Below are positions 1 to 64,000 of a DNA stretch of 64,000 nucleotides, one piece after another (the stretch's first letter is position 1; each line of letters starts with the position of its first letter). Both the position numbers and the translations under genes were made by a program. The stretch lies in NCBI GenBank assembly GCA_951406725.2, contig OX597825.1:49538001-49602000 (forward strand), in the 5' to 3' direction. Under the pieces are notes generated by a model. It saw nothing but the letters and a program-made list of their open reading frames with translations. It did no database searches and was not told where the DNA came from. Origin of the DNA: Octopus vulgaris. Its lineage: Eukaryota.

Positions 1-2
1 AT

Positions 3-1553
3 GCTCCGAACAATAGAATACAGAAGATTAAGAAGAGATTAGCTAAATTTTTTAGGAGAATGGACTTAAGCATAGTTTTTGACGATGAATTATCTAAAGC
101 CAACTTCTTAGACGTTACCCTAAATCTGCAGAATAATTCATACTTCCATTATAATAAACCTTCTACTAATCTTAAATATATCAGCATTTTCAGTAACCAT
201 GCCAAAACTATTACCGATAATTTAGTTAAAAATATTTCTTTAAGACTGTCAAAAGTATCTGCTAATGGCGACATCTTTAACCAGAAAGCGGAATTTTATA
301 ACGCCGCCTTGTCAAAAGCCGGTTATAGAGATAATGTATCATACAACGACCTGGCCCATTCTAAACCAATATATGCTTCTCAGGATAAGAAAACTAATAA
401 CAATAGAAATAGTGAGAATAATGATTTCAGCTCTAACAACGTCAGCACCAATGTACTTAAGAAAAATAATTTACGGACAAGGGGAGGCAATCGACAACCA
501 ACCCCAATTTTCCAGCACAGAAATATTCCCTTTAATGTAACTAGTAACGCTTTCAGCAATTCTAAGTCTACAAAAAATTATATCTGGTTTGTTATACCTT
601 TCGGAAAACAAATCAAGTCAAACCTTCCTTTACAGTTCCGTGAAGCTGTAGCTAGGAACTTTCCCAGGAATTCTAGGTATCACTCTACTATCAATTCGCA
701 TAAGGTAAGGATTGCATTCTCTAACACTAGAAATCTTTCGCAAATTATTGCCTCCGATAATAACAAGCTGCTCAACAAGGATTCTTCACCCGGGTGTTAC
801 GACACTATTCTTATCAATTCCAACCAAACATACAATAATAATAATAGAAATAGTATTGATAATAGCAACATTCGTAACAGCGTTGGTATTAACAATGGTA
901 GTATTAATAATAATACTAGCTGGATTAATAACAGTGGTAGTGTTGATGGTAACAACGACAGCATTTCTAATAACAGTGGTAGTGTTGATGATAACAACGA
1001 CAGCATTTCTATAGTCAGGGATATTGCCGGCGATAGTACAATTAATAATAATAACAATAATAGAACTAGTATAGTGGTCAATGCTAGCAATAATATTAAC
1101 AGCAATCATAACAATAAAAACTCCGTCTTAGTCTCGGAGGTAAACCGTTACAGATTAAAGTTCTTGTCCAGTAATTCCAAAATTAGAAATTCTATTTACC
1201 AGTGTAAAATTTCTTCCGGTACCGGTGTCTTCTTCTATATTGGGGCGACTACTTCTAAATTGTCCCAGAGAATTTCCAATCATTATTCAACTTTCCGAGA
1301 TAAGAGAAAACAATAGAGTACAGGACTAAGTAAATTAGTTTGGCGTCTTAAGGACAGCAATATAACTTTCAAGCTGGATTGGTCCATATTGTCCGTATCC
1401 TTTCCTTTTGATAAGGGCAGGAAATATTGTGGCGTCTGTAATTCCGAGCTCTTCTATATTCTTTTCGCCAAATTCCCCTTGGTAAACACAATAATAGAAA
1501 AATCCTATAAGTGCATGCACTGGCAGAAGCACACTTTCCACTCATATGAATGA
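3..1553 (+). pseudogene. Penelope-like (Naiad-type) ORF: RT C-terminal/thumb region plus GIY-YIG endonuclease; runs off the window start; one in-frame TAG at 1314-1316
   Basis: Frame is open from base 3. Motifs: ANFLDVTLNL..YNKP..YISIFSNH, YNAALSKAGY, YIWFVIPF, IYQC..FYIGATT..LSQRISNH. After the TAG the same frame continues STGLSKLVWRLK..WSI..YCGVCNSE..CMH to TGA 1551-1553. Naiad assignment is from recalled motif style. Confidence 0.9.
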
Positions 1554-2124
1554 TGATTAATATAGATAGCCTCTTAGAATTTAATAATTTAGTTCCACTT
1601 TTACAACACCGCCATAGACAAATCTTTTCTTATACTCTGTTACATGAAGAGCTACTACCAAATTTCGTTGGGGTATGTTTTACCTCTGTCTCTCTACCTC
1701 CCCCTCTCTCTCTCCCTCTCTCTATCATAAGTACAATCAAACACACAGACACAAATTTGTCACTTCACCTCTAGATGTATTTGTCATGTGTCCCCCCCCC
1801 CACATACAATCACGCACACACATACACACACACAGACACTAATGCAGTTATATACATACACACACATAGGCACTCAAACTCATTAGCAAAAGCAAACAAC
1901 CACGCATCCCCATACATACGACTTGCACCCTGTCCCCTTCCTATTCTTAGAACTTTCTCTTTCGAACCAATTTTGAACTCTTGAACTTTTTAGAACATTC
2001 TCCATCCAACCAATTTTGACGTCACTGCTTATAACGAAATATTTTAAAGGAACACTCATTATTACTGTGGACTCCATGTGGGAAGTCATCTAAAAGTTTT
2101 TGTTCGTCATGATGCTGACATAGG

Positions 2125-2223
2125 TTCCTTGTCTTTCCTGATGAGAAGACGGCATAATGCACCCTTTATTCCTTCGGAATTAAGAATATGCAGTCTTCGA
2201 AACATATGTCGAGAATAAAGGAA
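2125..2223 (+). ncRNA. Type I hammerhead ribozyme motif
   Basis: CTGATGA 2138-2144; stem II GAAGAC/GTCTTC (2145-50/2193-98), extended by GCATA/TATGC; GAAA 2199-2202; palindromic stem III ACATATGT; GTC cleavage triplet 2208-2210; stem I TTCCTT-GTC-TTTC with GAGA-ATA-AAGGAA. Confidence 0.85.
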
Positions 2224-2418
2224 TTTTGTTAAAATCGTCGTTCGGCTCCATTCTTTCACTTATTTATATTTATAGTTAAAAAAACACACAAATTTCCACA
2301 CGAAAGCACGTGATTTCTGCCCCTGGCATGTAGCTTCAACCGTGTTTTCTGACGTGAATTTGCTACCCGGGTATCGGTTAACCGAATTGTCCATACTAGG
2401 ATAATTCATACACCTACT

Positions 2419-2467
<49 letters not shown>

Positions 2468-2959
2468 ACATATGTATATATACATACTTATACATCTTTG
2501 TTACTCGTTTATATATATATATATACATACATACATACATGCATAAATACACGCACACACACGCATACGCAACATAGAGAGCATGACAGCTAAACAGAGA
2601 GATTAAGAGAGACTTACATGAAATTATCATATGAAATAATTATTCATATACGGTGATAGGATGGCATTTCAAGAACTGAAAAATGCGAAATTTGCTATAG
2701 AAAACAACTTTGGTTATCTAAATAACAGAATATATAAATGCTGAAGCGTGACACTGTTATAAGATATTTCAAGTAAATTGTGTACTTGCATTTCTACTTA
2801 CACCATCCAATAATTGGAGATTGACTATGTGACAATACATATTTCAACTATGTGTGATGAATAAAATGCCAGAGATTAATTAATAATAATCAGCAAGCTG
2901 TAAACAAAATGATACAACGCTTATAATCATTGTTAACACTTGGAAATTAAGCATGTGTG

Positions 2960-3130
2960 TGAGTTGGCAGAATCATTAGCACACCGAGAAAAATGCTTCT
3001 TGACCCCGAAAGGGGTGAAAGACCTCTCATTTCCTCCCTTTCATTGTCAATAAAATATGTATCATTTGAATACTGACAGTCATTGTAATCGACTTACACT
3101 TCACCTTGTGCCAAACTTTGAAACCAATAT
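2960..3130 (+). mobile_element. Degenerate tRNA-derived SINE (family B)
   Basis: GAGTTGGCAGAATCATTAGCACACCG head and GTAATCGACTT..CCTTGTGCCAAA..TTTGAAACCA tail, shared with 7225-7360 and, on the minus strand, with 32900-33220, 38480-38635 and 40480-40686. Confidence 0.55.
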
Positions 3131-3436
3131 TCAGAGATAAATTTCGAGTCCCAAATGCTTTGAGTTCGATTATCGTCCGTAATATTTCAGGTCCATAATT
3201 TACCTCATGATAATTATTTGTAGTGTTTGTTGCATATATAAACTATAAAATGTCTGTAAGTGGTCCAGCAATGGAGCGCTAAAGATAAAATTTATTTCAG
3301 TGTGATTTGACCAAACATGTTTACGTGTTGGTGTTAAATATTGCAACACGCGTAACAATTTTATTAAATCAACTCATCTCTTTTACACTTGCCCATCCTA
3401 CATTGTATTCTGTAGTTATATTTGATCCCCTTCTTA

Positions 3437-3438
<2 letters not shown>

Positions 3439-3487
<49 letters not shown>
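3439..3487. repeat. (CA)n microsatellite
   Basis: direct reading. Confidence 0.95.
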
Positions 3488-3488
<1 letters not shown>

Positions 3489-5546
3489 ATAAAAACTTGG
3501 CAACATATCATTACTAAATTTAACATTACTATAACTTCAGCAGAGTGTAAAGATGGCGATAGATTTTTCACCAGAGAACCACAGATTCTTCAAGAAATTT
3601 TATCTGATATTATGCACATCGTTTTCATAGTCTCATTATTTCAACATATATGAATTAAGTGAAACAAAATTATAAATCAAAAAGTGAAAAAAAGAACATG
3701 CATATGTCAGCTTTAATTAAACTTCAAAGACAGAAAGTTTGGTTGTAAAAACAATATACTTGTTTCAAATCCAGCTCCCTCAAATATTGATCCATTCTTA
3801 TTTGCATAATCTTCAGATTAATTAACTGATGTTTTATAAAATATTTACTAATTATGCTGTTTGTAGTATGAAACAATCGACTTACATTAAATTTTATTAC
3901 AGTTCATTAACGTTGTTTCTTTCATCGGCGATACAGATTCCAACAGATGGAATGGATATGTTCCTTCAAACACAACAATAGTCATTAATTCCTTAATCAA
4001 CAACATCACTATAGTTTATGCTTTAAATTATAATTATAATATTACTAATATAAATATTTTGTTTTGTGTCGTGTACCTTGTTGAATAAAGACTCGGTAAA
4101 TCTGTTTCTTTGATCATATAAATATAGCTCATTATACTATCTTTTGTTTTATACATGCTAAATATTCCATTTTTCCTGATTCTATTAAAGATAAATTGTT
4201 CGGCAGAAACTTTAGGAAAATCACATTCAATTCCATGGTGATAAGGTTTTTACGAAATTGAATAGCATGTGTAATGTCTACAATTTTCTCTGAATCTGTT
4301 TAAAAATTTCAAAACTGGATTATAATCATATACCAATGTTTTGAAAAATATTGATTGAAAGTAAAAAGAACATGACTAGTAGATATTTGTTTTCCCAATG
4401 GAATGTACTTTCTATTTACGTTCCCTAAACTTTTAGCATGAAATAAACATTAAATGAAGGATTAAATATAAACCGATATGTGTGTACATGTTATATTTAA
4501 GATATGGTCTGTATTACCACCCTGAGCGTAATATTTACTTTAAGAATACTATCCTGAATCATGGCTAAATATTTTATGCTTTAAAAGTACGTGTACATCA
4601 CACATTTAGATGAATAATTCTTTTCCCGATTTTCACTTTGTGCACGTAAGCTTAATTAACTCGTGCTCTCGTTTATGTACTGTAATTCCAGTAAAAAGGT
4701 TTAGCAAATAAAACTGTTTGGTTGATAATGTAATCTTCTGACGTATGGCAATTGCCGTCATTGAGTTCCTCTTCTCATAGCAAATTCTTTACTGAGAATG
4801 TTTAAATGATGATAACTACCAAGCTAACTATATATGTCAAGTGGGTCCCCGGAGAGCAATTCAGCCAATCTTTTGGTCCAGGTTTACAATGATGAGCGGA
4901 TGAGAGATAAATCTATGCCCACATAGGACAACAATCGATAACTTGCAGCGTTTCCACCTTCCTTCATTTGAATGTTGCTAGAACAGAAGTTTTGGCGGTG
5001 TAGAAGTAAGACTATATATATTTTGTATTTGACTTCAGTTGCAGACTCTTGTGTTGTTCGTTGTCTAACAAATTTACTCACCTTTGCAATGTAGACTGTG
5101 TTGAATAATTTCATATCAATAAACGGCTGCTACTCACGCAGTTGTATGTCCTGAATATATTATGTCATAACAAGATAACCCGCTACATTTTCTTACTTTT
5201 CAACTTTATACACATTTGAAGTATTAAAAATAATTCACGGTTCGAACTACTATGATTGCACACAGTAGCGTTATTTTGTATATATTTTAGGCTCCGTGAA
5301 TTTCAATGCCTCAAACAGGTCATAAACGATTTCACATCATTGAACATGTTGCCCAGAACACTTTTATACACTATAACGAGGGGCTTAACTCCAGCCGAAA
5401 ATTAAAGAAACCAGAGAGAATTACCACCTATATAGATCTTCCAAATAAACTGCGTTAGTAGTGAAATTTTTTTCAGAGACAGTGAGCATAAGAGACGACA
5501 GGCAACAGATCACTGCAGCTTGGTGATATTGATTTGTATAGTGTTG

Positions 5547-5665
5547 GTAGTAGTAGTAGTAGTAGTAGAAGCATTAGTATTTTGATATTATTATTATTAT
5601 TATTATTATTATTTAGTAGTAGTAGTAGTAGTAGTAGTAGCAGTAGCAGTAGTAGTAGTAGTAGA
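5547..5665. repeat. Compound (TAG)n/(TAT)n microsatellite
   Basis: direct reading. Confidence 0.9.
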
Positions 5666-6423
5666 GGTGATGGTGGTCATGGTGTTGTTGGTAGTAGTAG
5701 AAGCAGTACTAGTAGAAGTAGTTGTTCTTGCTGTAGTAGACGTTACTGTCACATATGATGTTTAATACAGTGTTGTAATGATGGAATATTTTACTTTGAT
5801 TCTATGCTTTAGCCTACTATTCTATTTGCTAAGTGCACGTTAACAGAGCCTATTAATATTCATCATATTCCATAGTTACAATATGCTGAGTAGAAATTTG
5901 TTTGCTCTTGATGTTTATATTTATTTATTAGCTATGATGTATTGAGAGCTGACAAATCAGAATTTTAAATTCAGTGCCGGGTGTAAAAGGAAAACACTAA
6001 GAAGGCAGCATGTCAACAAAGATTGCTAACAGATTTTCTACTTCTATACGCCTGTTATTGTTTGTTAGTTGTTGTTGTTGTTTAGTAGGTTGTCAAATCC
6101 GCTCTAGCAATTCTTTGATCACAAGCTTTCTAGCCGTGACTATCCTGTATTATGTTATGCGTAGACAACTCAGCTAATTGAAGACGGAATTACAAGATTA
6201 CTCTTTCTATCTGATCGTGAGTCTACGTAGGTGGTCTCTCATTAGTTTCGTACTTGTTCGTCAATGCACGTGATATTGTGTCAATGTGTATGAGAAACGC
6301 AGCATATGTAGGGTAATGGATGAGCATGCGTGCGAGAGTTTCTCTGAGATATATGTAATTCTGTGACTTTGGCTGTTGACATGATTGTAAATTTTATGTG
6401 TCTTTGTGAATCTGTGTGTATGC

Positions 6424-6502
<79 letters not shown>

Positions 6503-6659
6503 TATATATATGTATGTATGTACGTATGCATGTATGTGTGTGTGTATGTGTATCTCTTTGTTTATCCATCTATCTATCCATATATATATATATATATGCA
6601 TAATATGTATGTATGTGTGTATGTATTCATCGTGAACGTTTGCGGTGTAATGTTCATTA

Positions 6660-7210
6660 CACATGGTCTTCAATTAAGATTATAATTATTTTGCTGCAAG
6701 AATTAGTCCCAATTATAAACAATACGCACGCATTTGTGAAATTTGGCCTTTGTTGCTAATTCTTTCATTCATTTAGGTGGCCTTTTTCTCTTTATCATGA
6801 TATGTTTTGGGGGGATTTCGTTCTCTTTGTGGCTGGGGCCCATTTTCTGTAGTTGTAAGTTTTTTAATATGACATTTTAGATTACGTTCTCTTTAGGATT
6901 TTAGTTGGGAATATATGTTAGGAGCTTCAATTACGATTCTTATATTTATTTTGTTTGTCTTAATTTCTGGATATTGAATTTGATGGCTCATTGAATTGCA
7001 TTATAGATCAATAATTGTGTAAGTGAGAGTATATTTCGGTTCTCGAAACTTAATGTCAAGAACGGATACTATTGTACAAATCGTTTTGGTTAGGTTATTA
7101 AAGACATTTATTCCTGTGTGTCGCGCAGCGCATGAATAGAAGGGAAGACATTTATTGATGTCAGAAGGCTTATAACAAGCGTCCATCTATATTTGGTTTT
7201 GAATTTCATT
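6660..7210 (-). mobile_element. Degenerate PLE fragment (RT thumb)
   Basis: DACYKPSDINKCLPFYSCAARHTGINV..LTKTICTIV resembles the PLE thumb pattern TDIYxKPTD..YL.F.SCHPRH..NI..LARRICTIV. Confidence 0.6.
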
Positions 7211-7224
7211 TTTAGGGAATCTAC

Positions 7225-7360
7225 AAATTCCAGAGAGGTCGACTTCGCCTTTCATGACTGTGAGGTCTATAAAATAAGAATCGGCTGAACACGAGGTTTA
7301 TGTAATCAACTTAGCTCCTTCCCTGAATTTGCTGACCTTGTACCAAATTTGAAAGCATTA
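7225..7360 (+). mobile_element. SINE fragment (family B)
   Basis: GAGGTCGACTTCGCCTTTCAT..ATAAAATAAG core. Confidence 0.55.
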
Positions 7361-7674
7361 TTAGGATATCTAAAAAGGTGAGTTGGTTAGGGATATATTC
7401 TGTCGTGAGTGGAGAAGCTCTATTAATTCCATTAAGAAATTAAATATATGACAAACGAAGCGGTCATTATGCAATGAATTCCATTAGCTTACACCGATTT
7501 CTGTGATACGATGCAGTGCATTCAGAACTGAGTATTGTGTTGTGCATCAGCATATAGTTTCTTCGGAGCTTCTGGAGTTTGTAATTCCTTTAAATTCGCT
7601 ATGCTTTTCTACCTCTTCTAGTTATTTATATGCAATTGAAAAAGAAAATTTCCGTGTTTTCTTGGTGAGTTCTG

Positions 7675-7708
<34 letters not shown>

Positions 7709-7714
7709 AGCGCG

Positions 7715-9430
7715 CTGACATTTACGATATCTGAACATCTCCCCAGCCGGCCTCCCGGCCGACAACGGTGGTGCTCTGGTGGTGTGGCGCGCTGACCTCC
7801 ACGAGGGGTAAGCTCTCCGCCAACTCAAGATCCCACGCCAACAGACGGTGTCCTCCACTATCCATGACCTCATCTCCTCCTCCACGTCTCCCCCACTGTC
7901 TCCAACTCCAACAATTTACTTTCTCCCAAAAATCCACAAACCTAACAACCCTGGCCGCCCCATTGTCTCCGCCTGCAACAGCCCCACCGAACTCATCACC
8001 ACATATCTTGACCATGTCCTCGCCGCCCGAATGGCTTCCCTCCCCTCTCACATCCATGACACCAACCATGCTCTTCGTCTGTACAACTCTTTCTCCTACT
8101 CTCCTGGCCCCTCTAAACTTCTCTTCACTCTTGACATCAAGAGCCTATATACGATGATCCCTCACCACAAGGAGCTTCGTGCGCTCCAACAATAACTTGC
8201 CCACTCACCGAACACCCAAATTGACACATACACATTTCTTTGTCTGGTCGAACTTGTTCTTTCCTTTAACTGCTTCTCTTTCGCGGGTGATTTCTACCAG
8301 GAGATCCCGGGAGTGGCCATGGGGAAGAGAATGGTTCCCAACTATGAGAACCTGTTCGTTGGCAACGTTGAAGCCCAAATATTCTCTAGTTTCATTGGTC
8401 CTACTCCCGAACTATATGTACGTTATTTTGACGACTGTATCGGTACGCCCTCACTCTCCCACGAACAACTAGATTCCTCTTCCGTCTAGTATTTCTATCC
8501 TGCCCACCATTTCTCCTGCACTATTTCAGACACTTCTGTCGCCTTTCTCGACATTTCGGTCAGCATTCATCACTCCACTCTCACCACCTCCATCCATTAC
8601 AAACACACAGACTCGCACTCATACCTCAACTTCTCCTCCTCGCACCCTAAACACACCAAGCTCTTCATCACCTATTCCCAATTCCCCCGTCTGCACAGGC
8701 TCTGCACTGACAACCTTGACTTTGAGTCTCAGTCTCAACTCATGGCTCGCCACTTCATCCTACGTAGAAATCCTCTCACCACCATCGACACCAACCTTTA
8801 CAGAGAATGTTCTGTGGACCATGGATCTGCTCTCTCCCCCCGCACCCGCACCGCCGTCACCCGTCTCCCTTTTCCCCTAACCTACCATTCTTCCACCTTA
8901 CCTCTACAACACATTCTTCTCAGAGCCTTCCGGCGATTTCAGTCAGACCCCTCTACTTTACACAATTTCCCTAATCGACCGCTCCCCTACATCAAACGTG
9001 ACCTCCTGCTCCACAGTTTCTTCCCTAACCCAACCTCCCAACCTGGATGTTCCCTTGTTCCCGTCCACACTGCCGCACTTGCCCATATCTCTCCAACACC
9101 ACTATCCTCACCGGCACCCATCATCCACCCTATCATATCACTGAGTCCTTCAACTGCACTTCTAGCAACGTAATCTAGTGCATTCTGCTGCTCTCTGTCC
9201 TTCTTTGTACATCGGTGAAACGGAACGCCGCTTGGCTGACCGGTTCGTGGAACACCTCCGAGACATCAGACTCGGCAACGACACCGGTCTCGCACCATTT
9301 CCTCTCTATTGGTCATTCTTTACATCACCTGTTTATGTTCGGATTGTCTTTGCGCAGGTGCCATCCGGACTCCCGTCTTCGCCGTGAGCAGAAATTAATC
9401 TCTCTTCACTTCTTTGCGTTACATCGGATC
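7715..9430 (+). pseudogene. Penelope-like retroelement RT + GIY-YIG, frameshifted
   Basis: PADNGGALVVW, YFLPKIHKPNNPGRPIVSACNSPT, LFTLDIKSLYTMIP, GVAMG, YVRYFDD, AFLDI, HYKHTDSHSYLNFSSSHP, LYIGETERRLADRFVEH; followed by a pyrimidine-rich 3' tail to ~9960. Confidence 0.92.
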
Positions 9431-9958
9431 AACTCTCCACCCTTTTCATCGAACCCCATACTCTCTCCTCTCTTTCTCTCACGCGTATTTCCTCTCTTCA
9501 CTCCCACCTACATCTCATTTCTTGCTCTGACATCTACTTACTCTCTTCATTCCTACCCACCTTTTCCCTTCCACCTCTCCCTTCATCATCATCATCCCCT
9601 CCATCGTTACCCCACCCCTACACATTTCCACCCACCATCCCTATACATCCCATCCAACCCCCATCCCATCCCACACATTCCACTCCCACATACCCCACCT
9701 TCGCCCAAATTCACACCCCAACACCACCACACCACACACCATCATACCACTGTACACCACATCACACCACCCCGTACGCACTAGCACTGACCACTTCCCA
9801 GCTCTCACACCATCATCCGTACACATGCACACACGCATACGTCACGGTCACTAGCCCCTAAGACTTTCTCACTACCCGAGCATTAAACTAATACATCTGC
9901 TTGTTGATTACACACTCGTCTTCATCTTTTGTTTTTGTTTTTTCTGTAAATTCCAACC

Positions 9959-9961
<3 letters not shown>

Positions 9962-9991
<30 letters not shown>

Positions 9992-9999
9992 TGCACATA

Positions 10000-10060
<61 letters not shown>
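9962..10060. repeat. (CA)n + (TA)n microsatellite
   Basis: direct reading. Confidence 0.95.
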
Positions 10061-10065
<5 letters not shown>

Positions 10066-10117
10066 TTTGCGAAATTTGATTTAGTGTTTCTAAATTGAAT
10101 TTGTCCCTGTAAGTTCA

Positions 10118-13096
<2,979 letters not shown>

Positions 13097-13159
13097 TCAA
13101 ACATGCCTACGCGCACATACTCATGCATATGTATACATACATACATAATTTTTATATAT

Positions 13160-13673
13160 ATATATTATATTTTGTGAAATTTGATTTAGTATTTCTAAAT
13201 TGAAGTTTTCCCTGTAAGTTAGGAATAATATTTCCTCAAATAATAAGAATTATTATTATTATATTTCTAACTAACGTTTCTGAAAAATTACCCTCATTAT
13301 CGTCGGTTATGGAACTTACAGGTAAAATAGAACCACTCTTTTGGAATTCATCTTCGAAGGATATTCCTATACCATCTAGAAAGGAATATATTTTAAAACT
13401 TATTAATAACATTAAAGATTTTATTAATAGAATTATTGTTATTTTAATTTTAATATTTCTATTATATGTAATTTTCTGGATGGTGTAACTTAATTGTTCA
13501 TTTTGAATTGATAAAATTTCGTGAAATTTGATTTAATATTTCTGAATTGAATTTTTCCCTGTAAGTTAGGAATAATATTCTCTCAAATAATTGCACACTA
13601 CGGAATACTGAAATACCAGGTAATAATACCAACTTGTTATATTTTGCATGTTGCAATGTTTTAGCTATAAGAT

Positions 13674-13677
<4 letters not shown>
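13160..13677. mobile_element. Rearranged PLE N-terminal fragments in both orientations
   Basis: Plus strand ~13345-13435 reads SSKDIPIPSRKEYILKLINNIKDFINRI (like the Naiad pre-RT pattern SLKNIPIPS..EY.LKLI..VESFI.R); a ~55-bp motif is repeated at 10061, 13166 and 13516. Confidence 0.55.
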
Positions 13678-13749
<72 letters not shown>

Positions 13750-13750
<1 letters not shown>

Positions 13751-13852
13751 ATAGAGGCTATAGTAGAAGACACTTGCTCATGGAGCCATGCAGTCGCCCG
13801 AAACCTAGAACCACGTATCTGGGAAGCAGATTACTTACTACACAGCCACGCG
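13750..13852 (-). mobile_element. SINE family A, 5' fragment
   Basis: GAGGCTATAGTAGAAGACACTTG..CACAGCCACGC is the reverse complement of the head at 31089. Confidence 0.7.
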
Positions 13853-13960
13853 TCTCTCTATACATATATACATACAGAAACACGCACGCACGCACGCATG
13901 CACACATACACACACACACATATTAAAGATTAATAGAGAAGACTGAATGTAGCAAAACGT

Positions 13961-14080
13961 TATTATTACCACAACAATTGTTTCATCTTCAAAGTACACT
14001 GCTCCTTTGTGGGCGTGGAACGATGCAATAACATCAAATGCAAAGCACAGTGCATAGAGGACTCCTCAGATAGGATAATA
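13961..14080 (-). ncRNA. Type I hammerhead ribozyme motif with extended stem II
   Basis: Minus strand: CTGAGGA (+ tcctcag 14063-69); stem II GTCCTC/GAAGAT plus TGCACTG/CAGTGTA; GAAA (13984-81); palindromic ACAATTGT; GTT triplet; imperfect stem I TATTATCCTAT/GTGGTAATAATA. Confidence 0.7.
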
Positions 14081-14802
14081 TGGTTTTAAGGTGGGGGATT
14101 TAGATTTAAGTTCTGCTGTATTGAGAGATTTTATCGGTTAGACAGTCGCATAGACAAGTAGTCGCATAAAGACAGACAGACAATGCAAAGACAGACAGAC
14201 GCTCATTAATAATTTTATTCATGAGCACATAATCATGGGGCAACAGATGCACCGAATAAACAATATTAAACTTAACAATGCCTTTAGTAACACCATCACT
14301 GTTTCTGTTAGCGTGATTCCCAGGCTTAACCACCACAATAATAACCACAAGAACAACAAAAACAAAAGCAATAGTAGTTATCGTTGTAATTAATTATACC
14401 AATGTGAATCAAGGAACTTCATCACACGAAGTCCGTGATTCAAATTGGTCTAATTAATTACTTACAATAATAATAATTATCATTATTATTGTGGTGATTA
14501 AGCTTGGGAATCACGCTAACGGAAACAGCTGTGGGTTGAGATTTTGTCTTTTTGGTATTAATTAATAAAAGATAATTGATGAAAATCAATTGTTATTCAT
14601 CATTTTTATCTGCCTTTTCTGCTTTCCTCAAATATAACTGTTGTGTGGACGGCCCCAGACGATGAAGTAGACTAGCCGAATACGTAGATATAGAGGGAGA
14701 AGTCTAGAAGTCGGGAGTTGAGTAGAGGTCATCCGAACGTGCAATATAACAATAACGCACACACACATATATATATATATACATGCACACACATACATAT
14801 AT

Positions 14803-15298
14803 ATAATTAATCAATATAAGGGTAGCAAAAAAATCAATAGAAATTTTTTGGCCACCAGCGGTCTAGTGAGAAAGAAAAAATAGTCAACAGACTATATAAA
14901 GTACATTCAACAGTAATATTAAGGAATGGCCTTAATAGGCCATTCAACTCACTAAAGCGAGCAGCTAAACTCAAACCGCTAAATAGTAGTAATTCAGAAA
15001 TCAAAGGAAAATTTAAAATATTTACCCTAATCATCTTTGGACTATGCATAGTTTCAACGTACTTTTTAGCAAACCAGCCTAATTAAAATAAATTAAATTT
15101 AATCAAGTCAATTTACCACTGGCCCGTCTCATCGGCAAAGAAGCCAAGAGGAATAAATATTCCACGAGGCAACAGCATCGATGCCTTGGGAATATATACT
15201 CTAAATTTGATTTCTGAATTACTACTATTTAGCGGTTTGTGTTTAGCTGCTCGTTTTAGTGAGTTGAATGGCCTATTAACGCCATTCCTTAATATTAT

Positions 15299-15300
<2 letters not shown>
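14803..15300 (-). mobile_element. Diverged homolog of the 492-bp HHR repeat, with an inverted partial copy (14910-15005 vs 15206-15300)
   Basis: ATAATTAATCAATATA(A)GGGT.GCAAAAAAA...GCCACCAGCGG.CTAGTG...AATAGGCCATTCA...ATTTACCCT collinear with 17423-17660. Confidence 0.8.
15034..15141 (-). ncRNA. Type I hammerhead motif with one core substitution (CCGAUGA)
   Basis: Minus strand: stem I TCTTTG/CAAAGA; CCGATGA; stem II GACG/CGTT; GAAA; palindromic stem III ACTATGCATAGT; GTC triplet. Confidence 0.75.
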
Positions 15301-15354
<54 letters not shown>

Positions 15355-15360
<6 letters not shown>

Positions 15361-16930
15361 ATATTTCGGATTGGTCATTTTGCCAGTTTAGCCAATAAAA
15401 ACACACGCACTATATATTTGGTGTTACTTTGCTTCAGTGTTATTTATATTTTACGTTAATCTTAATCTTATTTCGGCCAAAGTTCTTTCGTCACACTCCT
15501 GTGACCGCATCAGTGGTCCTTTGTTTTCTTCTTTCTTATTTGTGTCTCCCCTTACTAACCGTCAGACATTTTGTATTTCTATTGTATGTCTTCATTTGCG
15601 CATGCTTATATCTCTATGTGCGTCTATGTTTATTTAGTGTGTGTGTGGGGGGAATGCCTGTAATATTTGTATCTTCTGTTTATATACGGTCATGTAATTT
15701 GTTTTTGTTGTTGTTGTTTTTGTTTATTTTTATTTTGTTCATGTGTTTACATCCACTTATTATTATCATTACATATGCTTGTATGTATGTATGTATAACA
15801 ACAATACTAGTAATAATAATAATAAATAAATAAAAATTTTAATTAAACAAAAACAAACATACTTATATAGTTATTTATTTCTATTTGTTTATTTATCTGT
15901 GTATTTTATTTATTATGTTTTCGGTTTTGTTTATATTGTTACCAGTTTATTGGGATCTTCTGCCGTTATATGTTGTAGTGTGTGCTAGTGTTCCATTCTA
16001 GTTTCCTATTCAGGCTAGGTTTATTTTCTATTATGTGTGTAGCTTCTGTAATTTTTCTGATTGTTGCATCTGTTCTATGTGTGGACAATATTTTAATTTC
16101 TATGTTGATTGATCCCCCGTGTTCCTGTTCGGCGTGTTGGTATAGAATCGATGAACTTTTACCTTCCTTGAGTTCTCTCCAATGTCCATTTACCCGCTCT
16201 CTTATGCTTCTTGCCGTTTCCCCTACGTATGTCGTTGTCTTGTTACTGCATCGTCCTTCTATACATCTTATACTATAGACTACATTTCTGGCTTTACAGT
16301 TTGTTTGAGGGCCAAATCTACATACAGTACAGTACTTATCCATACAGCGGGTTTTACTAAAAGGATAGGTTCTACCGATTATAGATTTGATAGGGTTGCC
16401 TGGCTTTTCAACAACCTTAATCCTTAGCTTAAGTTTGTCTAGGGCCCTTCTAAAGCGGTACGCCACTTCACATCCAGGGGTGGTGTCAACGAACATTACA
16501 CTCTGGTATTTATGGCTATCATACCAAGAGTTGGCCTTCCCTATTTTCTTCTTTTACTAGTAATAATAATAATAAATAAAAAATAACTTTTAAATTAAAC
16601 AAAAAAACATACTTATATAGTTATTTATTTCTATATGATTATTCATCTGTGTATTTTATTTATTGTTTTCGGTTTTGTTTATATTGTAACCAGTTTATTG
16701 GGATCCTCTACCGTCATATGTTGTGGTGTGTGCTAGTGTTCCAATCTAGTTTCCTATTCAAGCTAGGTTTATTTTCTATTATGTGTGTAGCTTCTATAAT
16801 TTTTCTGATTGATGCATCTGTTCTATGTGTGGACAATATTTTAACACTGAAGCCTAGTAACACCAAATATATAGTGCGTGTGATTTTATTGGCCAAACTG
16901 GCAAAATGACCATTCCGAAGTATAACAATA
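15355..16930 (-). mobile_element. 5'-truncated Penelope-like element with pLTR-type direct repeat (~15806-16093 vs ~16555-16842) and inverted terminal segment (15355-15442 vs 16842-16930)
   Basis: GIY-YIG ORF plus the direct and inverted duplications read in the sequence. Confidence 0.85.
15966..16496 (-). CDS. PLE C-terminal GIY-YIG endonuclease region (partial ORF)
   Basis: C..C..C..C linker; NVVYSIRC..YVGETARSIRERVNGH; RKITEATHI..KPSLN. Confidence 0.85.
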   Translation of the reverse strand: MFVDTTPGCEVAYRFRRALDKLKLRIKVVEKPGNPIKSIIGRTYPFSKTRCMDKYCTVCRFGPQTNCKARNVVYSIRCIEGRCSNKTTTYVGETARSIRERVNGHWRELKEGKSSSILYQHAEQEHGGSINIEIKILSTHRTDATIRKITEATHIIENKPSLNRKLEWNTSTHYNI

Positions 16931-16984
16931 TCTGTTTCAACACACGACTTCACATAAAATATCTTGCACAACAAATATATAAAC

Positions 16985-17040
<56 letters not shown>

Positions 17041-17160
17041 ACAATCAAGGAACGGTCATAATAGGCCATTCACCCACTAGAAATAACAGCCAAAGCTTCA
17101 ACCGCAAATAAAAATTAATTCCGTAAACCAGGAGAAAATTTAAAAAACATTTACCCTGTA

Positions 17161-17267
17161 ATTTCTTATACGATATACCGTTTCATCTGCTGATTAATGG
17201 TAAACTAACCTGATTACATTAAATCAAGCCAATCTTCCAGAGGCCCTCAGATTCTTCAGTAAGAAAT
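17161..17267 (-). ncRNA. Type I hammerhead ribozyme, copy 1
   Basis: Minus strand: stem I ATTTCTTA/TAAGAAAT (8 bp, perfect); CTGAAGA; stem II ATCTG/CAGAT with ~58-nt loop; GAAA; stem III CGGTATATCG (near-palindrome); GTA triplet, cut predicted between 17169 and 17168. Confidence 0.9.
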
Positions 17268-17652
17268 AGCCCAAGTCGGAACAGATATTTTCACGAGGCA
17301 TTTCCGACCTTGCCAAGGTTATATCTGACCTAAAATTTTCAAATCGTCGCACTCGCGCCAAATTTATCGGCAGCAAATAAATATAAGCCGTTGATTCCAT
17401 TACGGAATTAACCAGAAAATTCATAATTAATCAATATAGGGTGGCAAAAAAAATTTTGTAGAATTCTTTTGCCACCAGCGGCCTAGTGGGAAAAAATTAA
17501 ATAGTCATAGACCATTTTTAAGTTCAACATCAACAATCAAGGAACGGCCATAATAGGCCATTCACCCACTAGAAATAACAGCCAAAGCTTCAACCGCAAA
17601 TAAAAATTAATTCCGTAAACCAGGAGAAAATTTTAAAAACATTTACCCTGTA

Positions 17653-17759
17653 ATTTCTTATACGATATACCGTTTCATCTGCTGATTAATGGTAAACTAA
17701 CCTGATTACATTAAATCAAGCCAATCTTCCAAAGGCCCTCAGATTCTTCAGTAAGAAAT
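17653..17759 (-). ncRNA. Type I hammerhead ribozyme, copy 2
   Basis: Same core and stems as copy 1, offset by 492; cut predicted between 17661 and 17660. Confidence 0.9.
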
Positions 17760-17998
17760 AGCCCAAGTCGGAACAGATATTTTCACGAGGCATTTCCGAC
17801 CTTGCCAAGGTTATATCTGACCTAAAATTTTCAAATCGTCGCACTCGCGCCAAATTTATCGGCAGCAAATAAATATAAGCCGTCGATTCCATTACGGAAT
17901 TAACCAGAAAATTCATAATTAATCAATATAGGGTGGCAAAAAAAAATTTGTAGAATTCTTTTGCCACCAGCAGCCTAGTGGGAAAAAATTAAATAGTC

Positions 17999-18880
17999 TT
18001 TGTCGGTCTACCTTCTGGCCTCTTGCCTGTTTGGTCTGCTTGAAGAATACGTCTTTAGGAGAGATACTTGATTGTTTCGATCATAACTCAACATTCATGA
18101 CCCTTTGTGAGGATAGGCACCACAGATAATTTAAAGATAACAAGTTTAGTTTTCTTCCAGATCTCCCCTCTTCTGAGAATCAAAAACCGCAGCTTCCTGG
18201 TATCGTGAATACAGACGCGAGATACTTAAACGTCTCCACTTGCCAGATTGATAGTCTACTAATATGCAGAGTGAACGGGAATGAATTTCTTGAGGGGTCC
18301 AAAATCTTGGCATTTACAACACATACTCTCAACCTCTGAAGCGACGCCATTCAGTCTATGCTGGAGATCATTTTCTCCTAAGGTAAGTAGGACAATATAG
18401 TATGCAAACATCAACTGGTCAATTCTACACCTGTTGATTGTAATATTCCTTCCACAGATGGGCATGTCAATCTAATTCATAACTGATTTGCAAAGGAGAG
18501 GTTATGATACGCGCAATTTCCGAAGCCCAACATCCACGCTTGAATGCTTTCACTTAGCATAGTTTATTCGAACACAAGAATCTTGTCATTCGTATAGGAC
18601 TTCACGGTGACCAGAAATGTTCCCTTAATCTCAAACTCCACTAAATCTCTGCACAGAATATCCCCTAGCACGTGACAATGTGTTTACAATGCAGGTGTGC
18701 GTCTCTTGGCAATATTATCTCAATTCCTCGAAAACTTGCCATAAAAGGAATATCTGATCGCTTGTACTGCGTCCATGATGGAACTCACATCGTTGTTCAG
18801 CAAGCTTAGGATCGACAGATTCCTTACATAATTTCCAGGCTCCCATCGCGGACTTTATCTGGGAGTGGGTAATCAACAAG
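17999..18880 (-). mobile_element. Degenerate RTE-type LINE RT fragment
   Basis: IVDPKLAEQ..FHHGRSTSDQIF; QLMFAYYIVLL..ENDLQ (FADD-like region); QVETFKYLAS. Confidence 0.7.
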
Positions 18881-18911
18881 TGGATTATTAAATACTTAAA
18901 TAAAATACAAA

Positions 18912-19300
18912 CAGGCGTGGCTGCTGCGTAAAAAGTTTATTTCCCAACCACATCATTCCGGGTTCAATCCCACTGCGTGGCACCTTGGGCGAGTATCTTC
19001 TACTATAGCTTCGACCAAAGCATTGTGAGTGGATTTGGTATACAGAAACTGAAAGAATCCCGTCGTATATATGTATATGTATGTGTGTGTCTGCTTTTGT
19101 TCCCCCAGCATCGCTTGACAACCGATGTTGATGTGTTTACGTCCCCGTAAATAGCGGGTCGGCAAAAGAGACCGACAGAATAAGTACTAGGCTTAGAAAG
19201 AATAATTTCTGGGGTCAGTTTGTTCGTCTAAGGGCGGTGCTCCAGCATGGCCTGGCCACAATCAAATGACTGAAACAAGTTAAAGAATAAAATGAATAAA
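18912..19300 (+). mobile_element. tRNA-derived SINE family A (octopus-type), near full length
   Basis: A-box-like GGCGTGGCTG.., B-box GGTTCAATCCC, internal microsatellite, tail AAATGACTGAAACAAG; homologous to 31089-31545. Confidence 0.85.
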
Positions 19301-20049
19301 AGAATTGGTTAAAGATTTATATTCACCTTTTATATTATAGTTTAAATTATGTTCCTACTACACGTTAAATTCAAAGTTAAGCTTGCATTAAAAAAAAAGG
19401 GACCCACTATTTGATTACAAAGTTTTGAATTCTTTGTGGTTTTATTAATATAAAATTATCGCAGCCTCTAGATGCACCCTGATAGTAATTCTACTGAAGA
19501 AATAAATGAGAATATTTTCATTTATTTGTAGTTGGAAAATATTATAAATATTAACATTATAAATAATATTTAAATGATGTAATTGATTAAAATTTTTTCT
19601 GGTTGTTGTCAACTATGAGATTACCACGTATAATCACATTTCAATAGACTTCAGACAGAATATCAAACTTATCTCTAAATTACTCACAAATGTATAAACA
19701 ACGTGAATGAGATTTTTTTCCCTGTGAAATAACGTGAGAAATACATTGAAATATTACTTCTTTGTTGTACCTTCTTTCAAAATACCTCCATTTTCGAATG
19801 TTCTACGAGATAAATTAATATCATATAATATAAAATTCAGTAGACTGTAGTTTGTGGTGAATATATATATATATATATCCCTTATACGAATAGATAATTA
19901 CACGTTCTTCCCTGTAAATATAATTTAATGTTCTAAAAGCATCGTAAATATCTAAAAGAACAAGATTGTGTACATTACGCACAAGCCAATGTTTATATAA
20001 TCTGTCTTTAACAAGGCCAAAAACCCAAAACAGAAAGAACAGATAAAAA

Positions 20050-22690
20050 GAAAATATTCTATATTTTTCAAGAAATAATGTATTGTAGTCCAAATAAGCA
20101 AACGCTTATTTACAACTGAGTGGTCCAGCACTAATTCAGATTTATTTTAAAGACATGATCATGTAAATGTTAGCCTTGTATCAGTTGAAAACGAGTTCTT
20201 TCATGGACAGTGGTTTCGTAGATGAGGTTGGGTTGAAGAATAGAAACAGATGTTAAGGATTATCAGAGGAGTGATAAACATATGTGAATTCTAAAGTAGA
20301 GTGAAAGGAGATACAAAAGGATTTGATAAGTTAAAGGGTAAGATAGGTAATATAGAAACGAATTTTTCTTATTCGAGGGAGCCTAAAAAAATCTGGGCTC
20401 CAAAATATTGCAGCTGTCGAGAAATTGTTTAAGTTTTAAAACGTCATTAATATGTAGTCAGAGTTGTAGTTGCACAGGGGACATATAGGGTTAGTAGAGA
20501 CCAGAAGTTTGGTAGAATGAAATACTTGGGGGAAATATTCTTTAAACTAGTGGATTGCTTCATTGGTAAACAGGGATGGGGGAAAGAAGGCAACTAATTT
20601 TGATGTAATTAGGCCAATGTGGGTGCAATGGTTCTTCCGAGGCAGATAGAAATGGTTAGTTTGTATCTGGCTAGTTGCCAATATTGCGCTTGTAATTTTT
20701 TAAAGGTAGATTGTAGAAATATACGGAGTGTCGTCAATGTGGTTGGGCACGGAAAAGGGGGAGATGAGTTTCTAAATGAGTGGGGAAGAGTTGATGATTG
20801 TAGAGCATTGGATCAAAAGATAATTTGCCGAAGAAAAGAGGAGTGAATATGTTCGTTAATACAGTTTTGTTCTTAGAAAATTCTTCGAATATTCCCAGCC
20901 CCCAACTACATTTTATTTGTTAACGACGTCAATTATCTAGAAGAAATATTGTCATACACGTAGCTACTTCTGTCCGTTCATGTGGAAAATGCCACTCATT
21001 TTCAAGTATTTCTGTACCAATTAAATGTTGACAATATAGGGGAATCACTTTTTTGTGTTTACTACACAACTATGTCATGTATTTTTGAAATAGACATGCT
21101 ACACATACACACACATGCATAAATGCACACATTCATAGCATTCATAAAATATTACTTATGATGGCATAGGATAATACACTTAGTACTTACTGTTTCAACT
21201 CCAAATAGAGCTGCAAATAAAAAAAATCAGGAATGTTATAGATACCTAATAAAGATTGGATGGAGGCATTGTTTCATTCGGGCAGGTATGTATATGTATA
21301 GCGAAACATTGAGTTAGATTTTTATATTTGCATATTTAAACTTAAGGGTAGGATTGTTACAGAAGTTTAGATCATAAAAGGGCGATAAAAGATAAGTTGT
21401 GGGATGTTCATACTAGTTATATATGCTATTATTCTTCCGTAACACTTACTTATACGTTAAGTTCGAATTATTAGTATTAGTTAAAGTAGATCCTCCTAGG
21501 CACAATCCAAAGGGAGAAGAAAGAAGGTGTTTCCAGTAAAGAGGCGCAAGTTGTGCATTTCCTTGTAAATGATACGCAACAGCTTTATAGCTGCAATTCC
21601 GTTATCGGGGGAAGAATGAAAAACTCCCAGTAAGAAATAATGATATACTAGTAGAAGTGAGATTAAAAGAACGACTGAGAAAATAATTTCAAAATGTGAA
21701 GATAGATAGAAACTAACAAATATGACAAGGTATAGATATATTAAGTTCAATATTTAGAGGGAGATATATAGAAAGAAATGGCCTATGCCAACAAGGATAG
21801 GAAGTTGGTGTGATAAGTTGTATGGGGTAAAGAAGAAAATGTGTAGAATGGCAGTAGCATACGCGACAAGTTAATTAGAATTATCAGTTAACAAGACTAG
21901 AAACCAGGAAGTGGGATATTATGTGAAGAGAGGAGTTTAAACTTTAGGATGAGGGATGAGGGATACAGATAAAATGTACCTATTAGCTTCTCGCTGTGTG
22001 GTATAGTGGTCAATGCAATTTATGTGGGAAGGAAATGGTTATCATGTAGAGAAGGGGAAAAGCAAGACGATTGAGAGGTGGGACTCAATTTTATAATTTT
22101 ATAAGCTATATGAGGCATAATAAGTGCAGAAACAATGCTTTACATGTATGCGTTAGTTAATAGCTCCCAGAATAAAGAATTTATTGTAATTGTAAGCGAT
22201 TAATATTTCAAATCGTAACTTCAATGAAAAGTATATATATGGTTAAAAATGGGCATGGAGTAGCATAGGAGTAAACAAAAGGATCTCAAAAATTGTACAT
22301 TAGCTGCAAATATAAGTAAGTTGTTGTTAGAATATAGTATGTGGTTGCTAGACGATAATATTAAGTTAAATCGTAACGGAATTACGAGGGGAATGTGGTG
22401 TGAACTGAAAAATTATGGAATGTGAGTTTAGAAGAGGAAAAGTAAATAAGGATTTTAGAAAATAATGTAGAATTATAATCATAGTAAAAGACAGGGGACA
22501 CGGTGGTGCACTAGGGATTAAATTGAATCAGGTTAAATTAAATAAGGATATAATGTATTTCTAATTAATGTCGGCGAGAATTGTGTGCAGAGTTTCAAAG
22601 CGGTACATTTAGATTTGTGATAAAATTGAAACGATGTTAAGATTTGGGGAAATAATTAGCAAACGCTTTATTTTGTGAGCTCAGCAATTG
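20050..22690 (-). mobile_element. Highly degenerate I-group LINE (post-RT, RNase H-like and C-terminal Cys motif)
   Basis: LLGVFHSSP (like LGAFRTSP), ..NALQS, PICPLCN near the 3' end; many stops. Confidence 0.45.
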
Positions 22691-23199
22691 CACTGGATTA
22701 TATAAAATGAACCCCACAAACCGAAAAAAAAACCGAAAAGGAATCACAAAAGTACATCCTGTCCACATAAACACACACCAAACAAACATAAAAAAAACTA
22801 CCAACAACTGCCACAGACACGCCTACAGCATCACCAACCTTTCCACAATCACAATCATAAACTGCTCCAGCAAAACTACGCCAACTGCAACAGCGGATTA
22901 AAAGAAAGCACTCCCAGCAGTAACAGCCAACCACAGAAACATTAAACTTCCTGCTAGTTAGGAGGGCAAATAAACAATTGATGAACCGCTTAGCGCAATA
23001 GAAGGATGTTGGGAAAGAGGGTGTGATCTTTTAGCACCAGTACCTTTCAAATGCCAGGAACACTGGTGTTTGTACGAATGCCTATACAGACATATAAACT
23101 CGTTAAGGAGAGCTTCCTCCAAGACGTGGGAGCCCTTATTGTAAAATCCAGGAGTAGGCTTTGAAAGGGGTTCCAGAGGATCCACAACAACTCATGGAC

Positions 23200-24070
23200 A
23201 TTGATACACCTGACCTCCAACGACACTCTTTTGTGTCATCTCCAAACTTTCTGCGGTCGTCATACTGTGTTTAAGAGTAGTTAGTATAAATGTTCGTCTT
23301 TATGGACGAGCACGGTATCTGGTCGTCTCACCTCTATGATTTGGTTGCATTCCATCTTAAAATCCCAGAGTATTTTGTAATGTTCGGTTTCTATTACTCC
23401 CTATGAATTATGTTTACTTAACCGCAAAACAGCCAGTGGAAATATCTGGCTACATTGTCGTTTTTCCTTTTGTGTTCGCGCTGTGAGAGCTTACATGACT
23501 CACTAATAATATGGCGTATGCTTTCGGCCTTCTCTGAGCACATCCTACACCGTGGCGGGTCAGTGCTTTTATCAATGTGATATTTGGAGCAGTTTGTTCT
23601 AAGAGCTTGTTTTTGAGCGTTGCAAACTAATGCTTCGGTGGGCCCTCCTAAGTCTCCTTTCTACAGCCATTGCCAGATTCTATCCCAATCAACATCATCT
23701 TTATTCTTCAAGAATTGACTGTGCCTTTTCTTGTACTGCCACATTTTCTTTATCTGCTCTCTCTGGTCTTTCTTAAATTGTGCTGGATCTACGGCTATGT
23801 ACACTTTTAAGGTTCCCTGCATTTTCTCTGCTTCAATCACTTCTTTTTACTCCCCTCGTCATACCATGCCAGGGTATTCTCCCCTTCCCTTACACAACAT
23901 TCACAGCACACCAATCTCCGCCCTCCTAGTTGTTATTGTTGCTCTTGTTTTGTTGGGGCATCTGGAGTTTTGCATGAGTATCGGGCTTATTACCTGCAGC
24001 CTACGGTACATGCTATTCGTTCTTTTCAGCTATCTAATACTTTCCTGAATATTCTGTCCGTGCCAAGGAG
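23200..24070 (-). mobile_element. R4/Dong-like non-LTR fragment (post-RT + CCHC)
   Basis: HSQF..WQWL.KGDLGGPTEALVCNAQKQALRTN..CRMC..ESIRHIIS. Confidence 0.75.
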
Positions 24071-24189
24071 GCAAAACGTTTGTAAAAAAAAACTGAAAAT
24101 TATTTAAGAATGATCCCTGACTTACCATTCATGCAGGAAGTGCAAAAGATTGCCTCGACTAGTAAGTCACACATACTAAGAGACTTGTC

Positions 24190-24402
24190 GCTCTGAATTT
24201 TCTTTCCTTTTCCCCCCTTTTTCTCTGTGTTTACTTTTTTATTTTCCATTTTCTGCCACACCTTTTCGATTTCGATTAGCAAAACTATATATTTTCTGAG
24301 CTTATCAATTTCTTTTGCAAATATATTATTGACAGAAGGTATGCTCACGTCAATCAATAAACAAACTCTACTGGTTTGGTTCTTCACAAAAATATCTGGT
24401 TC
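24190..24402 (-). mobile_element. R4/Dong-like restriction-like endonuclease fragment next to (TAA)n
   Basis: CLLIDVSIPSVNNIFAKEIDKLRKY..LIEIEKVW. Confidence 0.7.
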
Positions 24403-24496
24403 ATAATAATAATAATAATAATAATTATTATTATTATTATAATAATAATAATAATAATAATAACAATAATAATAATAATGATAATAATAATATTAC

Positions 24497-24556
<60 letters not shown>
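24403..24556. repeat. (AAT)n/(ATT)n microsatellite with alternating orientation
   Basis: direct reading: AAT, ATT, AAT and ATT blocks in succession. Confidence 0.95.
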
Positions 24557-24719
24557 GCAATAAAAGAAGAGTGCCATTGTTATCAAGTGAACGATATTTT
24601 GACATCTCGAGTGTCTTCCTCAGGTTCAAAAAATAAACTTGTCAATCTACTTCAAATTTAGAGGATTCTTGTAACTCCTCCAGAATAAGAGAGACAGATA
24701 CTGTCAGATCATTTATGTA

Positions 24720-25062
24720 GCCATAACAAATAACATGAATTTTGTGACGTTGAAAGAATCACCAAGTACTCCGAATTGAAAGTGGAAATGGCAACACTGA
24801 ATGGAATGCGAAAGGGTAATGTAAAATTGATACCAGTGGTGATCGGAGCGCTTGGCTCAATCCTATTAAAACTTCAAATTTTATTAAGCCAACTGGAAAT
24901 CCCATGCATGATAGATGTCTTGCAAAAAGCAGCCTTATTGAACACAGCTCACATTTTAAGGACAGTATTATCCGCCTGATGTCCTTGTTGTGACTTAACA
25001 AATGACTAAAGTCTCCGTTGTATTTTTACCTATATTGTGTTACGAAGGAATAATAACAACAA

Positions 25063-25096
<34 letters not shown>

Positions 25097-25135
25097 AGTA
25101 ATAATAATAATAATAATAATAACTAATAATAATAA
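24720..25135 (+). mobile_element. R4/Dong-like element 3' end with (AAC)n(AAT)n tail
   Basis: KYSELKVEMA..LIPVVIGALG..LQKAALLNTAHILRTVL* then a short UTR and AAC/AAT repeats. Confidence 0.8.
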
Positions 25136-25339
25136 ATAAACCGCCGTAGAGGGACCATTATCGAATTTTAGGCCCCATTATCAACTTTTATTGAAATCCA
25201 ATTAGCCAATGATTGAACTAGATAGTAGTTTAACATGTATGCAGAGTTTTGTGAAGATTGGTTCTCTGGTGTAGGCTGCAAGATGGTAAGAGACAAACTG
25301 AAATTGCTATTTATACGTAAGATGTATGTATATGTGTGT

Positions 25340-25505
25340 GTCTTTGGGTCCCTGTAACTTTGTGGTTTTGAAAAATAACCTATACAATAAGTACCAGGCT
25401 TAACAAATAAGTTCTGCAGTCGATTTGATCTTGACTACAAAGTCCGTCAACGCGGTACCCCAACATACTGCAGTGAAAATGACTGAACGAAGTAAAAGAT
25501 AAAAG
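25340..25505 (+). mobile_element. SINE family A 3' fragment
   Basis: AATAAGTACCAGGCTT..GTCGATTTG..AAATGACTGAA. Confidence 0.6.
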
Positions 25506-26298
25506 ACTGTCACCGTTTTGTTCGATTGTACAATCCAAGGTAATCAATCATAATACAATGTAGGCCGTTAATATCCTTAAGCGTGTTTATACTTCCTACT
25601 TCATCCCTTTTGCCAGAAAGTTGTTGAACATATCGATCGGAAGAGGTTATTAGCTTCCAGTTTTCTCAGAAAAAAATATTCTCATGCCAGGATTAATTTT
25701 TTTATCCTGGAGATAAATGTCGAGAGGTTCTTTTAGAAGAAATTAGTTCATTCGAGAATTTTATATATCTGATCATTGAATTTGTTGTCATAGAAGAAGG
25801 TCCGCTATCTCATCTTCATCTGATCTTGTCTCTAGACTAATCATTCTATTTTCTGCTCAGTTCCTCTCTTCTCTTTAACAATTTATAATTTTAAACACTG
25901 CTAGACGACTCGCATTTGCCGACCCTCTCTTCAAATGGGAAACCTGACTTACTGGAGTATGTGTAAACTTGTCACTGGTCGAACACCTATGGCATTTAGC
26001 AGACATCAACTGCAAATTGTGGTTATTACATAACACTTAGATGTTTGAAACAGCTGTTCAAATGAGACATTCCATATTTTTTCTGTATATATTTTTCTTT
26101 ATTCTTTAGAGTGTAATCTGTGGTTCACGTAAATATGTGTACAAACATAATTTCCTTTTTCTGCCTCTCTCAATTTCTCACTCTCCTCTCTCTGTATCTA
26201 TAAACACACACATATACACGTAAATATATGCATCTCCGTTACGATATTTCTCCGCATCACTCTCTCTCCCCTTCCTCTCTCCCTCTCTCTCTCTCTCT

Positions 26299-26339
<41 letters not shown>

Positions 26340-26513
26340 AGTGCAACTCTGATAACGGACAGAGTCAACGACTATTGAAGAGGTTGCAAGACACAACGAA
26401 CATTTTTAGAATATATAGATAAGAAAATGAACGGAAATCGAACCAGTGAATGTGTTAAATAGTACGCCAATAAAAGAGAATAGCTCTCCCCAGACAAATA
26501 ATATATAAATATG

Positions 26514-26601
<88 letters not shown>

Positions 26602-27339
26602 TAACCATGCGCGTGCACGCACACATAAACACATAAACACAAGCATCTACAGGTTGAGCTTTCCTGTTATATACAACAGACTAGCTATTTTGACCAGTGA
26701 TTCGCTCGGGTTTTGGTGGTGGTGTTGTTTTGTGCGTGTTGTCTCCTTCTCCCTTTCTTCTTTTGTTCGTCTCCTTTGCCTGGTTCTTTTTATTGCCCTC
26801 TTCTTTGCCCCCCCCCTTTCCAAACTCCCCCAAATTTTTACATCCACAATTAAAGATAACCGATTCTAGCACCTGCAGCAACACGAAAAGCCACAATTTT
26901 TCAAACAGCGCAACGTGTCTATCCCATAAAACTCAATTTTTTCCATATTCCTCACCATAGTAACCAAACGGTAGCCCCAAGCGACTTGCAGCCCTCCTCA
27001 CACAATTGCCCACCCCGTTTTATCCCCCAGTGTACATTTTTGCGCCAATCCAACCCCATCTACCGCCCCTGAAACCTTTCCCATCCCAAATTGAGACAAA
27101 TAACCAAGAAATCAAACAACTTTTTCACATTTCAGCTTTATAGATATTGAGAAGGTTAGTGCAATTTCTTACTTAACAACCTGCACCGATGAATTCCTTA
27201 AATTGATGAAATGTTTGTCCTATACATTAAAGTCTCTATCTCAATGAGATCGATATTGACTGCAAGGGGCGTATGGTATGCCACACGCCAGATGTCGAAT
27301 GGATTTCAGAGCGACATGAAATGGGATGTTTTCCCTTGT

Positions 27340-27510
27340 CACAGGAGATGTGTTTACCGCACCATAATTTAGCAGTTCGGTATAAGAAACCATTAACGTA
27401 AGTACCATGCGAAGCAAAAAAGTGCTGGGATCGTTTCTTTCGACTAAAATTCTTGATGGTGGTACCTCAGCATCGCCGCAGTCTAATGACTGAAACAAGT
27501 AAAGCATAAA
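27340..27510 (+). mobile_element. SINE family A 3' fragment
   Basis: GTGTTTAC..TTAGCAGTTCGG..GCCGCAGTCTAATGACTGAAACAAGTAAA. Confidence 0.6.
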
Positions 27511-28359
27511 ATATATTGTGACCGAGATTCAAAATTATTGCCTATCATATGAGAGTCATATTCTGTATTTTTGCATTGCCATGATTTTGTGACATTAGCA
27601 ACCAACCTGCAGTTACATAAATTAATCATCTACACTGCTGAAACTTACATATGAAGATAAGTAATTATACATACATCCGCATGAATACATATACATACAT
27701 AAACACAGCAACATACATATTATGTCATGCTTCCGTTATACCTGATCCCCCCTCAGACTAAGAACTACACCAAAGTGAAAGACAAGGAAAAGATTCCGCG
27801 CCCGAACACTTTCTTATGGAACATATTTCAACACAGTTTATCGAAACAAATGGAAATTGTTTGCTATCTAAACTCGTCACCGATAGAAACTATATTTTCT
27901 TTAAACATTTGTAAAGATTCCTCGATTCAATGATTTCCATTTAAATAATTCGGTCAAATTTCTTATTATGAAATGTTTTCTGTGTTATGATGTTTAAATT
28001 TGATTGTTTTTTACGGCTTCCAATAATATACTGGGAAATTGTGTCCGCTCTTTCTACATGTAAACATAAATATCAAATTACAACCAAAAGAAAGCAACTA
28101 ACTACATCAGATATCTTTTTACGATTCATTAAAGAATAACGTTCGTATTTCTTTCCGAAAGGATATCTGTAAAGTATTTCTGATAATTATGTACACAATT
28201 TCATATTATTTCCGTAAGAATTACCCGAAAATATGGAAGATTTTCGCATCGAAATTGGATTTTAATTTCATATATTGTTGGCATCTTTCATATTTAAATG
28301 AAAGATGTACGCGTGCATTTAAATGTTATGTATGTAAGTAGGTGCATGTTATGTATGTA

Positions 28360-28430
<71 letters not shown>

Positions 28431-28491
28431 CATATATAACACAAATATGACACACACACACACACATAAATATATATATATACATATATAC

Positions 28492-28538
<47 letters not shown>

Positions 28539-28544
28539 TATACA

Positions 28545-28577
<33 letters not shown>

Positions 28578-28869
28578 TCAAAATAATAAATAGGTGCGTT
28601 TATGAAACTCTGAAACATATTGGAGAAGATAATAGTTGTTTGTGAAGAATTGATTCCAAGGAAAATTTGGAAATATTTTAAAATATAATTTAATCACATA
28701 ATGATATTGTCAATGAATGATATATTTAATACTACATTTTATAGGAAACTTATTATTCATATTTATAACTTCTTTTATCTCAATCGCAAACACTCGTACA
28801 ACACATATGTCTCTTTGTGATTGCATATTCGTATGTATACATATGTGTGTTTGTTTGAGTGTGTATAAA

Positions 28870-28941
<72 letters not shown>

Positions 28942-28988
28942 TGTATGTATGTGAATATGTATATACGCATTTATATGTATCTCTCTCT

Positions 28989-29034
<46 letters not shown>

Positions 29035-29778
29035 GTGTGTGTGTGTGTGTACATGTGTGTGTGTGTGTTCGTGTGCATGTGTGCATGTGTCTGTAAATTA
29101 AGTAGTAATTTTAATGTTGTTGAATTTCTCATTCATTATAATGCTTTCGTATAATTATAAATTTATTTACCACACTTATAAAATCATTTAAGTGAAAGAA
29201 TATAGTGGAGGGTTAAACCTATTTGTATTTTCATATTAAATTAAGGTGTTAAATATAACACGTAGAATAATAGCTGAACATGAAGCCACTGTACGGCAAA
29301 TACTGAAACAGTACTAATACTGTTTAATATCAGGCTCCTTGTCGAAAAATTCATACAGGAAGAATTCCATACAACATCTTCCATTGCCTATTTATATAAT
29401 GGAAATAAGGTATTTTGTTATGTAGTTGAGAATTTAATTAGTCATATATTGGATGTATTGGAAAAAGTTACATGGTTTTTTAAGCACAAATATAATCACA
29501 TCCACATATGCATGAATATTTGTATGTATGTAAATGTATATAATGTATTTTTTATATGGCTGAGGCCTATTCGTATTAATGAACTAAATAGGTATATATA
29601 TACGTATGTATGTATGTATTTGTGTGTGTGTGTGTGTGTGTATGAATGTATGTATGTATATCTATATATCTTTATCTATCTATATATATATATACGTAGG
29701 TCCCGGGTTGAGTCGGGGTTAACCACAGTAAATAAGGTACTCAATACATAGCAGAGTAAATTAAATTATTTTATAGAA

Positions 29779-29830
29779 GGAGCTTCTACAGGACTAGAAC
29801 TGTTTCATTCAAAAGAAATCATCAGGAAGC
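29779..29830 (-). ncRNA. Putative hammerhead variant in a probable PLE pLTR fragment
   Basis: Minus strand: GCTTC CTGATGA TTTC-TTTT-GAAT GAAA CAGTTCTAG TC CTGTAGAAGC; core intact, but stem I pairing is offset. Confidence 0.45.
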
Positions 29831-30218
29831 TTTTAGATATGACATAAATTTAAAAAGTTTCCCAACAATTCAACTTCTCTGGTTGACTTTAAAACCCCCG
29901 TAATAGTGACCTTAACACCGACATGTGCTCAATATGCTCCATTTTCGGGAGCAAAAACTTTGAATGTGTTTTATAATAACTGGAGTTTCGAATCTAGGCA
30001 TAAAGCTGAGTAGTATGGGATAAATATGTCATGATTAGAATTTTTGTTAGGGTGTTTAAAGAGGAGAAAAAACATATTAAAATTCTTAATCTCCAATTTT
30101 GATAAAGTTCGAATCATAGGTATTGCAGTTCATTAGAGAAAATATAAAAGAAAAGTCATATTCTTAAATTCCATGTGTATATACGCCTGGTATATATATA
30201 TATATATATATATATAAT

Positions 30219-30457
30219 TCTTGTTTTTACACTTTTATTTGTTTCAGTCATTTCGGTTATTTGACTCGGGCCATGATGGAGCACAGTCTTTAGTCGAGCA
30301 AATCGACTCTAGGATTTATTATTTGTAAGCCTAGTACTTATTCTATCGGCCTCTTTTGTCTGAGGCTATAATAGAAGACACTTGCCAAAGGTGTCACGCA
30401 GTGGGACTGTACACGGGACCATGTGATTCGTAAGCAAGCTACTTGCCACTCCTACAC
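30219..30457 (-). mobile_element. SINE family A, internally deleted
   Basis: TTGTTTCAGTCATT..CTAGTACTTATTCTATCGG..GAGGCTATAATAGAAGACACTTGCC. Confidence 0.8.
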
Positions 30458-30782
30458 CTATATATATATATATATATTGAAAAGGAAAGCAAAACAAAGG
30501 ATGAGCATCTTAGGTCTAGAATGTTTAAGGTGAATAAAAAAAGAAGTTGATTTACGACTATTTCTGGTATATCTCAAGCGATGCGTCAACTTTCTTATAC
30601 ACTGAGTACTCCATCATCAGTCACAAGGTGAGTAAGCGGGGAAGTGCAGACAGAATTCACAATATATAGAAAAATAAAACAGCAGATAAAAGAATAAAGA
30701 TACAAGAGTGAAGTTCATAGTTCATCTTGTTCCAGAATATATGGAGGTTAGTCATTACTCATATATATATATATATATATAT

Positions 30783-30904
30783 ATTTGTATTATATTGAGG
30801 GTAATACTATTCGTAGATACCAACACGCTAAGAGGGACCAATGCATTGGTCCCTCTTAGCGTGTTGGTATCTACGAATAGTAGTAACCTCAATATAATAC
30901 AAAT
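30783..30904. repeat. 122-bp palindrome with no spacer (61-bp arms, 2 mismatches)
   Basis: Centre ATG|CAT at 30843/30844; inner 39 bp perfect. Confidence 0.95.
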
Positions 30905-31002
30905 GAATATTTTCAAAGAGGAAGAATTTACGGATTTTTTCTCTTACGAGGTTTTTCACGCTGACTACTGATAATTTCTTTTAAAGATTTTATCCTCAAT
31001 TG

Positions 31003-31074
<72 letters not shown>

Positions 31075-31088
31075 TGTATGTATGTATA

Positions 31089-31239
31089 AGAGTGGCTGTG
31101 TGGTAAGTAGCTTGCTAACCAACCACATGGTTCGGTGTTCAGTCCCACTGCGTGGCATCTTGGGCAAGTGTCTTCTGCTATAGCCCCGGGCCGACCAATG
31201 CCTTGTGAGTGGATTTGGTAGACGGAAACTGAAAGAAGC

Positions 31240-31338
<99 letters not shown>

Positions 31339-31545
31339 TGTTTGTGTGTCTGTGTTTGGCCCCCTAGCATTGCTTGACAACCGATGCTGGTGTGTTTACG
31401 TCCCCGTCACTTAGCGGTTCGGCAAAAGAGACCGATAGAATAAGTACTGGGCTTACAAAGAATAAGTCCCGGGGTCGATTTGCTCGACTAAAGACGGTGC
31501 TCCAGCATGGCCGCAGTCAAATGACTGAAACAATTAAAAGAGTAA
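31089..31545 (+). mobile_element. tRNA-derived SINE family A, full length
   Basis: GAGTGGCTGTGTGGTAAG head, GTTCAGTCCC B-box, internal (TA)n(TG)n, tail GCCGCAGTCAAATGACTGAAAC. Confidence 0.88.
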
Positions 31546-31596
31546 TATATATTTATAATAAATCTCTGTGTGAGTTATAAACAGTAGCTGCACGAC

Positions 31597-31740
31597 ATCG
31601 TGAAGTATATTTGTCACCTAAATGTGGCTAACCCTTAACTGTGGATGCTACTGTAGCTTTTAGCCCCAAATCTACAGTTAGTTAGTTAACATCGATTCAT
31701 AAGTGTTAGCCACATTTAGGTGGCAAATATACTTCGTGAT
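31597..31740. repeat. Inverted repeat with ~41-bp arms (31597-31637 / 31700-31740)
   Basis: GAAGTATATTTGTCACCTAAATGTGGCTAAC vs GTTAGCCACATTTAGGTGGCAAATATACTTC. Confidence 0.85.
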
Positions 31741-31752
31741 ACATATATATAC

Positions 31753-31809
<57 letters not shown>

Positions 31810-31867
31810 TATATGTTTATATGTTTATATGTATGTATAAAATTATGTATATGCGTATATACGTATA

Positions 31868-32860
31868 AGAGGGGTGTTCCTTACAGATTTCCTCTGACCC
31901 ATTTCCCAACCACTGAGATAAATTAAACTTGGCATAACTATTATTCCTTCTTTACATACCCCACTCCAGTGTTGACACACTTCTCGCCTTATGCAGCTGT
32001 GAAGGTCACATGTGTAGAATTTTTTTTCCGTCTGAAGCCAAGACTGTGCCTCGGAAATATGTTCATGGCTATCCGAAAAGTGGAATTTGAACTCAAAAAA
32101 GACTTCATGTTTGGAAAGATTTTGAAGTACGAGGTCGGAAGAATAAGGGGCTTGGGGAAGGATTTCATGCAGGAGTGTGCTTTCATCTGTAGGAGTGTCT
32201 TAGAGGAGGTGGAAGCCTTTGGTCAGCATGTTTTGATAGCGTTCCGCAATTTCTGCAGCAGAGAAGCATAATATGCCCCGCTAATTGAGGTGCCCTTTGC
32301 CAGAAAACCCATCATCACTACTCCGTGTTGGTTCGAAAAGACTGTGAGCATCACCGTGCTAGCTGAGGTTTGGACACGAGCCTACTTTGGAGGCGGTGAG
32401 TTATCATGCATTCTTTGCTTCGACTGGACTTTAGTCTCAGGATCATAGTCATGGACCCATGTTTCATCCTGTGTGATAAGTCTCAGATTGTCAAAAGAGC
32501 CTAGGAGCAATTAACTAATTCCTGCTTCTGAAATGGTGTGCGCATCTGTGGAATCCATCTTGCAGAGGAATTCCGCATGTGCAAATGGTCGTGAATGATT
32601 TTTTTCTACGGACCTTACATTTATCGTCACTTCTTCAGCTAGTTGATGAATAGTTATGCGGCGATCCTCCGAAATCGCAGGCTCCACTATATGGATGGTG
32701 TCGCCATCAATGGCGGAATGTGGTCTTCCAGGAATAGGAACAGTTTCCACCGATGTCCGAACACATTTAGACTGGTGATGCCCGTGCTTGACTACTTATA
32801 TGATGGTGCATCTTCAACATAAACTTCTTTCATGTCACCAAAAGTCTCTTTTTGTTTCTT
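31868..32860 (-). mobile_element. Degenerate mariner transposase
   Basis: VYVEDAPSY, PGRP..I..VE.AISEDRRITI..LA, ARWIP, LITQDETWVHDYDPETK, PYSSDL. Confidence 0.9.
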
Positions 32861-32899
32861 ATTTTGGACCTTTGTCAAATATTTCCTGAGTGAGGTTCT

Positions 32900-33220
32900 C
32901 TATTACATGGAATCCAGTACTTACTTATTTTATCAACACCGAAAGGATGAATGGCGAAGTCGACCCCAGTGGAATTTGAACTCAAATCGGGCAGACGGAC
33001 GAAATGCTGCTAATCAGTTTGACGGGTGGGCTAACGAGTCTGCTTCCTCACCGCCTTAATATAACCAAATTGATTGACCTCACTATTAGTTTGGTATTTC
33101 AATTTATCGCGATCAAAAATATGTAAGATAAAATTTACTTCTGCATGATTTGAACCCAGAACGTAAATATCCGTAACTAAACACTGCACCCCATTTTTTC
33201 AGACGCTCTACAAACACTAC
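32900..33220 (-). mobile_element. Two SINE family B fragments
   Basis: GTACTTA..TTTTATC..GAAAGGATGAA.GGCGAAGTCGACC..GAATTTGAACTCA..CTCACCGCC. Confidence 0.65.
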
Positions 33221-35599
33221 CTAACTATGCAGCTTTTAATTTATCAGGAATTTCATAAATTCTGAGAATACTTCCCTGTCGTAATCCTAGTTTCACTCAT
33301 CCAATTTAGAAGAAAGCGAGTGAGAGAGAGAAAGAGAGACAGAGGGGGACAGATAGAAGCAGAGAGAGAGAGAGAGAGAGAAGGGGAGAGAGTGACAGAA
33401 AGAGAAAAAGACAGACTGTCATAATTTTCATCAATATTTTTTTTAAGCGAGAACTATTGATCCACAAACGTTCTAGACCTCAAAGGGAAGGGGAGAATTT
33501 TAAATTATTGGGAAATATTGTGTACATAAATCATGCATTGACTCTTAAAATCAATTTACATTATTTCATTTCATTTTATGTAAAATTTTAAAATGCCGTG
33601 TCTCATGTAAATAAAATCACCCCCATTAGACCCTTGATAGTGGAGCATGATTACCAAAATGTGTTTTCTAAAATTATTGCATTTATCTAAGTGTCTTAAG
33701 AGATGCAACAGAATTCGTCACGACGAGCATATCCAAAGCCTTCTCTCATGTAAATACAAGAATAATTATTGCTTCCGATTACCCCAATTTCCATAAGAAA
33801 TATTCGAAAGAGACAGTAAATATATCCTCTTTATATTCCTATTAATTCCACTGAAATTCTTTGTCAAAATCCACTATTCGTCTATTAGATCTACAACAGC
33901 AATAGACACCAACGTAAACTATCTAAAGACATACACTTAAAATGTCAGTAATGCTTAGAAATAGCAGGACTTAACATCATTCCTACCCTGTATAAAGATA
34001 TTTTTATATACATATACGACAAGTGTCCATATTTAGTAGTCGTACAAGAAAATACCGCTTCCCAAACAACATCATATACAACAATGGTCTCTTTGTTCTG
34101 GCTGATTTACAGAAAGTATACTATAAAGGCTAAGTTTGATGATGATGTATCGTATAAGGTGGTTGTAATGAAAGACATAATGACCTCTGTGTCTAAGGCC
34201 ATAATTATTATAGTAGCTATCGTAGACTTCCTTTTTTCTGACACTTTTCTGCAATGCATCAGCAGTAGCAATACTGCGATATTTTAATCACGTACTGGAG
34301 ACATGATGTCACATGGACATTAAAGAATGTTCTGATATCAATTACGAACTCCCACAGAAACAGTGTTATCGATAGTCTGTTTCTCAGCCGATAAATGAGG
34401 TCACGTGGTTTTAGACTAGAAGGTCTTTAATGTACACATAGTACCAGAGTTTTCTGCTGACACATAGCCGTAAATGTTCAAATTGAACACCAAGCACATG
34501 AATCTCACCAAACTATTAAAACTAAACTTTTCTTTGTTTATTTGCACATGTAACCGTAACTAATTTGACATGTTATTACTCAAGCACCTTTTATTAAACA
34601 CTAACACCAAAGTCAAATATAAACCAAATATACAGCATTAACATGAACATCTGACTATTGAAGGGAAATTTTTCACAAACTGCTTAGTGTTTGCTTATTT
34701 TCCATGTAATCCTAAATCTTCCTCACGAGCTAAGCTCATCAATGTCGTGGAGAAAGGAAAATTTTGCATACGAAGATTTATAGCGTGTATTCTCCTTAAA
34801 CTTTGAGGTTGACTCTAACATTAGTATGAAGTGTAGATTCTCTTTGATTTGTAACTATTAAAAAAACGTCTCCATTTGTATCTCGTGAAAAGCAGCATAT
34901 TACATCAAAATTCTTGACTTTTTTGTCCCCCGTAAACAGATATATATCTCATGCAACATGAAAACATGACGTTCAGTTAAGAACTCTTCCCATGAAGAGA
35001 TACTTTAAGAACACACTCGAATAGTGATAAGATGTGTTCTTTCTCTCAACATAGCAAATATATAACTTCTACATGTACCAAAGCATTACACATGCCTACG
35101 ACGAAAACGCCGCTACGTTTTTATTCGGTGAAATTGATCAATTTTTACCTGCTGATTTCAAAAGTTACAAAAAATCAGTGTATCATATACACAGTTTCTT
35201 CAGAAAATCAATCATTGCATCTTACCATTTGCCATATCTAAATAGACAATGACAATATAACTAATAGGTGTAATTTTAAAAAAATAAGCATCTGACAACA
35301 ACATTTAGACGCTTCAGCTGCACAGAGAGGTGCCTGCGTCACTGTGGCTCCAGACACCCGCAAGCAGTGAGGAGAGAAAGACGTGCTTTACAAGGAAACG
35401 CTGCAAAGGTTTAAAAAAAGGAATCTTTTCTTTTATTATTTCAGTTATTTACTCATGCATTTTTACAATGTATATATTCTACATACTTTGCTTTATTGTA
35501 TTATATGTTGCGTTTCAATATATCTTCAATGATATATATAATATATAATGCTTCTTAATATTCATTTAGATGATAAATGTATATTTGTTAAAAATGTGT

Positions 35600-37060
35600 T
35601 GTTCCCTTTCCTTTACAGAGCTCTACATCATTTGAAGGGAGGATGTCTTCTGAAAGATGTGCAACAATCCCGGATGACTTTTGTTACAGTTATAGTGCAT
35701 TTATGCCTAAGAAACATCAGAAAACATTACCGAATTTGTGAAATAAATTTACTCCACAAATGTGGTGTGAAAAACAGAAACCAAGATGAGAAGTGGGATC
35801 CCCATAAGATATTTTCAATTTGTCTTCTTTCTTGTTTTTGGATTCCGGTAATGTGGAGAAAATTTTTAAATCAGTGATGACTGATACTTTTGCGCATGTA
35901 AAGAGCAGGGACTCAATTTGATGAGTTGGAAATTTTTGTTCATGCAAATCTCCCATCTACATTGCAACTTGTTCATGGAGCAGATATTCCAGGTCCTTCA
36001 CCACTAGAAAACTTACATACACTTGATTTCTGAGTCAGAAGACGTAAATAGCAATGACGATGAAGGATTCAATTGCAGTGAGGAATCTCAACCACTATGA
36101 ATAAAAGAGCTTGTAAATGACCATGTATGGATAGACTTATATCAGACAAAGAGAAAATAAGTCAAGAAGGTTTGGCTGAACCGAAAAGGTTTCTTTTGCT
36201 ACCATCACATACAAAACGTGACCTTATGAATCAATTTAAAAATCTTGGCCACATGATGGAAAGGGCTTCATGTATTTGCGTTGCATTTTTCTTAGGCTAT
36301 GTGACACAAAGGTTGAAAAGGATGTATATGTAATGCCAGATATAAGGAAATTCGTCAAGGATGAAAATTCTGAAAACTCTCTTAAGGATTCTGCAAAGAG
36401 ATGCATGAATTAATTGTTAAAATGTGATTAAGAACTTCATGAGTAAGCACAAATATCCTCTCCACAAACACATTGTGGAGAGAATGCCGGAAAATTTCGA
36501 TGCCGTAGTATGTAAAATGAGATTTAAAGTTCATTTTCTACATGCCCGATTGGATTTCTTTCCGGCAAATTAACGGATGTGAATGAGAAAGGGCATGGGT
36601 ATCATCAAGACTTAAAGAAGATGGAGAAAAGATATCAGGGAAGATGGAATGTCAACATGATGACTGACTGCTGCTAGATGATGCATCGTGTATATCCATT
36701 AAATTTTCACAATCCAAAGAGTCCCATGTATAGTTTCCAAGTGAAAAGAAGTGATTTTGAAGTACTGAATCCAAAATAAAAATTGAACCCTTGAGAAAGC
36801 AATTTTCTCATCTTTTAATTGCATTTGTGACGTTTTATTTTGCTAACTAGAGTAGTAAATTGATTTTCATTAGTTTCAGTTGGCCCTACCACATGTGGAT
36901 TTATCTACGAGTTACAGTATATTTTATCATTAACTTGTGAGAAAATCATAGGTAATTTGGAAGAGCTTTTCTGCTATTTCCAGTTAGCATCACAAAAATA
37001 TATAAAGTAACATACAGTTATCAAAACAATTTTCAACATGTTCGAATTCGCAGACCTGTG
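35600..37060 (+). mobile_element. Degenerate Chapaev3-like (CMC) DNA transposon
   Basis: From ATG 35643: MSSERCATIPDDFCY; then NQDEKWDPHK; VHFLHARLDFFP; YHQDLKKMEKRYQGRWNVNMMTDCC; ends in ..CTGTG. Family assignment from recalled consensus. Confidence 0.75.
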
Positions 37061-37103
37061 TCATTGTTACAACCCACCCTATACACAGAAAAAATTCTTA
37101 TGT

Positions 37104-37145
<42 letters not shown>

Positions 37146-37388
37146 GTTGATTTGCTACGCCTTAGGGTGTTCTACGTTATCTTTTGCCCTGTCTCCTTCA
37201 ACATTCTCAAAACAGCACAAAAAATATTCTCCTTTAGAGGTAGGAAATAATTCAACGCCTAATATTTGATGTACTTGTATAAAAGCCTCTAGTACAACTC
37301 ACCTATATGATTTGCTACACACGCAGACGTCCACGCATTCGTGTGGAACACCACCATAATGCAACCACTTTCTAACCTATGTTTTCTC

Positions 37389-37419
<31 letters not shown>

Positions 37420-38479
37420 CTCTCTATTTCTCTGTCACTCCCTGTAAATATCTAGTTAGTTATCTGCCTAGCAAATCTAGTATTGTCTTCCTATATAAGC
37501 ACCTAATCACTATCATTTTCACTATCTCCCATCAATTATAACCATTCCTTTTTCTCTGTTACATGCATAGTATTTCATCCCCTCCTTCTTGTGTTTTCAG
37601 AACTGCAAACTCCTATTCTTTGTTCAATTAGGTTTTTCTGCTGATACATAGCTCTATATATTCAAACTGAACATCAGTTACATGAATTTCACCAAACTAT
37701 TACAGCCAAACTTTTTCTTCCTCAATTTGTACCTGTACCCCAAGCTAATTTGATACTTATAACCAGTGACACTTTATATAGATCATTGTATAAACAAGAT
37801 ATATCTGATTTACATTTATGAAAACTTTGCAATAGAAGCAATGATATTCATATGTTGTATATTCTTTGTAACAATGTAGACTATCGTGACTATAAAATTC
37901 TGTACTCTGTGTCCGAGTTGTGGTTTCGGTAAGGTGTTTTTGTCAACATGTTTTTGACAACTATAAAAAAAGGTATTTCAAAGCTAACAGTGGTTACATA
38001 AGGATGAATGAACATGGGTATTTCTTGTTGAAATTGATACAATGAGTTATTAATGAGATAACTGTATAAAATCTATTAGATTTAAGTCAAATTTGATTCT
38101 ATTAAGAAATGATAAAATAGTGAGTCGCAGAAAAACTGCAGGTGTAAATTATTATTTTAGAAATTAAAATCACTAAGATTTTCAAGATAAGAGAAAAACA
38201 GTTCTCGATAAACGTTTAAGGAAACTATCAAAATAGTGGAAAAATTGTAGAAATTTATTCTGTGTTATGCAGCTATAGACATCTAGTTTCTAAGTTCAAG
38301 TTAGTCATAATTTGCAGGTTGTTTAACTGATTTAACTGATGAAAATGTTCGAGACGAAACATTTATTTTAGTTTGTAACTAAAGAAGACTCATAATTAGA
38401 AGTTCTTTACCGAGTTATGACAACCAAAAATAATGATTGTTTATAATTCTTTCTTCTATAAGTAGAACGCTTGGAATTT

Positions 38480-38635
38480 TGGGGTTTGGGACCAGTCGAA
38501 TGCATCGGCCGCAGTGTTTGGCTGGTACGCATTTCTTCAATAACTCGACGGTACTTAAATTCAGAACCTAAAACCAGAAGAAATTCTGCTAAGCATTGTG
38601 TCCGGCGATGTAATGATTTTGCCAGCTGGCCGCCT
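38480..38635 (-). mobile_element. SINE family B fragment
   Basis: GCTAAGCATTGTGTCCGGCG..GATTTTGCCAGCTGGCCGCC. Confidence 0.6.
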
Positions 38636-39296
38636 GTAATGAATATTAGTAATTAGAACCAGCACACCAAGTGTAACGATTATTAATAACGATTAATTAT
38701 TATATTTAGTTTGCATGATGATTCTTAGCATTCTCATGAAATGTTTTTTGCTGGTAGTTCATATCCATATGGAAGTATACAGATTTGGTCAGATGAAACG
38801 CATCTTATTGCCATTACACATATACCGGAAGTGTTTATTCAAACCAAGAAAATTCTGGATCGCAATGGAAAATGATACAAGAAATAATTTAATTCTACAC
38901 TGATCATGTGTCACGAATAATCCACTCTTATTGCAATGTTAAATTTAGCTTTGGTCTATAGTTCTCATATTTCGGTAGCAAAGACGCGTAGCTTATTGAT
39001 AAAGGTGTTACACTCATGATCATCCGATCAAAGTGTCTATTTACAGATGTCGGTAAGTTGTGTTCTTGAGTGAAGCACTTCATTTCACGTTCCTCCAGTC
39101 CATTCAGCTGTGGTGTAGGTAACTTTCTAACAATATGTGAGAAGTTACCCATACAACAAATATGGGTACGAGCAATATGGCAGAGCAACTCACTGACTAT
39201 TTTTAAACAGTGGTGGTGGTGTGGGGGTGATAGTTCTTCGATAAACAATTATTGAACGCATGAAACGAACTGTCAATATATGGCTGTGTATGTGTA

Positions 39297-39416
<120 letters not shown>

Positions 39417-40479
39417 GTTTCATAAATTTTGATATTATTTTTCAGACACTTAAAATATTTCCAATACATCACAGAAATTACTCTACTTGTGCAACATAAA
39501 GAATGACTAATTCTCGCTGACAACAGAGAAGCACATTTTTGTCATGTCAAAACCTAGACTGTGATTAATGGGGCTAAAATATCATCTTAAATCTAACGAA
39601 GGTAATGCTTCGCCAATATATATATATATTTGATATAGAATTTAATGACAACAACAAAGATATAAAATTAATGTTAAAAATAACTGCGTCCACACACATT
39701 TGCTCAAACAGAATTAATTAAATGATCTGATAAAAGTTTAGACATTACACAAAGTATTTGAAGATAGATTTATACATATATACATATAAACATACAAGAA
39801 TATAAGCACACGTATTTATATTTACATACATGTATATAAATAAATGAATATATATTAATATATACATATGTGTGTGTGCGTGTGTGTGTGAGCGTGTGTG
39901 TATTTATGTAGGTATGCATATGTGTAAATCAACACGCGTTTACCAAAGTTTTCCAGTTCTACAATCATTCAGCTCCTATACATTTACGTGTATAGATATT
40001 ACATGAAATTTATATATGTTGAAACTAACAAACAAACGAAGAAATAAATAAATAAAATCTTCTGCTTCCGTTAAATTGAGAATGGTTTTAAGAGCAGATA
40101 TTAATTATTCCTCTCTTGTCTCATGTGTCAACTTCTAAGTTGATATAAAATACCTATATTTAGGGAAAATATAGATAGGTCACATATGTTATCTGAAATA
40201 GGTGCGGGCAAAAATGTTCAATATAGTGAAGGAGGTAAATAATGTTCTTATCCATTCGCTGGTATTGTGTTAGCTACGCTTAATCCTAAATACAGCGTTT
40301 GTTCTTTCTGATATTTTCAAAAGGGGTGCGCTTTTTGGAATAACTTCAAGCTCAAGTTAGGGGTAAAATTGTGATTAACCTACATCTACCATCGAAATTT
40401 ATCCCCTTTAGCACAATCATTTATACACACACAGACAGACAGACACACACACACACACACTCACACGCATACACACATT

Positions 40480-40686
40480 CCGTTCTGCTACAGGCACAAG
40501 GCTTCAATTTTGTGGGACGGGGATAAGTTGATTATATCGACCCCAATGTACAACTGGTTCCTTTATCGACTCCGTTGTGATGAAATCTTAAGTCGAGCTC
40601 GACATTTGAACTCAGGACGTAAAACCCGACGAAATGTGGCTCAGCATTTTGTCATGCCTGCTAATGATTCTAGCAGCTCACCGCCT
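40480..40686 (-). mobile_element. SINE family B
   Basis: GGCACAAGGC..ATCGACCCCA..ATTTGAACTCAG..GATTCTAGCAGCTCACCGCC. Confidence 0.65.
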
Positions 40687-41149
40687 CTAAAAGGAAGAAA
40701 TTGCTTTGAGAACCCTATCATTGAAAACATATAAGACAGTATTAACTAAGCAACTACCGTTTTCACTTTTATTGGCATAAATACAATGAAATTTAAGATG
40801 AAATAAATTAAATTCATCTTTCATAATATCAGTTATTAAAGATAACGTGTGTATTTTTTCTGTTTAAGGTCACATGTTGCTCTATTTTTCCTTCTCTAGT
40901 TGCTGGTAACAATAGACTGAGATGGAGGAGTCTACCTGTGACAGTAACAGCAGATAAATTTGTAGTTGATAGTTGCAAGAGCAAGACCAGCGGTAACTAA
41001 TTCATCGTGGCTTCAGCAGTCGTTCATCTTACATTAACAGTTGCTGTGTTGACTTTAGTTAGAGATGCAGTAACAATCAGTTGTGCTACTCTCCTTACCT
41101 CTGCTACAAGTTTAAATGTAGTTGATGTTCAGTGATGAAGGATACTTAT

Positions 41150-41950
41150 TTGTAGATGTGATGTCGTTAAATTGCATTATCGCTAAATATATAGTGAGTA
41201 AAAGAATATGGTTTAGTGTTCCTTACATATGTTCATATGTTTTCTTAGTTCTATGCAGAATTATGCGTTGTCGTAATGCGTTTTTCGTCTGACCAATGTA
41301 ATGCTCCCACACCTTGAACGAGTTACTGCGTAGATTAGGTTTTTAAGATGGACGGGTGCAGTTATTCGTTACTGTGAATGGTTGCCCTTGTTTGAAATGG
41401 GACTTCTGTTAGTTCGAAACTTATACCACAAGTGGATATTTCTCTACTTTTACTTTTGGTTTTGTTACTATGGTGTAAAGTTTGGCTTCGTTAGTACTTT
41501 TTCATTGATTTGGTCTGTCTTTTACTCTTTCTGAAGGTATTTGTTCAGAGGAATTAGTTCACGCTGTGTTCCTTTTTTCAGTATTTGTATGCTTTGGGAT
41601 AAGTTGCTGGTTTCATAATTTTGACTGGTGTAGATGGTAATATATGAGAGGACATTTAATTGCAATCTATTCTGTTTTCAGATAATTTACAAAATTTATC
41701 TTTCATTACGTTCCTGCAAACGTGGAGATAAAGAACCTGAATGGGTGCCGAAAGGAAATATTTGGTCGTGCGATGCTTTATTACTATTGCTTTACATTGA
41801 AGATTACATTAGTTATTACGACAAAGTTGTATTGGGTAATCTTCTGCTGATATTCAGACGTAATTTATCAAACATACGCGTGCTAAATGCACACACACAC
41901 GCACTCGCACACACAAACACATACACACATACTCTCTCTGTTTCTGTCTC

Positions 41951-41985
<35 letters not shown>

Positions 41986-43600
41986 GACATACATACTGTG
42001 TACAAACAATACCTTGCTTAGCGCTTTAATTACGGTCTGAAAGGGATGTGCTAAAACGAAGCAGTACCATAGGAGTATGATATATCTCAGTATAGTGAAA
42101 GCTACAAGCTAGATAGCCCATTTTCTTTTACTGTGGTACATTCGCACACAAATACGACAGATATAACCAAACGCCTGGATATTAGAAACTCACTGACTCA
42201 CCCGGAAATATAGCAGCAGACATTCGTGTTATAACTTCATAGAATATGGTGACATCGAATAAACTGGTGAGCTTAATTTATGACCTTAATTTAAAACCTT
42301 AAAATCATGTGATTTAAAATTATAAAACTAATTGAGTATTGTCCTCCTCTATAGATTTCGAAATCGTTATTAGGAAGTGCTAGAATATAACAATTTCGGA
42401 CTTTTAAAATTAACTAAGCATTTTCGTCTTAGAAGAATGACGATTTTTCGAAGAATAGCTCGTTTCGTCTTCTTCTTTGTATACAAGTGGGTAACTTTAC
42501 ACTTAAGAACCGGACGAAAATCCTTGAATGTCTAGGTATATGTACCTGCAACTTCTCAAGACATGATATAATATGAGGCATCTTTAGAATCTATGAAACC
42601 CGTCTCTGTCAATAATTACGAAGCATCGTCGCCTTGAACGTGTTTGAATATGCTCCTTGTTTTATCCATTAATTATCTTATCTTATTGTTTTATCTATTA
42701 ATTATCTTATTATGTTATTGCATCCATGGATGCAATAACATGTCACACACGTCATGCACCCATATAGCAAGCAAAGTATTTAAAATTCTTTCAGTTTCTC
42801 TATGTTACCATCCCACAGTGCAAAGCAAACGTCGTGGTATCTTTTCCACATGTGTTGAGTATATTGAAGGAAAGGGTTCTCATTTTCGTAGTGATTCTTG
42901 GAGCATCGTATAACCAATGACTTTTTAGTGGATGGGGTTGTTTGTTTTCATCACCATAGAAGTTTCAGTTTTTGCCGATGAAAGTTGTCAATCATTATAA
43001 AACAGTAATTCCTTTCATATTCAATTATTTTTCTATAAGATGTGTGGTTCACCTCTATTCTTTTTACTCAGAATTTAATGGCCTCAGTTCCAAAGATATA
43101 AGTTACGTTTGAGTAGAGATTCCCTACATCAAGTATACTATCAGAACTATTTTTTCATTGACTACTTTCAGATGCTGATTTAGCATATCTCAGATGTTTC
43201 TTTTTGCATGGAAGAGAAGCTAAATTTACATCTGAATTGGCTAATATGTTACTATTTCTTGTCGGTAAGTCTTTCCGTATAAGTTTATTAATATTGTAAG
43301 ATTTCTCATTAATTTTATTGACTATGGTTTTCGACCTTTTCATAGAATATGCACTCTTGTAATATGAATAAGACGCGATGTTTGTAGAATTCTACATCCA
43401 CTAGGAAGTTATTTCAAATTTTCATTTTGTTTAAGTCGTCCCATCCACTCTTGATATAATTTGATATCGGGGTTTCTTTGTGAATTAATATGGGCAATTT
43501 AAAATCTATTCACAGAAATCGTCGACCATCTTGTTTCTATCATTTCGTAGTGTGTCGTTGCTGTTGTTTCTTACCAACATTTTGTTATGCTTCTTTATCA
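41150..43600 (-). mobile_element. Old degenerate PLE (RT and GIY-YIG remnants; may be more than one copy)
   Basis: LDVGNLYSNV (~43100-43133); YLDI and THLYTK (~42480-42545); NLIYAVT..CG / EHYIGQTKNALRQRIILH (~41250-41342). Confidence 0.65.
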
Positions 43601-45559
43601 TGCATCTCTTCTGTGAGATTTAATTTCTAGTAAAATTCAGTCGTGTCGTCGTTCGTTGCACCGTACTTGGACTTTTTAATGCTTTTGTGTAAATTTAAGC
43701 CTAGCAGAGTGTGCACTAATACGTTCTGCTGTTAATTCTCTCTTTGATGAATTACGAATTTTTGTTGTTTGTTTCTTTTTTGCTTCTTTTGTTCACACCG
43801 TATCCGGCTTATCTCTATTCCTGTGGACAGAATTTATAAATTGGTTATTGCAATCAGGTTCATTCATGTTATTAGTGTTGCTTGTATTTTTGTGGCTTAT
43901 AGTAAGAGTTTGTTGTATAATATAGTTGGGGGAAAACAGGTCGATCTCACTGTTGATTTTGAGGATAGTTAATTCTTATTTTATTGTTGTTTTTTTTTGA
44001 CGTACTCATATTTTTGACTTATTATTGTTTTGAATCATTTTTCGAATAGGGAAATTTTCAGTCTGTAATTAGTGGACCGGATTCAATAATAGAAACCTTT
44101 ATTTATCAGATAAAAGTGTTAGTTTACGTATCACTGTCTCACAGACGCATGCAAGTCAAGAGAGTATTTGAAAATCATTACCTTTGAGATAATCAACAAA
44201 CTAACTATTATCACGATATCAATATATTTTACGTAGAATTTCAATGCAGAATACTATAGTGAGGTAAAATTGAAAATAATTTTTCGGAAATAGTTACCTA
44301 AATGGATAAATTCTAAGATATTTACCAAGGAAAAACTTTAGATACTTTATCACTTTGAATAACAGGATAATCATTAACAGGTTTTCTAAACAAGTCACAA
44401 TATTCTTCCATATAATCCATGTTCAAAATAAATCAATAAATAATAAAAAACAAATTGAGTTTACAAGGTTTGCGCTATAAAATCTATGAAGAAATGTTTA
44501 ACATTTGTATTGAGATGATGTAATAATGCACCATTTCTATTCCAGAATGAGTGATTCCGTGGGTCAGTTGTCGTTGGCTGTGGTAATAGAAGTGTTGAAT
44601 AAAGAAGGAAGAATGTGAACATTACATAAACATTAATTTGGTACAAATATTGTAAAATTTATTAACCACCACTAGAAACACGACTTAATTCCCAAGCTGG
44701 TCATCTAAAATGAAAACGTATTGGTAAAATACTGCACGAATAGTTAATAAAACAATTCAAGTAGAGAGGAATATTTACTTTAGTTCAGAATACATAACAA
44801 AATTGTGAATATGCGCATACGTATTTAGATGCTTTTATCTGTATATATGTGTATGCATCTGTGTACATACACGAGAAGGATTTGTTTATATCTTACGAAA
44901 AGGGATTTGACAACGTAGGCACAGATTTGCATGAAGGTAATGTATAAGTACCTGCAGGAAAGAGTCTTTTGATGAGAACAAAGACGCACTCTTTTTGTGT
45001 TTTGCTTAGCGTGCACACAATGATATGTATACTAAATAATGAGCCAGTTATTGTCTGGAATCAGTAATAAAGCTTTTCGCTACATCGTGATACAAGCAAT
45101 TTCATTAAAAGATAATTCTTCATTTGCATCATGTGACGTAAAGAGTACCGTTGAAATTCAAACAATATGCATTGACTCACACGCACTCCATCATAAGATT
45201 ATTGTGAACATACACACACATACACAAACACACTGACTTGCATGTGTGCGCGCACATAATATTTATGTTGTTATATAAATTAAATAGATGATATACAATC
45301 TTCTATAAATTCATGTCCACGCATTCAACTAGATTTAAAGTTACGTGTCAATATTTTCATATACGATTTCCAGATGTAGACGACACGTTGTTCAGAGATT
45401 GGAGTTTGTCTTCTCATGACTTAGAGAAATCAATTTTATTGATTTAATGAATCATGATGTATAGAGGTAATTTAGTTCAATAAACTGTATATAGGTAGTT
45501 TAGTGAGAGGTTAAATTGTATTGGTGCCTGACTGACGAGTGAAACGTCAAGGCATGTTG

Positions 45560-47760
45560 GATAAATATTCTTGTGTTTATTATCAGCGCCACCCAAGTTC
45601 TTGGAACAGTATGATTTTGATAGTCCCACAGTGGGTTAATGTACTTTTTAAGAGGAAACTGTTTTTAGGCAGCTCTACTGCGGATTTGGGATGAACAGAA
45701 ATTATCATCAATGCTTTTGAACTTTAAAATTTCAAGAGATATATTAACTGAAACTTTGTTACGGAAAGTAAGATTGATCCATTGTATTTTGGTTGCGTTT
45801 ACAGTCTTACATTGCATTGTGTTTATTAGGGGGAATCTTTGGCTCACAGTACACGTTGGTGTCGCTAGAAGGATTTGTATCTTTTAGTGTAATTTATATA
45901 TTTCTAGGTGGCAGATATTTGTTTTACATGGCTAATTTTGATAGGAATTATGGGTCGTAGGATCACCTGCACTGATCAACAGTATCTTCTGTACATTTTA
46001 TGAAAGCAAATATACCAAAAACATCAAACTCGAGCAGAAAAAAAGGTTGTTACAAAGTACAAATATATGTTTAGGTTTCTAAACTATACTTACATATTTA
46101 TCAAATGTACTGCAAAATGCAATGCGGATGACAGCTGAACGTACTATTTTTCCAGTACAGTTTCAGTTTACAAGCAGCTAACAGTCATTTACATGTTCGA
46201 ACACACGCACAATCACAAATACAACCATACGTGTATGTGTATATATCCGTGCACTTGCGTACGCCCGTGTTCGTCTATGTAAATGATATACAACTTGTTA
46301 TCACTAACGGAGAAATACTGTCACCATGAAATAACATTTTATTTTTGTTGGACGTTCTTAAAATGATAAAGCCAATTTTTGCAAGAGCATAAATGTGTGT
46401 GAGGAAAACTCTTATATTGCCGACAATGTAATATGATACTGTATCTTTTCCCTCCCTCAATATTTATGTCGGTTTGTGTTGTTCAAATATCTGTCTTTCG
46501 CTCTCTCCACCTCTCTTTTTCGCTGTCGGACCCTTATTCTTAGTCTTCTTTGCAGTTAACCTAAAGCAATAAATACTACTGCAGTTACCAGTTTCCAACG
46601 GTTACTAATGTTGTTAATATAGATTTATCAACGTCTAACTATCGTTTTCTGTCAATAATGAAATTGCGTTTTATTTTTGTCGGAAGTTCTTAACATGATA
46701 GAGCAAATTAATGAGTTCTTTAAATGGAAGAATATTTGAAATATAGCATTTTAAGAACGTTTCAGTGTCTTGTCATGAAAAATTGTTCTAAAAATGTATT
46801 GAAAATGAATGAGCAATTCCCCTGAAGTGTGTCATGCATTGGGGTCTTGTGGCAGAAAATAAGGATGTCATCTTGGCCCCAAAATAGGCTACAGACTCGG
46901 CTTTGCTAAATGTGTCCAAGGATCAGCGAGGGTGTAAAAGTGGCGATGGAATCTACTAATCAACATCAAGAAATGTTTTCTGTATGGGCCAAAATATAGT
47001 TTACATTTACCAAATCTGCTGAGCAGTGTTATCGAGTCAGAAGTCAAAATGTTGCCAAACTGATGCCTTAACCCTACAGCCATGGCTGCATAACAGATTT
47101 GTTTCGATTTCACCACTTCAAAATTATCCAGATCCATCGCCAAATAAGATGCTTCCCATAGATTGTATACAAAGTTCAACTAATACCTTCAAATATCCTC
47201 AGGATTTTTGTGACCTTATCTTTGGAATACATTATTGATCTATATTAAACGAAGAGTCACTTTATTTTGGAATTGATTTTGGATTCGTGAATTCATCTCT
47301 ACATAACTGGTCTCTATTCAAGGTTTTTCTCTATGTTGCGAGATTGTTCGTACATAAACCATACTTTTTACTCGCAAACAGTCACAGATAGGCACACAAA
47401 CATATAAATGCATGCAGACAGAGATATAACGTTGACTCTAATTCCTGTTCACCATGTACTAGGGAATATTTGATTATGATTTCTTATACAAAGGCGCCTG
47501 ATGCATTTTTATATAGACCAAAACAAGAGTGTCACTAACTGCCTCATGCAGAAAATGTTTGAATAACACACCGTAGAACAAACAACGCCATCGGAATTCT
47601 TCCTTCTGCGGAGTTACTGTTGTTAGATTAGAAGGATAAGTTTTAGTATCTGGGTATGATTCAGATCCTCAATGCGGGTATATTGATCAGTCCGTCTGTG
47701 AACTCAAATTTGGCCCAAATTGTAAATCTAAATGGCATTGAGACACCACCATTGGAGTAG
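45560..47760 (-). mobile_element. Old degenerate PLE RT remnant
   Basis: Scattered frameshifted motifs: FR..I-GPN (~47700), SNIP (~47465), R-Y-L-D-N (~47130), TFLDV (~46965). Confidence 0.4.
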
Positions 47761-48811
47761 ATATTTCATACCAATAACAGCTCGCTGATGAAGAAGGCGT
47801 GGTGGATTCGGATTCAGTGAATATTGTTATCTTATTATTCTCACAAATTCTTGGTTACGGGTTATTGCATGATATAGTTATATTCACATGTTTCTGTTGA
47901 TTCCGCACAAGAAGAGTCTGGTAATAATGCGCATACAAGGAAAGTAAATATTTGAGCAATCTTTCGGTCACGATCGTCTCATTAATGACACTAAATTGCT
48001 CCATGCTTCAGAATGATAATCAAGCTGTAGCTAAGCTGTTACACTCGATTGTCAGAACGTATTGTCAGTGAGCAGTTATCTTCCAGCAACATGTTCTTAC
48101 TGAGCAGTTAACCTATTTTACTTTTGCTCTCAGTCGCCGATACAAGGTACAACCAACCCTCCGATTTTGTGTGAAAGTAAAAACGATCAATTTGTAATCG
48201 AAAGGTGCATTTCCTGAGATATGGCAGGGAGGAAAATATAGTAAAAGCTCATATGTTGAAGATCTCCGATGAAGAGCAGCCGTCAAACTGTATGATAGGC
48301 TCTTCATGTCTGTTTGGGTTGATGGAACTATACTGAGGGGCAACCAATAATTTGAAATTACTATACCTACACTTCAAAATGAACAGCTTATATATGTATA
48401 AATATATTAAGTATATGATTTAACTTATTAAACAGAGTTCAACAAATTCATTCCTATTTTGCACACAGGGATGAGATTAGATGTTAATATGGATGATAAT
48501 ATTTTATATTCATGTAGCTGTACGATTGATGTAGAGACATTAGCGATTTTGTCAAGGAAAATCTAACCGATGAGAACTAATTAAAATTACGTTTAAAAAA
48601 TTTAATTTGAAAACTTCAAGACCTAGGTCCTAGATTATCCATATTCGGGTTGTACATTTATTTAATGTTCTTCCTACAGGTAACATGAAATGTTTAAGTT
48701 CGCCCCCCGCCAAAATTTTGCCAGTATATATATACAGGTAAGCTTTACAATAGCGTCGTATATTATCGACTGCTATTTTCCGTAAATATTGGTGCATTGT
48801 TGTACCACTAT

Positions 48812-48888
<77 letters not shown>

Positions 48889-49914
48889 GGGTGTGTATAC
48901 AACTATATATGGGTGTGTGTGTTTGTGTGTATGTGTTTCTTTGTGCATTTGTATCTTATCATAAAAGATTGTGCAGTACTGTCTATATTGAAAAAAAATC
49001 ATAATTATATTTCATTATTTTATGGTCAAATGGTTATTCTGCTAATGCCTGTATTATTTTTCTTGTTGTCTTGTTTAGTTTTATTTGTGATCTGAATACA
49101 GGTTATTCTCATTACAACATCTAATGAAACTTTTTTTATGACTAAGAATTAAATACATAGGGATAAAAAAATTTAGGATTAATTTCGTGTTCCCTTCGAT
49201 TCAATATAATTAATGTCCTCTTGCGAGTGACTGATCACTCTTTAATATATCAGGCTATTTAATGTATCTTCCTTTATCAATTATTGTAGCACAGCACTAA
49301 ATTGTTTCCTTTCATATTCTCAGCTTTAATTGATTATGCAGAAATACACATACACGTACACGTACATGCAAACGCACACACACACACACATATATAATAT
49401 CTATGCGTGTCTGTGTGTGTATTTATGTGTTCCTACGTATATATATATACTTACGTGTGTGTGTGAGCAAATATATATCATATACATAGACATACATATA
49501 CATACATAAGTATATACATACATACGTTTGTATATATATATATAGTTGCATGTATGCATAATCCGAATAAAGAGATGAAGAAAGACTTTAACACATCGTT
49601 AATAATCAGTTACAATTGATTCTTTACCATCTCTGCTTAACACTCCAGTTCACACAACAGTTAATATTACGTACTATTTAATGTTTTAACATTAGTGTGG
49701 CGCTTCCTCAGACTTGCATGAAAGCAATTGTGCCCTTTATATTATACACACACGCACACACACATTAGCAGAAGTGAAAAATTATACGCACGTTGGCCAT
49801 AACATGTCTTTATTGTCAAACTGCCTTCTGCACATGAGTGCTTATAGTCGGAATTATTGTGGTCACGTGATCGAATTTTTATTCAGATTGCACCGTCTTT
49901 CTTTCTGGCTTTAG

Positions 49915-50410
49915 AGTGTGAGCATGACCGATACATAGCAATGTACACCAAAGCCTAACAAAGAGCAGTGCCCTAATTTTTCTGGTCGGAAGATTTTTCA
50001 GGTGCTGGAATTCATCAGAGATTTTGCACTACAACGTAGAACTGAGTAGGAGTGGCTCGAGGAGTCTAAAAGTAACCTGACAAGCGTGACGCACGAAGAC
50101 AGTGCACGACGCCCGTCAATTTCCGCCACCGATGAGAAGATTCAGCAAGCTCGAGAGATGGTGATGTTGAACCGGTTCATTATTGCCATCACAAGGATCA
50201 CTGCACTTTGTTCTTCTTTGGTACACATTGCCAGTGGATCGGCCATGCTTACCCTGTAAAGCCAGAAATAAAATATGGCGCGATCAGGATCAAACTTCGA
50301 TCACGTAACCACAATAGTAACAACAATAAGAATGGATGCGTAGAAAGCATTGTGACAATAATGAAGACATGTTGTGGTGGAAGCTCAGAGAATTTTTTAC
50401 TTCCTCTAGT
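49915..50410 (+). mobile_element. Internally deleted mariner-like remnant
   Basis: VTHEDSARRPSISATDEKIQQAREMVMLNR, like the mariner HTH linker. Confidence 0.6.
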
Positions 50411-50412
50411 AT

Positions 50413-51322
50413 ATACAGGGTGCGTGAGGTATTTGAGGACATAATATTTTTGGGTCATTGTTGCATTCTTCGATAACTCTGTGTGATTTTTGTTTCAGAA
50501 AATAATAATGGCAGACCCAATGGTTACTTAAGAAATGAAGAGGCATGTTGTTATTGTGGTCATAAAGGCAAAGCATAGAATTATCTCGATTTTGAAAAGT
50601 TGCAAGATCTTTCGTCTACAAAGTTTGTAAGGAACTAGAGATTGAAGAATGAGACCTTTCATCAGTATCAAAGCATAAAAAGCATTCTAAACGCGCTAAA
50701 ATCTTCCGAATCCCTGAATGTATCCAGCAAGTGCAACACACCTTTGACTACAATCCCAGAAAGTTCATGAGGTCAACTGCAAAAGATCTCCATGTGTCAG
50801 AAGGAACAGTCAGAAATGTTGTCCACGAAGACAACACATATAATTCTTATATGTTGAGGAAAGGACAATTTGTCAGAAAAGACAAAAGAAAATCACTACA
50901 ACAGATCTAAAACTGTTAAACAAGCTGAAAAATCCAGCAGAAGAAGATTTGATTTGGTTTTGCTCACACGAGGAAAACTGCGACCAAGGTCAAAAAGTTA
51001 ACAGAAGAAATAACAGTTGGTTATGTGCAGACTCTTCTGACGCTCTAAGTGTTATGCATACAAAATTTCCTGAAATTGTCATAGCTTTAGGGATTGTCAG
51101 CAATGAATAACATGTAATGCCACCTTACCCCTTTCCACAAGGCCTTAGAGTTAGATCTGCCACATACATTGAGTTCCTAGAAATAATTGTTAAAACTTGG
51201 ATAGACAGTGTATGCAATGAAAGGCCATATGCGTTTCAGTAAGACTCTGTACTATCACACATGGCTCTGGTAACACGGGAATGGATGGCTGAAAATTTTC
51301 ATGATCCCATAACACATAATGT
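50413..51322 (+). mobile_element. maT/DD37D-like Tc1-mariner transposon, 3'-truncated
   Basis: TA|CAGGGTG terminus; PRKFMRSTAKDLHVSEGTVRNVVHED; IWFCSHEE..QKVNRRN; HVMPPYPFPQGLRV..YIEFLE..VKTWI..PYAFQ.DS. Confidence 0.85.
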
Positions 51323-51769
51323 AAATATATATATTTTAATATTTTTATTAGTAATAATGAATAATTAATTTATTAGTTCTTTATTATACGTGCATATATA
51401 TTTATTTATAGAGATAATTTTAGATCTTAATTCTAATATTTATATACATTTATATATTTTCATTGATAATTTATATATTATTAAAATATTATATATTTAA
51501 TAATATGAATAGTCATTTTTTTTTGTAAAATATTTATGTAATTAGATATTGACTATAACTGATATTATATTATTTGCGGGTTTCGTACCTTAAAAATTAA
51601 TACTTAAAAATTAAAAATTGATATTTAACATTATAATCGATTGTATGACATAATCATAATCGTTAAGTTTCTAGTTTGATAATGGAGTTTTTTATAAGAA
51701 AAATTATTAATTTATTTATTTCTTAAAAAATATTGTTTAAATATTTCTGATTATTTATTTAAATATTAT

Positions 51770-51871
51770 AATTAACCTGAAGATTGACTAAAACCATCAT
51801 TCGAATTATTAATTGAATTTAAATTATTGTTATTCGAATTAGTTAATGGGCATGAAACGATCGTAGTGGTT
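51770..51871 (+). ncRNA. Type I hammerhead motif in an extremely AT-rich repeat
   Basis: CTGAAGA 51777-83; stem II (T)TG/CA(T) around a long loop with an ATTCGAAT..ATTCGAAT hairpin; GAAA 51854-57; palindromic ACGATCGT; GTA triplet; stem I AATTAAC/GTGGTT. Confidence 0.6.
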
Positions 51872-51952
51872 TTACTATTTATCTTATATTAAACATTTAA
51901 TACTTTTTGATAGTTATATTTTTAAAAAAATAAATAAATAAATAAATAAAAT

Positions 51953-51987
<35 letters not shown>

Positions 51988-52163
51988 AAAATTTATAAGT
52001 ATAAATTATTAATTTAAATAATTTTTAAATTTTAACTTTAATTTAAATATTTTAAATTTTGAATTTTATATTTTATATATTTTTTATTAATTAATTTTAT
52101 TTCTATGTATTGGTTTAGGATTTTCAGTTTGATTTGCCTAATGGTGGTTTTATCTCTAATTTA

Positions 52164-52215
<52 letters not shown>

Positions 52216-52989
52216 AGCTTAGAGAAGAAGACACGAAACGAAACCAAACGAATCGAATCGAATTTTATATATAATTATGACGCGAAACTCTATAACTCCT
52301 TCTTCTCTATTTCTTTCACCCTCTTTTGCTTCCTTCCTCTCTATCTCTCTCTCTCTCTCTCTCTCACTCCTCCTCATCTCTCTCACAGCCGGGTCTACGA
52401 ACTTCCTTTCGCCGGCTGCCTTATTCAAGTAAACCTGTTTCTTCCTGCGCTCGTGAAAAAAATTTTTTCCTCGTCTAGGCTTATAGGCCCTCTTTATTTG
52501 TTTTCCTGTCCTGTTTCTATTCCTTCTTGTACTGTATTTTTTGTAATTGTATTTTTATTTTGTATTTGTTTTTAATTGCATTGTTTTTGCGTCCTGTTTT
52601 TGTCACATTTTTTTCTTTGTTTTTACCCCTCTGCAAAGGAATTTTATTTAATTCTTTCGCAGGAAGGACTAGTTCAACGAGACGTGTTCTGTCCTCACCT
52701 TCTAAACACGCTGGAGTTGAACTAGCGACGGCTGATGAAGGGGATTTATCCTTGTGTAGTTGTCTTGTACTCTGTTTTTGCGTTGTTAAAAAAATGGTCC
52801 GTTCCATGCTGTTTTTACGTTTTCGTTTCTCGTTGAGTTCTACGTCTATTTGTGGTGTCCTGTACACACGTATATATATTTATATATGCATGTATATATA
52901 CATGTAGATGTAAGTACGTACATATATGTTTGTATGTATGCATATGTTTTATTTATTACACTATATATATATATATGTATATAATTATA

Positions 52990-53031
<42 letters not shown>

Positions 53032-54548
53032 CATACACATATATATATATATGTACATATATATACATTCATATATATATATATATATGTATATGTACAT
53101 ATATATATATTAATATACATATTTAAAAAAATATAAAGTATATAAGATATCTTTATACACAGAGGAGACCTTTCTCAGGACTCCTTACATGCTAGAGCGT
53201 GTAGTTAAAACCCAAATCACGAAAAACGATTTCATGTGGCACGGTGATATAACACCAGAACGAACAAAAAATGATATAGTTAATCCCGAACTCGAGTTTC
53301 CCTATTATAAATGTTACTATCGCAAATATGTGGTTAAATGAAAATAATTTATGACCAGTAGTTAGCATGCATAAAGAAAATCATAAGACATAAGAAATTT
53401 AAAAAATATAAAATGTTTGTGAGGACACAGTTTTAAATTTGTGTATTTGCTGCAGGAGTATATGTTTACGCTTGTGCAATAAGACCGAATTCATAAAGGA
53501 TAAAGATGTAGCTGCCTTCCGAACGGGTTTTCGGTACATATTTGCAACTGCATAATTATTCATTAATTAGCGATCACGCTGATGATCTACAGATTCCTAA
53601 TTAGTTTATATGGCAATTAACAGAGAAACTCGATTTCAAGATTAACTAATTCCCTTTTTGTTCGTTCTTGTATGTACTGAACTTTCTATATTTATACATA
53701 AATGTATATTCGTGTGTGAGCATGAATTTGTACCTATATGACCATTTGTGGATTTCACGAGTACATCAATTGATGCATGTATGTAAACCTACGAATATCC
53801 ATATGTGTGCGAAGAGGCGCTACAAGATAAATATGCACATGTGCTGATATACGCATCACCCTCCTTAATTCTAGCTAATCCCCTTGACCACCCCTCTTTT
53901 TGATATCTTATGAGCTCTATAACCCAATATACATTTTGATATTTACCGCAACGATTTAGTCATTTCAATTCACATAAAAGTATATATAGATATACAAAAA
54001 TATATCGGAATGTGTGTATGTATATAAAAATAATTATTATGACATAGTTTATAGGGGTGTGTAATATTATAGATTACATATATATCCCGGCCCTCTATGC
54101 ATGTTGCATAACTTAATTGAACTGAGGCTATACACTCTTAATTGCTAAAGATTTACATACGCAAAGGGATTGTATTAGTATGATGAAATCGAAAACAGAA
54201 AGAGAGGAATAAAGAAAGAGAAAAAGAGAAATAAAGAAAAGAGAGAGAAGAGGAAGAAAGTAAGAAAAAAAGTAATAAAATTATAAAGAAATAAAATAAC
54301 AGGAGGAGGGGAATAAAGGAAAGAAAAAGAACAGAAAAGTAAGTTTAAAGTACCAGTTAATGGTCAGTGGAGATAATTTGAAAGTAGGAGTGGGGAGATA
54401 AAGGGTGACTGAAAGAGAAAGGTATTAGAGATAGAAGAAGTGGGGGTAGGTGATAAAAGGTAAAAGAGTCACATATTGTGTAGTGGTAGAGTCTAAGTAG
54501 TGGGGTAGAGAGAGAAGGGGGTTAGTAGTAATGAGAAAAGAATTTAGG

Positions 54549-56433
54549 AATTTGTATGGTTTGGCAGGTCAGTGCTTAGTAATATAAAAATATATATTTG
54601 TGAAGATGTACATATATGTATACATTAGACCTGTACAAATACATTTATACAGATGTTTATAAATAACAATATCTACACATGAAACCCTTATTCGCATGTA
54701 TACGCGCACATGCGTACCCACATATACGGGCATCAGTAAGTATCATCGCCCCTGTATGCAGGTATATATACCTTGCATGCATACGCACATTTTCACATAC
54801 CCACATATATACATATACACATACACTCACTCATACATATACACGCATACATGGATGGACGCACATACAAACGCACGTACATGCGCACCCACATGTACGT
54901 GTATCTGCAAGTATTATCGCCCCTGTATACGCAGGTATATATACCTTGCATGCTTACGTACATTTATACATACCCACATACATATAAGCATACACTCGTT
55001 CATACGTATACACGCATACATAGATGGATGTACACACAAAGGAATATAATTAGATGGTTGTGATATTCGAGTATGAGTGAGGAATTAGATAAGGATTAGG
55101 GATTAGAAAGTAGATTTATAAGATTATTGACCCAAAAAGTAGAGAGGAAAAATACAACAAAAAAATCACACAATACAGACACTGCATAGATACCTCCACG
55201 TCCAACACCAGAAACACAAGCCATCCCACACGTACTACCCCAAAAACAACAGCAAACACAAATACCACAACTACCACCACCACCACAACAACAACAACAA
55301 TAACCCTCAGCACAACAGCAACAACAAACACAAAGTAAAGAAATTAGTATTACAAACTACATAGCAATAAGCACAAAAAATGGATTAAGTACATAATAAC
55401 ACACTGAACGTAGCACCAGATTATATCACACCTACACTCTCCCTACCTGGACAAAAAGAAATCGTTCAAACAGCACAAAACACATACACACACTTAAAAA
55501 CCCAATTCCCACAGGACATCGGAGATTTTCGAGGGAATATCAGCAAGCGAACTCGATGATTTACTGCTATAAACACCCCAAACTAGCAGGAGGGACGGGC
55601 ACCCAACTCGCCAAACAGAACCAAGTAACTTTTCCATTTTCGTTTCATTTCTTTTCCTGACAATCTGGTCGTCCCCTGAATAGGCAGCGTGAATGTACGT
55701 GACCTGGGGTTGCCTTGGACGCGGAGTCACCAGCTCAACGATCTCAGGGCAATGAATGTCAACGTGGTGGCCATTAGTTAAACAAGAATTTCCGACACGG
55801 GATTTCCAACTCATTTTTGGTGACTATGAGGTGTATCCATCTCCAAGTTGTCCGGGATCGGGAGGTGGAATCATCGTGACGTTTCGAAAATAATCTGGAT
55901 GTTGCAATGCGGACGATCTTCCAGGATCCGGAAAGCATGTCGGTGGTCCTGGACATACTTTCAAACTAGTAGCTGTCTATGACACGACAGGGGAATGTCG
56001 ACCAGATTTCTTCAGACGCCTGGAAACTTTCATGGAAACGTCCGGCTCTTTAGTGTTAGTGAGGTACTAGAATGGAGCTTTAGATGTAAGTTGGTATTGT
56101 GTGGGTTTAGCAGACAGGAGAGGAGGGTGAAAGAGTTCGCAAACTTGCTCACACAATTCTGAAACAACGGGCCCCTGCCCCCAAAGTCAGGATACCCATG
56201 GTTTTTATGGGGCTTTTCAACGAGCAGCCATAGAACGTCTCCTCCCTATTGAGGACTACACATTGTTGATTCTTTCTTTTCTCATATACGAATGTGTTGC
56301 ATGTGTAGATATTGATATGTATAAACATCTGAATAAATATATTTGTACATGTCTAATGTATACATATGTGTACATCATCACAAATATATTTTCTTATATT
56401 ACTAAGCACTGACCTACCAAACCATACAAATTT
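54549..56433. repeat. ~150-bp inverted repeats (54549-54697 / 56285-56433) enclosing a ~170-bp tandem duplication and a GC-richer segment
   Basis: AATTTGTATGGTTTGGCAGGTCAGTGCTTAGTAATATAA vs TTATATTACTAAGCACTGACCTACCAAACCATACAAATT; tandem units start ~54701 and ~54871. Confidence 0.85.
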
Positions 56434-56575
56434 TGTTAGACTTTTTTTACATGTAAAATGCTTACAACACATACTCACACACATACACGCACATATTCTT
56501 TGTTTTTGTCGTTACTGTCCATAATGTTTTCTTAATTTAAACCCTTTTGGTTAATAAGGAAATCATTATTATTAA

Positions 56576-56577
<2 letters not shown>

Positions 56578-56613
<36 letters not shown>

Positions 56614-56686
56614 GCAGTAGTAGTATGGTAGTAGCAGCAGCAGCATCGGCAGTTGTAGTAGCAGTAGTAGTAGTAGCAGCAGCAGC

Positions 56687-56741
<55 letters not shown>

Positions 56742-56768
56742 ATAGTAGTAGTAGTAGTAGTAGTAGTA
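56578..56768. repeat. (ATT)n/(GCA)n/(GTA)n compound microsatellite
   Basis: direct reading. Confidence 0.95.
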
Positions 56769-59454
56769 ACTGCTTCACTATCTTTGGAAGAACTGATTAA
56801 ATCCCCATTATAAAATGAAATATTCTAAACAAGTAATTTACAGGAAGATAAACATTTGCTTTACGTTTAGTTTTAATTTATTTAATTCCCCGTCTTGGAA
56901 ACAGTAGTGTGTTCCCTTCCGTATCCTTCGATGTCCAATTTAGTAATGTGATTAATCAACACATCACTAATTACATACCATACATGGTATGTTGTTACGA
57001 CTGAAATACTTCCATCTCCGAAATTTGAAGCACTCTTCCGTTTCATGAATTTCGATAGTTTCAGATTAACGTTAATTAAACTGAAAACTCCTGCAGTTGC
57101 GTGTGTACAGCTTCCCTGATTAGTCATCTAGAACACTGCTTGATGCCAACAGTGACATCAACATTGCCACCGTCAACACAGTCATCATGTTACCCATAAC
57201 CGTCGTCATAATCGTAGTTGCTATCGTCATTGTTGTTATCATCGAGTCGTCATCAGCATCAGCATCGTCATTACCCTTCTTATCCTCAAACTCACCACCA
57301 CCATTGTCGTAATTGTCATTATCTCAATCGTTGATGTCTTGCAAAATCCACGAAGCCATCAGTACTTCTACTCCCATTAATACCATCATAACTATCGTCA
57401 TCATCGTCATCATGATAACCATCGTAGTCGTATGAAAAAGCAGCTTCTATTTGTGAAGATATGGTATTCGTTGCAGAGAAGAACTGAAATATGAATGTCA
57501 TCCATAAATGAGGAGATACCATTCTCCGTCAATGACTCCATCAGCAGAACAAATCATCTTCATTGCGTGGATTTTCTAGGAGTCAAGACACAGACATAAG
57601 TAGGTATAAGTCAACAATAGAATTTCTTATGAGGCCATTGATCTCTAAGTAATGGCCACCAAAGCTCCATTAGACCAAACACTACATACTTAAAGCGAAA
57701 GACAAATTGATATTGGATGTTAATGCCAGAATCTCCTTCCTCACAGATCTGCTCCACCATGTTTGACCTAGGAATAAAACATTTTCCAGTATCATTATAT
57801 ATGTAGTAGCAATGTCTGATGACTAACTAATATCATACCCTTCGAACTATTAATAAATATTTCATTGACACAAAATATTAGAGCTGGTACCGATGTGCGT
57901 TTGTATATGCATTAGAAATGTTATACAGACAGTTGTTTTAATATCATGCTGTTACATGTTTGCTTAATCCAAGCCTGGCCAGCTTTCGCACAAATCACAG
58001 AATGTTTTGTTTCTTGATTTCTATATTGAATAATTGATCGTGAGTTAATTCAGAATGCCCGTGTATATTCGTAAGTAACAATGTCATATCGAGCCAAAAC
58101 AGTGCCGTCTGAAGAACTTGTGGCATCATCCTCAGCAAGTTCTGTTTTTACCACAAAGACTCATGAGAAGTTTCAATGTGTCATAATGTCACAGTTAAGA
58201 CTCTGATACGTTTGTATATACATTAACAATGTTGATGTAATTTTATATATCATGGAATGAGATGAACAAAATAGTAAAACCAAGTTTTCAACCATAGATT
58301 AGAATGCATTGTACTAGTTAAAAGTAAAGAGCACATGTATCTTAACTAAATCCCCAAAAGGTATCATGATGCGACCTTTATTACAAATATATTGAATCAA
58401 CTTAAAATACTTACAACTATGGCGAGCGAATGTTTAATTTTTTGTTACAAAGGTAATTTAACAGAGGTATTATAGTTATAGACTGCGTTAACTCGCAGGC
58501 CTGTGACACGTATTTCATACAGTAAATATATAAAAGTATTGATTACAGATAAAATATGATTAATATAAAAGACGCATATGAAAAGAGGTAACGAACCTAA
58601 ACACATACACTGTTGTTAGTAACAAATCCAATCACTGTAGGCTTTATTCACTTGTTAAAGTATCCTATAAATTGATCAAAACCGATCATGATATGATAAA
58701 ATGCAGTGGACACATAGTTAGCAAAATGTCTTTAATAGATTCTCTGATGATTTATAGAAATAATTTGCTTTTGTTTGTTTTGTCAATAATAAAATATTTC
58801 AAAGTAAATGTAGGATATTTTACATGACAACTTCCATATACTAAATGTTTGCTAATGTATTAAGAAAGAAACCTATAAACATCCTATATTTAGTGTGCAT
58901 ACGACTATCACTTAAATTATGGTATATAGTGGAAATGATAACGTAAATTTTGTTTTATTTTATTTCTAGTAGTCGACATTAAAACAAAATGGCGTATAAA
59001 ATATTGACGATGTTAGACATTCAACGACACAAGCCAAACTTGTTGGGGAAGAAAAGAAAAAGAAAGAATGGTACTCAAATAGCTTCATCGAATCTATCAG
59101 TAAATTATTAATGAGTTATTGAACAAAATAACCATTGTAAGATACTATAATACTTTTGAAAATTTTATCATGTTTTCAGAAAACGGAAGGCAGTGTTTAA
59201 CTAGAGAAAACCTGTTTATTTACGATTCAGAAACCGTTATAGCCATTACAAACTGGCCTCTTTTTCATAGGTTTCTTTTAATCAGCATTGAAAATGTTTC
59301 ACACATCTCATATTTGTATAGCGCATGGTGTTTGGTGTAATGTAATGTTTTTTGAAAACATTCACACACGATTTCAGGCATACCTTTACGCATATATTTG
59401 CACATACATGCAACACAGTTAAGCATGCTCTCAGACACAAAACAAACACACACA

Positions 59455-59533
<79 letters not shown>

Positions 59534-59618
59534 CCTCTATCGCATACACACACAGTCACTCTAGCACACAAACACAAACATAAACCAGCGCACAAATTTT
59601 CTTCATCATAACATTGAT

Positions 59619-59653
<35 letters not shown>

Positions 59654-59654
59654 T

Positions 59655-59738
<84 letters not shown>
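59619..59738. repeat. (ATC)n(ATT)n microsatellite
   Basis: direct reading. Confidence 0.95.
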
Positions 59739-59739
59739 G

Positions 59740-60790
59740 AAGAAAAGGCACTGTATCCAATTTTTAATATTGTAGATCGTGTGTACTCGGGATTTGTGCT
59801 GTTTGGGATATCTTAACAAGGACCTCATACAAACAACACTTTACACTGTATGGATACAGTTTCAAGTAACGCCGATTTTTTGCGTGATTTATATCCGTTT
59901 TCAATGCCTGGACCTGTACAGCGATGATCAGGCTTTCAGTTCTCTTTTTAAGTTCACCTCTGCTGATTTACATCCATGCTGCTTCCTGGATTTTATGTTG
60001 TTAATTTCGCGGTGGAACTGACCATGTAATTGCATGTGGAGTAGGGTTTCTTCTTCCACGTTGAGTGTTCATGGTCAGAATTCATTAGCACTCCCAACTC
60101 CATTGTTGGTAAATGCTTCTATGTTAGCAGCACACTGTATCAGGTTTTGTTCGCTGTTTACCGAATACTCTGACAAATGTTTTCTTTCACTGTCGATGCA
60201 CTCCAGTAGGCTTATCAATTTACATCTAGATTTACCACTCTTCATGTACATCCAGTGTACGTTCGCCTTAAAGTAAAGGGCATCGTACATTGTCATCGTC
60301 TTTCGGGTAGTGCGATCGAGTTGGTCAATCTTATTATTAAAGACGTCTCACACTATCCAATATTGCATTGCTGTAGATTAAAAGTATGAGTACCGGGGAT
60401 TTGTACTAATTGCCAAGTAACAAGGATATCAGATAGACATTACTCTACACAGTATACGTGCAGTTCCAAGAAAAGCTGATTTTTGCAATATATCAAGATT
60501 GTAAGGTATGTCTAATGTATCCAAATGTTTCTTCGGGTTGAATGGTATTGAACCCAATGCTCCGATGACAACATCAACATTTATATCTCCTTCCGCTGCT
60601 GTCACAATTGGCGACCTTCATTTTCACTTCTCCATATGTGTCACTTTTTTGTTCATGACAATATGTTGACCTGGCACAGCCCGGTCAATTGCTAAGCGCT
60701 TTTACTCGTTCCTCCTAAATGAGCTATTTGTACCACTCTTCTTTGCGACTCAGATCATTAGGTTGTAATATTACCTTCGATTCTCCGCTT
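59740..60790 (-). mobile_element. R4/Dong-like LINE fragments (at least two pieces)
   Basis: LDRTTRKTMTM..KANVHWMYMK..LISLLEC; LHGQF; IDRAVPG; VDVVIGALGSIP..LQKSAFLGTARIL; abuts (ATT)n. Confidence 0.75.
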
Positions 60791-61359
60791 ATCCCAAAGC
60801 TCCTTCTGTTTGCTTGATTTCATCTGTGTTTTTTGCAATCAGTTCACCAACTAAAATTGAAGAGGATCGAATATACTTCAGGATTCCATCACTGTTTTGC
60901 GTGCATAGTCATCTTAGCGTCTATATTCATTCTGTGTTTGCATGCTGCACTCACTGAAAATTTGATTGATATTCTCGTCTTTTTTCTGGCAGATCCTCTA
61001 TTTGCTGTATCACTGAGTTTTGTTGATCAGATTTGTTCAAGGGGCTTGTTCCTGAACGGCTATAATTAGCGTTACTAATTCTCGTCTCAGTTTCCCGTCC
61101 CTTAACAAAAGCCACAGATCTTAACTTCTAGAATTCTCACTTTGTTGCATGAATTGGCCGTGCAGTTTCATTTCATTCCATTTTAGTATACTGTTATTCT
61201 TCCTTTTCTATTTGAATTCTCCTGATGTTTCATTGATTTTCTCACTTTCCTCTGCCACAACATGATTTTTCAGACTGAGTATAGCAGTAAAAACAGTGTT
61301 TTTGACCTTTATTAATCCTCTAACTCATTTCTTCCTACTCTAGAAGCAAGACCAGAAAT

Positions 61360-61397
<38 letters not shown>

Positions 61398-61399
61398 CT

Positions 61400-61708
61400 T
61401 TTATTTTTTACTTGTTTCAGTCATTTGACTGCGGCCATGCTGAAGCATCACCTTTAGTTGAAGAAATTGAGCCAGTACTTATTGTATCGGTTTTCTTTTT
61501 CTTTTGTTAAACCGTTAAGTCACAGGGACGTAAGCACATCCATATCGGCCGTCAAGCGATAGCTGGTGGGACAAACACAGACACTCAAATACATATTTTT
61601 GTGTGTGTTGTGTGTTTGTGTGTGTATGTATGTATTTCTGTTTCTGTGTTTGTCCCCCAACCATCGCTTGAAAACCGATGTGGGTGTGCTTATGTCCCTG
61701 TGACTTAA
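61400..61708 (-). mobile_element. SINE family A 3' half with a fold-back copy (~61515-61585 / ~61640-61708)
   Basis: CTTGTTTCAGTCATTTGACTGCGGCCATGCTG; TTAAGTCACAGGGAC.TAAGCAC vs GTGCTTATGTCCCTGTGACTTAA. Confidence 0.75.
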
Positions 61709-61769
61709 CATTTGAAATATTGTCGAGGTAAATCCAACTGAAGAAGACGAATTAAATTTACGATAACGT

Positions 61770-62450
61770 ATCTGCTTTCTATCATAATGTGGGTTCTTAT
61801 TTTTTTATCCTTGAGGTTATCGTTCTGACAGATTTCATTATAGAGAGTCCTAGCTACAACCTCATGCCTCATCGTTAGATAATAGCGTGATAACATTTTC
61901 GGACAATTGTTTATGATGTGGATAATATTTACAGTGTTAATTCCGCAAAGTCTGCATAAGTTGTCACATTTTACTGCTTTTCCTGCATCTCTATCCTTTT
62001 TGTGCATCTGATACTTGGTTGATATTTCCTGTTCCTGGATTGCAGACGCGTACCCTTCAAAGTGGGAGGTAGCAATCCGGCTATTGGTCCATGATATACT
62101 ACTTTCATAATCAATGTTACTATCACCTTGGAGCTTTCTACTATCATATCCATGCATAGTCTTTCGCTCATATATGCTCATCCTTTCATCCAATGATATG
62201 TTGCAGTTGAGTCATGCGACTTCTTTGGGCATGTTTTCTAGGTTATCAGACACAGAATATTGTTCACGGAGTTGCCTTCGAAGTCTTATGATATTATCAG
62301 CATCATGTATGCAAACTTGCTCAAGGGATGGACTTCGATAGTTGGTGGTTAAAAGATGTTGTCCGAAGGGATATGATACTACATTGAAAAGCATTCTGGA
62401 TCGATGTTAAGCTTCTGCTGCCTTGCTTTCGTTTTAGGTAGAGGCGGCCT
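61770..62450 (-). mobile_element. R4/Dong-like LINE post-RT/CCHC fragment
   Basis: RLYLKRKQGSRSL; MHGY; FEGYASAIQEQEISTK; CRLCG..IHIINNCPKM..YLTMRHEVVA. Confidence 0.8.
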
Positions 62451-63689
62451 ACATATGTATGTGTGTATGTATGTATTATATATGTATGTTTGTATGTATG
62501 CATGCTTAGAATCTTATTTAAAACAGTTTGATCTGGCTTAAAATTATTGATGCGGCTTAAAATTTAGCCGACCTCTTTACAGAAACCTGGCTCGTTCAGG
62601 CTTAATTAACATCTATATATTGCTTCATTTTTGTTACCATGATCAGTAATTTACTTAGGAACGAATATCACGTTTGAACACATTTTTGTTTGTATTCTTA
62701 TTGCTATTATAATTCATACATGAAATATCTCTAGATTAATCGATTAATCAGCAACTACTTTTACAAAGCTAATTACGCTTGAGAGTGCAATAATTAGCTT
62801 TGTTTATATTATCTGTACATATGAATACATTCACGGCTACAGATTTTATAATCTTAAATTAATCCAAGGTATTATCATATATATTTATTATACATTTCTA
62901 TGATTTCTGTACGTAATTACACAGAAATATGTAGACAACAAAGCGTCAGATAAAATAATATCTATATCTGCGATGGCGTGGAAAGCTCCAAATACATTAT
63001 GTTTTTAGAGAGTGGTTGATAAAAGAGCGCAATTTAGAAAGCCTTAATATAACGCGGTATTTTATGAGTTCGACTCCTACCGATGTCAAGTGCAGAAATG
63101 ATCAAATACATTCAATTCTGTTATATGCAGTGCTCATATTTGTATAGATGCCACATCCAGACACTTACACACAAACTGCTTAAGTGTTAAACAACAATGT
63201 AGTTTCACCAAATAACACGAGAATACACCTCGATGTATAGGTACGTACGACACATATTAACATATTTTTTGGATTCGCAGTTATAAAATATACCGAAACA
63301 GAAATAGGAATAAAAGTATTTAGAGAGAGAAGTCGAATCTTCTTACCTATTAACAATGAGATACATTCAATGAAATTATGGGTGATAAATGCAAAGTTTT
63401 AGTTTTTAAGCATTTTCAAAGGTTTTGGGCTGCGTACATGATGTAAAATTTCTTCATTCATTGAATCTCTCGAAGCAGGTATTCGGAATATATGACAGAG
63501 AGGAATGAAAGGAATGCCGTAGCTGTGAGAGTTGAAATCTTAAGCCAGTACCAGAATGATATTTACATTTGTACTTGGAATAAATAGCATGGAACCATGG
63601 ATAACAATCAAGAAATGTCCTATGATGTAGAAAAATGAAGCTAAGTAATCTATAGTAGATGCTATATGTCTGTGAGTGTGTGTGTGTAT

Positions 63690-63785
63690 GACGGACTTCT
63701 TTCAGATTCCGTCTCCCAAATCCACTCAAGACTTTGGTCTGACCGAGGCTATAGTAGAAGACACTTGCCCAAGATTCCACGCAGT
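63690..63785 (-). mobile_element. SINE family A fragment
   Basis: CTTCTTTCAG.TTCCGTCT.CCAAATCCACTCA..GAGGCTATAGTAGAAGACACTTGCCCAAG. Confidence 0.75.
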
Positions 63786-63794
63786 TTATCTTCT

Positions 63795-64000
63795 TAGCAT
63801 TTTAAAAGATCATCAGCCACAGAGGAAATATTCAACAAACATGCACCATACTATAATGAAGCGTTAGCTACGGCTGTATATAAAGGAAACATCAAGCTTG
63901 AAAATAATGAAACCCCATATAATAATAACGCAAACGCAAAAAAAGGTAGAATACATACATAACACGAATGAAGTTCACAAACGAATAACAACACACAAAT
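63795..64000 (+). mobile_element. PLE (Naiad-type) thumb fragment
   Basis: EIFNKHAPYYNEALATAVYKGNI, same motif as DIFNQKAEFYNAALSKAGY in the element at the window start. Confidence 0.6.

Follow-up and report, generated by a model that had tools for sequence, protein, structure and literature searches.

A hammerhead core with C at position 4 as the consensus of a retrozyme lineage in Octopus vulgaris

Introduction

Does a hammerhead core that departs from the consensus mark a single dead copy, or can it be the ordinary state of a lineage that spread? The question is raised by a segment at 14803..15205 of a 64,000-nucleotide stretch of Octopus vulgaris DNA (contig OX597825.1; hereafter the window, whose numbering is used throughout), which carries on its minus strand a hammerhead fold with CCGAUGA in the place of CUGANGA. 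The first-pass annotation had taken this core for a probable inactivating change of the copy, and had held that the fold itself was under selection across at least two subfamilies.

Results

A type I hammerhead in a truncated, two-armed insertion

A descriptor scan of both strands of the window placed the hammerhead on the minus strand, with its core at 15135-15129. Three stems surround this core and stem I is open, as in type I hammerheads. Stem I is made of TCTTTG (15141-15136) and CAAAGA (15039-15034), and stem II of GACG (15128-15125) and CGTT (15059-15056). Core positions C3 to A9 read CCGATGA, with C4 at 15134, and are completed by GAAA (15055-15052), the self-complementary stem III CTATGCATAG (15051-15042) and the site GUC (15042-15040), all on the minus strand; the cut is predicted between 15040 and 15039. 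Compared to the consensus CUGANGA/GAAA/NUH, the subfamily of this copy departs at position 4, and the remaining core positions conform. Folded by itself, this copy has a minimum-energy structure (z −1.59) that lacks stems I and III.

About 2 kb away, at 17037..17998 on the same strand, a sister subfamily is represented by a tandem array of 492-bp units, which is young and has canonical U4 hammerheads with their cores at 17751 and 17259. Its unit has stem I ATTTCTTA/TAAGAAAT, core CTGAAGA, stem II ATCTG/CAGAT, stem III CGGTATATCG and site GUA. The stems that had been quoted for the two elements, as differing and yet paired, are all present on the minus strand of both units, and the reported collinearity was confirmed, with 75% identity between 14803-15028 and 17423-17649 (E 3e-30) and 70% between full units of the C4 and 492-bp subfamilies. 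Rfam returned no hammerhead match for this copy or for its canonical U4 sister, at gathering score or with E up to 10, a miss likely due to the long loop II insertion.

The match to the hammerhead is not a chance one, as had been argued from the sister: a hammerhead descriptor combined with the downstream motif of the family found 3356 matches genome-wide (2.8 Gb), a few of which are unrelated chance sequence, versus 2 in a reversed control. Among the 3356, 150 are C4 and 5 have a purine at position 4; U4 subfamilies make up most matches today. Tandem spacings are 473-494 bp in both U4 and C4 subfamilies. Arrays reach 9 or more pure units, and the longest seen are U4.

The segment 14803-15303 is a two-armed insertion, in which a truncated minus-strand monomer is joined to an inverted arm. 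The long arm (14803..15205, minus strand) is a 5′-truncated retrozyme monomer of about 400 nt, out of a unit of 484-488 nt as measured on tandem relatives; it reaches the “long” 3′ end, adjoining TA repeats. The inverted second arm (15206..15303, plus strand) is a copy of 14893-15005, 92% identical, and stops at the “short” 3′ end. The two arms thus end at different fixed 3′ ends, about 100 nt apart, and relatives of the insertion follow a like plan with more units. The right flank is a (TA)n target microsatellite (15304..15355) and the left flank a shorter TA run (14768-14781). TA was present at one end at least in 84 of 87 bounded retrozyme insertions, and at both ends in 55, for a background of 5%. 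An 8-nt motif, GCCTCGTG, is almost invariant in all subfamilies and lies some 40 nt upstream of the core (about 15166-15173 here, minus strand). We concluded that 14803-15303 is an old, truncated copy of a protein-free mobile repeat with a hammerhead fold in its RNA.

C4 is the consensus of the subfamily

A DNA search of the genome was used to collect relatives. Scoring the best 40 of 2567 first-look candidates gave 30 loci; after removal of L024, a partial match, 29 loci provided 35 aligned hammerhead copies, this one included. All 35 BLAST-selected copies had C4, and the other core positions were kept in 33 to 35 of them. Exact 20-mers counted genome-wide occurred 63 times in the C4 version and 3 times in the U4 version. 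These two results rule out a private inactivating mutation: the subfamily consensus, proposed as a check with CUGAUGA in mind, is CCGAUGA, and the reading of this core as a defect of the copy does not stand. The copy does differ from the majority at four places in 141 nt. One of these lesions is a C11.1 to U change (15056) at the base of stem II, C11.1 being found in 33 of the 35 copies; judged from the alignment, the resulting G-U pair is a lesion of this copy.

Contigs of three public runs that are probably RNA, and of a fourth public run, also cover the C4 subfamily (one run bears another organism label). Among the rows listed, they show no variant at core positions, and both sides of a stem III pair change together at equal depth; they carry no information on level, strand, RNA ends or circles.

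The idea that each subfamily carries one handicap, either C4 with G10.1-C11.1 or U4 with a weak 10.1 pair, was rejected because 71 matches, from several subfamilies, are U4 with G10.1-C11.1. C4 with G-C at 10.1-11.1 accounts for 133 matches. As a separate observation, five U4 subfamilies (L078, L142, L144, L084 and L141) have an A-A or A-C mismatch at the first stem II position and nonetheless occur as near-identical dispersed and tandem copies.

Stem changes preserve pairing on internal branches of the C4 lineage

In an alignment of 27 hand-picked representatives, 98.3% of stem cells were paired and 8 of the 13 pairs had changed on both sides; sliding the partner strand as a control left 31 to 46% paired. 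The covariation score was reached by none of 500 shuffles and the number of two-sided pairs by 89 of 500, figures that are not probabilities, as the representatives are related to each other. An alifold of the whole unit gave two-sided changes in 11 of 115 predicted pairs, but stems I and II were misregistered in that alignment, which was set aside. A pattern free of the GAAA/GUH requirement, used as a control for core-based sampling, produced 1852 matches; by eye, both elements were present in all 100 listed.

A tree was then built with position 4 masked. Of the 138 hammerhead-bearing loci, two rearranged ones (L017 and L114) were dropped, and the other 136 correspond to 86 distinct copies. 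All 9 stem changes that fall on internal branches with a C4 core preserve pairing; five of these alter both partners, and they are spread over stem I (two), stem II (one) and stem III (two). Of the 24 changes on terminal C4 branches, 9 preserve pairing and 15 break a pair, with no two-sided case. The contrast is significant (Fisher p=0.0014), these being parsimony counts of few events on a midpoint-drawn tree, with one bulge removed by hand. Terminal C4 branches mostly record decay after insertion. For non-C4 branches the contrast between internal and terminal was not significant (14/5 versus 9/7, p=0.31), partly because several tips are lone representatives of a subfamily. Two-sided changes are seen both among the 27 representatives and on the tree of 86 copies, as the covariation check on a multi-copy alignment had called for. 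With 8 of 13 pairs two-sided and all internal C4 changes pair-preserving, the earlier claim of a fold selected across at least two subfamilies is supported.

Throughout the C4 lineage G5, A6, G8, A9, G12-A14, A15.1-U16.1 and the NUH site are fixed. A single origin of the position 4 states was rejected, since 6 changes are required on the tree, each of them imposed by branches that are well supported; three of these are single copies. One change separates the C4 ladder of subfamilies, to which this copy and tandem arrays of 473-474 bp belong, from the clade of the 492-bp unit and its near relatives, the tree being unrooted. Nested within this ladder are two multi-copy U4 clades: one descends from the subfamily of this copy, with stems I and III common to both, and the other is the L078 group. 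As far as these sequences tell, C4 is carried by a ladder of successive subfamilies that stayed paired while spreading, and U4 returned at least twice, founding new subfamilies.

Loop II, stem III and the predicted circle

The long stem II loop had been described as retained. The insertion is indeed present, but it is predicted to be a hairpin rather than an open loop: in this copy an AU/GU-rich hairpin of about 20 bp (15067..15118, minus strand) fills “loop II”, and a hairpin of this kind formed in 16 of 16 copies folded. Across representatives 91.7% of its positions were paired, with two-sided changes in 0 of 12 pairs. Covariation of this hairpin was rejected, its variation being one-sided and no better than in shuffles; the one-sided changes swap G-U with A-U or G-C on the minus strand.

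In 81 of 86 copies, the leader located 5′ of stem I (15142..15147 here, minus strand) can base-pair with the 5′ side of the stem II internal loop (15119..15124, minus strand), a test that 40% of shuffled loops pass too; the 3′ side of the loop pairs with the leader in 4 of 86. In the L078 clade both predicted strands have changed. A pseudoknot between stems I and II is predicted from such pairing, with the leader as its 5′ strand and the internal loop as its 3′ strand. Pseudoknots between these stems speed hammerheads (PMC3088659).

A self-complementary 10-nt stretch forms stem III in nearly all subfamilies. In this copy the predicted energy is +0.4 kcal/mol for the monomer hairpin and −15.9 kcal/mol for the dimer duplex. 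A like situation, with a palindromic stem III, is described for animal hammerheads that act as dimers (PMC4209133; PMC7229834). Twelve full units of 473-506 nt, folded as circles, gave z values of −3.9 to −7.8 (12 shuffles each).

A non-LTR retrozyme among Penelope-like elements

The element consists of tandem units of 473-494 bp, each with a type I hammerhead, and across 132 loci it shows no protein coding and no attached RT. It is dispersed, mobile and co-exists with Penelope-like elements (PLEs). On these sequence features it is a non-LTR retrozyme. No PLE ORF was directly attached in any of the 132 loci, with flanks mostly of 1.5 kb; 4 of them had a PLE protein match, in each case outside the unit span and beyond the TA run. 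The RT plus GIY-YIG ORF that autonomous EN+ PLEs hold between pseudo-LTRs is absent. The tandem/inverted layout, the tail at one end and the microsatellite target of EN+ PLEs are present, the tail being about 100 nt long in the present family versus 30-40 in the PLEs of PMC8557442, where tandem and inverted arms with two 3′ ends are the PLE insertion layout. By this analogy, the retrozyme is likely moved by PLEs. A sequence link with the 3′ regions of two PLE families was sought and none was found (28 to 122 of 200 shuffles scored as high); comparison with the PLE next to the retrozyme and with the one at 1317-2415 gave nothing above shuffles either, and homology to both was rejected.

The neighbour, at 15357..16975 (minus strand), is a separate insertion flanked by TA left and right. 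It is an autonomous PLE in truncated form, with a GIY-YIG C-terminus (16553-15966), a duplicated end (16844-16555) and an inverted piece (16842-16975). It is a candidate for the type of mobiliser of the retrozyme. Its family is abundant, and it is young, since many copies score identically. The open frames are 1312 codons long, and the linker, C-x4-C-x2-C, is of the Neptune/Nematis type. Pfam gave E 0.0019, below cutoff, for the fragment, and no match for the full protein. Two such frames (L133, at G000:C1:59391500-59401400, and L134) hold an RT, a C-terminal GIY-YIG and a long Asn/Ser-rich insert, and this family too has two 3′ ends, about 55 nt apart. The young PLE 3′ end (15513-15473, minus strand; L118-L136) contains a minimal hammerhead-like motif in which C replaces A at position 9. 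The motif consists of CUGAUGC, a stem GUCAC/GUGAC and GAAA, and is nearly unchanged in 24 occurrences. From its sequence, CUGAUGC would be another case of a non-consensus core that became fixed, here in a family that is apparently active.

Other elements of the window were noted in passing. From 14768 to 17998, the C4 retrozyme, the autonomous PLE fragment and the U4 retrozyme array lie end to end with (TA)n between them, which is repeated use of one microsatellite target by three PLE-type insertions. A second hammerhead family is found at 2134-2216 (plus strand, core at 2138), with a canonical CUGAUGA, a palindromic CATATG and a 6-bp stem II holding a 42-nt insertion. It lies about 590 nt downstream of the GIY-YIG C-terminus of a PLE (1317-1553), and therefore a long loop II occurs in a coding PLE too; this family has 3243 first-look candidates, and an endonuclease fragment was present in 12 of 25 loci. 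A decayed third PLE at 8490-9400 (plus strand), which Pfam did not match, was recognised by eye from RT thumb and GIY-YIG motifs, and 10709-12338 (minus strand) is occupied by the broken RT of a non-LTR retrotransposon (RVT_1, E 1e-17).

Discussion

Relation to known hammerheads

Retrozymes and U4C are each already known; the part that may be new is U4C as a genomic lineage, of which we found no report in the literature on hammerhead ribozymes, including, by the titles listed, that on octopus. Animal non-LTR retrozymes (Cervera & de la Pena 2020, PMC7229834; Li, Clavereau & Pollet, bioRxiv 10.64898/2026.07.22.740005) are likewise non-coding, low-GC tandem units with one type I hammerhead each, dispersed from monomers to multimers; they too have a highly paired predicted circle and a self-complementary helix III, and co-exist with PLEs. 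Compared to these, the present family, known from genomic sequence, has a 473-494-bp unit and carries 55-70 nt inserted in loop II; a predicted Watson-Crick pseudoknot takes the place of the loop 1/loop 2 contacts that are usual, and one of its lineages has a non-consensus core. The hammerheads of PLE pseudo-LTRs (Cervera & de la Pena 2014, PMC4209133) share the type I form, the palindromic helix III, the predicted action as dimers and the insertion layout. They are, however, minimal motifs attached to an RT/GIY-YIG ORF, whereas the present family has no ORF and combines a 4-bp helix III and a 6-8-bp helix I with a long helix II extension. Base pairing between stems I and II as tertiary contact is shared with the pseudoknot-stabilised hammerheads of Perreault et al. 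2011 (PMC3088659), but in the present family the predicted stem II partner is one side of an internal loop under a 15-20-bp hairpin.

The same core change is documented as a natural variant in a viroid (Ambros & Flores 1998, cited in PMC3088659). U4 changes are described as lowering activity in vitro; in the viroid, U4C was reported to be much less active in vitro and yet to suffice in vivo and allow infectivity. The viroid case is a single variant of a plant pathogen; here C4 is fixed in a genomic retroelement lineage of several subfamilies, with repeated return of U4. Pairwise mutagenesis of another hammerhead gave low activity for all single CUGA-turn changes (PMC9901934), core variants are tolerated differently from hammerhead to hammerhead (PMC3884650), and tertiary contacts have been proposed to offset variant cores (PMC3088659).

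Proposed mechanism and alternatives

We favour, with moderate confidence, the view that the segment is a two-armed retrozyme copy of a C4 lineage whose core still cut, at a probably reduced rate. Tandem copies would be transcribed, as in known retrozymes, and their hammerheads would cut at GUC. They would likely do so as dimers joined by the self-complementary stem III, with help from the predicted stem I/stem II pseudoknot. The 473-494-nt monomer would then likely be circularised. A Penelope-like element would supply the RT and the GIY-YIG endonuclease that copy the circle into (TA)n, and such copying may yield head-to-tail arrays and the inverted second arm. C4 would be tolerated at some cost and would readily revert, because it sits in a CpG, where mutation back to U is easy. 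That the core likely still cut is argued from the fixed catalytic letters and from the viroid precedent. Counting against cleavage by C4 cores are the small share of C4 (just 150 of 3356 matches, the longest arrays seen being U4), the weakness of CUGA-turn mutants, and the mostly uncut Xenopus dimers, 8 of 9 of which showed no cleavage in vitro (bioRxiv 10.64898/2026.07.22.740005).

A bolder reading, which we hold to be doubtful, is that the lineage spread through many successive subfamilies with a barely cutting or non-cutting hammerhead, all three stems being rebuilt by selection. The fold would then be a handle for the Penelope-type RT or for circle formation, and the C-to-U returns would record a natural fitness test of cleavage rate.

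We regard it as unlikely that the C4 core is dead or nearly so and that the fold was kept for some other task, such as recognition by the PLE RT or a ligase, or RNA stability, tandem genomic copies making cleavage dispensable. The low activity of CUGA-turn changes in the mutational scan (PMC9901934) would agree with this, as would the repeated return of U4, whose subfamilies dominate the count, and the unclear function of hammerheads in EN+ PLEs, where Naiads spread without canonical ones (PMC8557442). However, the positions from G5 to the NUH site listed above are fixed, as catalysis would need, and U4C supported viroid infection (PMC3088659).

Cleavage in trans, in which the C4 RNA would form a dimer with a U4 relative of identical stem I and palindromic stem III and be cut by the enzyme half of that relative, has in our estimate little chance of being right. 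Suitable partners exist, since one U4 subfamily has TCTTTG/CAAAGA and CTATGCATAG in common with this copy and another has CAATGCATTG in common with other C4 subfamilies, and predicted energies strongly favour dimers over monomer hairpins. Yet the C4 enzyme half, stem II and core, is itself maintained on C4 branches, and the matching U4 subfamily derives from the C4 one, so that it provides no rescue of its ancestors.

It is equally hard to credit that the units are pseudo-LTRs of 5′-truncated copies of an unsampled autonomous PLE. The layout and (TA)n target are PLE-like, Xenopus retrozymes are related to PLE pLTRs (bioRxiv 10.64898/2026.07.22.740005), and the PLE elsewhere in the window carries a hammerhead with a long loop II; against these stand the 0 of 132 loci with a directly attached PLE ORF (flanks mostly 1.5 kb), the arrays of up to 9 or more pure units, and the absence of similarity to the 3′ regions of the two PLE families.

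Last, that the paired changes came from DNA-level hairpin repair or from drift in a few master copies, free of RNA selection, is highly improbable: the independent events are few (5 two-sided changes on C4 branches) and stem III is a short DNA palindrome, but 60-95 nt separate the partners of stems I and II, the one-sided loop II changes keep to G-U, A-U or G-C on the minus strand, and the core letters are fixed.

Significance

The role of hammerheads in PLEs and retrozymes is an unsettled question (PMC8557442). Elements of this kind are missed by strict CUGANGA descriptors and by Rfam models. The family supplies natural, near-matched C4/U4 pairs of known copy number, in which stems I and III are identical and one member derives from the other. 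Cleavage of such C4/U4 pairs would tell whether fast cutting, slow cutting or the fold alone suffices for a retrozyme to spread.
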